Shown here: positions 1 to 64,000 of the stretch, piece by piece
How positions within the stretch are numbered: the first letter of the stretch is position 1
How the letters are laid out: each line of letters begins with the position of its first letter
Virus record (IMG/VR): IMGVR_UViG_3300034200_001185
Coordinates: 32,001-96,000 of that record
Direction: 5' to 3' (one strand)
DNA from: a virus
Length of the DNA stretch: 64,000 nucleotides
Translations under genes and position numbers: made by a program
The notes under the pieces: generated by a model
Seen by the model: the letters and a program-made list of their open reading frames with translations, nothing else
Databases searched by the model: none
What the model was told of the DNA's origin: nothing

Positions 1-1
1 A

Positions 2-382
2 AGAGCAGTAAAGCAACTACCTCAAGCACGTAGAGTAATTACTGAAGGTACAAGAGTTCCAGAACCGTTGGCAGGGGTACCCGTAGCCGATCCCATCGTA
101 GTTAAAAAACCAGAGATGCTAGTAAGCGAACCTCCTAAACCAGTTATAGGATATGGCGCTGCTCCAAGCGCTGCTCCAAGCGCTGCTCCAAGCGCTGCTC
201 CAAGCGCTGCTCCAATCGAGCCTGTTATCGGTAGTGGCGGTGGCGGTGGGCATCCTTCTCCGTCACCAAAGTCGGTTGTACCTAAGTCGAATAGAAATAA
301 ATATCTACTCGCAGCGGGTCTTGCCGGCTTAGCCGGTGCTGGCGCCTATGCGTACAGCAGAAGAAATAAGGATAGAGATTAA
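2..382 (+). CDS. 5'-truncated Pro/Ala-rich protein with C-terminal Gly-rich hydrophobic anchor
   Basis: Frame open from base 2; (AAPS)5 repeat; ends KYLLAAGLAGLAGAGAYAYSRRNKDRD. Confidence 0.8.
   Translation, partial: RAVKQLPQARRVITEGTRVPEPLAGVPVADPIVVKKPEMLVSEPPKPVIGYGAAPSAAPSAAPSAAPSAAPIEPVIGSGGGGGHPSPSPKSVVPKSNRNKYLLAAGLAGLAGAGAYAYSRRNKDRD
156..215 (+). repeat. 5 x 12-bp coding tandem repeat GCGCTGCTCCAA (AAPS)
   Basis: Read directly from sequence. Confidence 0.95.
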
Positions 383-384
383 AA

Positions 385-1071
385 ATGTTTAGAGCAAGTC
401 GTTATAGATCCTCGTACTTAGAGAAATTAGCGGCAGCTGTAAACGTAATGAAGTTAAGAGCTGCGTTAGAGTCCGGAAAAGTTAATATAGACAAACTAGA
501 AAACGTACTAAACTCAGCTAAGGTTAAAAAATTAACCGGTAGTCACCTAGAAGACGCGATATCTGGTTTAGGAGAAGGTGCTAAAAGTAGACTAGGTTAC
601 GAAATAAACCCGGATATACATAAAGTATCAGACACGCATTACGGTAAAGCGCTTTCAGGTTTTACACGTAAGACAGAGGCTCAAATTCAAGAAGAGTACG
701 AAAGGGCTAGAATGGCGGGATTCAAGCCTACTCACAGTGATGCTCGTATGTCTAGCGCTGAGTCAGCCTCCGATGTGACAGCAGCCAAAGAAAAGGCTAA
801 AGAAATTATAAACGAGGCTAAACCGTCCTCCACCGGATTTACCGAGGAGGAGAGAAAAGCCTTTCTAGCAAATAGAGATACAGGCTCTAGTGGTGGTGGA
901 GGCGGTGGTGGAGGCGGTGGTGGAGGCGGTGGTCCTAGCTCAGCCGAATCTGCTAAAGACGTTATATCTGAGTCGAAATTTAATTATAAACCTTATGCGA
1001 TAGGTGCAGGTGTTGTAGGCGCGGGTGGTTTAGGAGCTTACCTTTACAACAAGAAAGACAAAAAGCGTTAA
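385..1071 (+). CDS. K-x-A tagged, tail-anchored Gly-zipper protein (putative virion-associated)
   Basis: SYLEKLAA near N-terminus; poly-Gly tract; C-terminal AIGAGVVGAGGLGAYLYNKKDKKR. Confidence 0.85.
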   Translation: MFRASRYRSSYLEKLAAAVNVMKLRAALESGKVNIDKLENVLNSAKVKKLTGSHLEDAISGLGEGAKSRLGYEINPDIHKVSDTHYGKALSGFTRKTEAQIQEEYERARMAGFKPTHSDARMSSAESASDVTAAKEKAKEIINEAKPSSTGFTEEERKAFLANRDTGSSGGGGGGGGGGGGGGPSSAESAKDVISESKFNYKPYAIGAGVVGAGGLGAYLYNKKDKKR

Positions 1072-1280
1072 TCTTTCTTTCTAGTGTTATAGTACACAGC
1101 GTTAACCCAATGATCTCTATCGGGTTTGATTTGCTTGGATCCTACTGGATAAATACCTAATTCCATAAGTTCTTGATCTCGAACAGTAAGTACGCGCATT
1201 GATTGAGCGTGTCTAACGGTTCTGTACATTCCAGAGTTTGCACTCTTACGTGGATTATAGTTTTTAAATGTTCTAGACAT
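1068..1280 (-). CDS. hypothetical protein
   Basis: 70-aa ORF overlapping the upstream glycosylase stop. Confidence 0.6.
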   Translation of the reverse strand: MSRTFKNYNPRKSANSGMYRTVRHAQSMRVLTVRDQELMELGIYPVGSKQIKPDRDHWVNAVYYNTRKKD

Positions 1281-1746
1281 TATTCATCCATTCCGGACTA
1301 TTTCTTTTCGTCCATTTGGCAAATTTAATTTTCTCGTACCGATAGTAATTTCGATACGCAAGGATTGAGTCACCTTCAACTTTACAGTATAAAGGCATTG
1401 CTTGTGCCGGACTTGTAAAACCGATTTTAGGCCTTACGATATCCGGCAACATCATGTAAGCAGTTGATGATAGATGTACTCTTCCATACCTAAATTCATA
1501 TTCGTATATCAGGCTAAAGGTTAAATCTCGTAGATACTTTTCGTTTTCATACGACTGCCTCGCCCAAATTGTACAAGGGTGATTTGTAAATCCAGGCGAA
1601 ACATATTTAATCTTATCAATACGTCTGTCTAAGTATAAATTCGTATAGAGCATTTGAAGGCTCTCAAGTATCATCTTGACTACGTGTTTGTCGCAGTGAT
1701 ATTGCGCACATACGACTGGATCGTGATCAAGATAGAATATGTTCAT
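1273..1746 (-). CDS. pyrimidine-dimer DNA glycosylase/endonuclease V (DenV-like family)
   Basis: MNIFYLD..P..CAQYHCDKHVVKMILES.QML and HPCTIWAR motifs. Confidence 0.85.
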   Translation of the reverse strand: MNIFYLDHDPVVCAQYHCDKHVVKMILESLQMLYTNLYLDRRIDKIKYVSPGFTNHPCTIWARQSYENEKYLRDLTFSLIYEYEFRYGRVHLSSTAYMMLPDIVRPKIGFTSPAQAMPLYCKVEGDSILAYRNYYRYEKIKFAKWTKRNSPEWMNNV

Positions 1747-2346
1747 TCATTCTTCGTTTCTATCGAATACAATGTTAGCGAGTTGACTACCTGACTCGTA
1801 CAAATCTCTTTTCAAAGAGCTGTCGTTGTACCCAAGTTGGTTTAGGTAACATAGACAGAGATCGATCAATGTTGTACGAGATCTACGCATGATCTCCGTG
1901 CTTGTGCATAGTTCCGTGAATGCTTCATCAACATCGTTTAAGCCGTTTTCGATGTTGAATTTGATTCCCTTACCGATTAACGAACTCGCAATCAGCACGG
2001 GTTTCTTTGCGAATACGCGGAAGGGGTGATCATCGAAGTCCCAGGGTCCTGTTAAGAACAAGTGAATTGCATCGATGAACATCGCTTTCATCGCTTCCTT
2101 ATCGGAAGGATAGGTGGTTGTATCACTTGACACGGCGCATGCTCCGTTGTTGTGATCGATTACTGTGTAGCCTTCCTTGAGATTTACGCCTTCGCTTGAT
2201 CTTCCGGCGATGATTGTGTTTTCCTTCAAGTAAGTAACGATTGCATTTACTTCAGCTTGGCTTAGGCTTACACTTGTTAGCGCATCTGTTGCACGCTTTT
2301 GACTACCGAAGTAGACGCTCCATTCAGTTTTAACATCGAATTTCAT
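1747..2346 (-). CDS. hypothetical protein
   Basis: 199-aa ORF with SD (AGGAG), abutting next gene. Confidence 0.75.
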   Translation of the reverse strand: MKFDVKTEWSVYFGSQKRATDALTSVSLSQAEVNAIVTYLKENTIIAGRSSEGVNLKEGYTVIDHNNGACAVSSDTTTYPSDKEAMKAMFIDAIHLFLTGPWDFDDHPFRVFAKKPVLIASSLIGKGIKFNIENGLNDVDEAFTELCTSTEIMRRSRTTLIDLCLCYLNQLGYNDSSLKRDLYESGSQLANIVFDRNEE

Positions 2347-2359
2347 TTTGTTTGTTCTC

Positions 2360-2692
2360 CTATTGAACTTGTTGTTTACGCAGAACGCTTGCTGCGAGGG
2401 GTTTAAGTGTTATGGGATCTCGCTCGAATCCGGCGGGATACCATACATCCGATCTTGATGGGCAGAGCCTTTCGACTCTTGATGACACAATATAAATCGT
2501 GTCGTCTTCTGGTTCGGGAATGTCTACTAAGTAGTCGTAGACGATTTCCCTCTGCACTTCTCCATAAGGAGTCTTGACTCGCTGTGTCGTGCTTACACAG
2601 CGTATTGGGTTTCGTTCCGCTGACAGTGATATTACTGCACCATTAGCACCTCGCATGATTACGTCATGTGGCGTTAGGTTGATGTATTTCAT
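2360..2692 (-). CDS. conserved phage hypothetical protein
   Basis: Likely start MKYINLTPHD after SD GAAAGG; PEPEDDTIYIVSS pattern common in phage ORFs. Confidence 0.7.
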   Translation of the reverse strand: MKYINLTPHDVIMRGANGAVISLSAERNPIRCVSTTQRVKTPYGEVQREIVYDYLVDIPEPEDDTIYIVSSRVERLCPSRSDVWYPAGFERDPITLKPLAASVLRKQQVQ

Positions 2693-2790
2693 CTCAATAC
2701 CTTTCTCGTTGAAATTTAGCGACAAGTTGTATATTCTTGTGCATATAGTTATCACATTAAAAATGCGTAATTTTTACGTTTGGAGGCACG

Positions 2791-3258
2791 ATGATAGTTA
2801 GACAAGGAAACCGCTATCAGTTGATTTCACGAGACGGATCTAAGGTACTCGGAAATCACGATACTAAACAAAGCGCTATTAAGCAGGAACTCGCTATCGA
2901 ATATAGTAAGGCTAGAAAAGCGTTAAGCGAGAAAACTGCCGAAGTAGAGTATCGCGGGCAAACTTTCTCCGGTTATAATAAGCCTAAAGAAGCGCCTCCA
3001 GGTGATGTACATAAAATGGTCGTACTTGCTAAGAAAGGCGATCAAGTAAAAATCGTAAGATTCGGACATAGAGATTACGGGCATAACTATTCAAAAGACG
3101 CAAAAAGTAATTATTTACAAAGATCCGCAGGTATTCGGGATAAAAATGGTAATCTAACAAAAGATGATCCGTTTTCAGCTAACTATTGGGCGAGACGCGT
3201 TCTTTGGCCACAAAACAAAAAGGCAGACGGTAAAGCAAACTTAGGAGCAAATAAATGA
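2791..3258 (+). CDS. two-domain basic protein joined by SEKTA linker (C-terminal domain DUF6321-like)
   Basis: FSGYNKPK..HKMVVLAKKGDQVKIVRFG..FSANYWARR; family name from memory. Confidence 0.75.
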   Translation: MIVRQGNRYQLISRDGSKVLGNHDTKQSAIKQELAIEYSKARKALSEKTAEVEYRGQTFSGYNKPKEAPPGDVHKMVVLAKKGDQVKIVRFGHRDYGHNYSKDAKSNYLQRSAGIRDKNGNLTKDDPFSANYWARRVLWPQNKKADGKANLGANK

Positions 3259-4526
3259 ACGAACGATTGTATAATCTACTAAGCATGGAAAAAAACGCAG
3301 CAGATGCGTTGACCAGAGCAATTAGGTATGCACAAAAGCATGAAAATACCGTACAAAACTTGTACACACAATTGGGTAAAACCAAAAATCCTGCGCAGAA
3401 GCAAATTATTCAAGACCAGATAAATAGAGCACAGGCTAACTTGGATAAAGCGAAGAAGACAATGAGCAGCGCTCCTAAAGAGCGTTTGGCCGGCGCAACT
3501 GAGCATATAAGCAATGTTGACAAAACTAACAAGAGTATCTCAAAGCATATAGATGCTATTGAGAGTGATGATGTCACTAGAGCGTATCAACATAACATAA
3601 ATAATTTGAAGGGGAAGAGTAAAAACCTAAACGAGCAGTTAAATGCACAACAGCAACAAAAGCCAAAAAAAGAAGGCATTTTGTCTAGAATTAGAAACTT
3701 TATAACGGGCAACAATCCTAAAGAAATCGATAAAAATCAGTTGACACAGCAAAGGCTGATGGAGATGCAACCAATACGTAACGAACGTAGTAATATACAA
3801 AAAAAGCAGAAAGATATGGAATCTGGACTTAGAGAACGAAAAAAGCTACTGGGGAACTTAGAGCCAAATAAGAAGGCAAAGGACTATGTTGGCACAGTCG
3901 CTAAGGATCAGATGGCGGAATCCGCGTCAAGAAGTCGTGGGTATCAGAGCGAAAAAAGTGTAGGTCACGTCCACTTCTTAAACGATAAAGTAACCGAGAG
4001 TCAGGCAATTAATCAAGCGAATCAAAGTCGTAAGTTTTCGGGTGAAAAAAAGACTACCGTAGTTACTCCTAATTCTCGTGCCAAACATGATATAAGGGAA
4101 GGAGAGACGCTAGCAGAGGCGAGAAAAAGAAAGCTAGAAGAGAAAGAATTAGCTAAACAAAAGACCATCGAGCAGGTACAAGCGCAACAACCAGTAGTAC
4201 AAGCGCAACAACCCGTAGTACAAGCGCAACAACCCGTAGTACAAGCGCAACAACCCGTAGTACAAGCACAACAACCCGTAGTACAAGCGCAACAACCCGT
4301 AGTACAAGCACAACAACCCGTAGTACAAGCGCAACAACCCGTAGTACAAGCACAACAACCCGTAGTACAAGCACAACAGCCTTCAGGCCCTAGCATCGGA
4401 AACTTAGTTAATCCTAATTATGCATCTGATCCAAGCAACAATAAATATATGTGGCCTGTATTAGGTGGATCCGCTGGACTTCTTGCTGGGGGCTATGCCT
4501 TAGGACGATCCAATAACGACAGATAG
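3255..4526 (+). CDS. K-x-A tagged, tail-anchored coiled-coil protein
   Basis: SMEKNAA; (VQAQQPV)10; ends YMWPVLGGSAGLLAGGYALGRSNNDR. Confidence 0.85.
   Translation: MNERLYNLLSMEKNAADALTRAIRYAQKHENTVQNLYTQLGKTKNPAQKQIIQDQINRAQANLDKAKKTMSSAPKERLAGATEHISNVDKTNKSISKHIDAIESDDVTRAYQHNINNLKGKSKNLNEQLNAQQQQKPKKEGILSRIRNFITGNNPKEIDKNQLTQQRLMEMQPIRNERSNIQKKQKDMESGLRERKKLLGNLEPNKKAKDYVGTVAKDQMAESASRSRGYQSEKSVGHVHFLNDKVTESQAINQANQSRKFSGEKKTTVVTPNSRAKHDIREGETLAEARKRKLEEKELAKQKTIEQVQAQQPVVQAQQPVVQAQQPVVQAQQPVVQAQQPVVQAQQPVVQAQQPVVQAQQPVVQAQQPVVQAQQPSGPSIGNLVNPNYASDPSNNKYMWPVLGGSAGLLAGGYALGRSNNDR
4176..4385 (+). repeat. 10 x 21-bp coding tandem repeat (VQAQQPV)
   Basis: GTACAAGC(G/A)CAACAACCCGTA units. 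Confidence 0.95.
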
Positions 4527-4536
4527 GAGAATAAAA

Positions 4537-5763
4537 ATGAATGAGAGATTATATAACTGCATAGAGAAGTTAGCCGCTATTAGTAGCGTGAAAACTTTCA
4601 CTAACGCTAGAGATAAGTTCGTAAAAGGGCTTAAGAACATACAGAGGATAAGTTCCCAAGACGGAACACCTCAAGTAATTGGGAAAAGAATAGAAGACGC
4701 CTATGAGAAGAATCTAGATGCGTTTGTGCGTAATTCAGGTGTAAGTATGACACCAGAAGACAAGAAAAAACTTATTAGCGATTATCTACATTCCGATGGA
4801 AATAGAAATGACGCTCTTACCCACGTAAAAAACCTTTTCAAAAAGGATATGTCTGATGCGGATTCCACCGCATTTGAGGCTGGTATGCTTGGTAAAATGC
4901 AAGGAAAGGCTATTAATAATGCAAGGAAAGCCGGAAGAATAGCTGGCATCGATGCTAAGAATATGGGGGAATACGAAGTGAGTTCCGAACTAGCTCGGAA
5001 CTCAAGCGCAAGGGGCGACTTGTATCAGAAGAGAAACTTCTTGGAGGGTGATGTTACAAGAGTACAAGATATGAGAGAGAAAGCTCGAGATCTTAGAATT
5101 CAAAAGAAAGTAGAAGGGATTCATAACCCAACCATCAAACAACAAAAGATTGACGAGTTGGAAAAAATATACAACGACCATTCCAAATCGACACAAAAGG
5201 GGAGAAAGGGTAAAAGGATAACCGCTCACCAACGTATACGGGAAGGTTTTGATCCGAGAATAGGAGATTTGGATTCTAATAGCTCAGCACTGATGGATAG
5301 ACACAGACAGCTTTCGGACGCTAAAAAGGTATCGCCTGACCCAGTCGTACCACCAAAATCGCCTGACCCATTCGTACCACCAAAATCGCCTGACCCAGTC
5401 GTACCACCAAAATCGCCTGACCCAGTCGTACCACCAAAATCGCCTGACCCAGTCGTACCACCAAAATCGCCTGACCCAGCCTCACCATCCGATTTCAAAT
5501 CGCATAGAGAAGCTGAAACAGCAATTGAAAGATCAAACGAAAATTCGGAAAGAATGAGACAGATTTCTGGTAGAAATGATCACGATCATTATAACATCGG
5601 AGGTGGAGGCGGAGGCGGAGGTGGTGGCGGAAACCCTAAAACACATGTAACTACGAAAAAGAAAGACTATATGTGGCCTGTCCTTGCGGGTGTTGGCGCA
5701 GGCGCGGGTATAGGCGGACTATATTTGTATAACAAGAATAAGAAAAGAGATAAGGAAGATTAG
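4537..5763 (+). CDS. K-x-A tagged, tail-anchored protein
   Basis: MNERLYNCIEKLAA (same MNERLYN start as previous gene); SPDPVVPPK repeats; ends YMWPVLAGVGAGAGIGGLYLYNKNKK. Confidence 0.85.
   Translation: MNERLYNCIEKLAAISSVKTFTNARDKFVKGLKNIQRISSQDGTPQVIGKRIEDAYEKNLDAFVRNSGVSMTPEDKKKLISDYLHSDGNRNDALTHVKNLFKKDMSDADSTAFEAGMLGKMQGKAINNARKAGRIAGIDAKNMGEYEVSSELARNSSARGDLYQKRNFLEGDVTRVQDMREKARDLRIQKKVEGIHNPTIKQQKIDELEKIYNDHSKSTQKGRKGKRITAHQRIREGFDPRIGDLDSNSSALMDRHRQLSDAKKVSPDPVVPPKSPDPFVPPKSPDPVVPPKSPDPVVPPKSPDPVVPPKSPDPASPSDFKSHREAETAIERSNENSERMRQISGRNDHDHYNIGGGGGGGGGGGNPKTHVTTKKKDYMWPVLAGVGAGAGIGGLYLYNKNKKRDKED
5332..5478 (+). repeat. ~5.5 x 27-bp coding tandem repeat (SPDPVVPPK)
   Basis: TCGCCTGACCCAGTCGTACCACCAAAA units. 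Confidence 0.95.
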
Positions 5764-5789
5764 TAGATAGCAATAATAGTCGTTGTTAT

Positions 5790-5826
5790 GTGATAATATA
5801 TTGTCAAAAACAAAGCGAATACGCTT
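5790..5826 (+). promoter_or_regulatory. GTGATAA promoter core plus AAGCG-AATA-CGCTT hairpin
   Basis: Plus-strand copy of motifs found upstream of many minus-strand accessory genes. Confidence 0.65.
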
Positions 5827-5851
5827 AACTTTAACTAAAAGGAAAACGACT

Positions 5852-6667
5852 ATGCCAAACTGGTGCTCAAATAACATTCGTGCAGAATTCAAGGAAAACA
5901 AAGAAGCGCGCAACTTCTTCACTAACCTCGTAAACTCAATCAATGGGAAGGAAGAACGCTTGGAAAGCAAGCTATGGGACGACTCAATGGAAAAGGCAAA
6001 ACGCGAGGATGTGTGGTTTATAGGCGGAAAGAATGCAGGCTTACTTACCTTACTTTCTCCCCTAGGCGAGAACTCTTACGATTATAATATCGAAGGGTGG
6101 GGTACGAAATGGGATGTTCCGCAAAGTGAAGTATCCGCGTCTATGGACTTGGATGGAAATGGTTGTACGTTATCTTTTGTTAGCGCTTGGTCACCTCCAA
6201 TCAATGCGATACAAATCTTTGCAGAAAGATTACGGAATATCGATCGCGGTAAGATTTATCTCAAGATAACCTTCGATGAAGGCGGTATGAACTTTATGGG
6301 GTACTCTAAACTGCATTGGGCAGATTGGGAATTCGTAGAAGAAACGGATACAATCGATGAGGTATATAATCGCGCTAAGGCTGGGGATAAAGAAGCGCTA
6401 GAGTTTATCGAGGAATCGAATTGGTCGATTGAGGATCTCGAAGAGTCATATGAATTGCCTTGGATTGTGGTCGATGATGATAAGGATGATAACGAGGATG
6501 ACGATAGCAGCGGAGAGTATGCAATCGATACTATATGCGATAAGTGCGGAGATGAGGATTGCACAAACACGGATCATTTTGACTCTCATAACCTACCGAA
6601 GCAATTCGTAGAGGAAATGAAAGAGTTTGTAGAGATGATACATAAGAAAAGCGAAGATAAGAAATAA
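5852..6667 (+). CDS. YubB/DUF1281-like ferredoxin-fold protein with acidic C-terminus
   Basis: MPNWCSN start after SD AAGGAAAA; WGTKWD, F.SAWSPP and DEGGM.F.G motifs. Confidence 0.75.
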   Translation: MPNWCSNNIRAEFKENKEARNFFTNLVNSINGKEERLESKLWDDSMEKAKREDVWFIGGKNAGLLTLLSPLGENSYDYNIEGWGTKWDVPQSEVSASMDLDGNGCTLSFVSAWSPPINAIQIFAERLRNIDRGKIYLKITFDEGGMNFMGYSKLHWADWEFVEETDTIDEVYNRAKAGDKEALEFIEESNWSIEDLEESYELPWIVVDDDKDDNEDDDSSGEYAIDTICDKCGDEDCTNTDHFDSHNLPKQFVEEMKEFVEMIHKKSEDKK

Positions 6668-6695
6668 CTAATACGTCTACGGATACGTAGATTAA

Positions 6696-6730
6696 ACTAA
6701 AGACACACGTTCTTTTTCTTAGCCCTTTTT
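6696..6730 (+). terminator. intrinsic terminator of the conserved CTTAGCC-U-tract family
   Basis: TTTTTCTTAGCCCTTTTT downstream of the 5852 gene; same arm as minus-strand copies. Confidence 0.6.
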
Positions 6731-7090
6731 ATCATTCTTCTTTTTCAAATGGCGATATAATGCGTATCCACCAAGTCCTACCAAGCCGGCACCTATAATA
6801 GGTCTTAGCGTGTTATTCTTTTTTAAAGTATTCGGCGTTTCAATTCCTTTATCGTCCAACATGCTCATATAATCATGATCTCGCTTATTTACTCTTTCTA
6901 TCGTTTTATTGTATTCATCCATAGCATCGTCTAATTTCTTCTTCTGGATTTGAATTCTTTTATTCCGCTCTTCACCGCTTTTATTTAAATGATCACGTAA
7001 GTCGTCAGTGTATTTTTTTATTTCTTCAACACTCATATCTTTCGGATCTTTTGGCGGTTTTGGTATGGACGCACTCTTATGTAAATACAT
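6719..7090 (-). CDS. K-x-A tagged, tail-anchored small protein
   Basis: MYLHKSAS; ends PIIGAGLVGLGGYALYRHLKKK. Confidence 0.8.
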   Translation of the reverse strand: MYLHKSASIPKPPKDPKDMSVEEIKKYTDDLRDHLNKSGEERNKRIQIQKKKLDDAMDEYNKTIERVNKRDHDYMSMLDDKGIETPNTLKKNNTLRPIIGAGLVGLGGYALYRHLKKKNDKKG

Positions 7091-7094
7091 GTTA

Positions 7095-7379
7095 TTATCC
7101 TTTCTTATGATCGTGTAGATATAAACCGAGTCTACCGCCAGCTACCGCTCCTACTATACCTGCAGCAGGTATAGTCACTTTCCGATAATTCTTAAGAGCA
7201 TTGATTTTCTTCTCCGCTAGAGAATGAGCGGCTATCGCACCTATGGACATCGGAACTGCTCCGAGTAACGCCGCTGATTCTCTTTCTCTCTCAAGCTCTT
7301 TTGCGAGTAATTCTCTTCTTATCTTGTCTTGTCTGCTTATTCTGTCGTAAGCAATCTTAGTAAGATAGTAATCGCTCAT
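7095..7379 (-). CDS. K-x-A tagged Gly-zipper membrane protein
   Basis: YYLTKIAY; two Gly/Ala hydrophobic helices. Confidence 0.8.
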   Translation of the reverse strand: MSDYYLTKIAYDRISRQDKIRRELLAKELERERESAALLGAVPMSIGAIAAHSLAEKKINALKNYRKVTIPAAGIVGAVAGGRLGLYLHDHKKG

Positions 7380-7442
7380 ATCTATTCCTCCTTAAACGTA
7401 TCTTGTAACTAATGTATATCATACAAACGCGCTTTAGCAATC

Positions 7443-7640
7443 TTAGTTTAAGTATAAGTTCCATATCGAAATACAAGCGTCTCTTCGTTCCTTTTCCCAC
7501 GTATCTGACTCGTCATTACTGCGTCTAAACTCGATTAGGCAATAAGGCTTTTTATCGAATGTAATGCTTAGCTTTACAAAGCGAGTAGTACATAATAACT
7601 CGCCTTCCCATTCTCCGTGTTTTAAATTCTGAATGCTCAT
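7443..7640 (-). CDS. hypothetical protein
   Basis: Likely start MSIQNLK after SD AAAGGAA. Confidence 0.55.
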   Translation of the reverse strand: MSIQNLKHGEWEGELLCTTRFVKLSITFDKKPYCLIEFRRSNDESDTWEKERRDACISIWNLYLN

Positions 7641-7747
7641 ATACGTTCCTTTCGTAATTGATTTCATACGATAACACAAAGCGATTATTTTGAACATTCA
7701 AAACGAAACGTGTTCAATAATCGCATATTTTGAACAATAGAAATAAA

Positions 7748-7785
7748 GGCTAAGAAAAACGTTCTGGTCTTCGTTTCCCTTTAGG
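7748..7785 (-). terminator. conserved terminator hairpin
   Basis: GGCTAAGAAAAACGTTCTGGTCTTCG (plus strand) just after the 7790 stop. Confidence 0.7.
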
Positions 7786-7789
7786 TATG

Positions 7790-8167
7790 TTAACTTGCTA
7801 CAATAGCACCAGCAATCGCGACAAGTAGCACAGCAATAACATACTTTGGTTGCCATCCGAAATACCAGCTGTACACTATTACATCGAAAAGAACCTGGAA
7901 TATGGTGAAGAACACCAACCCTTTTAAAGGTCCGATTTCATTCTTCACGAATATCCAATTGTTCATTCCGATGTATGTAGTGAAACCGCTTATACATATC
8001 CACCATACAAGTGGGTTTATCCTATCAATTCCCAATGTCTCACTAGGATTAGATTTGATGAATGACAGTACGCACAAGAGCGTACTTGCAAGTACGCTTA
8101 TTACCCAATACCATAAGCTATCCATACGAATACCTTTGAAACCCTTTTCGCTATAACGCAGATACAT
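7790..8167 (-). CDS. small multi-pass membrane protein
   Basis: Four hydrophobic segments; start may be MDSLWY at 8125. Confidence 0.7.
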   Translation of the reverse strand: MYLRYSEKGFKGIRMDSLWYWVISVLASTLLCVLSFIKSNPSETLGIDRINPLVWWICISGFTTYIGMNNWIFVKNEIGPLKGLVFFTIFQVLFDVIVYSWYFGWQPKYVIAVLLVAIAGAIVAS

Positions 8168-8262
8168 ATAACTACAAAGCGTATCATATATACCGAGAAT
8201 AAGGGTAGATTTCCGACTCCTTTTTCCTATATCCTTATCACGATTTAATACTCTTATTTTCG

Positions 8263-9519
8263 CTAGTAATACTTAGCGTTTCCTTTAACCTTAGCGGAGC
8301 TTGTATTCGATATATACTGAGTATCTGCGTTTAACTTCTTATTGTCCGTTGCTACCTGCTCTTTGTGCGAAAGATTGTCCCACTTCTTCTTTGGTAGATA
8401 GCGTGATGTAGATCCGTCTGACTTCTGTGCGATTTCAGATGTGCCTGGTCGTGTTTGCCAATCTTGCTTTGTCCACTTACGCATGGAGTTATTTGCAGGC
8501 GTAGGCTTCTTACCGGAGTATGTACCGCCCTTATCCTTATACAGCTTAACGGCTAGCTGCATTGCTCTTGCGCTATGCTTTCCGCCCATTTTCGCTTTTG
8601 CTTCTTGCTTTGCCTGTTCCCACTTTTGTGGATCGCGCTTAACTGCAACTGCTGACGCTGTCTTCGTATTCGGCTCTTTTATGTACCAATGCATGCCTTC
8701 AACCATCGACTTGTTGCCCTTTACGTATCCAGCTTTTAAATGCGCTTTTATACTTGCAATATTTGTGTCTTCTATTAGCACTTTGGACTTCTTGTCAGCC
8801 ATATAATCACCGATTGCCTTAGAAGCTAAACCTTGTCCACGGTATTCCGGTCTTACGTATAAAGCGCCTACTCTATGATAACCATTCTCTTCTCTAGGCG
8901 TAAAGAATCCGACAACTTCATTATCCTTATGAATTGCTACTCTGTTTACCTTCTTATTTGGATATACGTAGCCTTCTATATCCTTATCCTTATTTGCATC
9001 TAATAGCAATTTTCTAGGAATAACAGAGGCTGTCTTCGTATGAACTGGTGTAAAGTATGTTAATCGATTGCCGATTGGGTCGTATATCGTTGAATCCCTA
9101 TCGCCCCATTCTCTTGTTGTTGGTTTACTTGCGTCTATGCCTTTATTGGATAAATACCGATGTGCCTTGTCTACGTTTTGTACTCTCTTACTCATTCGCC
9201 AAGGACTTGTTGAACGTTCTCCGTCGTGCATAAGCTCTATTACGGTATTCTTGCCTATCCTAAACATAGATCCCTTATCGCCTGGATCGTCCCAACTCGT
9301 TTCCTCTTCGAAACCTAGTTTATTATAAAAGTCTCTCGTTTTATAATAATCCTTTTCGTTCTTTATATACGTAATATGTCTCGAATCTTTAGACATAAGT
9401 GGATTTGATGACGCTATCTTCTCAAGCTCATCTATAAATGCGTATATCATGTATTCATTCATGTCGTTTCTTATCCTTGTTAGTGTTATCATACAAATAA
9501 CATAATACACGATAAACAA
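8263..9519 (-). CDS. multidomain protein: tag, VOC/glyoxalase, KTAS, GNAT acetyltransferase, KTAS, DUF5872-like basic domain
   Basis: VOC: TRDFYNKLGF..EWGDRDSTIYDPIGNRL; GNAT: LYVRPEYRGQGLASK..N.ASIKAHLKAGY; likely start 9462. Confidence 0.85.
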   Translation of the reverse strand: MFIVYYVICMITLTRIRNDMNEYMIYAFIDELEKIASSNPLMSKDSRHITYIKNEKDYYKTRDFYNKLGFEEETSWDDPGDKGSMFRIGKNTVIELMHDGERSTSPWRMSKRVQNVDKAHRYLSNKGIDASKPTTREWGDRDSTIYDPIGNRLTYFTPVHTKTASVIPRKLLLDANKDKDIEGYVYPNKKVNRVAIHKDNEVVGFFTPREENGYHRVGALYVRPEYRGQGLASKAIGDYMADKKSKVLIEDTNIASIKAHLKAGYVKGNKSMVEGMHWYIKEPNTKTASAVAVKRDPQKWEQAKQEAKAKMGGKHSARAMQLAVKLYKDKGGTYSGKKPTPANNSMRKWTKQDWQTRPGTSEIAQKSDGSTSRYLPKKKWDNLSHKEQVATDNKKLNADTQYISNTSSAKVKGNAKYY

Positions 9520-9531
9520 TACGAGTAAACT

Positions 9532-9810
9532 ATGCGATATATATTAATTATTATACTATGCACGTCATGTGCTAGCGCGCCTAAGCAATGCGAAACATAC
9601 AATCCTTTTCAAAGAGATTCGTCTATCTTTGATACGCAAAACACTAAGTCATGTAAGCGTGAGTTAGAAATGTGTCGTATGGATCATTATAAAAAGCAAG
9701 TAGATTTAGACGCATGTAAGCGAGATAACTCGCTATGGCTGAATATCGGACTTACGATTGCAGGTGCGTTTGCAGGCTTTATCACGTCTAAATATGGTAA
9801 AGTCGATTAA
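9532..9810 (+). CDS. predicted lipoprotein with C-terminal transmembrane helix
   Basis: MRYILIIILCTSC lipobox-like signal; WLNIGLTIAGAFAGFIT C-terminus. Confidence 0.65.
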   Translation: MRYILIIILCTSCASAPKQCETYNPFQRDSSIFDTQNTKSCKRELEMCRMDHYKKQVDLDACKRDNSLWLNIGLTIAGAFAGFITSKYGKVD

Positions 9811-9824
9811 TTATTGTTAACGCG

Positions 9825-10838
9825 TTAGTCTTTATTACGGTTATATAAATACGCCCCAGCCCCCAAGCCTGCAGCACCAGTGCCACCTATAATATATTTA
9901 CCATAACGCTTTTTAGGCGCATCGGCAGTACTATGATTAGTGTTAGTAGGATGTGCTGAGTAATCTCCGGTCGCCTCTTGTATTACGGACTTAGCTTCGT
10001 TCTTAGCTTCGGTAGGTTGTACGGGTGCATCCACTTTCGCTTCTTGTATTACGGACTTAGCTTCGTTCTTAGCTTCGGTAGGTTGTACGGGTGTATCCGC
10101 TTTTGGGGCAGATCCTTTAATTCTAGCTTTCGCCTCTGCTAATGTTTCGCCTTCTCTTATATCGTATTTAGAACGTGCATTAGTAGTACCAGTAGTTATC
10201 GTTTTTTTGTGCGATGGGTCAAAGGGTTGTATTGGTATATCCGCTTTTGTGGTGGACCCTTTAATTCTAGCTTTCGCTTCTGCTAATGTTTCGCCTTCTC
10301 TTATATCGTATTTAGAACGTGCATTAGTAGTACCAGTAGTTATCGTTTTTTTGTGCGATGGGTCGAAGTTACTACCACCTACTTTACCGGAACCTGAACC
10401 GATTACGGGTGTGTGTGGCTTATTAAGTATCTCCATTCGCTTTAATCGTTCTTGTTCAGCAATATACCGGTCGCTTGCATTAAGCTCTGACACATGTTGC
10501 GCATTTCCTGTATAAGTATTATCCGCTATACTTCTAGGTTTTACATAACCAGTGGACTTACTCTCAACCGTTTCCATCAGAGATTTAGTTGTATTATGCA
10601 ACTTCATATTAATTTCGCCAGCTTGTCGCTTTAATATGGTTGCTTGTTCCAAACTCAACTTAGGATCGTTAGATTTAGCAAGCAATTTCTGCATTAGTTT
10701 TACGCCCTTGTTAATTGTCATATCACCGTGTCCCGGTATGTTGACTACTTTTTTACCAATGAATCCTGGTAGGGCCGTTTTAGTCATTTCAATGTTCGTA
10801 ATTGTTCTGTATAATCTAATTCTAGTATCTGTAAACAT
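9825..10838 (-). CDS. K-x-A tagged, tail-anchored protein with internal duplications
   Basis: MTKTAL; two duplicated blocks; ends KYIIGGTGAAGLGAGAYLYNRNKD. Confidence 0.85.
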   Translation of the reverse strand: MFTDTRIRLYRTITNIEMTKTALPGFIGKKVVNIPGHGDMTINKGVKLMQKLLAKSNDPKLSLEQATILKRQAGEINMKLHNTTKSLMETVESKSTGYVKPRSIADNTYTGNAQHVSELNASDRYIAEQERLKRMEILNKPHTPVIGSGSGKVGGSNFDPSHKKTITTGTTNARSKYDIREGETLAEAKARIKGSTTKADIPIQPFDPSHKKTITTGTTNARSKYDIREGETLAEAKARIKGSAPKADTPVQPTEAKNEAKSVIQEAKVDAPVQPTEAKNEAKSVIQEATGDYSAHPTNTNHSTADAPKKRYGKYIIGGTGAAGLGAGAYLYNRNKD

Positions 10839-10973
10839 GTAGGTAATCTTTCGTTACGACTTAGCTATTTATATACGTAGTTATATCAATTCATTAGCTG
10901 ATTGTAAATAGTATGTAGATAAGTCGATTAATTATTGTTATGATAAAACAAACATAACACAACGGAGACAGAC

Positions 10974-11441
10974 ATGAGATCATATATTGTTAAACTAGCA
11001 GCGAGCACTAAGCTGGATAATGACGCTAAAAGTAAATTAAACACAGGCGAAGTCGTCAAAAGAGTAATCGGATATTCAGTAGGCGGTGTAGTCGGATCGG
11101 GGGTCGCTAGCGCTCTAAGTGGACACGGCTCTGGTAATAGTCGCTTACTAAAATCATTTGCAGGCGGAGTTGTAGGTACAGCTCTAGCAGACGCTTACAT
11201 GCGAGAAAAGCAAGATCCAATTACTACGCTTAAGAATTCGGCTCAAATAAGCGGAGCCGGGTTTGCAGGCGGTGTAACTGGTGCATTAGCAGGAATTGCA
11301 GCTGCAAACGTAGTCAGATCTAAAAACCCTAGTTACTACTCTACGATGAGTTACCCACTATACGGCGCTGCAATTGGACAGGGTATCGGCAAAGGGCTTG
11401 CGATTAAGAACATAATGCAAAAAGAGAAGTCGAGAAAGTAA
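10974..11441 (+). CDS. K-x-A tagged multi-Gly-zipper membrane protein
   Basis: YIVKLAAS; several GxxxG helices. Confidence 0.8.
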   Translation: MRSYIVKLAASTKLDNDAKSKLNTGEVVKRVIGYSVGGVVGSGVASALSGHGSGNSRLLKSFAGGVVGTALADAYMREKQDPITTLKNSAQISGAGFAGGVTGALAGIAAANVVRSKNPSYYSTMSYPLYGAAIGQGIGKGLAIKNIMQKEKSRK

Positions 11442-11442
11442 T

Positions 11443-12657
11443 ATGTCCGACAAATCTCTAAACGAGCATAAGTCGAAGAGAGAGCGAGAGGTTAAGTCTG
11501 GTTTGTACGGCGGTATTGCCGGTGCATTACTTTCAAACGCAGCTTATACTTCTGGACAGCTAGCTCTTGGAAAGTCTCACTCAAATGCCGAAAAGAGATC
11601 GCAATCATTCGGATCTGACTACAATAAAGTAGTCGGCAGTATGAATCATGTTAAAGATATAGCAGGCGGAGCATCTGCAGGCGGACATAGCATTTACCGT
11701 ACTCCTACCGGTAAAAGCATTATTATTACGAGAGCACATGAACACGATGCTACCTTTCCATCTTTTAGTTCGAGAACTGCTGTTAATGATTCTTTAAGAG
11801 GCGCTCAGGTAAAAACTCTTCGAGGTTTTCCAATCGATAAGGGCGGAGATAAGGTTCCGGGATTAGCAGAGTTAGAAGATTACATCAAAAGTAATAAGCG
11901 CGATCAGATTAATGTACTTGCAACTAAGGGCAACCATTCTATTCTACTCCATGAACTCGGACATTCTGCCGGTACAAGGCACGGTACAGCATCTGGTGCG
12001 TTAGTACGCCTTGGTAATATTAATCCGCCATCTATGGCTACGAAAGGTGTTGCAGCAACAGGCGCAATGCTTACACACCGTAGAGCAGGCGAGAGTAAGG
12101 AAGATTACGAAAAGAGATCTAAGAAGAACGCGATTAAGTCCGGCTTACTTGGAAGCGCTATGTATATTCCAACACTCGCAGAAGAGGCACGCGCTACATT
12201 AAATGCAAATCGTCTTGGTAAGAAGCTAGGCGTTAAGGTAGATAATCGTAAGTTACTTCTTCCAGCATACGGTACATATGTAGCAGGCGCACTTGCACCG
12301 ACAGCTGTCGCCCTTGGCGCACACTACGGTAAAAGATTTGTAGAGCGAGAGATGGAAAAGAAGTCGAGTATGATTAGCTCAAAGGGCGATATACATATGG
12401 GAGCCGTAGGCACTCGTGCTAAGCTTCTTAAGGTACACGAAGGTCTTAAACGACTAATGGGCGCAAGTGTAGGTGGCGCAGTCGGTCTCGCTGCTACAGA
12501 TAATCCGATAGGTATGCTCGGCGGTATGGTAGTAGGTGGCGTACTTCAACACTACGCATCTACAAAAGGAAATATCACTAAAGCGACTAAAGAGATCGAA
12601 GAAGAAGAACGCGCTTTACTTAAACAAATGATCATGCGTAAAAAGAAGAATAAATAA
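11443..12657 (+). CDS. putative zincin metallopeptidase with Gly-zipper helices
   Basis: LLHELGH and downstream EEARAT; MEKKSS linker before a C-terminal Gly-zipper domain. Confidence 0.7.
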   Translation: MSDKSLNEHKSKREREVKSGLYGGIAGALLSNAAYTSGQLALGKSHSNAEKRSQSFGSDYNKVVGSMNHVKDIAGGASAGGHSIYRTPTGKSIIITRAHEHDATFPSFSSRTAVNDSLRGAQVKTLRGFPIDKGGDKVPGLAELEDYIKSNKRDQINVLATKGNHSILLHELGHSAGTRHGTASGALVRLGNINPPSMATKGVAATGAMLTHRRAGESKEDYEKRSKKNAIKSGLLGSAMYIPTLAEEARATLNANRLGKKLGVKVDNRKLLLPAYGTYVAGALAPTAVALGAHYGKRFVEREMEKKSSMISSKGDIHMGAVGTRAKLLKVHEGLKRLMGASVGGAVGLAATDNPIGMLGGMVVGGVLQHYASTKGNITKATKEIEEEERALLKQMIMRKKKNK

Positions 12658-12689
12658 CACACGAATAGGATTAGGTATAAGATGTAATA

Positions 12690-12746
12690 TACGTATTCTT
12701 AAACGGAATAGGGGTAGGGCGGAGGTGTACGTATTCTTAAACGGAA
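12690..12746. repeat. 19-bp direct repeat TACGTATTCTTAAACGGAA x2
   Basis: Copies at 12690-12708 and 12728-12746. Confidence 0.9.
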
Positions 12747-12747
12747 G

Positions 12748-13260
12748 GGGGGCATGCGTAGATAGACGGCATACTACGTATGTTCAAGATTATACCGAAT
12801 ATAAGCAAGACGTTTATGTATACGCAAATAAATCGTATACTTTTTATTTATTAAGCGTTACCACCGAAAGTTCAGACAATATCATTCGCTCTTGATAATT
12901 ACTTGACCGTGACCGTGTAGCGTAATCATGTACGTTATACGGATGTCGTTACACTACGTGCTTGACTACGTTATTATAGCGTACTTGACTGCGTGTTTAT
13001 AGATGTAGTGTAAACCGTATTCATAAATCCACGTAATACAACGCTCAGGTTATCATTTACTTTTAGTACATACGAGCTGGCCATACGCGAAATCACACGC
13101 TCACACTTATACTCTCCCCCTTCGCTTAACAGTAACGCGTATGGCCGGGTCGGGTATATCTTTACGGTTAAGACGTAGGGGCTAGGGGGATTAGCGTCAG
13201 TACAGTGTACGGTTTATCGCCGGTCGAGTTGCCCAACCCATACGTTGAACGCATACCCCC
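12748..13260. ncRNA. candidate large structured ncRNA or replication origin
   Basis: No ORF >=60 aa; 12-bp end-to-end inverted repeat, nested 7-bp helix, internal 11-bp helix. Confidence 0.4.
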
Positions 13261-13305
13261 GCTTAATTTTTTTTAGGGTATAAAATCAAACGAACATGTT
13301 CGTTG

Positions 13306-14643
13306 TTACTTCTTACTCTTCTTAGCGTGTTCTAGTTGTTCGTTATAATATTCTTTCATACTCTTTTTACGTAGTACGTATGGTAACGATCCTACACCAA
13401 GAGACGCAATAGCAAGGTCTCGCTTAATTTTTTTACCTATGGGAGTATTATTTTGCATATGATCCTTCATAGTAGCCGTAGAAACTCCATGTCTCTTCGC
13501 TATAAAGAATAACGATGGGAACAGCGCACCACTCACTAACGTACCGGATCTTACTAGATCGTTTGCTTCCCTTTTAGCTGTTTCGGTGCCCGCAATAATT
13601 TGTTCGTCGGATAAGCTCGATTTCTTTTCTAGTTTAGCCTTGTTTTGCTCTTCTTTTAACTTATTACGTCTCCAAAGTTTCATAGCAGCGTATGTACCAG
13701 CACCGTAAGCTATAGGTCTACCTGCCGTACTTTTCCAATAACTAGCATACGACGCCTTGAGCGGATTAGTGTTTATTTTAATTCCTAACGCTTTAGCTCT
13801 ACGTATAGCGCCTAAGTTAGCTCTACCTTCTTCGATAACTTGACCTGGAGCGCTTAAAGCAGTAGCACCTAACGTAGCAAGTCCTATATTTTTACCCATA
13901 CGCTTTTGGTAGTCCTTTTCGCTCTCGTCATTACGCTTTTTAGCGGTTGCTAAGAATGCAGCACCTGGTGCCATAGCAACAATATTACCTATCGTACCTG
14001 GAGTACTCGGTAAATGATAATTAGAAATAAATTTTGACGATATGCCACTTCTAGAAGCGTGCGTCATCTCGTGTAACATAGTACCGGCTTCACCAGTATG
14101 ATGTATAGATCCGCTAAAGTTCTTATCGTTGTATAACTCTTTGAGGCGTTTACTAACATCCTCCTTTTTAAGCTTAGCAATCAACTGATCTCGTTGTTGT
14201 CTGATTTCAGGTAATTCGTCTCTATATACTGAACTCTCGGCTATTCGGAACTTTGTATTTGCCAACTGTTCTGGAGTAAGATTCTTGTAATCCAAGTCAA
14301 TTTTAGTATTGGCTAATTCGTGCATTTTATATTCATCGCCACGTTGATTCGTATGAATGCTTAATACCTTCTTACCGTTTTCAGGATCTGTAAGTATATG
14401 AATACCGTCGTCTAATTTTTCAGCCTTATACGCGTCATGTATTTTTTTAATCTCGCTAGGATTTCTATTAAATTTAGCCGTAGGACTATTACGGTTAATA
14501 TAATTAGATGCAGGGTCGAGGACTAGTTTCTTACCTGCAAGCACACCAGCTCCGGCTATACCAGCGATTTCTGCGTTTTCTTTTGCGTACTGTTTAAGCT
14601 TCTTGTGCTTATCTTCTTCCTTTTGTTTCTTGTCGTTTGACAT
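13306..14643 (-). CDS. putative zincin metallopeptidase, paralog of 11443
   Basis: MLHEMTH and IEEGRAN; shared ESKxDYxKR segment; LEKKSS linker. Confidence 0.7.
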   Translation of the reverse strand: MSNDKKQKEEDKHKKLKQYAKENAEIAGIAGAGVLAGKKLVLDPASNYINRNSPTAKFNRNPSEIKKIHDAYKAEKLDDGIHILTDPENGKKVLSIHTNQRGDEYKMHELANTKIDLDYKNLTPEQLANTKFRIAESSVYRDELPEIRQQRDQLIAKLKKEDVSKRLKELYNDKNFSGSIHHTGEAGTMLHEMTHASRSGISSKFISNYHLPSTPGTIGNIVAMAPGAAFLATAKKRNDESEKDYQKRMGKNIGLATLGATALSAPGQVIEEGRANLGAIRRAKALGIKINTNPLKASYASYWKSTAGRPIAYGAGTYAAMKLWRRNKLKEEQNKAKLEKKSSLSDEQIIAGTETAKREANDLVRSGTLVSGALFPSLFFIAKRHGVSTATMKDHMQNNTPIGKKIKRDLAIASLGVGSLPYVLRKKSMKEYYNEQLEHAKKSKK

Positions 14644-14758
14644 TTCGCACTCCTATTCGTTAAGTTTCATAATTAATACTATAATAAAAGCTAATAAAAA
14701 ACATCATTACACTACGATTATTTTTTACACTCACGTAAGACGCAAGTTAGTCTCTCGC

Positions 14759-15205
14759 TTATTCAAGTAAAGATACGATGTCAGCCTTAATTTCGATCAT
14801 ATCAAGTATTTGTTGTACGCGAGTTGAGTACTCAAGGTAATCCGCTGAGAGAGGCGCGGTATCTCTCGATAGCATACATCTAGCGAGTTCACTTACCGGA
14901 ATGATCTGAATAAGCAGATCGAATTGGTGCAATGTAATGATACCGACAAGCTCTTTGCGAACATACATATATGCAATGTCATTCGCAGTAAACAAGTCAG
15001 TGACACTAAAGGCACGATTTAAAGGCGCACACTTAAGAAGTTCATCAACGCTCTTAAATCCCAAAAGTTGCTTTACGAACAACTCGTGGTAGATTGGAAC
15101 ACCTAAATCGTTACAACGATTTGTAACATCGCGCTCTTGAACGAGTACATCAAGTAGATTAAAGATCATCGTTACCACCTTGCTTCTCTGCCATTCTACG
15201 AGCAA
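14759..15205 (-). CDS. hypothetical protein
   Basis: ORF in early-type cluster; start uncertain. Confidence 0.65.
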   Translation of the reverse strand: MLVEWQRSKVVTMIFNLLDVLVQERDVTNRCNDLGVPIYHELFVKQLLGFKSVDELLKCAPLNRAFSVTDLFTANDIAYMYVRKELVGIITLHQFDLLIQIIPVSELARCMLSRDTAPLSADYLEYSTRVQQILDMIEIKADIVSLLE

Positions 15206-15395
15206 AGATTAGATCGCATAATGGTGTGCGCTTGGTTTCTACTACGCCAGAAACGCTTGTTTCAAATCTTCGTGACATGTACACAAAGAATTCGTTTAAG
15301 TCTACTTGTACCTCTAAGAAGTACGGACTTGTGCAGTTGCATACTTCGTATTGCTTGCATACGAGGCATACCTTAGTTTTAATTGTTCCGTTCAT
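15159..15395 (-). CDS. hypothetical protein, possible Zn finger
   Basis: CLVC..VCNC; SD GGGAG and conserved hairpin upstream. Confidence 0.65.
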   Translation of the reverse strand: MNGTIKTKVCLVCKQYEVCNCTSPYFLEVQVDLNEFFVYMSRRFETSVSGVVETKRTPLCDLIFARRMAEKQGGNDDL

Positions 15396-15762
15396 AACGA
15401 TTCTCCCTTCGATTGTGATTGAGCGTATTCGCTCTTACGTGGTTAATTGCATCCTCGCGTACATCTCTCGCTAAGTTAACAGCATTGTTTGTAACGCGAA
15501 TGAATTGGTCTGCTACGTCAAGTGCATCAAGTGCACGTGTTTTAACCCAGCGCCCAAACCGTTCATTGTCTAGGCTCTCGATTGCAGTACGTACATCATT
15601 TACCGCATTCTTTCCGCCCATAACACTTAGTAATAATTTACGAAGCATTCTTACTTTCCTTTTTAAGCACATAGTAGTTTTATCGAATTCGACGTGGAAA
15701 CATGGCGTGCTTTGGTATCCGTGTTCCATATAGTTATCACGGTTTCGTCTATATAATTGCAC
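15379..15762 (-). CDS. hypothetical protein
   Basis: ORF downstream of a GTGATAA promoter; start uncertain. Confidence 0.5.
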   Translation of the reverse strand: MQLYRRNRDNYMEHGYQSTPCFHVEFDKTTMCLKRKVRMLRKLLLSVMGGKNAVNDVRTAIESLDNERFGRWVKTRALDALDVADQFIRVTNNAVNLARDVREDAINHVRANTLNHNRRENRYERNN

Positions 15763-15812
15763 GTTTTACTATCATCAAAAACGGGCTAAGAAAAACGTTC
15801 TGGTCTTCGTTC
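15760..15812 (-). terminator. conserved terminator cassette
   Basis: TTTTACTATCATCAAAAACGGGCTAAGAAAAACGTTCTGGTCTTCG. Confidence 0.7.
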
Positions 15813-15839
15813 TTCACCCCCCATCACCCACCAGTTTTA

Positions 15840-16460
15840 TTACCAGATGTTGATTGGTGCCTCCAAGTACTCGTTCCCGTTCAACACAAATGTCAATCGA
15901 AAGATTTGAGAGCGGAGGTTGTCAGCCTTCCACTTGTCCACTGACTGTAGCTTGTGCGCTAGGTAACGACCCGCTTTAACCACCCCCCCAACGGTTTCCA
16001 CGATCTTGCAGTCGATGTTGTGTTCGAGTGCTAATCCGAAGATGATCTCGTATAAAGTTTCTGCCTCTTGGACGACAGCACGTTCTTCCAACCATCTTTC
16101 CCACTTACTGTTGTCCACCGCACTGCCTTCACCGCCTTCACCTTCACCACCATCAACCGCACCACCTTCACCACCCTTACCGCCGCGTGCAATTTCGTTT
16201 AATCTCATTGCTGCCCCCACCATGATCCCAACCTCCTGATCCATGTCAATACCCTTAGCCAATTTCTTGGCCATAGCAACGACATCTAGGGTCAACTCAT
16301 AGCCCTTAACCATACACTGACCGTTCGCATCCATTGCAGCTTTAACGAGGGACAATACCTCTTCGCGATTTTCTTCGAGATTGGATAATTGTGTGGATGC
16401 TACCTTGACGCTTTTTACCACTGCCTTAGCTGTGGAGGTAATGAATGAACGAATACTCAT
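15840..16460 (-). CDS. hypothetical protein with Gly/Glu linker
   Basis: 206-aa ORF; SD GGAG; conserved leader upstream. Confidence 0.75.
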   Translation of the reverse strand: MSIRSFITSTAKAVVKSVKVASTQLSNLEENREEVLSLVKAAMDANGQCMVKGYELTLDVVAMAKKLAKGIDMDQEVGIMVGAAMRLNEIARGGKGGEGGAVDGGEGEGGEGSAVDNSKWERWLEERAVVQEAETLYEIIFGLALEHNIDCKIVETVGGVVKAGRYLAHKLQSVDKWKADNLRSQIFRLTFVLNGNEYLEAPINIW

Positions 16461-16474
16461 CGTCTATTCTCCAT

Positions 16475-16648
16475 GCACCTATTGTGTTGTAGTCTTAGTA
16501 CAATGCGTACCTGTTACCACCGAAGTCAAGGCGTGCTTTTGTTCCTTTTCTTCTATATACTTATCACGCAATTTTACGCATTTTTGCACGTTTTACTATC
16601 ATCCAAAAAGGGCTAAGAAAAACGTTCTGGTCTTCGTTCTTCTTAGCG
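16475..16648 (-). promoter_or_regulatory. terminator, promoter and structured leader cassette
   Basis: Near-identical blocks at 21430-21590 and 25651-25760. Confidence 0.7.
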
Positions 16649-16654
16649 TATCGC

Positions 16655-17017
16655 CTACGCCCCCATCATAGATTCCCTACGTCTCTTTTCAAAGAAATAG
16701 GGTCCAACGAGAATTGCATTCGCGCCTGCAAAAATCACGAATGCTTCTGGTAGCAACATTAAGATAAATGTTGCTACACAGAAGGTACATGCTGCTTGAG
16801 CGACACCCTTCTTATCCGACCCAAACCAAAAGCTGATAAAGTGGATGCAAACGTTTGCGCTAAGCGCAAACTTGTAATTAATCATGTCCATAATCTGACA
16901 GACAGTCCACAAGTAAATCAAGCCAATAGCCAACCCGATAATCCCCTTTACAAGCTTATTACGACTCATAACATTCCCCAAAACACTTATGTAGTCTGTC
17001 GTCAGAAGGTGCGACAT
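16655..17017 (-). CDS. small membrane protein
   Basis: Three to four hydrophobic segments. Confidence 0.65.
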   Translation of the reverse strand: MSHLLTTDYISVLGNVMSRNKLVKGIIGLAIGLIYLWTVCQIMDMINYKFALSANVCIHFISFWFGSDKKGVAQAACTFCVATFILMLLPEAFVIFAGANAILVGPYFFEKRRRESMMGA

Positions 17018-17178
17018 TAAACTACCAAAGCTAGGTGTGTTCTTACCTTTCTTCTATATTCTTATCACTATATTTATACGCCTTTTGCATTTACTATCAT
17101 CGCGTAATTTAAGCTAAGAAAAACGCCTGACAACCGTTTTTCCAACCGTATTACTGTCTCGCGACATGATACGATTTA

Positions 17179-17745
17179 TTAGCTCTTTTGGTGGTGCGCT
17201 TTAAACTTACGTAATGCTTGCAACTTCATCTTATCGAACTTAGCGTATTCGTTATCCTTAGCTTTCGATGTATGTTCTAGGTCTCGAATGAGATCATCCA
17301 CATGTACGAATTCTGCACCTTCGAGTTGATCGCCTTCCTTACCAAGTAGGGATTTATCTCGCTGTCCCAAAGGAGCTGCCATAAAGTGCGATACTTCTCC
17401 GTGGAAGTCTCTTCCCTTTGCTAACGCTTGTTGGCGAAATGACTTATTCCAATTTACCTTCTTACTATACCCGAAGTGGTATGGATCGGAAGATGTTGAA
17501 TAGCCTGCCTCTTCGAGTAACTCTTTTCGAGTTGCTTCTGGTAAGCTCTCGCCTTGTTCCACGCCACCGCCTGGAAACTTATAGTTTGGATACTGACGCA
17601 AACCGCTACCAGATCCCTGACTTCTACTCGCTAAAATGCGCATGTCAGGTGTGTACAATAATGCTTGTACCTTAGGTCTGTATCGCTTTTCTTCCGCAAT
17701 CTTTTCAAGCTCGTCAACGAACGATTCAATTACTTTATTCTTCAT
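17179..17745 (-). CDS. Nudix hydrolase with N-terminal ESFVDELEKIA tag
   Basis: Nudix box FPGGGVEQGESLPEATRKELLEEAGY. Confidence 0.9.
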   Translation of the reverse strand: MKNKVIESFVDELEKIAEEKRYRPKVQALLYTPDMRILASRSQGSGSGLRQYPNYKFPGGGVEQGESLPEATRKELLEEAGYSTSSDPYHFGYSKKVNWNKSFRQQALAKGRDFHGEVSHFMAAPLGQRDKSLLGKEGDQLEGAEFVHVDDLIRDLEHTSKAKDNEYAKFDKMKLQALRKFKAHHQKS

Positions 17746-17756
17746 AAGTTTAATCC

Positions 17757-18389
17757 TTAATCTTGTTTACATACCTTACCATACATTTTTTCGCCATCTC
17801 GGACAAGTCCGTCATATTCATACTTAAACAGCATGTTTACTCTATCCTCATCGAATTCCATTCCGAAGTAGAACGTTGACAAGAAGTTTAGAACATCTTC
17901 CTTGATATCCTTTACGTACAATCCGTACTCATCCTTACCTTCCATCGCGGGAATGATTCTTTCAACCGATAACATATCACGCTTTGCATACGACAGATAA
18001 CGAAGTTCTGCTAAAAACTTACCTCGATACCCTTCGCTAGTAACCATGACTGATTTATGGTTAATACATTCATCAAGTGAACGAATAAAACGAAAGAACG
18101 ACATATTGCCAAATGACTTTACGTTTAGACAGAATACGTACTTAAGGCCTTGATAATCCACATCGCCAATAAGATCTTCTACGGTCATAAACTCGTGTCC
18201 AACGGCAGTCACTCTTTCGCCATATGAACATTCAAATCCATCTTTCGAACCAACCAATTCGAGAAACTTGCGTAGCCCATAATCGCCTTCGTAGATAACA
18301 GGTAATCTGTCATCGTCATGCGCATCGAGAAATACATTTGCGCTTTCCATGTCCTTACAGAACTTATATACTTTTACATTTCTTTCCAT
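17757..18389 (-). CDS. hypothetical protein
   Basis: 210-aa ORF with SD AAGGAAAA and hairpin upstream. Confidence 0.75.
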   Translation of the reverse strand: MERNVKVYKFCKDMESANVFLDAHDDDRLPVIYEGDYGLRKFLELVGSKDGFECSYGERVTAVGHEFMTVEDLIGDVDYQGLKYVFCLNVKSFGNMSFFRFIRSLDECINHKSVMVTSEGYRGKFLAELRYLSYAKRDMLSVERIIPAMEGKDEYGLYVKDIKEDVLNFLSTFYFGMEFDEDRVNMLFKYEYDGLVRDGEKMYGKVCKQD

Positions 18390-18435
18390 AATCGTTTTCC
18401 TTTCGATTGAGCGTATCCGCTCGCTTGCTTGTTGT

Positions 18436-19044
18436 TTATATAATCGGTGAAATTGTATCCTTTAAGTCCGATACTAATTCGATTGCTCTTACAGCGTCTG
18501 AGACGAATTCGTCTATGCTTTTATTTGCAGGCGTCTTGACATCAAATATCGTAGTCAAGTACTTGATGGGCTTAAAGGCGGTATTGACGTGATATCGATT
18601 GTACCGAAAGAATCGCTCGCCCTTAACCAACGGTTCTTGGTTGTACCCCTTATATACTTCGAGGGACATGTTATCTAGGTTTACCACGTATCCCCATTCG
18701 CAAAACAAGCTGTCTCGTGAGAATGAAGTTGAGTCTTGAAGGTAGAAATGATGTCCGCCTTGAATAATGATGTCGAGTATACCGCATCCAGCTGAACTGT
18801 GGAATGCTGACGAAAAATTATTTGCGTTCCATTCCTTTCCAAACTTAGCTTGTGCCTTTTCGTATGTTAACAGCGTAACGTTCTTAGAATCGAGTTGGTG
18901 CTTAAGGCTACTTACCTTTGACTTGTCGAGCATGAAGCGTAACAAGTAATCGGCGGTGTATGATGGATATCCATCGTATTGACCATATTGAGCAATAACG
19001 GTTTTCTTTTGGTAAATTACCATTACTAAATTACGAGTACCCAT
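18436..19044 (-). CDS. conserved phage hypothetical protein (MGTR..Y.Q.DGYP family)
   Basis: MGTRNL..AQYGQYDGYPS and EWGYVVNLD patterns. Confidence 0.75.
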   Translation of the reverse strand: MGTRNLVMVIYQKKTVIAQYGQYDGYPSYTADYLLRFMLDKSKVSSLKHQLDSKNVTLLTYEKAQAKFGKEWNANNFSSAFHSSAGCGILDIIIQGGHHFYLQDSTSFSRDSLFCEWGYVVNLDNMSLEVYKGYNQEPLVKGERFFRYNRYHVNTAFKPIKYLTTIFDVKTPANKSIDEFVSDAVRAIELVSDLKDTISPII

Positions 19045-19253
19045 AATCGTTCTCCTTTTAGGGTTAGTTTGTATCGTATTCGATACTCTATTATCACGGA
19101 ATACAATCGTTAATTTTAATGACTACCGGATATATGTCCGAACTTTCATACGTTATATTAAATATATGCGCACTATCATCACCAAAATAATGGCTAAGAA
19201 AAACGGACATCGTGGACATGTCAATTTTCCTAACACCCCAACCTTACGTAGCT

Positions 19254-19778
19254 TTATACGCTACGCCATCCTAGGCCAGGTAAGTTTCGAACTGATTCCC
19301 TTTCGAGAAGATCTCGAAGAGAAACTGTTTTATTGCTTTCTAACCACTCAGCGTACGCTTTTTCAAGGCGTGTTCTGAATGAAGAGAGGATGTGTGTCTT
19401 GGCCACTGCTATCCCATCTTCATATAAGCTGAATACAACATACGCTTTTCTGTCCGCATTGATCGTTTGTGTTAGATCCTTTAGAGATCGCAGAATATCT
19501 TTGCGATCAAGTGTTGTGGTCTTTGCGCCTGGATCTACTCTTAAACCTAGCTGTTCGCGCACACCTTGAATAGAATTTAAGCACATTGTGTAATGTGCTA
19601 TCGCTGATCGAATTTCTCCTACAGTGTACTTGAGATGTTCCGGTGTTTCCATTTCTCCTTCGTAATCAAATACGTGATCAATGAGTTCGTCATCCATTCG
19701 ATCCCAGGGCATGAATGGCAACATGCTATGGAGTTTAAGACGTTTTGTCTTAACGTCAAATTTTACATCAAATTCCAT
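19254..19778 (-). CDS. hypothetical protein
   Basis: 174-aa ORF with conserved hairpin/SD spacer. Confidence 0.75.
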   Translation of the reverse strand: MEFDVKFDVKTKRLKLHSMLPFMPWDRMDDELIDHVFDYEGEMETPEHLKYTVGEIRSAIAHYTMCLNSIQGVREQLGLRVDPGAKTTTLDRKDILRSLKDLTQTINADRKAYVVFSLYEDGIAVAKTHILSSFRTRLEKAYAEWLESNKTVSLRDLLERESVRNLPGLGWRSV

Positions 19779-19825
19779 AATCGTTTTTCCTTTTCGATTG
19801 AGCGTATCCGCTCGATTGTTGTTGT

Positions 19826-20431
19826 TTATAGGCTCTTTACAATGTCTTGCATTGTTTCGCCAAGTGAGGCGGCGAACTTAGCAGTAAGTTCATTGCGAGT
19901 ATCGCTGATTAGGCGAACTAGCTTGACAATCTTTGGTAGCTTAACTCTTAGCGTACCTGTGCAATTTCTTGCCGCTCTGACGAGATCCATTGCGCGATCT
20001 CTGTCATACATGTGTACAAGGATATACTCAACCTCGTTGATGAAGTTGATTACTTGTTCCGCAGTCACATCGGCTGGCGTATCGAAGTATCCATACAACG
20101 ATCTATCTTCAGGTAGCGCTTTCATCTTCACGAGCATCCAGCTGAACGCTTTCTTCATATCCCAAATCACTTCGGGAAAGATCACATTCGCTAAGTTGAT
20201 CGCTTGCGCAACTTGTGGTGCGACTGATCTAAGATCCGCTGCAAATCTTGACGCAAGCTTTCTGCTTTGTTCCAGGCTTAAATCGAAGGTTGCATCACCG
20301 TTCAATACGATCATTTCCGCGGTAGAGATGATCTCTTCCGCAGATGCTAGCCACCCAAAGATCACTTGGAATACTTCCATATCGCCGTTGAGTCCAAAAG
20401 TATTCAATGCTGTTTTAACTTGTTCTTTCAT
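19826..20431 (-). CDS. hypothetical helical protein
   Basis: 201-aa ORF with conserved hairpin/SD spacer. Confidence 0.75.
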   Translation of the reverse strand: MKEQVKTALNTFGLNGDMEVFQVIFGWLASAEEIISTAEMIVLNGDATFDLSLEQSRKLASRFAADLRSVAPQVAQAINLANVIFPEVIWDMKKAFSWMLVKMKALPEDRSLYGYFDTPADVTAEQVINFINEVEYILVHMYDRDRAMDLVRAARNCTGTLRVKLPKIVKLVRLISDTRNELTAKFAASLGETMQDIVKSL

Positions 20432-20486
20432 AATCGTTTTCCTTTCGATTGTGATTGAGCGTATCCGCTCGCTTTATTGTTGTTGT

Positions 20487-20990
20487 TTAGAAACCGTACA
20501 TTTTTACCATTACGATGCTAATCTGTTTACTTTTTGCGTATTCATGCCACATTGCTGGGAACGATTCATACAATTCTCTGTCCACAATCATCGCTCTTGG
20601 TGAGTCGTCTTGCACGACTAGATGTACATCTCCCCTAGGTAAACCGAGGTCTAACTTTTCGACTGTTTGGTCTACCTCTGCGAGAAGTACGGTAACACAG
20701 TTTGAACCCTTGTTAGCAACTGCCTTGCAAGCAGCTACTGCCAAGTCTTCGTTGACACCGTTTCGGACGGTAGCCCACACCACCGTGTGATTATCCTGCT
20801 TTGAGTACGCAATCACACAATTCAATTCGACTGGTCCCAGCCTTAGTAGACGCTTTGTATCGCCTATAAGCTCCCAAGTCTTTAGATCCCCCTTGCGCTC
20901 GATATCAATACCGAGCAATGTAGCGGTTACATCGCAGTTGATATTTTCCGCTTCGATCTTCAACTCTTTTTCTGTCATGTTTAAGCTCAT
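20487..20990 (-). CDS. hypothetical protein
   Basis: 167-aa ORF behind GTGATAA promoter at 21037. Confidence 0.75.
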   Translation of the reverse strand: MSLNMTEKELKIEAENINCDVTATLLGIDIERKGDLKTWELIGDTKRLLRLGPVELNCVIAYSKQDNHTVVWATVRNGVNEDLAVAACKAVANKGSNCVTVLLAEVDQTVEKLDLGLPRGDVHLVVQDDSPRAMIVDRELYESFPAMWHEYAKSKQISIVMVKMYGF

Positions 20991-21155
20991 TTTTAAGCCC
21001 TTTCTTTAGCTATGGTTTATCGTATCCGACACTATATTATCACGGTAATATCGATAAAATTGCACGTTTTACTATCATCAAAAATAAGCTAAGAAAAACG
21101 GTTGCCAGTCGCTTTTCTTTCGATCACATGCTGTCTTACGACATGATGTAATCGA

Positions 21156-21419
21156 TTACCACTTAACTACTATTGGAGTAGGAAGTGGGTACGAAGATAA
21201 ATCTTCGTACTTGATGTTGGGCGCGATTGTCTTCATCTGTTCTAATGTACTTGCTAATACTCTGTCTCTATAACTGCCATCAGAAAGATTAAATCTGATA
21301 TATTTGCCGTTCTTTGCAGAGTTTACTGTACACCAACCGATAATTCTTAGCCCTGTTGTTGCGACGTTTTGTGAAGCTGTTGTCGCTAGCTTATCGAGTA
21401 ACTTGCCTTTGAGCATTTC
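21156..21419 (-). CDS. hypothetical protein
   Basis: Likely start MLKGKLL after SD GGAG and conserved leader. Confidence 0.65.
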   Translation of the reverse strand, partial: EMLKGKLLDKLATTASQNVATTGLRIIGWCTVNSAKNGKYIRFNLSDGSYRDRVLASTLEQMKTIAPNIKYEDLSSYPLPTPIVVKW

Positions 21420-21596
21420 GTTTCTCCGTGCACGTAAGTTGTAGTCTGCGTACAAAGCGTACATAACCACCGAAGTTAAGGCGTGCTTTTTTGTTCCTTT
21501 TCTTCTATATTCTTATCACGACTTTTTACGCATTTTTGCACGTTTTACTATCATCAAAAATAGGCTAAGAAAAGCGGTTGCCAATCGCTTTTCCAA

Positions 21597-21836
21597 CTAT
21601 TGACCAGGGAAGATAGAGCAGAAGCCCTTTCCTTCCTTATCAATAAGGAAGACGCCCCCGCGTCTTTCACATGCCTTTTTTCCCACACCCCTGAGTACCT
21701 TTAATCCAGCAGCCGTATGAGCTGCCGGATCGTTGTTCCGTGAGAGAGCGTCCAGCTCTCGCACAATCTTACACTTCCAATCGCAACCCCAAACATCACC
21801 ACCGAATAAAACCGCCAAACACAAAATAGCTTTCAT
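21597..21836 (-). CDS. small secreted Cys-containing protein
   Basis: MKAILCLAVLFGG signal-like N-terminus; CDWKC..C..C. Confidence 0.55.
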   Translation of the reverse strand: MKAILCLAVLFGGDVWGCDWKCKIVRELDALSRNNDPAAHTAAGLKVLRGVGKKACERRGGVFLIDKEGKGFCSIFPGQ

Positions 21837-21935
21837 AGCCACTCCATAAGACTGCCAAAGAGTAATCGGAGCAAAGTGCAGTCATTAGTTTCTCTGCTCC
21901 ATATTCTTATCACGGAATATTACCCCATTTTTCGC

Positions 21936-23165
21936 CTAAACTCTACGAGCCATTAGAAGCCCTTTTACGCCATTTCCGTAATCAAGTAATAGCGGCTGTC
22001 GTATTGACGCAGGAAAGTACACTACGCAATCAGATCTTTCGCTAAGTAACATAGACGATAGGTACTTACAATCTACGTTATATATATTTTCGTTAGAACT
22101 CGTTAATTTACATTCAGGTCCTAGATCGGTTAGTAAGGTGCTTTCTTCTCTAACATCTCGAAAAATGCTTGACGTAGTATCTCCTCTAATTACAACTGTA
22201 CGAGATGTAAGTAGTAAACCTTCGAACTCAAATTCGCATATAACGGTTTCTACCTTAATCTTGTTTCCATCATCGTCTTGCAAATTCTTGTAATACCATA
22301 ACGACTTATTCACGCAATCCTCTAAAACACTTAGCGGTATTGCGTATGTGTAAGTGTCGGTGTGCAACGCTTTATCTATAACTACGTTCATATCCGAGTA
22401 ACAATTAAACACGCAACCCGCTTGAAAGAACAATTGTTGTTTCTCGTGTTTCATAATTCCGTCTATGACTAAGCTCAGATCCTTATTGTTATCTTCTCGC
22501 ACAGGTATATTCCATATCTTATTGTCCGGAACATACCCACTGATACTAAGAACAGCGCTTATTGACCGACTCATATCTTTGAGTAACGGTAAGTATAGTT
22601 TACTGTTCTCATTCAAATCGGTTAGTTGATTTTCGAATTCGAAACAGACCATACGATAGCCATCTGTTACGCACAAGTATTTACCTTGTACTTGCAAGCA
22701 CCAGAGCTTTTCTCGATTGCTCTTGCTTGCAAGCATTACGTAACCTGTATCAACGATACTATTCAAAGCGTGTTCTGGGATATCAATACCAACAGAAACG
22801 CTAAATACCATCGGATTGTTTTCTACGATAATTCGGTAGTGATCCGAGTCCTCGTAAATTTCATCTACCGCTCCCCACTTAAAATCCTCATACATCACGT
22901 TTCGGTCATCCGTAAGGCGTAAGTAGGCCCATTCGCTTTTAGCCTTACTTTTTAGCAATGATAGTGCTTGGCTAACTTCTTCGTCCTCTACAAATTGAGT
23001 CAGATCAATTGATACGAATGAACTAGCCAAATAATCTTGAGAATCCTTGCTCTCGTAGAGAGAGTAAAGAAATACACGCTTACCAAATAACCCTAAAAAA
23101 GCGGAGCCATTTGTGTCTTGATAACGTCCAGATAGTAAAATTTTTTGTACGATACTTGTGATCAT
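21936..23165 (-). CDS. divergent DNA polymerase III beta sliding-clamp-like protein
   Basis: CVTDGYRM (cf. ATDGHRL); C-terminal VDCKYL..QPLLL..GLLMARRV (cf. FN..YL..P...LIMPMR). Confidence 0.6.
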   Translation of the reverse strand: MITSIVQKILLSGRYQDTNGSAFLGLFGKRVFLYSLYESKDSQDYLASSFVSIDLTQFVEDEEVSQALSLLKSKAKSEWAYLRLTDDRNVMYEDFKWGAVDEIYEDSDHYRIIVENNPMVFSVSVGIDIPEHALNSIVDTGYVMLASKSNREKLWCLQVQGKYLCVTDGYRMVCFEFENQLTDLNENSKLYLPLLKDMSRSISAVLSISGYVPDNKIWNIPVREDNNKDLSLVIDGIMKHEKQQLFFQAGCVFNCYSDMNVVIDKALHTDTYTYAIPLSVLEDCVNKSLWYYKNLQDDDGNKIKVETVICEFEFEGLLLTSRTVVIRGDTTSSIFRDVREESTLLTDLGPECKLTSSNENIYNVDCKYLSSMLLSERSDCVVYFPASIRQPLLLDYGNGVKGLLMARRV

Positions 23166-23217
23166 ATAATTTTCCTTGTTTTATTAATGAGCGTATCCGC
23201 TACTGTTTAACACTTAA

Positions 23218-24066
23218 TTACTGTATGTTGTCTCGTAATTGTTTCATTGTACGAGGTATAAATAAATAACCTTCGGGGATTATGATGTCCCCTTCTTCAA
23301 TGTCCTTTACTTCCTTGGAAGTATGTGCGCTTGGTAGAGCAAACTCATTTACCATTTCGAGAAAACGAGTTGCAAGCGACTCAGCCCTACTGCGTAATTC
23401 ACCTTCTGGTATCTCAGGTGTTTCGTTGCATTGGTGATCTACAACAAGTCGCATTGTATCGCACTTGCCAATGGCCATACCCAAAGTCAGCACTTCGGGT
23501 AATGATCCGTGATTGACCATGTGCCGAATGATGTATCTACAAGGAAACAGTAGATCGATTTCCATGAACTTAACCATGACCGCTGCAAGTGTCATGAAGA
23601 AGGACGCTTGATTATCCTTGTACTTGAGGTATATATCAAGCACGCCTCTGGTTCCTTTATGTACTAGATCATTATCGCCATTTCTAGCACCTTCGTTGAT
23701 GAAGGAACAGAACTCGTACATATCCACTGTATCCAGCAGTCCGCGAATTTCATCGGGCAATTCATCGATCATTTTGCTAATCGATGGAACATTTCGAATA
23801 AGCACCATAACGCTGATTAGCACTCTTGGCTTTGCATCAATTACAGTATGTTCTACGAGATCCACATACTTACGAATGTTTACGTAATCCTTTACGCACT
23901 TCAGTTGTACTTGTTGCTCATCAGTGATTGCGTCTGCACCGATTAAAGCAAACAACACGGTTACAAACAATTGTTCTTCGAAATCCGCAATGATTTCTTT
24001 ACGTCTTTCGCTGCTTGTTTTACGGTCCAGAAATTCGCCTACTAGCTTGATAAAATCTTTATCCAT
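23218..24066 (-). CDS. hypothetical helical protein
   Basis: 282-aa ORF, co-oriented. Confidence 0.75.
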   Translation of the reverse strand: MDKDFIKLVGEFLDRKTSSERRKEIIADFEEQLFVTVLFALIGADAITDEQQVQLKCVKDYVNIRKYVDLVEHTVIDAKPRVLISVMVLIRNVPSISKMIDELPDEIRGLLDTVDMYEFCSFINEGARNGDNDLVHKGTRGVLDIYLKYKDNQASFFMTLAAVMVKFMEIDLLFPCRYIIRHMVNHGSLPEVLTLGMAIGKCDTMRLVVDHQCNETPEIPEGELRSRAESLATRFLEMVNEFALPSAHTSKEVKDIEEGDIIIPEGYLFIPRTMKQLRDNIQ

Positions 24067-24078
24067 TTTGTTTATCCT

Positions 24079-24633
24079 TTATCTTGTTACATGAGCGCAG
24101 TATGCACATACGCTGTGTGAATAGTATTCGTCTTTAGTGCGGGTATCCCCACAGCGAATACAATCGAATGTTCCATCTTCCGAATCATCGTCATTAAAGA
24201 CTTTTAATTCGAGTTGTTCGGGTTCAAATTGAGGTTGTTCGAGTTGAGGTTGTTCGAGTTGAGGGCGTCTTGAAATAAAACGCTTGCCGATTTCGTAATG
24301 AATTGCCATCATTACAAATTCTACGTGACGTAGATGATTACTTGCAAAACCGTTGATCTCGTGAAGTAATCCGGTTAACTCCAATGCGCTTCTTTCTGCC
24401 ATAAGCGCTTCTGGAATTGAAGGCTTTGCCAAGTCCCAATGATAACTTGGCTTGAATACGATCACATCGCAGTATCCGTTTTCTTCAAGTTGATTTTCGA
24501 ACAACTGAAGGTATTCACGAATTTCCATCTTGAGAATGGAGCTGAGATTGTTCTCAGAGTCTCCGTCTGAGAGACATGCGTCAACAGCATTACGAAAGCT
24601 GTTTACAAGGTTGTATAGTTTTAGGTTTTTCAT
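24079..24633 (-). CDS. hypothetical protein with C-terminal Zn ribbon
   Basis: CIRC..CAYC; QPQLE repeats. Confidence 0.7.
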   Translation of the reverse strand: MKNLKLYNLVNSFRNAVDACLSDGDSENNLSSILKMEIREYLQLFENQLEENGYCDVIVFKPSYHWDLAKPSIPEALMAERSALELTGLLHEINGFASNHLRHVEFVMMAIHYEIGKRFISRRPQLEQPQLEQPQFEPEQLELKVFNDDDSEDGTFDCIRCGDTRTKDEYYSHSVCAYCAHVTR

Positions 24634-24771
24634 GATGATTCCTTTCGTGTGAAAAAGTTAAGCGTATTCGCTTGTTTTTGTCATAGTATTATCACATCTT
24701 AGAACGTATAATTGCGATCGGATTTGACATAGATAAAAAATGCATTATCATGCATACGAAGGAGATACACC

Positions 24772-24999
24772 ATGCAAAACATAGAACTAATGAAGATCAA
24801 AACCGAAATATTACAAATTGCGTCTCAGATTGCGCTAACAAATAATGATAACAATTCGCTTATTAATGAAATAAAAACAGAGTACGCGTGTGTTACAGGA
24901 GATGACTTTACAATCCATACCGCAAAGTCAGAAAACATAAGCGCGGATGTCATTATCGAAATTGCACAAAAGCTATTCGATTTTGTATCGAAAGATTAA
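24772..24999 (+). CDS. hypothetical protein
   Basis: SD AAGGAG; stop codon abuts the tRNA. Confidence 0.7.
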   Translation: MQNIELMKIKTEILQIASQIALTNNDNNSLINEIKTEYACVTGDDFTIHTAKSENISADVIIEIAQKLFDFVSKD

Positions 25000-25073
25000 G
25001 GGCCTGTAGCTCAGTAGGTTAGAGCAGCGGTCTCATAAACCGCGGGTCAACGGTTCAATCCCGTTCGGGCCCA
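25000..25073 (+). tRNA. tRNA with CAU anticodon, probably tRNA-Ile2
   Basis: GGGCCTG/CGGGCCC acceptor; GCGGT-CTCATAA-ACCGC anticodon arm; TTCAATC T-loop; no encoded CCA. Confidence 0.9.
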
Positions 25074-25076
25074 AGT

Positions 25077-25163
25077 GGAAAGATGGCAGAGTGGCCGAAT
25101 GCGTTTGACTCGAAATCAAAAAACGATTTAGTTCGTTCGAGGGTTCGAATCCCTCTCTTTCCT
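25077..25163 (+). tRNA. tRNA-Ser(CGA)
   Basis: GGAAAGA/TCTTTCC acceptor; TTTGA-CTCGAAA-TCAAA anticodon arm; long variable arm; GGTTCGAATCC. Confidence 0.9.
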
Positions 25164-25384
25164 TTATTACTTGACTAAGATAAAAACGTGTGCTAAATAA
25201 TACAACGTGGTTACCGTGCATCCGGTTTTCCTGCGGTCGTCGTCACCGTACCACAGAGGCGACATCTATTTAATATAAAATATGCCTACGTATATTAAGC
25301 GAAGAAGAATGGCGTCAGCGTATGTAGGGGTAAACGATGATTCCAATTTTCGCCATTTCTTGGAATCTACTATCATCAAAATCG

Positions 25385-25422
25385 GGCTAAGAAAAACGTT
25401 CTGGTATTCGTTTTTCTTAGCC
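25385..25422 (-). terminator. perfect 14-bp terminator stem
   Basis: GGCTAAGAAAAACG-N10-CGTTTTTCTTAGCC; the arm includes the 25427 stop region. Confidence 0.8.
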
Positions 25423-25426
25423 AACG

Positions 25427-25636
25427 CTATTCGGATAAACCGTTTAGCATTAGCTTTTTGATTGTATTCGCTTCTTCGTCTGAAGATGCAAATACTAGGC
25501 CGTGAAAACCAGCAACAGTTTTCACATTGAGGACGTTATTTGCGCGCTTGAACACGCAAATAACGTGGCCAAACCAAACGTGCGCATTAGATGCTGTCAC
25601 GTCTAAAGTCTCATACTTGGTGCTTTTTGCTGCCAT
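25427..25636 (-). CDS. hypothetical protein
   Basis: SD AGGAG; conserved leader and promoter upstream. Confidence 0.7.
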   Translation of the reverse strand: MAAKSTKYETLDVTASNAHVWFGHVICVFKRANNVLNVKTVAGFHGLVFASSDEEANTIKKLMLNGLSE

Positions 25637-25884
25637 AGTAATCTCCTAGTGCACCTATTATGTTGTAGTCTCCGTACAAAGCGTACATAACCACCGAATT
25701 AAAGGCGTGCTTTTATTCCTTTTCTTCTATATTCTTATCACGACTTTTTACGCATTTTTGTAAATTGCGTAATAACACAATATCGTATAGAATGTAAGCT
25801 AAAGACGCATACCTGGCGCATTCGCACCATCCATCCACCAAACCTCTGCGTCTATGTATTATCACATTTAAACGGAGTTATTTT

Positions 25885-26352
25885 ATGTACAACAGAGTAA
25901 TACTTGGCGGTATAGGCGGAGCAGGTCTAGGCGCTTTAAAAGCGTCAAAACAAAACGCAGTTCTTAAGAAAATGGATAACGAAACAGATGACGAATTTAA
26001 GGCTAGAAAGCGTATGAATATTATAACTGGCACGGGTCTAGGCGCAGGTCTAGGTGCAGGTGCGGTACACGGCATTACTACGAAAAATCAGATGCAAACA
26101 GGCGGTATGATAGCGGGGTTACTTAGCGGTGAGATTGCGTCGTCAGGCGGATCATATAGCCTTAAAGATATGGACGCGGAGAATCAACAAGCGCTTATTA
26201 ATAGACAACGTGCGTTTGGAGCCGGTGGCGCATTACTTGGTGGAACAGCCGGTAGAATGATTGGTAGCGATAAGATACCCGGCTTAAATAAAAAAGCCTC
26301 CCACGAAGAGAGGCTTATTCATCTGCTATCTAGCAATCATCGTAAGTACTAA
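25885..26352 (+). CDS. multi-Gly-zipper membrane protein
   Basis: GGIGGAGLG, GLGAGLGAG helices; NKKAS near C-terminus. Confidence 0.8.
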   Translation: MYNRVILGGIGGAGLGALKASKQNAVLKKMDNETDDEFKARKRMNIITGTGLGAGLGAGAVHGITTKNQMQTGGMIAGLLSGEIASSGGSYSLKDMDAENQQALINRQRAFGAGGALLGGTAGRMIGSDKIPGLNKKASHEERLIHLLSSNHRKY

Positions 26353-26837
26353 CGAATATTATTTACAACTACTCTAGTACCTGTATTATAAGCACGAACA
26401 GCACGAATGCTACGGTCTCTATCGTCGTTGTACCTACGTTCCATAGCAGCTTCACGAAGAATCTTGGATCGAACTTGTGGCGGGGACATCTTAGCAGCTT
26501 GTTGGGCGTTTAGGATATCTTGCTTGTGCTTAGCAGCGACTAGCGTACCTATTGCAGCACCCAACACGGCTCCAGTACCTGCAGCTAGTAGGCGTTTTTG
26601 AGGCGTCGCCATTAAAGCTAAGCCACCTGCACCGACAGCGCCCATAGCTAATCCGTGATTAAGTTTCGATGGAATTGGTTCTTTAGACAACATAGAGTTG
26701 TAATCTCTAAACGCATTTACGCGTTCTTTGAGAGGAACATCCTCCGACATATAAGCCGCATAAGCCTCGCCCATAAGATCGTGCTTATGACTAGCGTACT
26801 TAGTTAGCGTAGTATATCCGTGTCTAACGAATTCCAT
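26349..26837 (-). CDS. K-x-A tagged Gly-zipper protein
   Basis: LTKYAS; AMGAVGAGG and GTGAVLGAAIG helices. Confidence 0.8.
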   Translation of the reverse strand: MEFVRHGYTTLTKYASHKHDLMGEAYAAYMSEDVPLKERVNAFRDYNSMLSKEPIPSKLNHGLAMGAVGAGGLALMATPQKRLLAAGTGAVLGAAIGTLVAAKHKQDILNAQQAAKMSPPQVRSKILREAAMERRYNDDRDRSIRAVRAYNTGTRVVVNNIR

Positions 26838-26839
26838 AA

Positions 26840-27355
26840 TTATCTCTTTTTCTTATTACGATTGTAGAGATAAGCGCCACCACCTAGAGCGGCTACACCG
26901 GCGCCTGCGCCATATGCACCCTTGTGAGCAGCGATATGTTTACCGGCAGAAGCCAAACCAGCTTTAGCACGAGCAAGATACCCACTAGCACCACCGCCAT
27001 CAGCTGCTCCTAATTCTGGGTGAAGCGCATTATAGGCTTCTCGACCACGAACGTTTTCTAGCTTGTTAAGGTACGCTGCTGTGTCTTTTGAATGCTCTCC
27101 GCCCTTTCTACCAGCGAGGTAGTTAGCTTGGTGCTTTGTATAAGCACCTAGCCCGGATGCCTTGGCCTCTCTGTACATTTGCATCTTTACCTTGTCGTCA
27201 GCTTCTTGAAACTTCTTACTTCCCAAAAGGCTTTGCAACTTAGCTTGTACCTTTCTGTCCGCATTAGCTCTAGTACCGAAATCTTCCATTTCGGTTATAT
27301 AGTCTGCTACCTTTTCCATGACTAAATCGTCTAAATATTCTTGAAAGAAACTCAT
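26840..27355 (-). CDS. K-x-A tagged, tail-anchored protein
   Basis: Start MSFFQEYLDDLVMEKVAD after SD AGGAG; ends GAGAGVAALGGGAYLYNRNKKKR. Confidence 0.85.
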   Translation of the reverse strand: MSFFQEYLDDLVMEKVADYITEMEDFGTRANADRKVQAKLQSLLGSKKFQEADDKVKMQMYREAKASGLGAYTKHQANYLAGRKGGEHSKDTAAYLNKLENVRGREAYNALHPELGAADGGGASGYLARAKAGLASAGKHIAAHKGAYGAGAGVAALGGGAYLYNRNKKKR

Positions 27356-27459
27356 AATATTTTCTCCTATGTTTGTGATATATGCCGATGATATACCCAA
27401 TATGCTAACATTGTCAAGTAAATGCTTTATGTAATTTTTATTTTAATGGCTAAGAATTG

Positions 27460-28209
27460 TCAAACATCTTTTAGCTTATTCTTAACCTTTCGTTTTAAAT
27501 CGTTCATAGGTTTGCTAGTATAAGCGTTAATTCCATGCTTAAACTCTTCAGATTCTAAAAAGTTTTTAATGTTTTTATTGATTACCTTTCGGTCTTTTTC
27601 CATGGGAGCCTCGTGGTGGAAATAGAAACCGCTAGTTTTCGTGAGCTTATCTTTGTCGTCGTACCCAGTCCCAAACGTTTTTCCAGCTAGGTAGGCAGCT
27701 GGTACGCCAGTAACAAAAGTACCGGCTCCGACAATAGCACTATTCTTAGCGCCTAAACCTTTAACAAAGCCTAACGGTGATTTTGCCAACGCTTTATACA
27801 TATCCTTCCTAGACATGAATTCCAAATCACCTCCTTTCCTACGTAGGTATTCCAATCCTAACGCAGCTCCTGCAGGCGTAGCTGCCCAACCGGCAGCTTG
27901 ACCGGCTGCAGCCCCTACGGCTTTGTTTTCGATGCCTTCATCGGCCCCAAGAGCTCCAAGAGCTGCGCTAGTAAATGCTTGCTTTTTAAACATAGATTTA
28001 TCTCCACGATTTTCAGACACAAGCCTAAATCGTATATTGCTTTTGTCATTTGTGCCACCGTTTTTAAGCGGTGTGATGTGATCTATTTCGTGACCTTTTG
28101 GTACTTCGCCTTTAAGGCGACGATTCCAAAGATTACGCATAGCTCTTTTTTTCTTTGCGTCAACAGACGCATGATCTCTTGCGTATTCTTTTTTATAATC
28201 ACGTGTCAT
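27460..28209 (-). CDS. HNH-like domain fused through KKQAF to Gly-zipper domain
   Basis: EIDHITPLKNGGTNDKSNIRF..SENR. Confidence 0.75.
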   Translation of the reverse strand: MTRDYKKEYARDHASVDAKKKRAMRNLWNRRLKGEVPKGHEIDHITPLKNGGTNDKSNIRFRLVSENRGDKSMFKKQAFTSAALGALGADEGIENKAVGAAAGQAAGWAATPAGAALGLEYLRRKGGDLEFMSRKDMYKALAKSPLGFVKGLGAKNSAIVGAGTFVTGVPAAYLAGKTFGTGYDDKDKLTKTSGFYFHHEAPMEKDRKVINKNIKNFLESEEFKHGINAYTSKPMNDLKRKVKNKLKDV

Positions 28210-30209
28210 TATGAACCGCCTTGATAGGGTGTAGGTTGTTGCGAATTGCCTGAGTTGGCATATAAGTACCCAGCGCCAAGTAAACCAGCGCCTGCAGCGA
28301 TAGGCATACCGTAACCGCCAAACATGTTATTGTTAGATGCTTGCTGATTCTGCTTTCCGGCAACGGACATATCACGTTGTTGAGCGGTCGCCTGATTTTG
28401 CGTATTGATTGTATTTTGTCTTACTTGATTTTGATTTAACGGAGCTGTTTGCGTTGCTTGGTTAAACTGCTTAAGTTCTGGACCTTTTAAGGTTTGCGCT
28501 TGAGTTTGTATAGCACTGCTTTGAGTAGCTTGTAGCGGTGTAGTAGTTATAGGATTTTGATTGATTGAGGAGAATCTAGGATCGACTGCACCTTGTACGT
28601 TACCTGTGTATTTAAAGGCGATTTGTTGATCGGGTGTTAGTGGTATGTTTTGCAAAGGAGATTGAGTAGGCGCTTTAAAGTTAGCACGTGCTTGAGTTAA
28701 AGCCGCATCCATATTAGCTGCTTGACCGCCTTGTAATAACTGTTGTGCGTTTTGTTGAATCGCTTGCTGGTTTTGTTGCAATAGCTGTTGTTGCGCAAAT
28801 TGCTGTTGTTGCTGAGCTTGTTGAAGAGCGAATTGTTCTTGGTTCATTACTTGTTGTCCAGCTTTATTTGCATTACTTGCATACTGAGAGTACTGCTTAT
28901 TCATCGCATTTTGAGCGTTTTGCATTTCTTGCCCAAAAGCGTATTGCCCCTTACCGTATTGCAAATCTTGCGCTAAGTTTTGTACTTGCTTACCGCCTAC
29001 TTCGCTTCCAAACATACCGCCAGCTTGTCTACCACCACCTATACTATTTCTAACCTGAGATTGTAATTGCGACTGTGCAACAAATTCTTGCGCTGTTCCG
29101 TATGGATTGTTCTTTTGAAACGACTTAAACGCTTGCATCATTTTTGGATCTGCAGTACCGCCTGTTATCGCCTCAGCTTGAGATAATACGTTCTTATCTT
29201 TTAACAGCGAGTTATATTGCTTTTGTAACGCACCTTCCTGAATAGCTTGTTGTTCAACTAACGATCCACCAGTAAGTTTATTGCCGTTGTTATATTGTGC
29301 TGGTGTCGCACCTTTAGCTTTATACGTACCACCTATATTTTTTCCTCCTAGCGTATACTCAGCTTTTGCTCTAAGTTCTGGGGAAGAATTAAATTCCTTG
29401 GATACTTCTGTTGCCCTTTCGTTCATTTTAGCCTTTAAGTCGTCAAACTGTTTTTGCCTACTTGGGTCTATTTGACCGTTAGCTGGTTTATTAGCCTTTA
29501 GCGCTTTATATTCCTCACGAAGTTTCATCATCTGCGGATCCGTGTTTATGGCAGTCCTTTGTACGTCTTTGGCAGTAGTAGTTGTCGCAGCTTGTTGCTT
29601 TGCTGTTGCACGTTCTATTACTGCCTGATCGCCCTTATTTACGGATCCTATAACTTCGTCTGTACGCAATTTTTGTTTTTGTTGTAAGCTTTTAATTTCG
29701 TTTTGAATTTGCTTCGCTTGTTCCGGCGAAGCATCTTGTAATTTTTTACTTAACACCTTTTGCTCTTTACGAAGGGCAAGCAACTGTTCGTCAGAATTAA
29801 TAGCAGCGCGATTTAACGCTTGACCTTCAGATACAGCGCCCTTACCTTTTTGTATGGAGTATGATTTCTTAAATTGATCCTGTACTGTCTTTTCATGCAC
29901 AGCCATATCCTGGCGTATTGCCGCAATTTGTTTGTCTACCTCAACTTTAGCTAATGCCCTATCTTTCGGATGCATAGACTTTAGCGAACTACGTAATTCG
30001 TTGATCTTAGCTTGAGATGCGTCTAAAGCCTGTTTAGCCTCTTTGCCCGCATTGTTAAGACTTGCTCTTGCAAAAGATTTAGCTTCAGATTTTGCTATAT
30101 TACCTCCGGTAGCGCCTACGGCCTTTTGTACGCCGGCTAAGCTAAACGCTCTTTTTTCTAAGTAAGTTACGGCTTTATAAATTCTTGCTAATTTTGTTAA
30201 ACGACTCAT
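28209..30209 (-). CDS. K-x-A tagged Gln-rich coiled-coil protein with C-terminal anchor
   Basis: LTKLA and YLEKRAF; ends PIAAGAGLLGAGYLYANS. Confidence 0.85.
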   Translation of the reverse strand: MSRLTKLARIYKAVTYLEKRAFSLAGVQKAVGATGGNIAKSEAKSFARASLNNAGKEAKQALDASQAKINELRSSLKSMHPKDRALAKVEVDKQIAAIRQDMAVHEKTVQDQFKKSYSIQKGKGAVSEGQALNRAAINSDEQLLALRKEQKVLSKKLQDASPEQAKQIQNEIKSLQQKQKLRTDEVIGSVNKGDQAVIERATAKQQAATTTTAKDVQRTAINTDPQMMKLREEYKALKANKPANGQIDPSRQKQFDDLKAKMNERATEVSKEFNSSPELRAKAEYTLGGKNIGGTYKAKGATPAQYNNGNKLTGGSLVEQQAIQEGALQKQYNSLLKDKNVLSQAEAITGGTADPKMMQAFKSFQKNNPYGTAQEFVAQSQLQSQVRNSIGGGRQAGGMFGSEVGGKQVQNLAQDLQYGKGQYAFGQEMQNAQNAMNKQYSQYASNANKAGQQVMNQEQFALQQAQQQQQFAQQQLLQQNQQAIQQNAQQLLQGGQAANMDAALTQARANFKAPTQSPLQNIPLTPDQQIAFKYTGNVQGAVDPRFSSINQNPITTTPLQATQSSAIQTQAQTLKGPELKQFNQATQTAPLNQNQVRQNTINTQNQATAQQRDMSVAGKQNQQASNNNMFGGYGMPIAAGAGLLGAGYLYANSGNSQQPTPYQGGS

Positions 30210-30254
30210 ATCGTATACCCCTATTTTATGTATACGATGAATATATACTAAAAA

Positions 30255-32315
30255 TTATTTGTTCGCTATAAATTCACAAGCGCCACCTGAACATGCGACA
30301 GACATATTTGAAACGATTTCATCTTCAGCTACTACGTCAAAGTAATCCGCGTCATTCCAATTTAAACGTAATTGATTCCACGTATTAAGCGATTCTTGAA
30401 CTCTTGTTAAATCTCTAGAAGAGTCGAAATCACTTACTGATCTAAACGGTGGTTGGTCGTAGTCATAATCACCGCTTGCGGATATTAACGAAATGCCATT
30501 TAAGAAATTACGGTTTTCCCAAATATACTCTTGAACAATTTCCCATTCGTCATTTCTCACTACACATGTATTTGACACGTTGTGATGCAAAGCCTCCACG
30601 CGTTCTACGCCCACGCCATTTCGTACCCAATTTGTTTGAGTAAGTTTTACGAGTTCTAAAAAGTCCTTCGCACTTAAATCCGACTTTACAAGCGCATCGT
30701 CTCCGACTTCGATTGGAAACATGACGCATTGATCATTTACGCCAGGTGCTGACCAAACACTAGGTACTACTGCGTGTGGGTTTGTTTGTTTAAACGCTTG
30801 TAATACTGGATTAGTTTCGTTTACTTGTACATGTCTTAAATAACGTTTTGAATGTTCGGGATGAATACCAGAGGCACAACCAAGTAAGACAGCTGCGTTA
30901 CCGCTAGGCTTTACGCAAGTAACTCTACTAGCTTGTGGTATATTAAGTAATTTAGCGTAAACTTTATTTGCGTTAACTGCATAATCAGCTGCTTGTTTTT
31001 GCCATTCCGCATTAAACGCAATATCTTTTCGATTTGCCATACCGGTTAAACTTACGCCAATTAAACTTTCTCTCTGTAGAATCTGTTCAGATACAGGGCC
31101 GAGGTAATCGCTTTTAATATATGTTGCTTGGATTGTTCCTAAAAAGGACGCAAGTACTACTGCTGATAGCGCTTGTTCTCTCGTTGTAAACTTAGCGCAG
31201 TTTACCTCGGTTAGATTACAAGCTTGCCAACCGCTATCATATGTATACCCCATACGTTCATACTTACTCTGATTATCAAGTATGTCGAGTGTGTACTTTT
31301 CTACAACGTTTCCAAGTTCATCTCGAATAAGCGTAGGTACCATACCTATTTCACAACACGGATTATATAAGAATTGTTTAGATTCGCTAATCACAAATCC
31401 GGGCTCCCCGAATTCCTTTGTGCTCTTAAATAATTTAAGGTAAGTATCTTTCGATGTGTTTGGTAGAATAACTGCAGATATATTTGCTCTACCGCGTTGT
31501 GGATTATCTACAAACCAATTACCGGTTTTACATGTAGCCATTTCGGTGTCATGCGCATCAAACAACACAATACAAGCTGCGCGTCTTACACCGCCAGCTA
31601 ACACTGCGTTTGAAATATGCATGACAATGTCAAAGCAGTCAATACTACGTAATCTAGTTCTGTTTCTAACAATACAAGTATCGAATAGATTACTAATTCT
31701 CTCAATACACATCTTAAGCGGTTCTGGGCCGGGTGCTAAACCGCCGATACTGATCTGACTACCTTTCTCTCGAATCTTTGAAAAGTCGAAGATTGGGTAT
31801 GTATCTCGTTGATTAAAATAAAAGCTAATAAGAGCGCCTACTGCGTCTGCCCAACCTTCGATTGTATCTTCTACAACGAATGGCTCTACCTTGCACTTTA
31901 TATCGGAACGAATGCTTGGTAGTTTATCAACGTGTACGCTTTGTACGCTAAAGCCAACGCCACATCCGCAAAGCAATAACCAAAAAGCCTCTTGGAAAAA
32001 GCGAATTCTATCGCAGTAACTTGTAGTGCAATTATAAATACGCCATTCTTTTCGAGAAATGCCTTCTCCTCCAAACTGACGCGCACGTTGTGATGATAGT
32101 ATGCGCTTATCAATCTCCGCAGATTTACAGCTATCTAAAACGGATAACAAGTCTTCTAAATCAGATTCACGTAAATTCATTTCAAGTAAACGTTTTTTGT
32201 GCATGTCGTAAATACGTTCACACGCTTCTTCCCAAGTTTCTTTTCGGTTGTCTATATTCTTAGCGTATTGCTGTGCAAAATTAAAATCGGCTAGCGCCTT
32301 TCGGAATTTATCCAT
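30255..32315 (-). CDS. nrdJ: class II (adenosylcobalamin-dependent) ribonucleoside-triphosphate reductase
   Basis: YNPCCEI, ACNLTEVN, TCVKPSG and C-terminal CSGGAC; likely start MDKF after SD GGAG. Confidence 0.9.
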   Translation of the reverse strand: MDKFRKALADFNFAQQYAKNIDNRKETWEEACERIYDMHKKRLLEMNLRESDLEDLLSVLDSCKSAEIDKRILSSQRARQFGGEGISRKEWRIYNCTTSYCDRIRFFQEAFWLLLCGCGVGFSVQSVHVDKLPSIRSDIKCKVEPFVVEDTIEGWADAVGALISFYFNQRDTYPIFDFSKIREKGSQISIGGLAPGPEPLKMCIERISNLFDTCIVRNRTRLRSIDCFDIVMHISNAVLAGGVRRAACIVLFDAHDTEMATCKTGNWFVDNPQRGRANISAVILPNTSKDTYLKLFKSTKEFGEPGFVISESKQFLYNPCCEIGMVPTLIRDELGNVVEKYTLDILDNQSKYERMGYTYDSGWQACNLTEVNCAKFTTREQALSAVVLASFLGTIQATYIKSDYLGPVSEQILQRESLIGVSLTGMANRKDIAFNAEWQKQAADYAVNANKVYAKLLNIPQASRVTCVKPSGNAAVLLGCASGIHPEHSKRYLRHVQVNETNPVLQAFKQTNPHAVVPSVWSAPGVNDQCVMFPIEVGDDALVKSDLSAKDFLELVKLTQTNWVRNGVGVERVEALHHNVSNTCVVRNDEWEIVQEYIWENRNFLNGISLISASGDYDYDQPPFRSVSDFDSSRDLTRVQESLNTWNQLRLNWNDADYFDVVAEDEIVSNMSVACSGGACEFIANK

Positions 32316-32421
32316 CGTAACATCTCCGGTGAGTGAAATGTCTAGCACGATACACTTACTTAATATACTAGTCAAAAAAAAGGCTAAAGAGAAAAGCGGC
32401 GCATCCGCTCAAATCGATGAC

Positions 32422-32637
32422 TTAATCTTTACCGTTACCAGTATCGAGTTTGTCATTAATCTGCTTGAGTGTATAGATGGCGTAACCGCCAGCTGCCGCA
32501 GTCACTACCCCAATACCAACCTTTGTCCAACTGATATCGGGAAAGAAACTTGCATCTTCAGTAGCACCCCTCATACCAGGTAATAGGAAACTTGGTACGC
32601 TTGCGCTGCTTGGCTTGTTGCTGTCATTATTGCTCAT
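32422..32637 (-). CDS. small single-TM protein
   Basis: Start MSNND after SD GGAGG; VGIGVVTAAAGGYAIY helix. Confidence 0.7.
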   Translation of the reverse strand: MSNNDSNKPSSASVPSFLLPGMRGATEDASFFPDISWTKVGIGVVTAAAGGYAIYTLKQINDKLDTGNGKD

Positions 32638-32777
32638 AGGAAACCTCCATTGGTTATTGGCACACGTAATTGTGTGCGAAATATTGCGTATCCGCATGGC
32701 TATGTTTTCTGTCGCTTTTCTCTACTATATTATCACATCATTATCCGTATTTTTGCACACCCCCTCGCTAATACCAA

Positions 32778-33185
32778 TTAACCGTTCCATCTCGCTTTTG
32801 TACCACGAATATCATAATGTACCCAACCGTCAGGTCTATCGTATAATCCAAGTCCGCCTTCTTTTAGCTTACCTTCTTTAATTAGCTTTTCGATTAAAGC
32901 GTTCATTTCTTTTGGCTTCATTCCCGCAATCTTAATGTCCGCTGCTATACCGTACATATGCTGACTATTCGACGCACCATTTACGGCTTTATTACGATCT
33001 GGACTGCGATAACCGCTGATGATAGTAATCGACTTGCCACATGCATCACGAATGACTTGCAAGTTCTTTAAAAGCTCGGAAGCGTTTGCAACTAGGTTAG
33101 GCGGAATTACATCGTAGTATTCCATCTCGGACAAATTAAAGTTAGCGGTAACTTGTACGTTAGTCTTTTGTTCTTTTTTTAGCAT
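32778..33185 (-). CDS. peptidase M15A-family Zn peptidoglycan peptidase (endolysin)
   Basis: ISGYRS..N..V.GA.NSQH..G.AADI and WVHYDIRG. Confidence 0.9.
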   Translation of the reverse strand: MLKKEQKTNVQVTANFNLSEMEYYDVIPPNLVANASELLKNLQVIRDACGKSITIISGYRSPDRNKAVNGASNSQHMYGIAADIKIAGMKPKEMNALIEKLIKEGKLKEGGLGLYDRPDGWVHYDIRGTKARWNG

Positions 33186-33186
33186 G

Positions 33187-33828
33187 TTAATCTCCAGATC
33201 GCTTTTCGCGATCAATTAAGCGTTGTACTACTTCTTTAACATCGTTTGCATCATCACGAAGTTCTTTCATCTCTTTGTACTGTTCTATGATTTCAGCGTG
33301 TAAAGCTTTTGATGACTCTTCGTTCTTAGTTTCTATTTTAGTTTCTAAGCGTTTAATCTCTGAATCAAGTTGCGATATTTTAACCTTACTATCGGAACAG
33401 CACTTGGCTGATTCGGCTTGCTTTTTCTTTTGATATGCTTGTTGTATAATTGCTAGTACTAATGCGGATGACGCAACTAAGCCTGTAAAATCGAATGGTA
33501 GATCTGGCTCTTGTATCGGCTTATTTTCTCTAGTCTGCGTATACATAATCGGTTCTATTTTAAGAGATAGATCAATCGGATTAGGTTCTGCAGAATAAAA
33601 CGATGTATCATCGCTTGGCATACTTGGCGTATTGATTATTTTCTTTTTAATTGGTTCGTCTACCATATCGAATACAAAACGTACATTATCTCCGATAGGA
33701 CAATTAACAAAGTCATCGGTAGTAATGTATATCTTTCGATTTGGTAGATACATTAAAAAGGTACCGTTTACTTCTACAAATCGTATAGATTCGTTTTCAA
33801 TAGTACCGTCTATATTACACTTGTTCAC
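33187..33828 (-). CDS. single-TM coiled-coil protein in lysis cluster
   Basis: TGLVASSALVLAII helix followed by coiled coil. Confidence 0.7.
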   Translation of the reverse strand: MNKCNIDGTIENESIRFVEVNGTFLMYLPNRKIYITTDDFVNCPIGDNVRFVFDMVDEPIKKKIINTPSMPSDDTSFYSAEPNPIDLSLKIEPIMYTQTRENKPIQEPDLPFDFTGLVASSALVLAIIQQAYQKKKQAESAKCCSDSKVKISQLDSEIKRLETKIETKNEESSKALHAEIIEQYKEMKELRDDANDVKEVVQRLIDREKRSGD

Positions 33829-34225
33829 TTTTAATCTCGTGTTTAGCGTGTGCTTTAAGTTCTAATTCAAGTAAGCGTACCTTATCTTCTAAATCACGCT
33901 TTTCAAGATCCGCTACTTGTCTAGCAAGCTCTTCGCTCTTTGCTTGTGTAACTTCGTTCTTACGCTTTAAGAATTTAAGTGCAGCGTCTGCAAACACACC
34001 GCTTAAAAACGCAAGCCCGGCAGCTTTAATAATGAATTGCTCTTCGGTAAAAAAGTAGGCGAGGAATGCTACTACGCCAGAGCATAGATTCATATAAAGC
34101 TGACGCTTAGCTTCCGATAATGCTTTTACGGATAGGCTAAATGTCTCTTCGACAATTTGAGTACCGAATTGTCCTACGGTAGCTGACATAATAATAGCTT
34201 CAATAAGTTTATCGCTGAGTTCCAT
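33815..34225 (-). CDS. putative holin
   Basis: Two to three TM helices, charged C-terminus, next to endolysin. Confidence 0.5.
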   Translation of the reverse strand: MELSDKLIEAIIMSATVGQFGTQIVEETFSLSVKALSEAKRQLYMNLCSGVVAFLAYFFTEEQFIIKAAGLAFLSGVFADAALKFLKRKNEVTQAKSEELARQVADLEKRDLEDKVRLLELELKAHAKHEIKSEQV

Positions 34226-34231
34226 GACTCC

Positions 34232-34681
34232 TCACTTTGCAAGTAAGCGTTGTCTTAATAAATATACGTTTGACTCGTGGTTATTAGCCGAACTCATAAT
34301 AAAGTCGTCCATTCCTAGTGACATCTCGTTTAATGATTTTAAATCAGCGTATGTCTTCTCGAACATCTTCTGTAAGCTTTCCTCAACTACAAGTGCTCGT
34401 CTTAATGGATCGTGTCCAGAATGCTCGTCTGCCCAATGTACATTATCAGATATCATTTCGATCTGATCACAACAGTCTACCGCATCGCTACCATACTTTG
34501 CAACTATCTTCTCAGCAAGCGTATCGATCTCGTCTACAACGCTTTCATAGATACGACTCATCATTTGATGATCTCCGTAAAATGTACTACCTTTAACTTG
34601 CCAATGAGAAGTTTGATGGCAGTGATACGACGCTCTAAGCGCTGCGAGTAAGTGTTGTACAAGTGCTAGTGATTTGTTCAT
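34232..34681 (-). CDS. Dps/ferritin-like protein
   Basis: HQTSHWQVKGSTFYGDH..IYE..DEIDTLAE (Dps HW-x-V-x-G-x-x-F-x-x-x-H, DxxAE). Confidence 0.85.
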   Translation of the reverse strand: MNKSLALVQHLLAALRASYHCHQTSHWQVKGSTFYGDHQMMSRIYESVVDEIDTLAEKIVAKYGSDAVDCCDQIEMISDNVHWADEHSGHDPLRRALVVEESLQKMFEKTYADLKSLNEMSLGMDDFIMSSANNHESNVYLLRQRLLAK

Positions 34682-34754
34682 AGTATGGCCTCGATTATCT
34701 CGTGTAGGATGAATAGTATTACAAGTATAAATGCAAATATCTTTTCTATGCTAG

Positions 34755-35057
34755 TCATTCGGATCTTTTACCTTGTTGTATGAGTAGTTTAATATCGCTT
34801 TTTATTTCGGCTAAATCTTTTTTCATATAATCGAGTGAAACCTTTATTTCTCGTATTTCCTTCTCGTTTTCTTCTGATTTAGTAGACAAGTAATTAGTAC
34901 GTTGTCTTTCTTCTTGTAAGCGTTCTTCAATCGTAATCATCTTGGTAGATATGCTAGTAATCGATGAGTCCATATTTAGTATATAGACGGCTAGTGGTAT
35001 GATCAGAGTCGATAGAATTTTAAACGCTAGTTCTGCTCCGTTATCTGATATTGTCAT
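34755..35057 (-). CDS. N-terminal TM plus coiled-coil protein (holin/XhlA-like)
   Basis: FKILSTLIIPLAVYIL followed by heptad repeats. Confidence 0.6.
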   Translation of the reverse strand: MTISDNGAELAFKILSTLIIPLAVYILNMDSSITSISTKMITIEERLQEERQRTNYLSTKSEENEKEIREIKVSLDYMKKDLAEIKSDIKLLIQQGKRSE

Positions 35058-35118
35058 TTTGTCCTCCGAGTGATATAGTCGAATTATGCTTTATAACACT
35101 ATAACGGAGTATACACAA

Positions 35119-35676
35119 ATGCACAAAGGCGAATTATACAAAAGAGGGCTAAGAAAGTACAACGAAGATGGCATGAATAAGATGGCGTCATTACTCGTTA
35201 CACACCACGAAAATCCAACCGCATCTCAATTTATCATGGAGAAGGCTGCTGGATTTGAAGCGCTTTGGGGCGCAATGAAGAATATGAAGAATGTACCACT
35301 TGGCGAAGGCGCTAAGGCTGTCGGAGCAGAAGCCGGTAATATACTAAAAACAAACCCTATGGCTGCAGGCGGTTTAATCGGTGCAGGCGTAGGCGCAGTG
35401 TCCGCTGGTGAAGGTAATAGATTAAGCGGTGCATTAATGGGCGGTGCTATGGGTACAGCTGCAGGTTACGGTATTAGCAAGATACCGCCAAAAGTAGGCG
35501 TACCACCTGCGGCAGCTGCAAAAGCAGAACAAGCTGCTGCTACTACGGCAGAACAAGCTGCTGCGAAGGCTACTACGACAACTACAGCAGCCGCACCTAC
35601 TCCGGAAGTAGTTAAGGCAGCGTCATTTGTGGCAAGAGAGATTAGACGAAGACAACTCGGTAAATTTATTCAATAG
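35119..35676 (+). CDS. K-x-A tagged Gly-zipper protein
   Basis: MNKMAS, MEKAAG, VVKAAS; GGLIGAGVGA helices. Confidence 0.8.
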   Translation: MHKGELYKRGLRKYNEDGMNKMASLLVTHHENPTASQFIMEKAAGFEALWGAMKNMKNVPLGEGAKAVGAEAGNILKTNPMAAGGLIGAGVGAVSAGEGNRLSGALMGGAMGTAAGYGISKIPPKVGVPPAAAAKAEQAAATTAEQAAAKATTTTTAAAPTPEVVKAASFVAREIRRRQLGKFIQ

Positions 35677-36202
35677 CGTTCCATATCTTACTTATTCGTA
35701 ATTTTATTTTTGGCACAGAATACGCAAACTCTTTTGCTTGACCGCTTATACAATCTGGACTACCTGCGTATGCGCATAACATCCTTTTGGATCCTTCTCC
35801 ACGTTTGTCAGACCAATACTTAATTGCAAATACACCGCGATGAATTAGATCACAAGTAGGCTCGTATCCGTCTGCCTTATGTTCGCTCCATTCACCATTC
35901 TTATTTTCGCACCAATACTTAGTTTTAATTTGCAACGGACCTAAGCAATAACCGTTGTCTGCGTAAGTAAATCTGCTTTCGTGCCATGCGATTGCGAGAG
36001 ATAACTTAAAGTCGATGTTACTTGAAACTGAGCTTTCAATAATTTTAACGCAAATCTGAATGCGTTCATTTCGTTGTTTATCGGATTTCCAAAAAGAATC
36101 ATTTAACATGTTTCCGATAAGGGATTCGCACTTTTCCGAAAGCGGTTTAGCGTGCGATGTGCTACAAAGTAATAATAGCACGAGTAGAATATGCTTTAAC
36201 AT
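35666..36202 (-). CDS. secreted lytic transglycosylase (SLT-like)
   Basis: Signal peptide; LAIAWHESRF catalytic Glu motif; GPLQI. Confidence 0.75.
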   Translation of the reverse strand: MLKHILLVLLLLCSTSHAKPLSEKCESLIGNMLNDSFWKSDKQRNERIQICVKIIESSVSSNIDFKLSLAIAWHESRFTYADNGYCLGPLQIKTKYWCENKNGEWSEHKADGYEPTCDLIHRGVFAIKYWSDKRGEGSKRMLCAYAGSPDCISGQAKEFAYSVPKIKLRISKIWNAIE

Positions 36203-36265
36203 TCTAACTCCTTTCGTTTATAAGTTATCACACTTTCCGGTTTATATTTTGAAAGAGGTAATAAC

Positions 36266-36997
36266 ATGAGTTTAATTAAGACAGCGCTCAGGTATTCAGA
36301 CACGCCCTTTGGTATGTCAGGAAGACCGGCACCGCCACCAGGCATTAACTTTACGGACGCTCCGAGAAAGGGGCAGAAGAACAATCCGGTAAAAAATATG
36401 CAAGTGCCAATTGAAAATAAAAGAGCATTGATGAAACGTAATTCGAGATCGCTAGCGAGAGCTATGCAGAGAGCAGGCGGTATGACAAGCCCAAACGGTA
36501 TGCAATTTAACGCAGTATTACAAGAACGTGGTATGAATCCAACGCTAATGGCTACTCCTAAAACACGTGGACTAGCGCAATCTATGCCAGATGATTTATA
36601 TAAGCAATCCATGTACAACGCCTTTTACGATGAGTTAGAGAAAGTCGCATTTGCAGAAGCGTTTGATGAATCAGCACAGCAAGGTCAAGCGATGCCAGAA
36701 TCAGCAGGTACTTTTAACAGAGCGCTTACTACTGGCGCTTTAGCCGCTGCTGGCCTTGCCGGTTATGGCGGTTATAGGCTTGGTAAAGGCGTAAAGAACA
36801 TGGGTAGCAAAGTTACAAATGCGATTTCTGGTAAACCAACTCCGGTAAAGAAACCGGGATCACCGTGGGTAGCCGGAGTTGCGTTAGGTGGTGCGGGTAC
36901 TTACTTAGCACACGACGCGTGGACAGGAGCAGATCGATATAAAAATCCTGACGTACTTACTGCCGGTTTAAATAATACTGAAAATAAAACGTATTGA
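36266..36997 (+). CDS. K-x-A tagged Gly-zipper protein
   Basis: LIKTAL; internal NAFYDELEKVAF; two Gly-rich helices ending GYRL and GTYLA. Confidence 0.8.
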   Translation: MSLIKTALRYSDTPFGMSGRPAPPPGINFTDAPRKGQKNNPVKNMQVPIENKRALMKRNSRSLARAMQRAGGMTSPNGMQFNAVLQERGMNPTLMATPKTRGLAQSMPDDLYKQSMYNAFYDELEKVAFAEAFDESAQQGQAMPESAGTFNRALTTGALAAAGLAGYGGYRLGKGVKNMGSKVTNAISGKPTPVKKPGSPWVAGVALGGAGTYLAHDAWTGADRYKNPDVLTAGLNNTENKTY

Positions 36998-37021
36998 CAA
37001 ATGATATAACATTGATATAAC
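36994..37021 (+). promoter_or_regulatory. sigma70-type promoter
   Basis: TTGACA-N16-TATAAC with TGn extended -10, upstream of 37052. Confidence 0.6.
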
Positions 37022-37051
37022 TTTGACATCACTTTTTAAATCGGAGAAAAG

Positions 37052-37756
37052 ATGTCGAGTAATACACCAAAAGTAGTAAAAGCACAAGCACCTACTTTAC
37101 TGCACGCGCAACAGCAAGAACGACAACCACAAGGTTTACAATTACCAGAGATTTCGTTTTCAGATAAAACGAAGGCTGAGCTTGAAAACATATCTCGTGA
37201 GATGAAACGTGCCACAGAATCCGTTGCTACTTCCGAAAAGGTAGAAAACATGGTACCGGACGATAAGGTACTAGATCCGCTATTCGATCAATTAATGAAT
37301 CCGCCGGATTTAGCGATTGCATCAGTCGGTGCTAGAAAAAGAGCTGAATCAAATCTACGCGCTCTTAGAATCGATGACTTATTTATCTCAGGTGAAATCC
37401 ACCAAAACGTAGAAGTCATTCCGGGAAAACTTACAATTAAGTTTAGAACACTTCGTACAAACGAGGACTTGTATATTAAACGTAAGTTATCCGAAGTTAA
37501 GAACGAAGCTGCTAGATACGTAGAGGATAGAATTATCGTTATGTATATTTGCGCACACGTTGTAGATATTAACGGTGATTCATTACCTTTGCTTACAGAT
37601 GCCAACGGAAACATTCTCGATTCAAACTTTGAACAACGCTTTAAAAAGATATCCGCATTACCTCAAGTATTAATTGAGCGTATCTGGGTTAATCTTCGTT
37701 GGTTTGAAGATAGAGTACGTAAAGCATTATCGCCTGATTTTTTAGGGAATGGCTGA
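37052..37756 (+). CDS. tail assembly chaperone (G-like)
   Basis: Ends in slippery T-TTT-TTA; upstream of tape measure; helical. Confidence 0.65.
   Translation: MSSNTPKVVKAQAPTLLHAQQQERQPQGLQLPEISFSDKTKAELENISREMKRATESVATSEKVENMVPDDKVLDPLFDQLMNPPDLAIASVGARKRAESNLRALRIDDLFISGEIHQNVEVIPGKLTIKFRTLRTNEDLYIKRKLSEVKNEAARYVEDRIIVMYICAHVVDINGDSLPLLTDANGNILDSNFEQRFKKISALPQVLIERIWVNLRWFEDRVRKALSPDFLGNG
37738..37744 (+). other. programmed -1 ribosomal frameshift site
   Basis: In-frame X-XXY-YYZ heptamer T TTT TTA; -1 frame open to 38097. Confidence 0.75.
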
Positions 37757-37773
37757 CAACGCCTGTAGGTTGG

Positions 37774-38097
37774 GTGCGTGCTAATTTTATCTACGATACA
37801 TTAGAACATCCACCTACGCCAGGATCTCCGTTAGAAGCTGTATGTATGTATGTATTTAATTGCCGTCAGCGAGAAAAGTATATACACGCCGTTCTAATGG
37901 TCCAACCAAACGTGTCAGCCGATAACCATGAAAAACTTAAATCGCTTTTAAGTTCGTATGAAAGCGAATTATTTCCATACACGGAGAAAGAACAATGGAA
38001 AGAAAAAGAGAAGATATCGGCGATCATGGATCGGGAGATGCAAAAGGGTCCGATGAAAGTCGAATCTCAAGCTCAACCAAAGAGATCGAAACGTTAG
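37774..38097 (+). CDS. -1 frame extension of tail chaperone (GT-like)
   Basis: Frame continuous from 37744; weak independent start (GTG). Confidence 0.65.
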   Translation: MRANFIYDTLEHPPTPGSPLEAVCMYVFNCRQREKYIHAVLMVQPNVSADNHEKLKSLLSSYESELFPYTEKEQWKEKEKISAIMDREMQKGPMKVESQAQPKRSKR

Positions 38098-38306
38098 AAA
38101 ACTTAGCAAAGTACCTAGCAGAGTTCGTAAAAGAATCTACAAAAGACAAAGTAGAAACACGTAAATTAATGCAATCAATCGAAAGCTCTCTTTCAAAGAT
38201 CGCATCTAGCGTATCGGCAATTCAAAAACAAACCGAGAAAAAGAAATCTCACGAATTGCCCGGTACAATGTTACCTCCACCACTGCCACATCCAAGGCTA
38301 AAATAA
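37995..38306 (+). CDS. hypothetical coiled-coil protein
   Basis: Fills the gap; stop coupled to next ATG; start uncertain. Confidence 0.55.
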   Translation: MERKREDIGDHGSGDAKGSDESRISSSTKEIETLENLAKYLAEFVKESTKDKVETRKLMQSIESSLSKIASSVSAIQKQTEKKKSHELPGTMLPPPLPHPRLK

Positions 38307-38686
38307 TGCTCAAGCTTTCATGTCAACTATTATCACTCGCGACAAAACATAACTTCGTAAAGAATGAAGTAGAGTACGTAGTCGAGTTAAACATACTTGG
38401 ACAAAAGATTACCGCTCAAGTATCGGAAGAATTTGTGCAATCGCTAGACAAGGCTGCGGAGTCTCAACCAAAGACAACTGAGATTGCGCCAAGACAACAA
38501 ACCAGACAACCGCAACCACAACAAGTTCAGTCAGACGACCGTAAAAAGAAAGCGCTAAGTAAATTTAGACAACGCTTAGAAGGTCGTAGACAAGAGCCTG
38601 TACAAGAAGAAATCGATTATTCCGTAGGCCACGTTGATGACTACGGTTATGACGGTTATTCAGACGAGGATATAGGTCAATTATGA
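38306..38686 (+). CDS. hypothetical protein
   Basis: Translationally coupled ORF. Confidence 0.7.
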   Translation: MLKLSCQLLSLATKHNFVKNEVEYVVELNILGQKITAQVSEEFVQSLDKAAESQPKTTEIAPRQQTRQPQPQQVQSDDRKKKALSKFRQRLEGRRQEPVQEEIDYSVGHVDDYGYDGYSDEDIGQL

Positions 38687-38994
38687 AAGGCGAGGATTTA
38701 ATTCGAATTGAGCATAAACTAGATGCGTTGCTTTGGTATATGCAAGAGCTAACCGGTATTCCGCCTAAGGATATTCCAAGGCAAATACCAGGTGCAGGCG
38801 GTATGACAAATGGCGTATGCCCAATCACTCGTACACCAATCTACTACCATGTGGATGTTAATTCCGGAAGCGTTGTTCGTAAAGACGGACTCACATCCGG
38901 AGTAGTCTCGTCATCTCCTATATCTATGCCGGAAGTCAAAGGTTATAGTGTCACCATACTTAATGGCGGATTAGGAGATCACGATGGCAATTAA
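38683..38994 (+). CDS. hypothetical protein
   Basis: ATGA overlap with previous ORF. Confidence 0.7.
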   Translation: MKGEDLIRIEHKLDALLWYMQELTGIPPKDIPRQIPGAGGMTNGVCPITRTPIYYHVDVNSGSVVRKDGLTSGVVSSSPISMPEVKGYSVTILNGGLGDHDGN

Positions 38995-39343
38995 ACTAAT
39001 GAACTCGTGGATACAAGTACGTAAGGAAGAACTCTCGAAACCTAAATCCTCGTTAATCCTAATGGAAACCAAAGCGGACAAAGTAGGTATCGCCGTAGGA
39101 CGTGTTGTTTTACTACCAAGTAAACTTACGTTTGAAAAGATTAAAAAGACAGACGACGGATTCGAGCCGGTATCTACGCTACGTACAGTAGATCCAAGCG
39201 CTATGGGACTAGCAAATAATTGCAGGATTGTATTTCGTAATTACTTATCAGGTATGCACGAAATGGAAGACGGCACCTTTCTAATCCATTGGCAAGACGT
39301 ACTAGCGATTGTACCAGAAGGTGCAGAGATTTCGAACCTATGA
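38984..39343 (+). CDS. GroES-like co-chaperonin
   Basis: IKLMNSWIQVRKEE..SSLIL..GRVV..RIVF..FLIHWQDVLAIV matches the Cpn10 pattern. Confidence 0.7.
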   Translation: MAIKLMNSWIQVRKEELSKPKSSLILMETKADKVGIAVGRVVLLPSKLTFEKIKKTDDGFEPVSTLRTVDPSAMGLANNCRIVFRNYLSGMHEMEDGTFLIHWQDVLAIVPEGAEISNL

Positions 39344-39495
39344 AACGACTAATCTTACAACTTAAACCAGAAGATCACGAATGGCTTAAATCACATGCGA
39401 CATCTAAAAACGTATCGATGTCGCAAGTTGTAAGAGATTTAATAGCGACAGCGAGAGAAAAAGATGAGCGAAAAAAATCCCCTAGACAGTATTAA
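39340..39495 (+). CDS. ribbon-helix-helix DNA-binding protein
   Basis: MKRLILQLKPEDHEWLKSHATSKNVSMSQVVRDLI (CopG/Arc-like). Confidence 0.75.
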   Translation: MKRLILQLKPEDHEWLKSHATSKNVSMSQVVRDLIATAREKDERKKSPRQY

Positions 39496-39925
39496 ACCGA
39501 AGATGATCGCACTCCCATCAACGGATGCGCAACTCGGACAATTAATAGGCGAACTTGCAAGCGAGAATCCAAGAGCAATCATCATCGATTTCTTTCAAGC
39601 TACAATCGTAGTGCATCCTTCTGGAGTAGGCGGAAAACCACAACTCACCGAAGATTCTATTCCGTATTTACTTGCTAACTTTCATATCGAAATGTTAGAC
39701 AGACAGCCCGTAAATGTAAAAACAGCATCGGACATTTTAAAAAAAGAATACAATTCGTGTGTAATTGTGTTTCATATACAACATCAAAAACTTGAATACG
39801 AGTTACAACTAGGAGAACGAGCATTATGGACAAAGTTAATAGCACCAAGCATAGCGTTGATCATCAAGCAAAAGACCGACCAATCCGATTGGAAGATCTA
39901 CGGATTACAGATCGAGCAGAACTAA
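39464..39925 (+). CDS. hypothetical protein
   Basis: 153-aa operonic ORF. Confidence 0.7.
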   Translation: MSEKNPLDSIKPKMIALPSTDAQLGQLIGELASENPRAIIIDFFQATIVVHPSGVGGKPQLTEDSIPYLLANFHIEMLDRQPVNVKTASDILKKEYNSCVIVFHIQHQKLEYELQLGERALWTKLIAPSIALIIKQKTDQSDWKIYGLQIEQN

Positions 39926-40077
39926 CAAAGGTTCCACAAACTAGAGTACGCTTATGTGTAGACGAAGAATACACTGCGTGCGGATATGAGCATTCTGACA
40001 TGTCATTCGAAATTAAGGTTTCGAATAAAGTACTAGAAAATCTAGTAGAAAAGATAGGAAAACAATGGCTGAAGTAA
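39826..40077 (+). CDS. hypothetical protein
   Basis: Fills gap; start uncertain. Confidence 0.45.
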   Translation: MDKVNSTKHSVDHQAKDRPIRLEDLRITDRAELTKVPQTRVRLCVDEEYTACGYEHSDMSFEIKVSNKVLENLVEKIGKQWLK

Positions 40078-40502
40078 ATCACCTCGATCAGTTTAAATCG
40101 TTACTTGCGACATTAGGATTAGAAGTATACGCAAGTCCTGTCGTAAAGGATGATACAATTTGTTGTTTATGTAGATTAAAACCGCTTACTTCTCAAGATA
40201 CTAACTTGAAAGCAGCGGAAGGGCGCTTATTGTTCTTTATTGAAAAAGCGCTAAAAAGCGAATCAGAAAACTTAGATACATGGCGTCTTCGCTTAAGTCG
40301 TCCTTGGATTCTAAAAGAAGATAAGCTTTTCTTTACTTGGGATTTTACGTTCCAAGGTAATCTACGTTTATGTTACGAAAAGCTAAAAGCGATTCCTGTT
40401 CCACCAGCACCTGGCGCAAGAGAAGGCGATGTAGCGATTCAGACAATCAAGCCAGCACGCGGATCTATTAAACAAGTTAAAGTAGGAAATCTAAGAGCAT
40501 GA
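40065..40502 (+). CDS. hypothetical protein
   Basis: 145-aa operonic ORF. Confidence 0.7.
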   Translation: MAEVNHLDQFKSLLATLGLEVYASPVVKDDTICCLCRLKPLTSQDTNLKAAEGRLLFFIEKALKSESENLDTWRLRLSRPWILKEDKLFFTWDFTFQGNLRLCYEKLKAIPVPPAPGAREGDVAIQTIKPARGSIKQVKVGNLRA

Positions 40503-41086
40503 CAAAGATTGCAACAGGAGATACTCCGGCTAGATACAAGATCGAAGTACACTTTGGACCACGTAGAACTACAAACGGTCCAAACGTAGCAGCGATTAGT
40601 GTATTTGAATCCGGTTTACACCTAGACGGCGAAGGCGATGAGCTTATGTATATTTGTGCAGAACGAGATAAAGGTTTAGCACTTAATGCACCTAATGTCG
40701 CTGACACAGATATCGTTTGGGGTAAGGAAGGTTGCGGTAAGTTTATTCCCGGTAAGAATTTACGTGCAGGCGTTGCTGTATGCGTATGCGAAAAGCGTAA
40801 AATGATGAAGAGCGAAGAGCTCACATCTACATTACTCGTAAACCTATCAACCGAAAAGATTTCAAACTTAGTAGCGTCTTGGTTTAGAAAGCTTGATAAC
40901 GATGCGGATATTTACGTTAAGTACCATCCAACGGATATTCGTTATCAAGCAATGGCAGATGCTCAAGGACTAGACAAGGCGAGAAGCTTACGTGGTTTGA
41001 CAATCTATCCGCTAAAGAATATAGTAAAGGACGTTTCAAATGGCGCAACGCTTGAAAAAAGATTCTTCGCCCTCTTCACCTGTTGA
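40499..41086 (+). CDS. hypothetical protein, possible Zn-binding
   Basis: YIC..GCG..CVC cysteine pattern. Confidence 0.7.
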   Translation: MTKIATGDTPARYKIEVHFGPRRTTNGPNVAAISVFESGLHLDGEGDELMYICAERDKGLALNAPNVADTDIVWGKEGCGKFIPGKNLRAGVAVCVCEKRKMMKSEELTSTLLVNLSTEKISNLVASWFRKLDNDADIYVKYHPTDIRYQAMADAQGLDKARSLRGLTIYPLKNIVKDVSNGATLEKRFFALFTC

Positions 41087-41345
41087 GGCAAAAGAAACCT
41101 TACGCGATCTAATCGAACGACATAACGAGCTTACACTACGCATTGAATTTATTAATGCAGTACTAGATATGTCGAGAGAGAGCTTTGCACACCACGACGG
41201 ACTCGAACCTAAAAACATCGTGATCACTCCAGATGGTAGGCGCGTACAAGAACACATGATTGAATCTATTTTGCTTGAAATGCAAACAAAGATACTCGAT
41301 CCACTACAAAACGAATTAAAACGTTTAAACTCAAAGAAGGTGTAG
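41040..41345 (+). CDS. hypothetical protein
   Basis: Operonic ORF. Confidence 0.7.
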   Translation: MAQRLKKDSSPSSPVEAKETLRDLIERHNELTLRIEFINAVLDMSRESFAHHDGLEPKNIVITPDGRRVQEHMIESILLEMQTKILDPLQNELKRLNSKKV

Positions 41346-41346
41346 T

Positions 41347-41772
41347 ATGACAAGTACAAAGACACAAGAGCGTACTAATAAGTACCCAATGACTAAAGGC
41401 GATTTACTAGAAATCGTAAACTCTCAAGCATTAACCATTCGCGCAATTATGGAACTACTTAACATAACTGAAGAGCAAGTTCGCGAAAAGGGTTTGGAAA
41501 TCATTAAGAAGCTAAAAATGAGTGCAGGCCCATACGATGATGACGATGATGGTTTTTACGACGATGATGAAGATGATGACGATTTTGATGCCGAAGATTA
41601 TGACGAGGATGATTTCGATCACGACGATGAAGACGAAGATTTTGATGATAGTGACGAAGACTTACTTGAAGATGATGAGTACTCGTTTAAGCAACAAGAA
41701 GCGCTAAAGGCTAAAATCGGAGTATCCGGTATCTCTCATCACCCAGCAGGCGCTGTCTTTTTTGGGGGTTAA
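41347..41772 (+). CDS. protein with long Asp/Glu tract
   Basis: About 50-residue acidic stretch. Confidence 0.7.
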   Translation: MTSTKTQERTNKYPMTKGDLLEIVNSQALTIRAIMELLNITEEQVREKGLEIIKKLKMSAGPYDDDDDGFYDDDEDDDDFDAEDYDEDDFDHDDEDEDFDDSDEDLLEDDEYSFKQQEALKAKIGVSGISHHPAGAVFFGG

Positions 41773-41774
41773 TC

Positions 41775-41978
41775 ATGAGTAAACTTTCGAAAAATGAGCT
41801 AGAAAAAACGGATCAAATTATCAAGGACTTTGAGCAAGCGCTGGTAACCTCAGCTAATATTCCGTTAGCCTTTAGATCGGCATTAACTAGCGCAGAAGTA
41901 GCGCTTCTTAAAACCTTTCTGATGTGGCATAAAGACTCAGAACGAGCTGTCCGGGACGGCGTCTTGGGCGATAACTAA
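41775..41978 (+). CDS. hypothetical protein
   Basis: 67-aa ORF with GGGGG SD. Confidence 0.6.
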   Translation: MSKLSKNELEKTDQIIKDFEQALVTSANIPLAFRSALTSAEVALLKTFLMWHKDSERAVRDGVLGDN

Positions 41979-42401
41979 AGCAGCTACATCTAGCGCATAC
42001 GATTTTGCCATATGTGGGAGGCAATCCAAAGCACACCTAAGCGTATTCGCTTGTTCTGGTGCAATACCCTCCATATGCTTCGCAAGCCCGTACATATCAT
42101 CTCCGCAACACGCCCAACGTAGTAGGCACCACAATACCAGATATTTACCATCACCGCCGGTTGAGTCGTATACCCTACATGACTCGAATGGATACCTACA
42201 ATACTCGAATAATTCATTAACCGAATCGTATTCGTAATCGGTATGAATCTTTATAGGCTTGCCTAGTATATCTACCGTCCAAGTCACGGCCTTACTTTTT
42301 TCTTGTGCGCCTATTGCGTATTCGCATGCGCTATCTACCACTGATACCACTGTTCTTGCGGTTAATGCTGGAAGTCCTACTAAAAATGCTAAGTCGAACA
42401 T
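41937..42401 (-). CDS. hypothetical early-type protein
   Basis: SD AAGGAAAA and GTGATAA promoter at 42440. Confidence 0.65.
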   Translation of the reverse strand: MFDLAFLVGLPALTARTVVSVVDSACEYAIGAQEKSKAVTWTVDILGKPIKIHTDYEYDSVNELFEYCRYPFESCRVYDSTGGDGKYLVLWCLLRWACCGDDMYGLAKHMEGIAPEQANTLRCALDCLPHMAKSYALDVAALVIAQDAVPDSSF

Positions 42402-42473
42402 ATCTTTTCCTTTCGTTTATGTTAATATGTTGCATATAGTTATCACACTTTTTAGCGAAGAATTGAGGGAAGT

Positions 42474-45400
42474 ATGATGCAAGCGCAAGGTAATTTTAAT
42501 TACGGTTGGGGCAATAATCCGAATAATCCTACAATGTCTGCGGACTTTTTAGGTGCAAATCCATACGGACCTAGCTTAGGGTATTCCGCTGGTTTAAGCG
42601 GACTTGGTGCAGCACACAATATATTTAACACGGTTAATACTGCCGGTATGTTTGCCGGTATGGCTTCAGGATTCGGCATAGGTGGATCGGGTTTAGCTAA
42701 TTTCGGTAGAATAGCAGGCGGGCTTGGTTTCGGTGGCATGGTTATGCCGATGCTAGCGCCTATGGCAGTAGGTCACGCATTTGGCGCTGCTGTTCACGGC
42801 GCCCAGCAACAAAATGCCATACATAATATTATGAATCAATCGTTTGGCAACCGAAATATGGGTGGGTATGGCGGTTCTGGTTTTAGCGGACAGTCGGCTC
42901 AAATGATGACGGAAACAATTCGTAGTATGGCAGCGATACCTGACATGCTTACAAATCAAAACGAGCTTACTAACATATTTCGTAATCTTAATAGTATGAA
43001 GCTTCTACAAGCGTCTAAGAACGCTAAAGAGATGGGCGATAAATTTAGTACGATTGTTAAAACAATGAAAGATATGGCAAGAGAACTTAATACAACGCTT
43101 GAAAACGTAATGCCTTATATCGAACAGTTTAATAACCAAGGGTACTTTCATATGAAAGACATTCGTAGAGGATCTTCTATGACTCGTGCTACAAGCGCTG
43201 TCGGTATTGGTATGAATGAACAAAATTTAATCGGATTACAACAAAGCGGTGCAGATTTAGTTCGTGGGTATGGCGGTAGAAGTATGGTAGGATCCGAGCT
43301 TATGCGAGATATGGCTGGTCAAGTAAGCATAGGCGTTCAGAAGGGGTTAATATCAGAAGAACGTTTATTTAACGTAACAGGTAAACGCGGAGAAGAGGCA
43401 GTAGGCGAGATGTCTAAAAAGATGATGGCAGCAAACGCTCGTATTATGCAATCGGATGCAGGTAAAATATTATCCGCAGCGTTGGGAAAGAAGAATGAAA
43501 ACGGAGAGTTTACAGGCGAGATTGATAAGGACCTACTCGAAAAGTTTAATAGTGGCGCACTATCATCGGAAGACATAAAATCTCTATACTCGTCTAAACT
43601 CGACAGTAGCCAAGCAGCAGTATCGTTACAAAATAATATGTCTAGAGGTATGGGCGCAGAGTTTGGTGCGAAGATGGGCGTAGGTGGTTTAGCAAAAGCA
43701 GCGAAAGCATTACTTAAAGATTCAAACTTAAGCGATGAAGAAATTAAACTCTGGTTAAAGAATACGATACAAGAAGATCAAATCGTAGTAGATGCGATAT
43801 TTGAAATGTCGGATAAATCGAAAGGGCTTGAACGAGAATTCGAGAGGCAAGTAGGCGAGGTACAAAAGAAGAATCGAATGATGTCTGCGCTTAGAGAACG
43901 TAGTCTCGGAGCCAAGTATCAGAAGTTTAAAACTAGCGTAGGTCATATTATATCATCTCCATTTGAAAGTATGGGCGGTGACTACATGACACAATTTTCG
44001 GAAGCTGGAGAATTAGCTAGCCACGACTTTGCAAACGGTAGATACCTTAAAGCTACGGGGCGTATGATAGGCGGTTTCTTTGGTATTCAGCCAACTCACG
44101 TACGTGGTAAGCTAGAAGGTATTAGCGATGAAGTTGTAGCAAGCGCAATGATGGGCGATACGGGAAGAACAACTACAAATAACTTTTCAGAAGCAACGGA
44201 TGAAGGTGTTAATAAGTTTTTAAACACATCACGCTTTGCGCAAAACTTAGATATAATTGGTGGTATAAAAGATACATTCGATGAAACGGAAATGAGAGAT
44301 TATAACGCACGTAAATTTTTCGGAACTGATAGAAAAAACATAACAGCGGATTATTTAGCAAAGAGAGAAGGTCAGAAGAGTACGACAAAATCTACTCGAT
44401 TTATAAGAGATTATATTTCGAAGGCTTTGAGTAGTGGTAAGACGGTATCTGAAATCATTCGCGGACTGAAGGAGAATATGACTCACGGTGGAGGCGATAT
44501 ATACGGACAATTACAAGCGCTTGAATCAGAAGGTGGCGGGCTTGGTAAGTTAGCAGGAGAAGTTAGACAAGGAATTAACTCGCAAATCACCAGCGGTATG
44601 GGAAGCGCTACATCGGAGGAGAGAATAGTCGAACTTACAAAACAAAGAAATAGTATGTTTGGTTCTAACTACGGCGTAGGTTTTGGCGGAGCGGAAGGCG
44701 AAGATATTATAGATCAAGGCGCTTTTGGTGGTGTAAACGATCTTGACAGTAATGTTCTACAAGAGATATTTAGATCCGGTAGTCAAGTGAGTATTCAAAA
44801 GCAGCAAGGATACGCACAACTTATGAATGCGCTTAGCAGCGACGATAAAATGGATATAGCGTCAGCTTTACGTAGTGGTGACGATAAAGAAATACAAAGA
44901 GTATTAGATTCGAAGGGCATAAAGCTTAGCGCTAGTGATCTTCAAGGCGCAACAAGAGATGAGTTTTTAAAGCTAGCTGGCGAGGTTTATAACTTAGACG
45001 CTGTGGGAAAGCACGGATATCAACAGTACATGAGCAAGCTTACGGGAAATCTTAGTGAACAGGCTTTACATGAAAAGGGTACGGCTAGAACGGATCTATT
45101 TAAATATACAATGGATAAAGATTTCGGTAGTACAGAATACGGTAAGATGTTAAGTGAATACGCAAGTAAAGGCGATATATCTAAACTTGATGCGCTTACT
45201 GGATCGCTTACGGAAGATAAACTTAAAGGTATGGAAGAGTCATCCGGCAAAGACTTAATGGTTAAACTATTTGCAGAAAAGCAGCGTATAGCCGGTTTGT
45301 CGGATGATGAAGTTACGAACGAGGCTAAAGCGTACTTGAGCGATGATCAGATTAAAGAATTAGGCATGTCTAAACTAAGAACTCGTATGACTAATAGAGT

Positions 45401-45626
45401 CGTACTTCAAGCCGGCAAAGCGTCTAGCGATAAAGATACGGATGAACTTATTATGGCTACGGCTGGTTATTCTGCTGAGGTTGCAGAAGCGATTGCGCAA
45501 GCAAACGAAACCACAGCTAGGTACATGTCTGAAACATCAAACGCAATTACTAAGCAAGAGGCGTTTAATAAAACAACCGCAGAGGCGATAGTAAAGATAA
45601 GCAACTCGGTTAAAACCGTTCCATAG
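42474..45626 (+). CDS. tail tape measure protein
   Basis: 1050 aa, Gly/Ala/Met-rich helical, upstream of hub/baseplate genes. Confidence 0.7.
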   Translation: MMQAQGNFNYGWGNNPNNPTMSADFLGANPYGPSLGYSAGLSGLGAAHNIFNTVNTAGMFAGMASGFGIGGSGLANFGRIAGGLGFGGMVMPMLAPMAVGHAFGAAVHGAQQQNAIHNIMNQSFGNRNMGGYGGSGFSGQSAQMMTETIRSMAAIPDMLTNQNELTNIFRNLNSMKLLQASKNAKEMGDKFSTIVKTMKDMARELNTTLENVMPYIEQFNNQGYFHMKDIRRGSSMTRATSAVGIGMNEQNLIGLQQSGADLVRGYGGRSMVGSELMRDMAGQVSIGVQKGLISEERLFNVTGKRGEEAVGEMSKKMMAANARIMQSDAGKILSAALGKKNENGEFTGEIDKDLLEKFNSGALSSEDIKSLYSSKLDSSQAAVSLQNNMSRGMGAEFGAKMGVGGLAKAAKALLKDSNLSDEEIKLWLKNTIQEDQIVVDAIFEMSDKSKGLEREFERQVGEVQKKNRMMSALRERSLGAKYQKFKTSVGHIISSPFESMGGDYMTQFSEAGELASHDFANGRYLKATGRMIGGFFGIQPTHVRGKLEGISDEVVASAMMGDTGRTTTNNFSEATDEGVNKFLNTSRFAQNLDIIGGIKDTFDETEMRDYNARKFFGTDRKNITADYLAKREGQKSTTKSTRFIRDYISKALSSGKTVSEIIRGLKENMTHGGGDIYGQLQALESEGGGLGKLAGEVRQGINSQITSGMGSATSEERIVELTKQRNSMFGSNYGVGFGGAEGEDIIDQGAFGGVNDLDSNVLQEIFRSGSQVSIQKQQGYAQLMNALSSDDKMDIASALRSGDDKEIQRVLDSKGIKLSASDLQGATRDEFLKLAGEVYNLDAVGKHGYQQYMSKLTGNLSEQALHEKGTARTDLFKYTMDKDFGSTEYGKMLSEYASKGDISKLDALTGSLTEDKLKGMEESSGKDLMVKLFAEKQRIAGLSDDEVTNEAKAYLSDDQIKELGMSKLRTRMTNRVVLQAGKASSDKDTDELIMATAGYSAEVAEAIAQANETTARYMSETSNAITKQEAFNKTTAEAIVKISNSVKTVP

Positions 45627-45634
45627 GATTAGAT

Positions 45635-45814
45635 ATGAGCGATAAAAAAGAATCTGAAAAGACGAAGCAAGAAGTACAGTATAAACTAGACAGAATGGTT
45701 GCGTCTAAAGATGCGTTATTACTTAAAACGGATATACTAACTACAAAGACTCAAGAGTTTAATAACGGAAGCCTTTTAGTACTTACAAAATTACAAACAT
45801 CGTTAGGAAGATGA
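45635..45814 (+). CDS. small hypothetical protein (59 aa, not in ORF track)
   Basis: ATG 45635 to TGA 45814 fills the gap after the tape measure. Confidence 0.6.
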   Translation: MSDKKESEKTKQEVQYKLDRMVASKDALLLKTDILTTKTQEFNNGSLLVLTKLQTSLGR

Positions 45815-45815
45815 T

Positions 45816-46025
45816 ATGATCTCGTTACCAATAAATTACGGAGCTCAGCGTGTTCCACTGAGCAACAAATCGCAAGTAGATTTAATTATCGTAGATAAGA
45901 TATCAAGCGATGTCATAATAGACGTATTAGCTAAATCTATTGCGTATAAAAAAGTATACGGCGAAGATATGCCGAATCAAATAACCGACAAAATGCGAAT
46001 GCAGTGTACAAAGGTTACGATATGA
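45816..46025 (+). CDS. hypothetical protein
   Basis: Operonic ORF. Confidence 0.55.
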   Translation: MISLPINYGAQRVPLSNKSQVDLIIVDKISSDVIIDVLAKSIAYKKVYGEDMPNQITDKMRMQCTKVTI

Positions 46026-47335
46026 TAAACTTTATAACACCTTCGGTACTTTCACCAAAAAACATAAGAACGCTAGCGATAGATTCTTCTAAATTATCAT
46101 CGGATGTAAGTAATGGATTTGTACGTAGACCTATAAACGGTATATCTATTAAACCAGATACATACGCATGTATTTTGTATAACGGCGCTATAAACACCAG
46201 CTCGCCTATTAAAAAGGATAAGTACGATCACAACTTACTTGTACAACAATTTAGTTTAAGCCGTACTGAGAAGAGTCAAGTAATCGAAACATTTGATGGG
46301 CATTACGTTTATTTCTTTGGCGAGAGAGCACCAAATGCATCCGTAAGTGCGTTACTACTCGATACCGAAACATTCGAATGGTTTCAGCAATTCGATATGA
46401 ACTACGAAAAGGTTTACCGAGGTACTCAAAACGCAACACGTAAAGCGCCAATCTCGATTGTTATTGATGGCTTACAACTCGTTGGATATATTACTAACGT
46501 AAGTTACTCTCAAAGTGCTACGCAAGATCCATACATGGTAAACATGAACTTTAATATGATCGTAGAAAAAATAGTACACTTGTCGGATATAACTGCGGTC
46601 AAGGTAAATAAAGTAGATTCGGATAAAGAATCCGTGCTGAGAAAACTATCTAGCCAAAATCAGCTATCAAACGTTTTATCAAATAAATTTAAAAGCGTAG
46701 CAGATGAGATAGCATTCCTAGCAAACGCAGGACAGTTAAAGAGTAGCGACCCTGTTCAGACCAAGTTACAAGAAATCGTCAATGATTATAGAAATAAAAA
46801 TCCCGCACCTACATCTTACTTCGAAGCGTATCCAAACGAGTACTTGTCAGGCAAGTTTGGAAATTTAACAAACGCATCTGACTTTGATGTAATTATAGAA
46901 TACGCAGATAATATTACCGCAGCGAAGGATTTAGATTTCCTATCAAAAATTGTAAGCACGAATAGAGTAGCGGAGCTTACCGAAGAGTATAAGATGCAAG
47001 CCAACTTGGTAAACCAACAATCAGAAAACGTTGGTTTGTATATTGACTCCGTAATACAAGATCAAACCGCAGTAGACATTATAGGAGATTTATTTGGTAG
47101 CGGTGTAACTGCTGACTCATTACTACGATCAAAACAATCTGCAAGCATGGCAGCGTCTCTTTCGTTATACGGCCTACAAACACTTACATCAAACTTAAGC
47201 GAAGCAGTCGACTTCCTTGACAATACGCTTACTAGTGTTAGAGTATACGCGCTTGGAACCGTTGAAGGGATATTTGGACCGGATCGCGAAGTACAAGAGG
47301 ATCAGATAAATACAAATCTCGGAGAGTTTATATGA
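46004..47335 (+). CDS. putative tail tube initiator/baseplate protein
   Basis: Position after tape measure; QVIETFDGHYVYFFGE..GYITNVSYSQ..MNF beta-rich pattern. Confidence 0.55.
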   Translation: MYKGYDMINFITPSVLSPKNIRTLAIDSSKLSSDVSNGFVRRPINGISIKPDTYACILYNGAINTSSPIKKDKYDHNLLVQQFSLSRTEKSQVIETFDGHYVYFFGERAPNASVSALLLDTETFEWFQQFDMNYEKVYRGTQNATRKAPISIVIDGLQLVGYITNVSYSQSATQDPYMVNMNFNMIVEKIVHLSDITAVKVNKVDSDKESVLRKLSSQNQLSNVLSNKFKSVADEIAFLANAGQLKSSDPVQTKLQEIVNDYRNKNPAPTSYFEAYPNEYLSGKFGNLTNASDFDVIIEYADNITAAKDLDFLSKIVSTNRVAELTEEYKMQANLVNQQSENVGLYIDSVIQDQTAVDIIGDLFGSGVTADSLLRSKQSASMAASLSLYGLQTLTSNLSEAVDFLDNTLTSVRVYALGTVEGIFGPDREVQEDQINTNLGEFI

Positions 47336-49722
47336 GTACGTCCTTTTTAAGAATACGATGTTTTTTAGAAGGATACGAGATACCGATCATAAGCGCATCA
47401 GTGACTGCGTCTATGAACGACATTGCAAGAGCATCCGTAGAATTAATTGCTACGCCACAAGCATTACTCATTCGTCCTAAGACATCTATTCTTATATTCT
47501 TTCTAGAAGAAGCGGTAAGACCGCCAAATAGCTCTACGTCTGAAGTCAATAATAAGTATTATAAGTTATTCTTTTCTGGCGAGGTGCACGGTATATCGAT
47601 TAATAAATCAGCCGAAGGAAGAGTGCTTACGCTAACGTGCACAGACCATTTCGAGAATTTATCGAGAGCATATACTTACTACACCGAACAGCAAGCTAGC
47701 GTATCCAATCTGATTAATACCAAAGCGTACTTTGCAGCTGCCATGATTATCCAAAATAGTATTAATCAAGCAAACTTTACGCTACTAGAAGAAGTATTCA
47801 AAGATCCGAAACCTAAGTCGATTGGGTTTACAGACGCAAAAGGAATACTTGCTGCTATGATACGCATGATTGAATTGTACACCGGTATTATAGAACAGGG
47901 TACGACAGGTGCTAATGCGTTTTTCACACACCAACAAAACCGACTTAAAATACTCGAACAGATTACAATAGCGTCAGAAGATTTAGCGCCTCTCAAGATA
48001 TTTAAAGCAGACGTATTAGCCAACTTTGTAGGAAATACATACGGAAGACTTGGCGGACTTGTTAAAGTAATCGACGTCATTCAGATGATACTTTCGATCA
48101 TAGGATACGTTAGATGTCCGAATCCATTAGCAACTACTTTAACAGGAGGTGTTGAGAAAGAGATAAGCTTAACTCAAAAAGCAATAGATGCTAGAACATC
48201 ATTTGCAGATGGTTACAGGAATAATCAAACGGTTAACGAATCTTTAAGCTCGTATTTTGGAACACCTGAAATTGCTCGAAAGATATCAAACGCAATTGAT
48301 TCAGCAGACGCATTACGTATTCTGAAGGAAAATAACGTAATAAATTCTAAAGCGTACAACTATCTATCTACTACCGTAAAAGAAAGCGATCAGTTAGAAT
48401 TTCAAGTATCAATAGACGACGTTAGATCGGTTGCGACTGAGCTTTTAAATGCAAACGAATCTGATCCAAATAGGCTACCGACAGACGACTCTGGTATAAA
48501 CGCAGTGTTTTCAACAATGAGTAATGTTTCTTCTACTGCAACACGTATTACATCAAGTAAATTAAATAGTACGTTAATGATGCCAGACTTCTTATACGCA
48601 GATCCGCCTAAGTGTAATATACTATTTCCTTGTATGTACAACATGCTTAGCTTTAATCGACAAGCAGCTGACGAAACATCAAGACTACAAATGGTTACGA
48701 ATCTACAAGAGTTAGCACCGAATGCTGCAGGCGTGGACGAGCTTACTTACTTTTCTCCGTCCTTTCCATTTTTAAACGGATTACAAGGTAAAAAGCTATC
48801 GGAGAATTTATCGGTAGATGAACTTGTGAATCAACAATCGGATAACGGTAAATCGAGAGTAGGTTTAATCATGGACCACGAAATGTTTACAGGTGTTGTG
48901 CCTGAGTTTGCAAGCATGTCAAGACTCGCTATGCTAATCGATAATGGTAAAAATTACTCAGGGGAAACAACCGAAGAGGGACTTAATGGTAAGGATGATT
49001 ACTTTACTCGTTACGCGGACGCTATGTTTATACAACGTAGATTATCGCAACGTAGTATAAGTGCGTCCGGCCCATTTAATCCGTATCCAGTAGTTGGGTT
49101 TCCAATGTTAGTAATCGATCAAACAAGTCAAGGAGCAGAAACTGAGCAGTTTATAGGCGTATTACAATCGATTACTCATAGCATATCCCAATCCGGTGGA
49201 TCTACATCTTACTCAGTGATATACGCAAGACCTGTTAGCCTTGCAGACGATGAGTTTTTTAAGTACATGGATAAAGATCTTCGTGAAGCTTTAAAACCGA
49301 AATGGTTAGAATCTATATACGATGTAGACAAGGTAGGAGATGTTTATTGGGAATTAATTGGTAGCGAATCTATGTTTGTTAGAGGTAAGGATCAAAACGC
49401 AGTTATTGCAGATTTACAAAAAGAGTATGATGCGTTAAGATCAGAACAACAACGTAACTCGTTTTATCTAAGAATGTGCCGAAGAGAGATATGCTCTATG
49501 CAGTTTGCAAAAGACGTATTTTTCCAAAAGCCTTTAAAAGAAGTCGATAGATTATCTACGATAACACAGGTATGCGTTGGCGGTGCGTCACAAAACTTAG
49601 CAAATCATACTGAAACTGTTTCGTACCCTAAAAACGAATTTGAAGAAAAAGTAGACAACCAGAGAGTAAAAGCCGTAATAGATTACGCAAACTCGCTACA
49701 GACAAGGAGCTTAGTAAAATGA
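47332..49722 (+). CDS. putative baseplate hub protein (gp27-like)
   Basis: LEGYEIPIISASV..FSGEVHGISI..LTCTD; GPFNPYPVVGFP..GVLQSITHSI. Confidence 0.6.
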   Translation: MSTSFLRIRCFLEGYEIPIISASVTASMNDIARASVELIATPQALLIRPKTSILIFFLEEAVRPPNSSTSEVNNKYYKLFFSGEVHGISINKSAEGRVLTLTCTDHFENLSRAYTYYTEQQASVSNLINTKAYFAAAMIIQNSINQANFTLLEEVFKDPKPKSIGFTDAKGILAAMIRMIELYTGIIEQGTTGANAFFTHQQNRLKILEQITIASEDLAPLKIFKADVLANFVGNTYGRLGGLVKVIDVIQMILSIIGYVRCPNPLATTLTGGVEKEISLTQKAIDARTSFADGYRNNQTVNESLSSYFGTPEIARKISNAIDSADALRILKENNVINSKAYNYLSTTVKESDQLEFQVSIDDVRSVATELLNANESDPNRLPTDDSGINAVFSTMSNVSSTATRITSSKLNSTLMMPDFLYADPPKCNILFPCMYNMLSFNRQAADETSRLQMVTNLQELAPNAAGVDELTYFSPSFPFLNGLQGKKLSENLSVDELVNQQSDNGKSRVGLIMDHEMFTGVVPEFASMSRLAMLIDNGKNYSGETTEEGLNGKDDYFTRYADAMFIQRRLSQRSISASGPFNPYPVVGFPMLVIDQTSQGAETEQFIGVLQSITHSISQSGGSTSYSVIYARPVSLADDEFFKYMDKDLREALKPKWLESIYDVDKVGDVYWELIGSESMFVRGKDQNAVIADLQKEYDALRSEQQRNSFYLRMCRREICSMQFAKDVFFQKPLKEVDRLSTITQVCVGGASQNLANHTETVSYPKNEFEEKVDNQRVKAVIDYANSLQTRSLVK

Positions 49723-50114
49723 ATCAACTCGAAAGACAAACTATGTGGTCAGCGTTTTCTGACGAATTTGAAAAACTTGCTACACCTACAGGAGCGCAAA
49801 GATTCGCAGTCGGATCTGGCTTAGGCGCACTAGTAGGTGGTACAGTTGGATATAAACGAGGTGAAGGCGAAACTGCAACAGACGCTATGAGACGTGGTAT
49901 GCTACGTGGTATGGCTGTTGGTGGTTTGGGTGCGTATGTTGGACCTAAGATTAAAAACTATCCTAAAGCTTACGCACATGGTATTAAGCACGTAGGTGAA
50001 AACGCTGGCGCATACAAAGCACTAGGCGGTGTTGCTGCAGGTGGTGTTGCCGCGTTAGCTGCTAAGAAAGCGATCGAGAATAAGGTTCGCCAAGACATTC
50101 AAGAAGGACATTAA
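49719..50114 (+). CDS. K-x-A tagged Gly-zipper protein within tail module
   Basis: WSAFSDEFEKLAT; three Gly-rich helices. Confidence 0.8.
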   Translation: MNQLERQTMWSAFSDEFEKLATPTGAQRFAVGSGLGALVGGTVGYKRGEGETATDAMRRGMLRGMAVGGLGAYVGPKIKNYPKAYAHGIKHVGENAGAYKALGGVAAGGVAALAAKKAIENKVRQDIQEGH

Positions 50115-50116
50115 CA

Positions 50117-50944
50117 ATGAATGAGTTAGAGAAGTTTCTACTTTCGGGAGTAGAGAAAAAAGCAAGCATGGATACGTTTGTATTAAATTCTCTAACTCCT
50201 ATGGTAGAAGGCGTTGAGCCTGTAGTATCAGACGCTGAGAAAAAGAACGAGCATGAACTCTGGAAGAAATGGAAAGAATCGAATTACAATCCGATGTACC
50301 TCCGTCCCTTACAAGACTCATTTAAAAATCTAATATTCTTTCACGTAAATAAGTGGAAATCCGTAAATATACCTACTCGCTTAATACAAGCGGAGGCTGA
50401 AAAGCAATTTATAGACGGACTTAAAACTTATAATCCAAATAAAGGTGCCGCGCTTGCTACACACTTGAACACCGTTTTAAGTAGAATGGCGAGATTTATT
50501 ATTGCGCACCAGAATATGGGTCGCGTGGTAGAAGGTCGTGCGGGCAAAGCGTTTAGTAATCTTAAGACGGCTAAGAATTTATTCATAGAAGAATTCGGTA
50601 GAGAGCCAAATGCGCAAGAGCTTGCTCAAAAGGTTTCGTTTGAATACAAGCTTGCATGTACGCCAAACGATGCTAAGGCTTTCCTAAAAGAAGATCGAAG
50701 AGACTTGTCAATTGGAGACGAAGAAGCTGATTTTACATTCGAGGCTCCAGCTAATCGTATGCTACTTATGATGTTGCCTGCGGAACTTACGCTAGAAGAA
50801 AATCAAGTATTCGAAAGATTATTTGGTATTAACGGATGTAAGAAACTTGAGAAGGGACAGATTGCGAAGCAATTACGTATACACCCGTCTAAAGTTAGTA
50901 GAATTATCGCAAGTATTCGTGAAAAGTTGGAGAAGTATCAATGA
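50117..50944 (+). CDS. phage RNA polymerase sigma70-family factor
   Basis: Region 2 YNPNKGAALATHL; region 3 GREPNAQELA; region 4 HTH LTLEENQVF..IAKQLRIHPSKVSRI. Confidence 0.85.
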   Translation: MNELEKFLLSGVEKKASMDTFVLNSLTPMVEGVEPVVSDAEKKNEHELWKKWKESNYNPMYLRPLQDSFKNLIFFHVNKWKSVNIPTRLIQAEAEKQFIDGLKTYNPNKGAALATHLNTVLSRMARFIIAHQNMGRVVEGRAGKAFSNLKTAKNLFIEEFGREPNAQELAQKVSFEYKLACTPNDAKAFLKEDRRDLSIGDEEADFTFEAPANRMLLMMLPAELTLEENQVFERLFGINGCKKLEKGQIAKQLRIHPSKVSRIIASIREKLEKYQ

Positions 50945-52374
50945 GCTGTAAGCCGATAATAAAACCAACATACGATCTTCCTAAAAAAGAAGCGTTAGAT
51001 CAGATTAAAGTAAACTTAGATTTAATCGTAAGTCAGTACAAAAGTAAGGCAAACGACTTTATTTCAAAATTTAAAAACTTGACTGGAATCGATTTAGCTC
51101 CGCAAATTGATATGACTTCGGTAAATAAGAATGATACTTCAGAAGCTAATGAAACAGCGTCTAAGGTGCAACCGAGCGTAGCTACAAATCCTAACACGAC
51201 TAAAACTACGCCATCTAAAACCGTTAAGGCTATTACGCCTAAGCGCGATGTTTCGCCTGGCGTTGCATCGGTAACAATAAAAGGTAAAACGGCGACAGGC
51301 GAGGCTAAGGAAGTAGAATTAAAATCCGCATCCGGCGTTAATAGCGCTTGGCGAGTTAACTTTATAGTAAACAAGCTGGGCGTAGAAAACGTGGATAAAA
51401 TCGGAACAACAAGTATTCCGGAATCTGAGTACGGATACAAAGTAAAATCCGATCAACCTTGGGGATATCATTGGAAAGATTGTAGACCGCCTGGATTACA
51501 TTTGTCTGCAAGAAGAGCAGCAGAATGGCAAGCGATAAAAGACCCTATTCGTAAATTTGGCGATAAAAATAAAAAGGATCAAGCGTGGACAATCGAAGAA
51601 GTATTACCAATCGATAGAGACCTATACTTTGACGCGGTTACAGCAACTACTTGGCAAAAGAGCGACGGAGATAGAGAAGAGTTTTTCGAGTGCTTGTATT
51701 TGATATATAAAGCGGAAACTTCAGAACGTTTTTCTATTCCGCAACAGAACTTCGATTTTAGACCTAAGGAAGGCGAGGTTGAAATACCGCTTTATAATCA
51801 CTTTGACGAAGGACCCTTTCCACGAAGAAAGGGTGATCTTGTAATTGATACGCCTTATCGACCCAAAGATAAGACTATAATATCTGTGTGGGGAGCGTAT
51901 CAATACACAGTAGATACTTGGCAAGATGACATGGAATACATGTATCCAGGACTAATCAGACAAAACCCATCTTGGGCTTACCCTTGGTTTGCTCCGATAA
52001 AGTATGAAAACGCTGCTAGACTATGGAAGGCTAAAGATATATGGGGCGAGATTAGATCGCTAGAATTACCGAATAGCCCATTTCATATGTCGCAGAAAGC
52101 CGCTGTTCTGTATATGTTTAATCATCGTCCGGTAATAAAAAACGCATTCATTACTAGGTATGTACAAATTCGTACTGAAAACGCTAACATAACTGATAGC
52201 ATGGAGTTGTTCTACATTACTTGGGAAGACAAGCAAGACGGAAAGACGTCATGGCTTACAAGTTCCACACTAGAAACAGGCAAGCTAGGATACAAAATAT
52301 CAAGTCCGCTATTCAACGCGGGTATAGCAATCAAAGGTTTACCACCACAATTTATACACAAGCAGGTTACATAA
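50941..52374 (+). CDS. hypothetical protein, possible lysozyme-like domain
   Basis: KAETS..WGAYQYTVDTW. Confidence 0.55.
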   Translation: MSCKPIIKPTYDLPKKEALDQIKVNLDLIVSQYKSKANDFISKFKNLTGIDLAPQIDMTSVNKNDTSEANETASKVQPSVATNPNTTKTTPSKTVKAITPKRDVSPGVASVTIKGKTATGEAKEVELKSASGVNSAWRVNFIVNKLGVENVDKIGTTSIPESEYGYKVKSDQPWGYHWKDCRPPGLHLSARRAAEWQAIKDPIRKFGDKNKKDQAWTIEEVLPIDRDLYFDAVTATTWQKSDGDREEFFECLYLIYKAETSERFSIPQQNFDFRPKEGEVEIPLYNHFDEGPFPRRKGDLVIDTPYRPKDKTIISVWGAYQYTVDTWQDDMEYMYPGLIRQNPSWAYPWFAPIKYENAARLWKAKDIWGEIRSLELPNSPFHMSQKAAVLYMFNHRPVIKNAFITRYVQIRTENANITDSMELFYITWEDKQDGKTSWLTSSTLETGKLGYKISSPLFNAGIAIKGLPPQFIHKQVT

Positions 52375-52676
52375 TGAGCGAGATTACACGAGAAGAATTT
52401 AAGACTACTAACTTATTGTTAGCGTCATTACTAGAAGCGTCCGGTGCCACAATCATTGCGATTGATATCGGAAAAAAGTTTAGTACAATTACACTAGAAG
52501 TACCTAGTTATTGTCGCGATTCACTATCATCCAAAATCGAAAGACTTGGAAGAGTTGTCGGCAGACAAGAAAGTACAGACGAGTGGAAAGACTTGTTTTC
52601 AAACACCGTGCTAGGTGATATGGAAGATAAGTACGTAAGGCTAAAGCGTAAAATTACTCGGAGCAAAGAAAAATGA
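52374..52676 (+). CDS. hypothetical protein
   Basis: Start MSEITRE coupled to previous stop. Confidence 0.65.
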   Translation: MSEITREEFKTTNLLLASLLEASGATIIAIDIGKKFSTITLEVPSYCRDSLSSKIERLGRVVGRQESTDEWKDLFSNTVLGDMEDKYVRLKRKITRSKEK

Positions 52677-53152
52677 CGAATGAAGAGATATTGAATCTAA
52701 TAGACGCAGAAGGCGAAGACAAGTTTGTCGCAGCAATGCAAGCGCTTGGGTACTATGTACAGAAGAAGCAATCTGATCCTATCGTAGATTCGTCTCTTTT
52801 AGTTACAGGAACTATTCGAATACTAGACGCTAGAGGTCATGCGCAAGTAGGTATATCCGTAATCGTTGAAACCTTACAACAAAGGCTAAAAATTACAAAC
52901 ACGAATGACGTTGATTACTATATCGGCGTATCTCGATCTACAAAAGCAATATCTATTACTCCAAACGGAGTTTGTAATGTTAAGCTTATTAAAGGATCAC
53001 GAGTTAGAGTGTTTGTAGAAAACAGCGATATCACACGAGAATTTATCGTACCTACATCAGACTTTGACATATTATCCGTACAAAGCGTTGCACCAGATAT
53101 ATACACAAACGTAATTCCCGCTTACCAATATCCAATTAGGAGCGATGTATGA
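52673..53152 (+). CDS. putative structural protein (beta-rich)
   Basis: Operonic; beta-strand composition. Confidence 0.65.
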   Translation: MTNEEILNLIDAEGEDKFVAAMQALGYYVQKKQSDPIVDSSLLVTGTIRILDARGHAQVGISVIVETLQQRLKITNTNDVDYYIGVSRSTKAISITPNGVCNVKLIKGSRVRVFVENSDITREFIVPTSDFDILSVQSVAPDIYTNVIPAYQYPIRSDV

Positions 53153-54030
53153 CACCGATTACCTTGCAGCTTAGAGACGAGAATGACGCAATTGTAAATG
53201 GTACAGTAAGTATATACGATCAAGTTATGAATAGAGTCGTTCAAGAGCTAACATCTTCTGGGCAAATTACAAACGTAGAACTACCGGAAGGTAATTACTT
53301 TATTCGTGTCTACTCTACCGAAGCAACGTTTAATCCTACTACAGTTATTGTAAACGGATTATCGGACGTCATTACTTATAAAATGATTGGGGCGTCAAAC
53401 GAAGTAGATATTCCTTCAGACGCTACTATGTGCAAGGTATATGGAAGAATAATCGGATTAAACAATAAACCGGTTGTAGGTGCAGTTATTTCTATATCGA
53501 ATGAAAGCGGATATGTAAATTCAGACGATGATATACAATACCTATACGGATCTGCAATTACAGACGCAAATGGTAGAGTCGAGATGACTTTGAAGAGAAA
53601 TGCGTCTTATATACTTACAGGTATTCCGCAGTATAATATCATAGAAGATGATCTACCTAGTAGCATATACGTAACAATACCGGATCAACCGATATGTAAG
53701 TTAATTGACATTATTGCACCAATACCTTCGTTAATTACACCTACGTATTTAGAGGTAGCATCCGGATCACTTTCGATAAATCCGGAAATTACACTAACAA
53801 ACGGTACTAAGATCTTGAAAAATTTTGCAAATTATATACAAATAAATTCCGACACAATTACCGCTAAGGTTGGTATCTCAGCGATCACCATAGACGATTT
53901 ACCCGTCGGAACACACGAGTTATACTTTTATGCAAAAACCTTTCAACCGAAGAAAATCGACGCGTCGGGTATCGTCAAGAGATCTGGACTACCTAAGCTT
54001 GTCGGGCAATGCACCATCATCGCATACTAA
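53149..54030 (+). CDS. putative structural protein with carboxypeptidase-regulatory/Ig-like repeats
   Basis: VYGRIIGLNNKPVVGAVISI..TDANGRVEMTL. Confidence 0.65.
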   Translation: MTPITLQLRDENDAIVNGTVSIYDQVMNRVVQELTSSGQITNVELPEGNYFIRVYSTEATFNPTTVIVNGLSDVITYKMIGASNEVDIPSDATMCKVYGRIIGLNNKPVVGAVISISNESGYVNSDDDIQYLYGSAITDANGRVEMTLKRNASYILTGIPQYNIIEDDLPSSIYVTIPDQPICKLIDIIAPIPSLITPTYLEVASGSLSINPEITLTNGTKILKNFANYIQINSDTITAKVGISAITIDDLPVGTHELYFYAKTFQPKKIDASGIVKRSGLPKLVGQCTIIAY

Positions 54031-54427
54031 ATTTAAATTGCCGGAAGAGTACACGAAATTAGTATTGTCCGTACTCCAACGTATGATCGATGATTTAGAG
54101 TGTTATTTAACGAACACAGAAGTGCCAGAGTATCGTAGAAATGGTACCGCAGCATTTAATTGGATATTTCAACAAAAGCAAAACGATAAACAAGTCCTAT
54201 CCGTGTTTTCTATTTGTTATATGATAGGATGTGACGTATCTGATGTGCGTCAGTTAGTACTAAAGAGGCAAGATAAAAATGATAAACTACGAGCAAGAGT
54301 TGTATGTTCCGAAGGTGAACAGTTTTCAATCGTTAAAATCAAATGTGATTCGGACTTTGTGCATGCACCCGAATCTAATTTACGGAATGACGGTGTTGAA
54401 CTCGAAGAAGATTCTATCGTTGATTAA
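53930..54427 (+). CDS. hypothetical protein
   Basis: Bridges two larger ORFs; start uncertain. Confidence 0.5.
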   Translation: MQKPFNRRKSTRRVSSRDLDYLSLSGNAPSSHTKFKLPEEYTKLVLSVLQRMIDDLECYLTNTEVPEYRRNGTAAFNWIFQQKQNDKQVLSVFSICYMIGCDVSDVRQLVLKRQDKNDKLRARVVCSEGEQFSIVKIKCDSDFVHAPESNLRNDGVELEEDSIVD

Positions 54428-55868
54428 TCAGTTTGAATCCTCATACGTTGTACCTACTTTAGAAAATCAATCTGAATGGGTAGCGCTAGTAGAAGTATTT
54501 TGGAACGACATTACTACTTTAATATCAGCGTTAATTGACGTACAAAACTCGTCTCAAACATTACTCAGCTCAAACGATGCTAAATACCTAAGATCCCTCG
54601 ATACATCTCTAAATATTCCGTCAAGACTTGCGTTATTGGACGGAACAGAGCAAGTATCTATACAAGCAAGTCACAACGGAAAGTTTATTATAGAACTCGT
54701 TTCTGCACCATATAGACTACATAATATGCACATAACCGTAAACAATACGTATATAGACTTACAAAGTATTGCAAAATTAGTATCTACACGCCTTCCAGAT
54801 GAGAGCGAAATCACACAACCGCTTTATATCGAATTACTTGCAGACGAGTTAGTAACTACAATCGAAATACAAAATCCGCTTCAGCCATACGTATATACTA
54901 CACTGAGCAATGATCGAATATTTTATTTAGTTGTGAAGGAATCGAGTATTGAACTTAGGCTTACAAGAAACGATCAATACCACGCATTTAAAGTAAAGCC
55001 GAATGCCACATCGATTAAATTTGGATTTACAGGACAGTACACTCCACAAGGATCGCCAATCTATACATCTGCAAGTGAGCTTGCGTCAATATTAGGCGGA
55101 AGCGTTAGTAGAACTACAAATCTAACAAGCGTTAGTATTGTTGACGGCGTATGCGATACATCAATAAGTAGGTGCACAGCGTTCTTACTTGATAGAAATA
55201 ATGAGCAAATTATAATAGACGGAAACAGAGCGTATCACTACGCTAGTACAAGCCTAAATTATAGCGGTAATGTTCGATTGGTACACGAAAAGGTTATTCT
55301 AAATTCAGAAAGCGGAATGATATACTCAATACCAAACGACTTACTTAGCAGCGATAAGTCGGATAACATCAAAACAGACTTATCATCCGTAATCAGCACA
55401 GGCGATTTAATTATTGATATAGATCAAACAGTTGCAGAAGTATTATCAAACAACACATCGATTATTCTAGATAAAAAGATTCGCCCTAGTACATGCGTTA
55501 TTCGTTTAGGCTCGTTTGATTGTTGGAAAAGAATAGTGGACGGTATTGTAATTCCACAAATCGAGTTTCCACGTCATACTGATTCAACGACTCTTAACAA
55601 TCTTCGCTATACAGCAAGCGTTATCAAATCTTTCTTAGCGAATATTAAAACGAGAATTACGAATAATCAGCTTTCGAGAAGATCCTTAATGTCAATTCTA
55701 AATCCGTTAAATGATTTACAAAGACAACACTTAGCATTTAGAGCGAATAGAGCTGCGGATATATTATTTAGCGGAGACATACAATCGTATGTTGAACTTA
55801 ATGATACAAATTATAATTATGAGATCATGCTTAAATCCGTAATCGACGAAACAAAAGCGAGGTTATAA
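54279..55868 (+). CDS. putative baseplate/tail structural protein
   Basis: Long ORF in the tail operon; start uncertain. Confidence 0.65.
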   Translation: MINYEQELYVPKVNSFQSLKSNVIRTLCMHPNLIYGMTVLNSKKILSLINQFESSYVVPTLENQSEWVALVEVFWNDITTLISALIDVQNSSQTLLSSNDAKYLRSLDTSLNIPSRLALLDGTEQVSIQASHNGKFIIELVSAPYRLHNMHITVNNTYIDLQSIAKLVSTRLPDESEITQPLYIELLADELVTTIEIQNPLQPYVYTTLSNDRIFYLVVKESSIELRLTRNDQYHAFKVKPNATSIKFGFTGQYTPQGSPIYTSASELASILGGSVSRTTNLTSVSIVDGVCDTSISRCTAFLLDRNNEQIIIDGNRAYHYASTSLNYSGNVRLVHEKVILNSESGMIYSIPNDLLSSDKSDNIKTDLSSVISTGDLIIDIDQTVAEVLSNNTSIILDKKIRPSTCVIRLGSFDCWKRIVDGIVIPQIEFPRHTDSTTLNNLRYTASVIKSFLANIKTRITNNQLSRRSLMSILNPLNDLQRQHLAFRANRAADILFSGDIQSYVELNDTNYNYEIMLKSVIDETKARL

Positions 55869-56065
55869 TGAAAGACTATGAGCTAGCGAGTTTAGTTGCG
55901 TCACTTGATGACATTGTAGAGCAACTAGTAGCAGACACAGTTACGCCAAACATGAGCGAAACTTTAGATCGTTGGTCAAGCGAAGTGACAAATCGCTCGC
56001 AAAGAGTTATAACGGAACTTGAACAGATACAAGAAATAGTAAGACGAATTACGGAGACGAGGTAG
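55868..56065 (+). CDS. small helical protein
   Basis: Coupled ORF. Confidence 0.65.
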   Translation: MKDYELASLVASLDDIVEQLVADTVTPNMSETLDRWSSEVTNRSQRVITELEQIQEIVRRITETR

Positions 56066-56067
56066 TT

Positions 56068-56709
56068 ATGGATTTACGTGTAGTAAAACTTACAGATCTA
56101 TTAACAGTGCACAAGTACGAATATACTGCACTAAGCACTCCGTCTATATCCGTAGTTGGACCAGATCTTTCGAAAGCAGATAAGGTAGTAATAAACGGAA
56201 TGGAATCACCATCATTCGTTGTTCTTACCAAGACAAAACTGATTGCGGAAATACCAGAGTCGGAAAGAACTAAGCAATTACAAGTAACCGTTTATTCTTA
56301 TGACGCAGGTACTACTCGTAGAAATGCGCAGATCTTTTTAGGACTTGATAAGAAGGTAGGTAAATCTACCGGACAATCATACGTTGTCCAAAAGTTTTTA
56401 AAGCTATTGCTTACAAAAGAAGGATCAAACGCTTTCAACGAAAACGAGGGTTGCGCATTTTATGAGTTAGAAGGATCTACGTCTCCAAAGGACGAGCTTA
56501 TTATTGCTGCTTTAGTAAACAACGCCGTAAGCTCTGTTGAAACGTTTATACTTGAAAATCAAGGTAGTATAAAGGATCCCGCGTCCAGACTATTATCGGC
56601 AACTGTTTCTAATGTACAATGGGTAAAAGACGCACAAACAATTAACGTATCAATTAATCTAGTCAACGAGGCTGGAGAATCGATAAACATAAATACCGGA
56701 GATAGATAA
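56068..56709 (+). CDS. baseplate wedge/sheath initiator gp25-like with N-terminal IPT-like domain
   Basis: VQKFLKLLLT.EGS.AF..G; directly before baseplate J-like gene. Confidence 0.7.
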   Translation: MDLRVVKLTDLLTVHKYEYTALSTPSISVVGPDLSKADKVVINGMESPSFVVLTKTKLIAEIPESERTKQLQVTVYSYDAGTTRRNAQIFLGLDKKVGKSTGQSYVVQKFLKLLLTKEGSNAFNENEGCAFYELEGSTSPKDELIIAALVNNAVSSVETFILENQGSIKDPASRLLSATVSNVQWVKDAQTINVSINLVNEAGESININTGDR

Positions 56710-59700
56710 TGGCAGACATTCAAGGAATACTACGCGCAAGATTTCAATCATACGATCCCGATCTTGATATAAGCCCCGGAGGATTAATCGATACAGTCAT
56801 TATTCAACCGGTTGTAAGAGCTTTATCGGTCGATCCATTACTTACAGACACCAAGCAATTCTTACTACAGAAATTTATCGAGGCCTTTCCAAATGATCCC
56901 GTATCAGAAGGCGATGCGCTAAACGATGTTTTAATAAATGCATTGTCGTTATTCTTAGACGCATACAGACTAGAATTAAATAGAATAAAAACCGCACAAA
57001 GCATTACTAACTACGATCAGATGTCAAATACCGAACTTGATCGCTTAGCTGCGAATTGGCTTGTTTACCGCAAACAAGGTAGCCGTAGTTTTGGTACTGT
57101 ACGAGTTATTGTAAATAGACTTGCTCCAATATCCGTTACACAATCGATTGTATTTACGGCAAAGAATGGAAAAACATTTACACCAACGATTAGCTACACG
57201 GTACCTACTAATCAGCTTATGACCAACTCGATTGGATCAAATCAATATTTCATAGACATAGAAGTACGTGCGCAAACAACAGGCATAAACGGTAATATCG
57301 ACGCATTACAAATTGATACGGCTTCAGGTATACCATCGGTTGTGTCTGTTTATAACCAAAGTCAGTTTACCGGCGGTGCAGATAGCGATTCGAATGAGAA
57401 TTTATCAAGTACGAGATTATTACAATCCGTAACAGAGCGTAGTTTAGTTACAGCACGTGGTATTATTGCTAAACTAGACTCGTTGCCATCGGTTAAAAGA
57501 TCACAAGTAGTAGGCTTTGGCGATTCGGAAATGAGACGAGATCAGGTATCTGTATCTGGGCTTGGGTCATTCATCGGAATGGGCGTAGCTTATTTCGAAG
57601 ATAATTTAATTCTAATAAACTTAGGCGTAAAGAATATATCGCTATCTATCGGAAATATCGTAGTAAATAATATCGGAGAACAATTTACAATCGATGAAAT
57701 ACTTGGTAGCGATAATAACGGAATGTTCTTAAACGGTGGATCTACATTCGTAGTACGTATACTAGATAAGATCACAAACGCATACTGCTCAGATATATCC
57801 GTCTTTACAAAGGCGTCAGTAGATTTAAACGGAGAAAGATTTTATGGAAACACAAGTATAGGCGGTAGATCGGACGTGTATATTGATACATCGGATGATC
57901 AAGTATATACAACAAGTGTTCCATTAAATATATCTCACTCAGATATTAGCGGAGTAGGCGTAGAGATAAACGATACTTACGTAGACGTAACAAACTCGCT
58001 AAGTATTAAAGCGAAAGATCTAAGAAATAAGTACTTGATCATATCTGGCCCTAACTTAACATTCTCGGCTAAGATCTACGCATTTAAAATACATGATACA
58101 TTCATTCGTATTTATTTAGACTTTGTAACAAATCAGACGTTATCTGTGTCTAGCGCTGTGTGGTCAATTTGCGAAACAATATCAATACCGCTTACAGAAT
58201 CATTTACAACCGTATACCCACTCGTAGAATCAGACGATGATTTATTTGTTTACTTTAATCTAGGTGAAAGTAAGATTCGTACTACCGTTGACCTAAGACT
58301 TACTACGATTAAGGTAGGCGATTTTATTCATATAGAAGAAGCTGATTTTTATGGCGATTATCAAATCACATCCATACAACAAAACGTGCTTACAATATCA
58401 ATAAGCGTACCTGCTACATCGGGTAGACTTGCTGCTACAATTCGAAGATCTGTATCTAGCTTACCAATTCCAACTTCTTATGTAGAATCCGTTAAACAAA
58501 ATAACGCATCGATTCCATATAACAAGCTACTCGGATTGCATACTGAATCAATTGGCGGAAGTAAAGTAAATGAGAGCGGAACAGGTTTCGTATCTGGCAG
58601 TTTATTCTACGCACTAAAAGAAGTATTAACAGGACTTACAGACATTCGTACATCTTTAAAAGTAATGTCACCTTCGATTATATCCGAGTTTATACAAGAA
58701 CAAATACCGCATGATATTACGATTGACGATAGCGTAAGTATATTGTCGTTCGGATCTGCAAAGAGTTTATACGCAGACGTAGTTCTTCCAAACGACATGC
58801 TCTTACCAAATACCAATAATATATTCATCGCACTTGGAGACGTTACATCAAGTAATCTAAACGATGATTATCCTGTAATAGCAAATGACGGAGATATACT
58901 TACTATATTAAACGGAGAGAACGCTGGTAAGTATGTGATTAATCAAGTATTTCAGGTAAAGATTCCGATTCTATCTAACAACATTACGAAAGAAGGTAAC
59001 TTAGTTACAATCAAGCGTAGTAGAACACAAAGTTCCAGCGATAATAGAGCGTCTTGGAGACTTGTGTCGATTGTAAGAATTTATGGCACGTTTAAATCTA
59101 ATATATTCTCGTCATTCGAAGAATCATTTAGGCTTACAGAACAGTCGTCTACCGAAGTATCTGGATATATATGGAAGCGTTATGTAATCCAAAATCTATC
59201 GCATATACTAACCGACCAAACAGGACTTATTCAATACCCTTCGATTAGCCAACGTATTACGTCTAAGTTACAAGATTATCAAACAAGTATTGGACTAAAT
59301 GTAAACAGCGATACCGTATCGCCTGTGGATACATCTATACTTGTAAGCTCTCTTCGTAATTACGCAAACGTTAACTATGAAGTAGGATCCGCATCGGTTG
59401 GTAAGGCAAGTATTATTATGCAAGACGATGTAGCGGTAGAACTTGACGCTCCTACTTACACACCATATACAATGAATAACTTAGTAAGCGCTCTTGAAGG
59501 TAATGACTTTCAGCCGGATAACGATTTACCGATATTCACAGCGTCATTAAAAGATTCGGATCTATGTTTAAAACCAAACGTATTTACAAGCGTTCAGATT
59601 GACGTACCTGACGCAGATCCGTATGACACATCTACTTGGGGATTCGGATTAGTAGGTACTCAAGTAGGCGTAACAGTAGATAAGAGCCAAACTATCATCA

Positions 59701-61763
59701 ATCGGTTTGCAGAATCTAACGATGATCTTATTTTAGATTCGATTAGTATGTCTAAAGGCGTTGCAAATCCGTTTATGAATGATCGCCTGTGGGTATTACC
59801 AGAAGTGCATAAAGTAAATAAGTCGCAACCAATTCTTACAAAGTCATTCGCAAAGTATGTACCTTGTGCGAAAGTTAGTGGAAATACGCCCGAAGGTTAT
59901 GTAAGTTTAGCTGTCGTGCTATCTAACATAGCAAATAACTCGTATAAAAATTTTAAGGGAAAAACACAACGAGAGTTTTATGAATCGTTTAGCCAATCAA
60001 ATATTACCTACGTGTTTTATGAAATTAGCGAAGGTCAATATGAATCTGTAGATTACGTATCAATCGCTAAGGGGAATAACGCAAACATAATCGCATATGC
60101 TTATGACGCTTATTTCTATAAGGTAGATTTCGAAACATCTGTTGGCGGACTTGGTATTGCGTCTTGTATATCTGGTAATAACGCATTAACTTACGAAAAC
60201 CAATTCGATAGCATACAAGATGGAACATCGCTCTCTGGAATAGTTGGAAAGGTATTAAGAGTATCAAACGGATTAAATTCTGGATCTTACATTATTAACT
60301 CCGTTGATACTGAAACTCGTACCATGTTTTTAGACCGTTCGCTTGATTTCTCAAGTATGCCGATTAGCAATAAAGGGTTGTGCGTGTACTCTAGCGAAAG
60401 CCAAGCAGAGCTTAGAATATATGGATCGGCAGGAACAAATATCACAAACACATCAGAAATATCCTATACAGGTAATTCGGATTTAGTAAGCGGTGTTGAA
60501 TACGGAATTACTACTCGCTATATGCAGCAAGCAGACGTTGGCAGATATATTACTTTGTATAACCACGTATTGGATACAGTTTCTGGAATTATTCGAGAGA
60601 ATATAGGCTCTTATGCAATCGAAAGCATCGAAAACGTATATAGAAATAGCCCATACACCGGAAATCAAACAATCGCTTATCAAAAGATAACCGTAAATGT
60701 ACCAAGTATAAACGTAATGTTTGGATCAAACGTGCCTGAGGTAATATCCTTACCGTTTATTCTTACCGATCAGCCTGCGGTAAATACAATTTCACAAGAG
60801 GACGGAAGCACAAGCATTTCGCCGATTGTGGCATTTCAAATATTCGAGCCAAATAAGCGAGAGTATAGAATTGTAGGCGCGTCTGTTAGCGGATCTACAA
60901 TGTATGTTAGTCAAAGTACATCCCCTCACGCTCCGTCTGAATCCACAGACTCGCTCTTTATTAAGCGAGAAGGTAGCAACATTAACTTTACGCTTGATAG
61001 AAACAATCCATTAATCAGCGTAAGGCCCGGAAAGATGATACTTAAAAACCATTCGCAAGACAGCTCTCTTTATACAAATTCGATTGATGTTCAAACGATT
61101 GGGAGTGGTATACTTTATAACTCTCTAAGCGACAAGGTACTTACTTGCCATAATGAACGCATGCAAGGTCACTCATTTCGCGTGAATGATTCTGCAAAGT
61201 CATTTAGTACATACGAAGTTGCATACTTAGAATGTACGCCGATTGTAAATGACGTGTCTGTACTAAATAGCACCGCTGAAATTACATCCTTCTCGTCTAA
61301 AACTATTACCACATCTCAAGGCATATTTAGTAACTCACTTGATCGCGTAGTATGTTCGGACACAATTGCTAAGAGAATGCTTCCATGCTTTATAGGCGTA
61401 AATATTGAATATGTCGGCGGGCCTTCGGAAGATATTGTAGGTGAAAGACTCGTTAGAATTATAAACAATTGGTCAGAGTCGTCGATTTCTACATCCGCTC
61501 TAATTCGAGAAATACATAAATTAGGCGCAACTCGTGTTATTCTACCGATACATGTTTATTATGTGGTAGAAGATTTAGATCGCAAGAGACATTACCGAGT
61601 TATTAAGGACGTTCTTAGACTAGACGATAACTTGGAAATAAACGGAACACCTAGAATAGTATCTCGTAGCGTAGCAGCATACGGATCTACTAAACTTGGT
61701 GCTAGCGTAAAGGTAACTCGCGTATCACCTTACTCAACACTCGGACAAGGAGGATCGATATGA
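56709..61763 (+). CDS. large baseplate wedge protein (baseplate J/gp6-like N-terminus)
   Basis: LDRLAANWLVYRKQG..GTVRV..EVRAQTTGINGNI..FTGGADSDS..VVGFGD.EM.RD. Confidence 0.8.
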   Translation: MADIQGILRARFQSYDPDLDISPGGLIDTVIIQPVVRALSVDPLLTDTKQFLLQKFIEAFPNDPVSEGDALNDVLINALSLFLDAYRLELNRIKTAQSITNYDQMSNTELDRLAANWLVYRKQGSRSFGTVRVIVNRLAPISVTQSIVFTAKNGKTFTPTISYTVPTNQLMTNSIGSNQYFIDIEVRAQTTGINGNIDALQIDTASGIPSVVSVYNQSQFTGGADSDSNENLSSTRLLQSVTERSLVTARGIIAKLDSLPSVKRSQVVGFGDSEMRRDQVSVSGLGSFIGMGVAYFEDNLILINLGVKNISLSIGNIVVNNIGEQFTIDEILGSDNNGMFLNGGSTFVVRILDKITNAYCSDISVFTKASVDLNGERFYGNTSIGGRSDVYIDTSDDQVYTTSVPLNISHSDISGVGVEINDTYVDVTNSLSIKAKDLRNKYLIISGPNLTFSAKIYAFKIHDTFIRIYLDFVTNQTLSVSSAVWSICETISIPLTESFTTVYPLVESDDDLFVYFNLGESKIRTTVDLRLTTIKVGDFIHIEEADFYGDYQITSIQQNVLTISISVPATSGRLAATIRRSVSSLPIPTSYVESVKQNNASIPYNKLLGLHTESIGGSKVNESGTGFVSGSLFYALKEVLTGLTDIRTSLKVMSPSIISEFIQEQIPHDITIDDSVSILSFGSAKSLYADVVLPNDMLLPNTNNIFIALGDVTSSNLNDDYPVIANDGDILTILNGENAGKYVINQVFQVKIPILSNNITKEGNLVTIKRSRTQSSSDNRASWRLVSIVRIYGTFKSNIFSSFEESFRLTEQSSTEVSGYIWKRYVIQNLSHILTDQTGLIQYPSISQRITSKLQDYQTSIGLNVNSDTVSPVDTSILVSSLRNYANVNYEVGSASVGKASIIMQDDVAVELDAPTYTPYTMNNLVSALEGNDFQPDNDLPIFTASLKDSDLCLKPNVFTSVQIDVPDADPYDTSTWGFGLVGTQVGVTVDKSQTIINRFAESNDDLILDSISMSKGVANPFMNDRLWVLPEVHKVNKSQPILTKSFAKYVPCAKVSGNTPEGYVSLAVVLSNIANNSYKNFKGKTQREFYESFSQSNITYVFYEISEGQYESVDYVSIAKGNNANIIAYAYDAYFYKVDFETSVGGLGIASCISGNNALTYENQFDSIQDGTSLSGIVGKVLRVSNGLNSGSYIINSVDTETRTMFLDRSLDFSSMPISNKGLCVYSSESQAELRIYGSAGTNITNTSEISYTGNSDLVSGVEYGITTRYMQQADVGRYITLYNHVLDTVSGIIRENIGSYAIESIENVYRNSPYTGNQTIAYQKITVNVPSINVMFGSNVPEVISLPFILTDQPAVNTISQEDGSTSISPIVAFQIFEPNKREYRIVGASVSGSTMYVSQSTSPHAPSESTDSLFIKREGSNINFTLDRNNPLISVRPGKMILKNHSQDSSLYTNSIDVQTIGSGILYNSLSDKVLTCHNERMQGHSFRVNDSAKSFSTYEVAYLECTPIVNDVSVLNSTAEITSFSSKTITTSQGIFSNSLDRVVCSDTIAKRMLPCFIGVNIEYVGGPSEDIVGERLVRIINNWSESSISTSALIREIHKLGATRVILPIHVYYVVEDLDRKRHYRVIKDVLRLDDNLEINGTPRIVSRSVAAYGSTKLGASVKVTRVSPYSTLGQGGSI

Positions 61764-62713
61764 GAAATCATAGCGGTGGATTTATTAACGAAGAGCATAT
61801 ATGGGATATCGGATCTCCTACTCGTGGTAGGGACGGAGACAATGCAAGGGACGCAGCAAAGAAATATAATGACCATCGTCATAGCGCTATTCTATTTACG
61901 GATGCGGTAGATTTTGCTTATTGGATAAGCGAGTCACAACAACCTGTACTCGTTGGGCCAGATGGAACAGTAGAAGGCGGTATTATTACAAACAACCCAA
62001 ACGCTGTAATTCGTAAGCACGGCGATTTAGCCTACTTTCAAGGCATACTTTGGATGTATGACGGTCAAGGCGTAGTCCCTGTTGGACGTGGCGGTGTATC
62101 ATTCGATACAGAAACACTCGAAGTGGTTTATTCTAGAAGTAGCGTAGAGTTTGCGTTTAATTCTTATAAAGTTTTATCGATGGGTGAATCTGTAGAAAAC
62201 GCATCATCACAAAAGTTAGTAGGCACAGTAGTGATCGATTATTCGGACTTTTCAGACGTAGGGTTAGGCGAGTATGCAGTAACTTTAGATATAGTAGGAT
62301 CTATCGATCCATCGCAGTTATATGCGTCTACCTTGTACTCTGATATACAAAATGTATTCGATGAACAAGGCGATCTTCCGTTGTATGTAAAATTCATAAC
62401 AACATTGCACACCATGAACGAAAATGGTAGATTTGTTGGTAGAGATGCACCGCTACAAGCAGACGCAATTCTAAACGCTTACTCTGATATTGGCGATGAG
62501 TCGATCGTTAAAATGCTAGACTTTATTCCAAATACGAAAGCTAAATACTCCTTGTACATCGAAAGACCAAGTACAGATGAGTTTTTAGCACGTTTTCCTC
62601 AGCTTGAGTTAAGTGGCGAGCAGATAATCGAGCTAGAACAAATCATTAGCACTAGCGAAGTACAGCTTTCAAAGGCTGCTATTCGAGTAACAACGATATT
62701 TACCGGAGCTTGA
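61760..62713 (+). CDS. putative tail/baseplate protein
   Basis: Operonic after baseplate gene. Confidence 0.65.
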   Translation: MRNHSGGFINEEHIWDIGSPTRGRDGDNARDAAKKYNDHRHSAILFTDAVDFAYWISESQQPVLVGPDGTVEGGIITNNPNAVIRKHGDLAYFQGILWMYDGQGVVPVGRGGVSFDTETLEVVYSRSSVEFAFNSYKVLSMGESVENASSQKLVGTVVIDYSDFSDVGLGEYAVTLDIVGSIDPSQLYASTLYSDIQNVFDEQGDLPLYVKFITTLHTMNENGRFVGRDAPLQADAILNAYSDIGDESIVKMLDFIPNTKAKYSLYIERPSTDEFLARFPQLELSGEQIIELEQIISTSEVQLSKAAIRVTTIFTGA

Positions 62714-62714
62714 T

Positions 62715-63311
62715 ATGCCTTTTTTAGTTCGTGATTACTCTGCGTCTGCTACAAAGTGGGTGTATTGGAAAGTAAGCGCAATACCAACTGCTTACCAAGA
62801 GTACCCAAGCGCATCTAATGTACCCGTTCAATCACTTAGCGGTAAGTTAGACGTTATACAAGAGATTGTAGCTACAAGTGCGTCTGCGTCCTTGCCAGAG
62901 TCATCCGTATGGACAGTCGATGGATTGGACTTGTATCCAAGTTATGTAGTAGACGGTCATACAGGCGTATGGGCTGTCGAGATACGTAAACAAGAAATTA
63001 AGAATTATATCGGTGTCTTAGATGACGGATTAGATACCGAGGTTGCGTATAATTCCTTGTTGTCTTATAAATTAGATGAAAACGGAAATATATCTAGCGA
63101 AACAACTTTTGACGGCCAAGTACAAGGTTTCTTAGACGACGAAGGTAATGTAGTATTTAAGAAACCAAGCGAGTATGATATACAAGAGGTAATAACATTA
63201 TTACCATCCGATGCAGCCTTACCAAACACCTTCGTGGATATTCTACCTTCATCCGTGAATATGCCGGACTTATGTTGGCAAAAAACATCGGTAGACATTA
63301 TTCTAAAGTAG
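62715..63311 (+). CDS. putative tail protein
   Basis: Operonic ORF. Confidence 0.65.
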   Translation: MPFLVRDYSASATKWVYWKVSAIPTAYQEYPSASNVPVQSLSGKLDVIQEIVATSASASLPESSVWTVDGLDLYPSYVVDGHTGVWAVEIRKQEIKNYIGVLDDGLDTEVAYNSLLSYKLDENGNISSETTFDGQVQGFLDDEGNVVFKKPSEYDIQEVITLLPSDAALPNTFVDILPSSVNMPDLCWQKTSVDIILK

Positions 63312-63320
63312 GAGCAGTAA

Positions 63321-63842
63321 ATGGCGAATATCATACCCGCACTATCAAATGATACGCTAGGCATTGGATCAGCCCCATGGAAAAGCGTTATCGCAAAACA
63401 AGTAAAGCTTACAAACGAAACATCAACACCATCTATTACAGAAAACGCATTGTACGTTATAAATAACGTACTTTATTTTAATGGATCTGTTGTAGGATCA
63501 AGCGTGTCATCAGCGTCTTGGAAAGCATACGAACTAGCAGTAGAGTTTGAAACCGAAAGTATGTACGAAGTTTGGGTTTCAGGTGCGAGCATAGTTGCGC
63601 CTGCAAACGAAAACTATCCAGTACAAGCAAGAGTATTGTATAACGGCGTAGAAATTCTTCCTAGCAACCTTACATTCGAAGTTGGTACATACGGCGATTT
63701 GTTTAACATCGAGCCTGGTAGTATAACTGAAATCGACCCATCCGAGCAAGGTACGAAGATAACAATTAACATCCCAGAAGAGGACGGACAAGCGTTTATA
63801 TTTGAAGTAGGCGCATCTATCCTTGTATGGAACAACGAATAG
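63321..63842 (+). CDS. putative tail fibre-associated protein
   Basis: IIPALSNDTLGIGSAPWKSV resembles fibre repeat motifs; SD AGGAG. Confidence 0.6.
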   Translation: MANIIPALSNDTLGIGSAPWKSVIAKQVKLTNETSTPSITENALYVINNVLYFNGSVVGSSVSSASWKAYELAVEFETESMYEVWVSGASIVAPANENYPVQARVLYNGVEILPSNLTFEVGTYGDLFNIEPGSITEIDPSEQGTKITINIPEEDGQAFIFEVGASILVWNNE

Positions 63843-63851
63843 GAGTTAGCT

Positions 63852-64000
63852 ATGCTAATATCAGGTAAACAACTAAAGAACAGTTCGATCGGTCTCGATA
63901 AAATCGTTAATCTCGACGAAGGTAAGATTATTATCGGTCAAGGTGGAGCAGCCGCATCCGCACAAGCTATCAGTGGCGATATTACACTTGCCGCGAATGG
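63852..64000 (+). CDS. 3'-truncated putative tail fibre protein
   Basis: SD AGGAG; MLISGKQLKNSSIGLDKI..AISGDITLAANG runs off the window. Confidence 0.6.
   Translation, partial: MLISGKQLKNSSIGLDKIVNLDEGKIIIGQGGAAASAQAISGDITLAAN

Follow-up and report, generated by a model that had tools for sequence, protein, structure and literature searches.

Tailed phages are known to use a cleavable tag to bring a few proteins into the head. The gene described here raises the question of whether one such tag could bring in several proteins joined in a single chain. It lies in the window, by which we mean the whole stretch of 64,000 nucleotides that was analysed, taken from virus record IMGVR_UViG_3300034200_001185, and it encodes a short acidic leader followed by a VOC domain, a GNAT acetyltransferase and a basic DUF5872-like domain. 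According to the original prediction, a short motif that recurs between these domains is the site at which the maturation protease of the phage releases three cargoes. On the sequence evidence we consider this reading probable: the gene would be a virion-cargo polyprotein, processed in trans and cut into three proteins, because each of its junctions carries the K-x-A motif of the capsid protein and the head protease.

The source virus is a tailed phage. The ends of the record overlap, and the assembly is therefore taken to be circular or terminally redundant. Genes for the large terminase, a head-maturation protease and an HK97-type major capsid protein lie upstream of the window; the record also carries long tail and baseplate genes, and a giant RpoB/RpoC-like gene spans the record ends. 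Across the whole genome 155 open reading frames were called, which gives a proteome of 42,046 residues. Our searches found no cultured phage close to the record; its terminase shares about 30% identity with the terminases of Bacillus phages and of Salmonella phage Arash. When the polyprotein was compared with cultured phages by tblastn, only its DUF5872 part (Synechococcus phages S-CRES1/2) and its GNAT part (Burkholderia FLC9) found matches, each separately. The gene is located outside the head module, on the minus strand, and is surrounded by small membrane-anchored-looking proteins.

The open reading frame 8263-9519 that had been reported for this locus exists on the minus strand and encodes 418 amino acids when counted from the TTG at 9519, but its start must be revised. 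Because the close homologues start at an internal ATG (MNEY..., position 9462), all of them with a 17-residue leader, we place the gene at 8263-9462, with 399 amino acids. The equivalent ATG start is present in homologues P0001-P0004 and P0006, and an AGGA sequence lies 11 nt upstream of the ATG at 9462. The order of leader, VOC, TKTAS, GNAT, TKTAS and DUF5872-like domain, together with the positions assigned to them, proved right to within one codon, and the motif falls exactly at the three domain boundaries, as EKIA/S, TKTA/S and TKTA/S (Table 1). The modules are all basic, with pI values of 9.1-10.1, and follow an acidic leader.

Table 1. Features of the predicted polyprotein gene and of two other genes of the phage. 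Positions are those of the window unless stated otherwise; residues are numbered from the ATG, and a slash marks the putative cut.
Feature	Position	Strand	Description
Window	32001-96000 of the virus record		Record of 133,533 bp, 41% G+C
Whole gene	8263..9462	-	399 codons + stop; precursor 45.6 kDa, pI 9.6
Leader MNEYMIYAFIDELEKIA	9412..9462	-	17 residues (1-17), acidic, pI 4.1, predicted helix
Site 0, E-K-I-A/S, leader-VOC junction	9409..9423	-	Residues 14-18; fits the genome-wide Φ-E-K-x-A consensus
Module 1, VOC/glyoxalase-bleomycin-resistance fold	9028..9411	-	Residues 18-145, 15.0 kDa, pI 9.1
Site 1, T-K-T-A/S, VOC-GNAT junction	9025..9039	-	Residues 142-146
Module 2, minimal GNAT acetyltransferase	8656..9027	-	Residues 146-269, 14.0 kDa, pI 9.5
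Site 2, T-K-T-A/S, GNAT-DUF5872 junction	8653..8667	-	Residues 266-270
Module 3, basic DUF5872-like domain	8266..8655	-	Residues 270-399, 14.6 kDa, pI 10.1
Single-cargo protein with paralogous leader	17179..17745	-	...SFVDELEKIA/E, then NUDIX (residues 22-157)
Head-maturation protease (L001)	12384-14261 of the genome, outside the window		625 aa; phrog_18299 at E 6.9e-10, residues 90-232

The first two modules were recognised in profile searches. The VOC module matches Pfam Glyoxalase (PF00903) with 28.8 bits against a cut-off of 20.6, over residues 37-134 and model positions 10-119 of 121, and its nearest solved relatives are 4hc5, an uncharacterised VOC protein (E 2e-4), and the mitomycin-binding protein MRD (E 5e-3). 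The GNAT module matches PF13508 (34.6 bits, cut-off 27), PF00583 (32.6 bits, cut-off 20.7) and phrog_1249. A Foldseek search with the GNAT model returned SpeG, PA4794 and PA2578 at probability 1.00 with TM scores of only about 0.4-0.57, and the polyamine and protein acetyltransferases found in this way are generic structural neighbours of a minimal GNAT. The C-terminal part matches phrog_14910 and resembles DUF5872 clusters, since DUF5872 is found on 14-62% of the members of its nearest Atlas clusters (score 0.94). For this protein and for P0027 the Pfam scan lists no PF19197 (DUF5872) match at E values up to 1, and several homologues carry precomputed PF19197 matches. No solved relative of the DUF5872 module was found. 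Furthermore, the Pfam, PHROGs and NCBIfam scans revealed no peptidase family within the polyprotein.

The K-T-A-S sequences lie at the edges of the homology domains and are not buried within them, as the domain-boundary check proposed for this locus had anticipated. When the chain is cut after K-x-A, the query and P0001 both yield a leader of 17 residues, a VOC module of 128, a GNAT module of 124 and a DUF5872 module of 130, and the lengths of the modules remain constant across contexts when the closest homologues are cut in the same manner. Stand-alone GNAT relatives stop at ..W(Y/F)xK(E/P), which leaves 2-4 residues to site 2, and the core conserved among them (IPxxLL) begins 2 residues past site 1. 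An AF2 model of residues 130-290, built on a GNAT-only alignment (pLDDT 88.5), gives a similar picture. Site 1 is disordered in this model, with pLDDT below 50 just upstream and the first helix starting 4 residues after the site. The last GNAT strand stops 4 residues ahead of site 2, which coincides with a dip in confidence (pLDDT 82 to 65) ahead of the first DUF5872 helix and is modelled as partly helical. Because of the ends of the stand-alone GNATs and this model, we place sites 1 and 2 outside the folded cores. Two other approaches were discarded: a full-length AF2 model on a mosaic alignment (pLDDT 53.5) was too poor for judging linkers, and a deeper MAFFT alignment placed GNAT and VOC relatives onto the DUF5872 region.

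The motif is far more frequent in the proteome of this phage than expected. TKTAS occurs three times against an expectation of 0.06, with two of the three occurrences in this gene, and KTAS occurs seven times against 1.0. The related sequence E-K-x-A is found 30 times in the genome, nearly always preceded by a hydrophobic residue, and 17 of the 30 lie in the first 50 residues of a protein. Across the whole proteome Φ-E-K-x-A was counted 24 times, compared with 4.1±2.1 in within-protein shuffles; for the first 50 residues the counts are 15 and 0.9±0.9. These statistics rule out a chance repeat or a frame artefact. TKTAS belongs to the same motif family, because T replaces E in a further set of occurrences (TKVA, TKLA, TKIA, TKTA and TKYA). 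However, the internal sites could be poorer substrates than the leader site, because T takes the place of E ahead of the K and the hydrophobic residue of the leader consensus is missing. A stretch of 13 nucleotides (ATACGAAGACAGC) is identical in the two internal junctions, synonymous codon choices included, and a recent internal duplication was considered and rejected because the flanks of the two TKTAS sites are unrelated.

The proteins that carry the motif include the capsid protein (..GRSKLAA..), scaffold-like or small coiled-coil proteins of the head module, and the head-maturation protease, in which the sites are at residue 34 and then at 234 and 252, directly past the region that matches head-maturation proteases (90-232). 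The leader of the polyprotein, YAFIDELEKIAS, is nearly identical to AFFDELEKIAG of a 75-aa head-module protein, and near-identical leaders are also present on a NUDIX protein (SFVDELEKIAE) and on a baseplate-module protein (AFSDEFEKLAT). The same leader pattern, AF(I/F/V)DEL-x-K-(I/L)-A, occurs on other proteins of the genome and on distant homologues. In a low-confidence AF2 model, the leader forms a helix at residues 3-19. We consider the 17-residue leader, from its sequence features, to be a candidate capsid-targeting propeptide.

The head module of the phage includes a head-maturation protease, and the same motif is present on its capsid protein, on the protease itself and on the candidate substrate. 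The protease gene is flanked by those of the large terminase and the capsid protein. Over its N-terminal 240 residues, the protease has matches in Vibrio phages D69, D181 and D148 (42%) as well as in Salmonella phage Arash (gp222, 46%), and further matches are Bacillus phage G gp19 (37%) and the capsid maturation proteases of Gordonia and Mycobacterium phages (about 28%). Among these homologues, those of Gordonia phage Pupper and gp19 of phage G are annotated as capsid maturation proteases. The alignment contains an invariant His110 and Ser166 and a Cys/His-rich insert. Pfam and NCBIfam scans of the protease gave no match, and PDB searches linked no solved structure to it by sequence or profile. 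A multi-omics paper on phage G names gp19 as the head maturation protease and gives no specificity for it (PMC12484599).

The motif accompanies this protease family well beyond the present genome. Arash gp222, the D69 protease, G gp19 and the protease of this phage all carry L-x-K-x-A close to the N-terminus, and in each of them VLEK(I/V)AS directly follows the domain. Φ-x-K-x-A-[SAG] is abundant in the head modules of Arash and D69, and the capsid proteins of these two phages have GL(V/T)KEAG at residue 27; in the first 50 kb of Arash, no N-terminal motif carriers were found. A pattern scan of IMG/VR identified at least 314 contigs with the protease family, of which 80 loci were analysed. In all 32 unique anchor-bearing capsid proteins of the 80 loci, some of them as little as about 25% identical, K-x-A precedes a conserved (I/V)R-x-K-(L/I)-R-E by 9-10 residues. 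The open reading frames of these loci carry the motif in their first 50 residues 386 times, against 47±7.7 expected, an eight-fold enrichment. Moreover, an IMG/VR contig with a DUF5872 relative encodes the protease too. The presence of the motif on capsid proteins, scaffold-like proteins and the protease, throughout the clade, is the signature of a prohead-protease site and supports the original prediction that the tag is such a site. In line with enzymes as virion cargo, the virions of Arash are reported to comprise 116 proteins, among which are RNA polymerase β, β' and σ together with several enzymes; the paper that describes them is silent on proteolysis and reports no peptide-level termini (PMC10585845). 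This list of 116 proteins looks permissive.

Homologues of the polyprotein vary in domain content and order and keep K-x-A at every junction, the pattern that had been proposed as a check on the cleavage-site reading. A search of 5.8 billion proteins returned 175 matches within the length range of the query, and these relatives, which come from metagenomes, shuffle, insert, delete and reorder modules. P0002, which is encoded on independent contigs from three samples or sequencing runs, consists of leader, VOC, a P-loop kinase of 172 residues, GNAT and DUF5872, with HTKTAS on both sides of the kinase. P0003 has leader, VOC and DUF5872 without the GNAT; P0004-P0006 bear other modules; P0016 begins with leader, GNAT and kinase; P0071 is arranged as leader, DUF5872 and GNAT; and in P0033 an SNF2 helicase stands between leader and DUF5872. 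Longer chains of 700-1796 aa contain NUDIX, PAP2, kinase, SNF2, DnaJ and flavodoxin-like reductase modules, in which the sites are spaced 100-180 residues apart. Single-domain proteins that begin with a K-x-A leader also exist (GNAT in P0153, P0166, P0183 and P0226; VOC in P0154). A word-based search for short stand-alone relatives found none, but an exhaustive HMMER search did find some, and it recovered more than 100 GNAT relatives and a few VOC relatives.

DUF5872 is a promiscuous module that adjoins many other enzymes in these relatives, and it allows the association between motif and junction to be counted. Upstream sequence of 15 residues or more is available for 113 DUF5872 modules, and for 99 of them K-x-A occurs within the 12 residues ahead of the domain, compared with 10.8% of random windows; most of the exceptions have K-x-S. 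The motif is absent from the four DUF5872 modules located at a protein N-terminus. Therefore, the motif belongs to the junction and not to the domain. In addition, the codons at the junctions differ between relatives while K-T-A-S is kept, which indicates that selection acts on the peptide. We relied on this count and on the module map because the ends of BLAST high-scoring pairs were a noisy measure that showed weak enrichment near motifs (15% vs 8% within 5 residues of a motif). In several long homologues the loose K-x-A(-x) pattern is not enriched over shuffles; these chains are rich in K and A, and the bare pattern is low in information.

A mechanism that would account for these features can be proposed. 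The acidic helical leader ending in E-K-I-A would act like a capsid-targeting propeptide and bring the precursor into the assembling prohead. There the head-maturation serine protease would recognise (Φ)-[E/T]-K-x-A-[S/A/G/E] and cut all three copies, after the Ala if our guess by analogy with the A/S sites of herpesvirus assemblin is right. The cuts would release three basic proteins of about 14-15 kDa, namely a drug-binding-like VOC protein, a minimal GNAT and DUF5872, which would stay beside the DNA inside the head and probably accompany it into the host. Relatives could swap, insert and reorder modules freely behind one leader, because the junction motif would be all that processing needs. 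Cleavage, packaging, ejection and the enzymatic targets of the cargo are what we infer from the sequences, and an action of the acetyltransferase on host defence or translation proteins is speculation.

The chain might instead be a stable multidomain 'polyvalent' protein of 43 kDa that loses the leader or nothing at all and acts as a unit in the virion or the cell, with K-T-A-S serving as conserved flexible linkers or docking motifs. We regard this as unlikely. The cleavages detected in phage SPN3US are, self-cleavage of the protease apart, all removals of N-terminal propeptides (PMC10052503), and the N4 virion RNA polymerase is an example of a polyvalent protein that can enter the capsid uncut (PMC5512222). 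Moreover, the internal sites of our protein deviate from the leader consensus by T for E, and site 2 is partly helical in the model. However, if K-x-A were just a linker, nothing would explain why it matches the end of the propeptides of capsid, scaffold-like proteins and protease, or why it vanishes exactly where a module is N-terminal; the modules, which combine with one another in any order, also have no functional link that would demand their fusion.

It is very unlikely that the polyprotein is cut elsewhere, by a host protease or another phage protease acting in the cytoplasm, into products that are not capsid cargo. Such a fate would fit a gene that is on the minus strand, outside the head module and among small membrane-anchored-looking proteins, but the motif occurs on the capsid protein and, in the head-maturation protease, on either side of the catalytic domain, it is conserved together with this protease across a clade whose cultured members infect Salmonella, Vibrio and Bacillus, and no second protease was recognised among the proteins scanned. 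That the junctions are a by-product of module exchange at the DNA level, a microhomology for recombination without a role in the protein, is highly improbable: the modules are clearly exchanged between relatives and the two internal junctions do have 13 nucleotides in common, down to the synonymous codons, but the three junctions of P0002 encode K-T-A-S with different codons, the motif is kept at the amino-acid level in relatives of only about 50% identity, and the same peptide occurs at the N-termini of single-domain head proteins in which no module exchange is involved.

A cargo polyprotein cut by the prohead protease thus remains our preferred reading, and a wider one can be built upon it. 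At least 314 IMG/VR contigs, together with Arash, the D69-type Vibrio phages and phage G, may form a large, undescribed phage clade with a 'cargo grammar', in which an AFxDELxK(I/L)A tag and K-x-A junctions allow any number of small enzymes to be loaded into the capsid and freed by the prohead protease, as a virion kit that shields the incoming DNA from chemical defences of the host. A protection kit delivered by the virion is suggested by the detoxification-like nature of the cargo, which comprises mitomycin/bleomycin-binding-like VOC, GNAT, P-loop kinase, NUDIX and NAD(P)H-quinone reductase modules. We think this wider reading doubtful as a whole. If the polyprotein reading itself is true, leader and K-x-A would constitute a readable rule that predicts the injected proteome of an uncultured clade of 130-210 kb phages, the hundreds of unrelated domains fused to DUF5872 would be explained, and chosen proteins could be loaded into capsids by means of a very small system of tag and linker. 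Cultured relatives that permit direct tests are Salmonella phage Arash, the Vibrio phages and phage G.

A close functional parallel is found in phage T4. A short N-terminal tag guides the internal proteins of T4 (IPI-III and Alt) into the prohead; they are otherwise unrelated, for the most part basic, and include an enzyme. Prohead protease gp21 cuts the tag off at the motif with which it ends, (L/I)-x-E, and the cargo is injected along with the DNA. In T4, however, each cargo has one gene and one cleavage, whereas here one tag would serve three cargoes with internal sites. The motifs also differ, (L/I)-x-E in T4 and [E/T]-K-x-A here, and the protease of our phage is of another family (phrog_18299; Arash gp222, phage G gp19). 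The capsid-targeting-sequence concept is cited in PMC5694885 and PMC9026906.

Similar processing has been described in the phiKZ/SPN3US group, in which a short motif recurs in numerous head and ejection proteins and the prohead protease cleaves them, in some cases at several points of the propeptide; the internal proteins include the virion RNA polymerase (PMC10052503). The motif of phiKZ and SPN3US (gp175/gp245) is A/S/G-x-E, and apart from the self-cleavage of the protease the reported cuts remove only N-terminal propeptides (PMC10052503). The release of several enzymes from one chain and the free shuffling of modules, both predicted here, are not described for these phages.

The combination of disparate domains in one chain is known from the polyvalent proteins that Iyer, Burroughs, Anand, de Souza and Aravind (2017) defined in phages and conjugative elements, in which effector domains, among them GNATs, kinases and helicases, share a chain that is predicted to accompany the DNA (PMC5512222). 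These proteins are extensively mosaic, and their processing into units through an embedded zincin-like MPTase domain has been proposed (PMC5512222). Our protein likewise joins disparate domains, VOC, GNAT and DUF5872, in one polypeptide with mosaic relatives. However, it contains no peptidase domain such as the embedded MPTase, every junction carries the motif of a protease acting in trans, and its modules are small (about 125-130 aa) and drawn from another domain set (VOC, DUF5872, NUDIX). We class the predicted polyprotein as a variant of both T4/phiKZ-type propeptide processing and the polyvalent phage proteins. In the literature searched we found no description of a trans-processed, freely recombining enzyme polyprotein, of the K-x-A motif or of a function of DUF5872.

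Two further comparisons concern herpesviruses and RNA viruses. Herpesvirus assemblin, a capsid maturation serine protease, cuts itself and the scaffold at (V/L/I)-x-A/S, with Ala at P1 and Ser at P1'. These sites resemble K-x-A-S, but the conserved Lys two positions before the Ala has no herpesvirus counterpart, and PDB searches showed no sequence link between the phage protease and assemblin. The polyproteins of RNA viruses likewise make several proteins from one chain with short, repeated protease motifs, as we predict for this gene. In contrast to them, the present chain belongs to a dsDNA tailed phage, the protease lies outside the chain, and the purpose of the arrangement would probably be co-packaging in the capsid rather than genome economy.

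The two internal junctions of the polyprotein, at window 8653-8667 and 9025-9039, have 13 identical nucleotides in common (ATACGAAGACAGC), synonymous codon choices included, and the junction codons differ in P0002, a metagenomic relative. This identity may reflect gene conversion or a recent exchange of modules in this genome. The N-terminal part of an HNH endonuclease-like protein (..KKRAMRNLWNRRLKGEVPKGHEIDH..) is very similar to a module inside the homologous polyproteins P0008 and P0010; therefore, a polyprotein module is present here as a separate gene. NUDIX, a common module within the polyproteins of relatives, is encoded here as a stand-alone hydrolase, and its leader is near-identical to that of the polyprotein. 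K-x-A leaders are also carried by two baseplate-module proteins, the longer of which has a weak Sigma70_r3 match (E 0.0075); in Salmonella phage Arash, the corresponding module encodes a sigma factor that is reported to be present in virions (PMC10585845).

The polyprotein gene is surrounded by a family of leader-bearing proteins, and the neighbouring 337-aa protein belongs to it. The members appear to be tail-anchored. Within the 337-aa protein, a segment of ~40 aa is repeated exactly and in tandem (DPSHKKTITTGTTNARSKYDIREGETLAEAKARIKGS), and there is another repeat (PVQPTEAKNEAKSVIQEA); the C-terminal end of the protein comprises a Gly-rich hydrophobic helix followed by YLYNRNKD.

Coordinates of the features discussed (window positions unless a stretch of the phage record, L001 or L004, is named)
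Feature	Position	Strand	Details
Leader-bearing, tail-anchored-looking family member	385-1071		
Same family	3255-4526		
Same family	4537-5763		
Same family	6719-7090		
Same family	7095-7379		
Neighbouring 337-aa protein	9825-10838	-	start ..NIEMTKTALPG
Stand-alone NUDIX hydrolase	17179-17745	-	leader SFVDELEKIAE
HNH endonuclease-like protein	27460-28209	-	PF01844, E 1.4e-4
Baseplate-module protein	49719-50114	+	K-x-A leader ..AFSDEFEKLAT..
Baseplate-module protein	50117-50944	+	K-x-A leader ..SGVEKKAS..
Head-maturation protease	L001:12384-14261 (genome coordinates; outside window)		625 aa
RpoB/RpoC-like ORF spanning record ends	L004:14971-17533 + L001:38-3877		pieces of 854 + 1279 aa; GRYGNKG motif

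The head-maturation protease has a catalytic region of ~230 aa, in which His110 and Ser166 are invariant, and K-x-A sites follow this region at residues 234 and 252. Downstream of these sites lies a C-terminal extension of ~370 aa, which is possibly scaffold-like. The protease also has a Cys-x2-Cys...Cys-x-His insert that resembles a zinc site. In the cultured phages Arash (134842-159408) and Vibrio phage D69, which have related proteases, the proteins encoded between the portal-like and capsid genes hold up to 10 Φ-x-K-x-A-[SA] sites each, and these sites are regularly spaced, as in the LVKEAS and LEKAAA repeats. These proteins look like scaffold proteins that are cut into small pieces.

The terminal ~170 bases at the two ends of the record repeat each other, and an RpoB/RpoC-like ORF spans these ends. 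The phage probably encodes its own multisubunit-type RNA polymerase, and it may also package the enzyme. For Arash, a multisubunit-type RNA polymerase of its own, both encoded and packaged, has been reported (PMC10585845).

Follow-up and report, generated by a model that had tools for sequence, protein, structure and literature searches.

A conserved single-copy non-coding module of an uncultured freshwater phage family, possibly a cis-acting DNA element

We find that the gap at positions 12658–13305 of the window (the whole 64,000-nucleotide stretch of phage DNA analyzed here, bases 32001–96000 of a 133,533-bp IMG/VR record) is a real, conserved and single-copy non-coding module of an uncultured freshwater phage family. 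It is the one large non-coding region of these phages, which are roughly 133 kb in size, carry their own RNA polymerase beta-like subunit and are otherwise almost unannotated. The module matches nothing described, but it belongs to a familiar class, the non-coding cis regions that occur once in large phage genomes. We favor the reading that it is a cis-acting element working at the level of DNA, possibly a replication origin, and give this reading, in which the function is unproven, a probability of roughly 0.45; our leading guess is the phage's replication origin, or else some similar protein-binding site that occurs once. What favors the reading is that the module is conserved and present in one copy, lies between stop signals, carries motifs unique in the genome, and has no conserved fold or reading frame. 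Should it prove to be an origin or some other single cis site, it would open a way to study how an uncultured lineage replicates or packages its DNA, and the phage family could be followed in lake metagenomes by means of it.

The record probably represents a near-complete, circularly permuted genome. An RpoB-like ORF cut by one contig end seems to resume at the other, and an independent assembly of 133,396 bp is offset from the record by ~7.4 kb; the contig ends have no terminal overlap, and the two end frames of the RpoB-like ORF do not join directly. The preliminary description of this DNA had called the gap the only long one in a dense genome, and an ORF scan of the whole record bears this out: the 648 bp between two convergent genes are the longest ORF-free stretch in 133.5 kb, as two apparently longer gaps at the contig end belong to the RpoB-like ORF. 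The two genes encode HExxH proteins of 404 and 445 aa that are paralogs of each other (31% identity over 159 aa). Searches of the flanking and nearby small proteins against PHROGs and Pfam gave no informative domains and no replication domains.

Eight further distinct copies of the module were found, all in lake and freshwater metagenomes (Table 1). Most loci were reached via the flanking proteins (L002/L003, L004–L008, L014, L016, L020 and L021) and one, L009, via a DNA pattern in JGI metagenomes; L009 is the same contig as L016/L017, and L005/L006 are identical to the window. Alignments of the homologous copies (A3, A4 and A6) define a module of ~620 bp that runs from about 12686 to exactly 13305, the right edge being identical in all complete copies. 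In every copy it lies at the junction of convergent blocks of + and − strand genes. A DNA similarity search of 50,697 phage records and 72,556 plasmids gave no match, nor did DNA pattern scans of IMG/VR and GTDB genomes, and protein-guided scans of IMG/VR gave no relatives. Within its own genome the module is present once, with no second similar sequence of at least 17 nt, and we therefore rejected a DGR template, a CRISPR-like mini-array and antisense targets. A MITE or transposon whose terminal repeats would be the 12-nt arms described below was likewise rejected, since the module is single-copy and conservation reaches past the arms.

The complete absence of conservation, which the preliminary description had named as fatal to its proposal, is not what we see; homologs exist and blocks within them are strongly conserved. 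The module is 88–90% identical in loci whose flanking protein is merely 47–61% identical. Compared between the window's clade and a second clade (L007/L008/L009/L014) it is 75–77% identical overall, whereas the 404-aa gene has 68–73% DNA identity between clades and 51–57% at third codon positions. The conserved blocks thus change far more slowly than the neutral-like sites next to them. Identity inside the module is uneven (Table 1), and this strong rate heterogeneity, recombination notwithstanding, argues for constraint on the sequence, in the form of purifying selection on specific blocks. The high identity within a clade may come partly from recent mosaic recombination instead of selection.

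Table 1. Features in and around the module, by position in the window
Feature	Position	Strand	Remarks
404-aa HExxH protein gene	11443–12657	+	left flank of gap
ORF-free gap between convergent genes	12658–13305		longest non-coding stretch of the record
Conserved module	12686–13305		common to L002/L003, L004, L007, L008, L009, L014, L020 and L021
Two direct repeats, TACGTATTCTTAAACGGAA with G-rich tail	12690–12714, 12728–12752	+	38-nt period; conserved in A4/A6; exact over 19 nt (12690–12708 and 12728–12746), 92% over 25 nt
Identity between clades	12727–12790		~92%
5' arm of 12-nt long-range complement, GGGGGCATGCGT	12748–12759		partner 13249–13260; chance-level, not covarying
Nested 7-nt complement, ACGTATG/CATACGT	12776–12782, 13239–13245		
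AT-rich hairpin GTATACG-N9-CGTATAC, then TTTTTATTTATT	12818–12852	+	arms 12818–12824 and 12834–12840; T run; weak terminator-like, −5.8 kcal/mol
Identity between clades	12871–12910		~50%
Tandem TGACCG TGACCG TG (TGACCGTGACCGTG)	12904–12917	+	invariant; GTGACCGTG unique in genome
V1, hypervariable, repeat-rich	12919–13005		two 23-nt units with TTGACT in the window; joint 12919/13005
Most conserved block, 67 nt	13006–13072		
Identity between clades	13013–13086		68/74 (~92%)
Inverted repeat, left arm (17 nt)	13073–13089		perfect 11-nt core, GGCCATACGCG, 13079–13089
V2, 46-nt loop	13090–13135		both orientations known
Inverted repeat, right arm	13136–13152		core partner, CGCGTATGGCC, 13136–13146; 88% over 17 nt
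Conserved block, 93 nt	13153–13245		G runs (AGGGGCTAGGGGG, 13176–13188) and palindrome GTACAGTGTAC
Identity between clades	13162–13285		85–92%
3' arm of 12-nt long-range complement, ACGCATACCCCC	13249–13260		ends with C5 run (13256–13260)
16-nt palindrome AACGAACATGTTCGTT, then TGATTTTAT	13289–13304	−	weak terminator-like, −3.4 kcal/mol
445-aa HExxH paralog gene	13306–14643	−	right flank of gap

Several features of the module might suit a DNA element of the origin type. Two 25-nt direct repeats are conserved and accompanied by an AT-rich tract, and TTAAACGGAA, from the direct-repeat region, occurs nowhere else in the genome; the clade-specific repeats of V1, however, are dispensable. Proteins would bind at the conserved blocks, at the pair of G-tailed direct repeats and at the TGACCG tandem, and the AT-rich tracts at 12826–12856 (A+T 83% over 12826–12855) and 13262–13290 would be easily melted DNA. 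The 11–17-bp inverted repeat might extrude as a hairpin or cruciform in a single-stranded or supercoiled region, and its loop would then flip via replication template switching or inverted-repeat-mediated recombination, as a by-product of the hairpin and not as a programmed switch. V1 would be a dispensable, slippage-prone spacer.

The origins with which we compared the module are lambda ori, P1 oriR, the T7 primary origin and T4 oriF/oriG. Like iteron/AT-rich origins, it is a non-coding cis region found once and equipped with direct repeats, AT-rich tracts and an inverted repeat, and it behaves as an independent unit within mosaic genomes. It differs from them in several ways that count against an origin. 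No initiator gene is adjacent, and the genes for a DnaB-like helicase and a DnaG-like primase are ~70 kb from the gap. The GC-skew analysis that had been proposed as a check places the module, at its convergent junction, on a local maximum of the cumulative skew, which is terminus-like, although the skew tracks gene orientation. V1, the most iteron-like part, can be deleted, as it is in L020. Finally, the conserved blocks are of unusual length: at 40–110 nt, the runs without any change exceed typical protein-binding sites, which also weighs against the binding-site reading. A DnaA box was sought by eye and discarded, the best site agreeing at 6/9 positions.

The preliminary description had proposed a novel RNA closed by a 12-bp long-range helix, or else an origin or packaging site. 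A conserved functional non-coding element is the part of that proposal that holds up; a large RNA with a long-range closing helix is the part that does not. Every string it quoted was found in place, the 12-nt arms forming 11 Watson–Crick pairs and one C·A on the + strand that is a G·U on the − strand. Their special status was lost in chance tests: 47% of dinucleotide shuffles contain an inverted repeat of 12 nt with no more than one mismatch, and the nested and internal 7-bp helices belong to a population of perfect 7-mer inverted repeats that numbers 30 in the gap and 24.5 ± 6.6 in shuffles. Helices arise at chance level largely because copies of short, partly palindromic words of the TACGT/ATACG type pair together. 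TACGT, ACGTA, ATACG and CGTAT are each about five-fold enriched (12 against 2.2–2.4 expected), the highest density in the genome. We caution that helices picked by eye in a region so rich in TACGT/ATACG palindromes are no evidence for RNA. The sole exceptional inverted repeat is that of 17 nt around V2, which is reached in 3.5% of shuffles and has a single-stranded DNA hairpin z of −4.1 in the window and −6.2 in L008.

Homologous copies give little sign of a conserved RNA fold. The covariation term of RNAalifold is negligible, −0.13 to −1.42 of about −83 kcal/mol, and double changes affect 6 of the 108–119 predicted pairs, mostly within palindromic TACGT words. Among seven sequences the 12-bp helix has no clean compensatory change; its central pair never forms on the + strand and another pair forms in two of the seven, and the center of the nested 7-bp helix is broken in four. 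The one clean compensatory pair among the helices proposed earlier is in the AT-rich hairpin at 12818–12840, where the second clade has a C-G to U-A change together with loss of the outer pairs. Column-shuffle z-scores are −0.8 to +0.6, with a structure conservation index (SCI) of 0.39–0.62, on both strands of all blocks that lack the inverted repeat; the block with the inverted-repeat arms scores about −2 on both strands. Single-sequence fold z-scores disagree between homologs and between strands: −2.4 and −1.9 (+) against 0.0 (−) in the window, −0.4 against −0.2 in L004, −1.8 against −3.2 in L008 and −1.2 against −1.5 in L009. These covariation tests are of low power, as most predicted pairs never vary. 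By the standard that the preliminary description had itself set, the lack of covariation makes the evidence lean to the DNA alternative.

Comparison with known RNAs had the same outcome. The preliminary description could not match the signatures of GOLLD, ROOL or tmRNA, and Rfam (4227 models including these three) agrees, with nothing in the gap at the gathering threshold. The sole match there at E ≤ 5 is a meaningless one to a plant miRNA model (20 bits against a threshold of 180), and nothing was found at E ≤ 1 in five homologous loci. With no Rfam match, inconsistent z-scores and no conserved structure beyond the inverted repeat, a large structured RNA is not supported by these sequences, which is an absence of support and no disproof.

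An RNA could still act via primary sequence or tertiary contacts that few substitutions cannot reveal, and we consider it doubtful that the module is a new ncRNA gene of ~250–600 nt with its own non-early promoter, in which V1 and the hairpin loop are variable or optional domains. We are similarly skeptical of, and put slightly lower, its more specific form, an undescribed phage RNA of ~450–600 nt or a pre-primer of an R-loop origin that depends on sequence or tertiary contacts and has V1 as an optional domain. ColE1 RNA II is the pre-primer RNA of an R-loop origin, and by analogy G runs in a transcript of the module might pair with the C5 run at 13256–13260. The concentration of five of the genome's 27 G5/C5 runs in the region is in keeping with an RNA, as are the long, strictly conserved blocks split by modules of variable length, which resemble large ncRNAs, the somewhat better than shuffled folding of the window's + strand, several one-sided changes that retain G·U pairs on that strand, and the neighbors' terminator-like signals, which bracket the module as they would an independent gene. 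If this were an RNA, the hairpin would tolerate or exploit the inversion of its loop, that is, the swap of a purine-rich for a pyrimidine-rich loop. RNAs of the GOLLD/ROOL type share with the module a size class of ~500–650 nt, occurrence in phages and an alternation of conserved blocks and variable inserts; the module differs in having no match to the 4227 Rfam models, even at E values up to 1–5, and, one hairpin aside, neither covariation nor a conserved fold (z is ~0 in all blocks outside the inverted repeat, and the single-sequence scores are not reproducible). None of the 20 sequencing runs listed as containing the stretch, which are lake and freshwater metagenomes, is recorded as RNA. 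One run whose nature, RNA or DNA, is a guess (X11) yields short contigs of mixed strains that cover 12770–13285 only and leave the flanks uncovered, and we count it neither for nor against an RNA.

Signals for transcription also weigh against an RNA gene. The recurrent early promoter of this phage, GTGATAA...TATAG, is present in many neighboring cassettes and absent from the module, in which we also found no conserved canonical sigma-70 promoter. Three promoter candidates were discarded: an early-promoter look-alike at 13046–13066 (−) is partial and lacks the TATAG part; the TTGACT repeats of V1 lack a −10 element at a suitable distance, show no conservation and have been lost by deletion in L020; and TTATTATAG, taken as a possible recurrent upstream motif, is not recurrent. 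A consensus terminator scan of 12300–13700 called no intrinsic terminator, passing over the hairpins at 12818–12852 and 13289–13304, which are AT-rich and weak. Nor does the module appear to encode a protein, as no ORF is conserved among the homologs. A 28-codon frame on the minus strand is open in all copies and was rejected, with seven non-synonymous and no synonymous changes between clades, and a frame of 29–40 codons extends into V1 and is without its start codon in L007 and L014.

Weak terminator-like hairpins, or full cassettes, from both convergent blocks bracket the module. In L004 and L009, terminator cassettes of minus-strand early genes stop directly before it. At its right end a C5 run, a T8 run and the 16-nt palindrome follow one another, the palindrome lying directly against the stop codon of the 445-aa gene; other homologs keep merely a 4-bp stem of it. 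This bracketing could mean that the module is a transcription boundary and recombination linker, a bidirectional stop zone where early and other gene blocks converge, whose similarity between phages comes mainly from frequent homologous recombination at the joints between modules and which has no further function. The constant position at a convergent junction would suit such a linker, and so would its changing surroundings: in one clade genes of 91 and 112 aa replace the 445-aa gene as immediate neighbors, the second clade (L007/L008/L009/L014) lacks the 445-aa gene at the position adjoining the module, and other copies have small ORFs or inserts of 322–830 nt between module and genes. The relationships of the element and of the flanking genes are discordant as well; L002 has the most diverged flanks (50–61% aa identity) and a near-identical element. 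Mosaic joints lie at or near the module edges, and similarity to L002 stops 83 nt inside the 445-aa gene. Against this, the ~435 nt between the two terminator-like signals (~12853–13288) stay conserved, with blocks of ~92% identity beside blocks of 50%, for which recombination alone is insufficient, and the ordinary intergenic terminator/promoter cassettes of the phage are much shorter and present in many copies, whereas the module is unique. PeSL-type terminator/promoter cassettes of T4-type phages lie at module junctions, measure ~60–120 nt and number many per genome. Like them, our module marks a junction of gene gain, loss and exchange, and such repeated cassettes occur next door in the same genome; unlike them, it is ~620 nt long, unique and without the cassette promoter. 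We regard a mere boundary and linker as unlikely.

That the module serves for packaging or marks a genome end (pac, cos or the boundary of a terminal repeat) at the edge of the early-gene block is much less probable. In favor of this, the module occurs once, borders the early region and contains direct as well as inverted repeats, and the large terminase, of GpA-like type, shows a distant relationship (≤30% identity) to terminases of Bacillus phages and Herelleviridae. Herelleviridae have long terminal repeats, and terminase type is linked to the type of genome end. However, the terminase gene is ~35 kb from the module, the two independent assemblies are broken elsewhere, inside genes, and several contigs (L005–L009) pass straight through the module.

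The two variable segments of the module change in different ways. V1 of L002 consists of the window's pieces, shuffled and partly inverted, and in the L007 clade V1 is poor in G and built of tandem 10/14-nt units over a length of 56–113 nt. About 88 nt are deleted in L020 between the repeats GTAGCGTAA and GTAGTGTAA; because of this deletion between repeats V1 appears to be dispensable and prone to slippage. V2, by comparison, is a loop of 46–50 nt between the arms of the 11–17-bp inverted repeat (13073–13089/13136–13152); the arms are invariant and the loop diverges and flips. It reads one way in the window, L005, L006, L020 and a contig from X2, and the opposite way in L002/L003, L004 and a contig from X11, the latter being identical to the window over 139 nt apart from the flip. 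In the second clade the loop of L009 points the opposite way to those of L007, L008 and L014. From these alignments, V2 appears to have flipped at least twice independently, once per clade. Among assembled contigs each run has one orientation.

The fine structure of the flips fits template switching during replication with inversion of the loop. The flip joints, 13078/13146 and 13079/13147, share the perfect 11-nt core, and a SNP in the arm moves with the flip, being a G in the 5' arm of L007 and L014 and a C in the 3' arm of L009. The flips thus have the features expected of template switching, namely breakpoints in perfect inverted repeats, recurrence across lineages and carried-over arm variants. 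Small inversions in plastids are a parallel for inversion of a hairpin loop, and a spacer of ~46–50 bp is very short for recombinase synapsis and ideal for template switching. Hin/Gin/Cin systems and invertible promoters resemble V2 in that a segment flanked by inverted repeats occurs in both orientations; V2 is roughly ten-fold shorter, with no recognizable promoter or coding cargo and no serine or tyrosine recombinase gene. A programmed switch, in which a recombinase flips the 46–50-bp segment to toggle a function, is thus highly improbable in spite of the strictly conserved arms and the two orientations seen in each clade and between otherwise identical haplotypes, given that the near-complete 133.5-kb record has no serine or tyrosine recombinase (PF00239, PF00589) at E ≤ 0.1, that the loop is poorly conserved and that passive loop flips are documented (PMC8794818). 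The inversions described there by template switching are, like that of V2, bounded by perfect inverted repeats, recurrent, accompanied by carried arm polymorphism and in need of no recombinase; their loops measure 4–8 nt against 46–50 nt in V2, and the V2 hairpin lies within a larger conserved module (PMC8794818). The loop flip is thus an already-known mutational process, and the module, whose loop has flipped, whose V1 has been shuffled or deleted and whose neighbors have been exchanged, is a clear natural example of mutagenesis by template switching and slippage at a conserved phage hairpin.

The ORF-free gap (window 12658-13305) lies between two convergent HExxH paralogs that share 31% identity across 159 aa, and it is the 445-aa copy that is missing at the gap-adjacent position in the second clade of related phages (L007, L008, L009 and L014).

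HExxH genes on either side of the gap
Feature	Window position	Strand	Motifs of the pair
HExxH gene, left flank	11443-12657	+	LLHELGH / MLHEMTH
HExxH gene, right flank, 445 aa	13306-14643	-	LLHELGH / MLHEMTH

The junction at the ~620-bp conserved non-coding module within this gap is a hotspot of gene gain. Small strain-specific ORFs are inserted adjoining the module in some relatives, among them freshwater phage loci L004 (2641-2938; an ORF of ~98 aa) and L002 (5311-6055; an ORF of 84 aa that gives a faint Gly-zipper match); a further small ORF among these inserts encodes 120 aa.

Within the module, a 28-codon minus-strand frame, MRSTYGLGNSTGDKPYTVLTLIPLAPTS (window 13168-13254), is open in every homolog and its changes are nearly all non-synonymous (7:0); its persistence is probably a side effect of sequence conservation. 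At window 13209-13211 a change of three bases, from ACG to CTA, disrupts the GTACAGTGTAC palindrome and is common to L004 and one contig from metagenome run X2 that is elsewhere window-like. This may be a further multi-base footprint of template switching, the process proposed for the flips of the module's hairpin loop, or of recombination. Short contigs from X11, a wastewater library whose RNA-Seq label is a guess and which is possibly DNA, are confined to the module (window 12770-13285), represent two strain types and include none of the flanking genes.

An early-gene cassette is repeated in the minus-strand intergenic regions of window 14644-25900. Each runs from a long hairpin on GCTAAGAAAA..CG / CG..TTTTCTTAGC through GATGATAGTAAAACG to a promoter-like (C)GTGATAA-N1-3-TATAG/TATATG, a motif also found upstream of minus-strand genes elsewhere (2754, 42445 and 98674). 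Within these cassettes lies a second cluster of C5/C6 runs (window 15817-16660). On the minus strand, which is the coding one, they are runs of G; such G/C runs are otherwise scarce (27 in 133 kb).

The phage record has the appearance of an almost complete circular assembly, rather than 72% of a genome, because an ORF resembling RNA polymerase beta (with Rpb2 domains 3 and 6) that is open at the right contig end (L013:14971-17532) seems to continue at the left (L010:2-3877), and because a second, independent assembly of 133,396 bp is permuted relative to the record, with an offset of ~7.4 kb.
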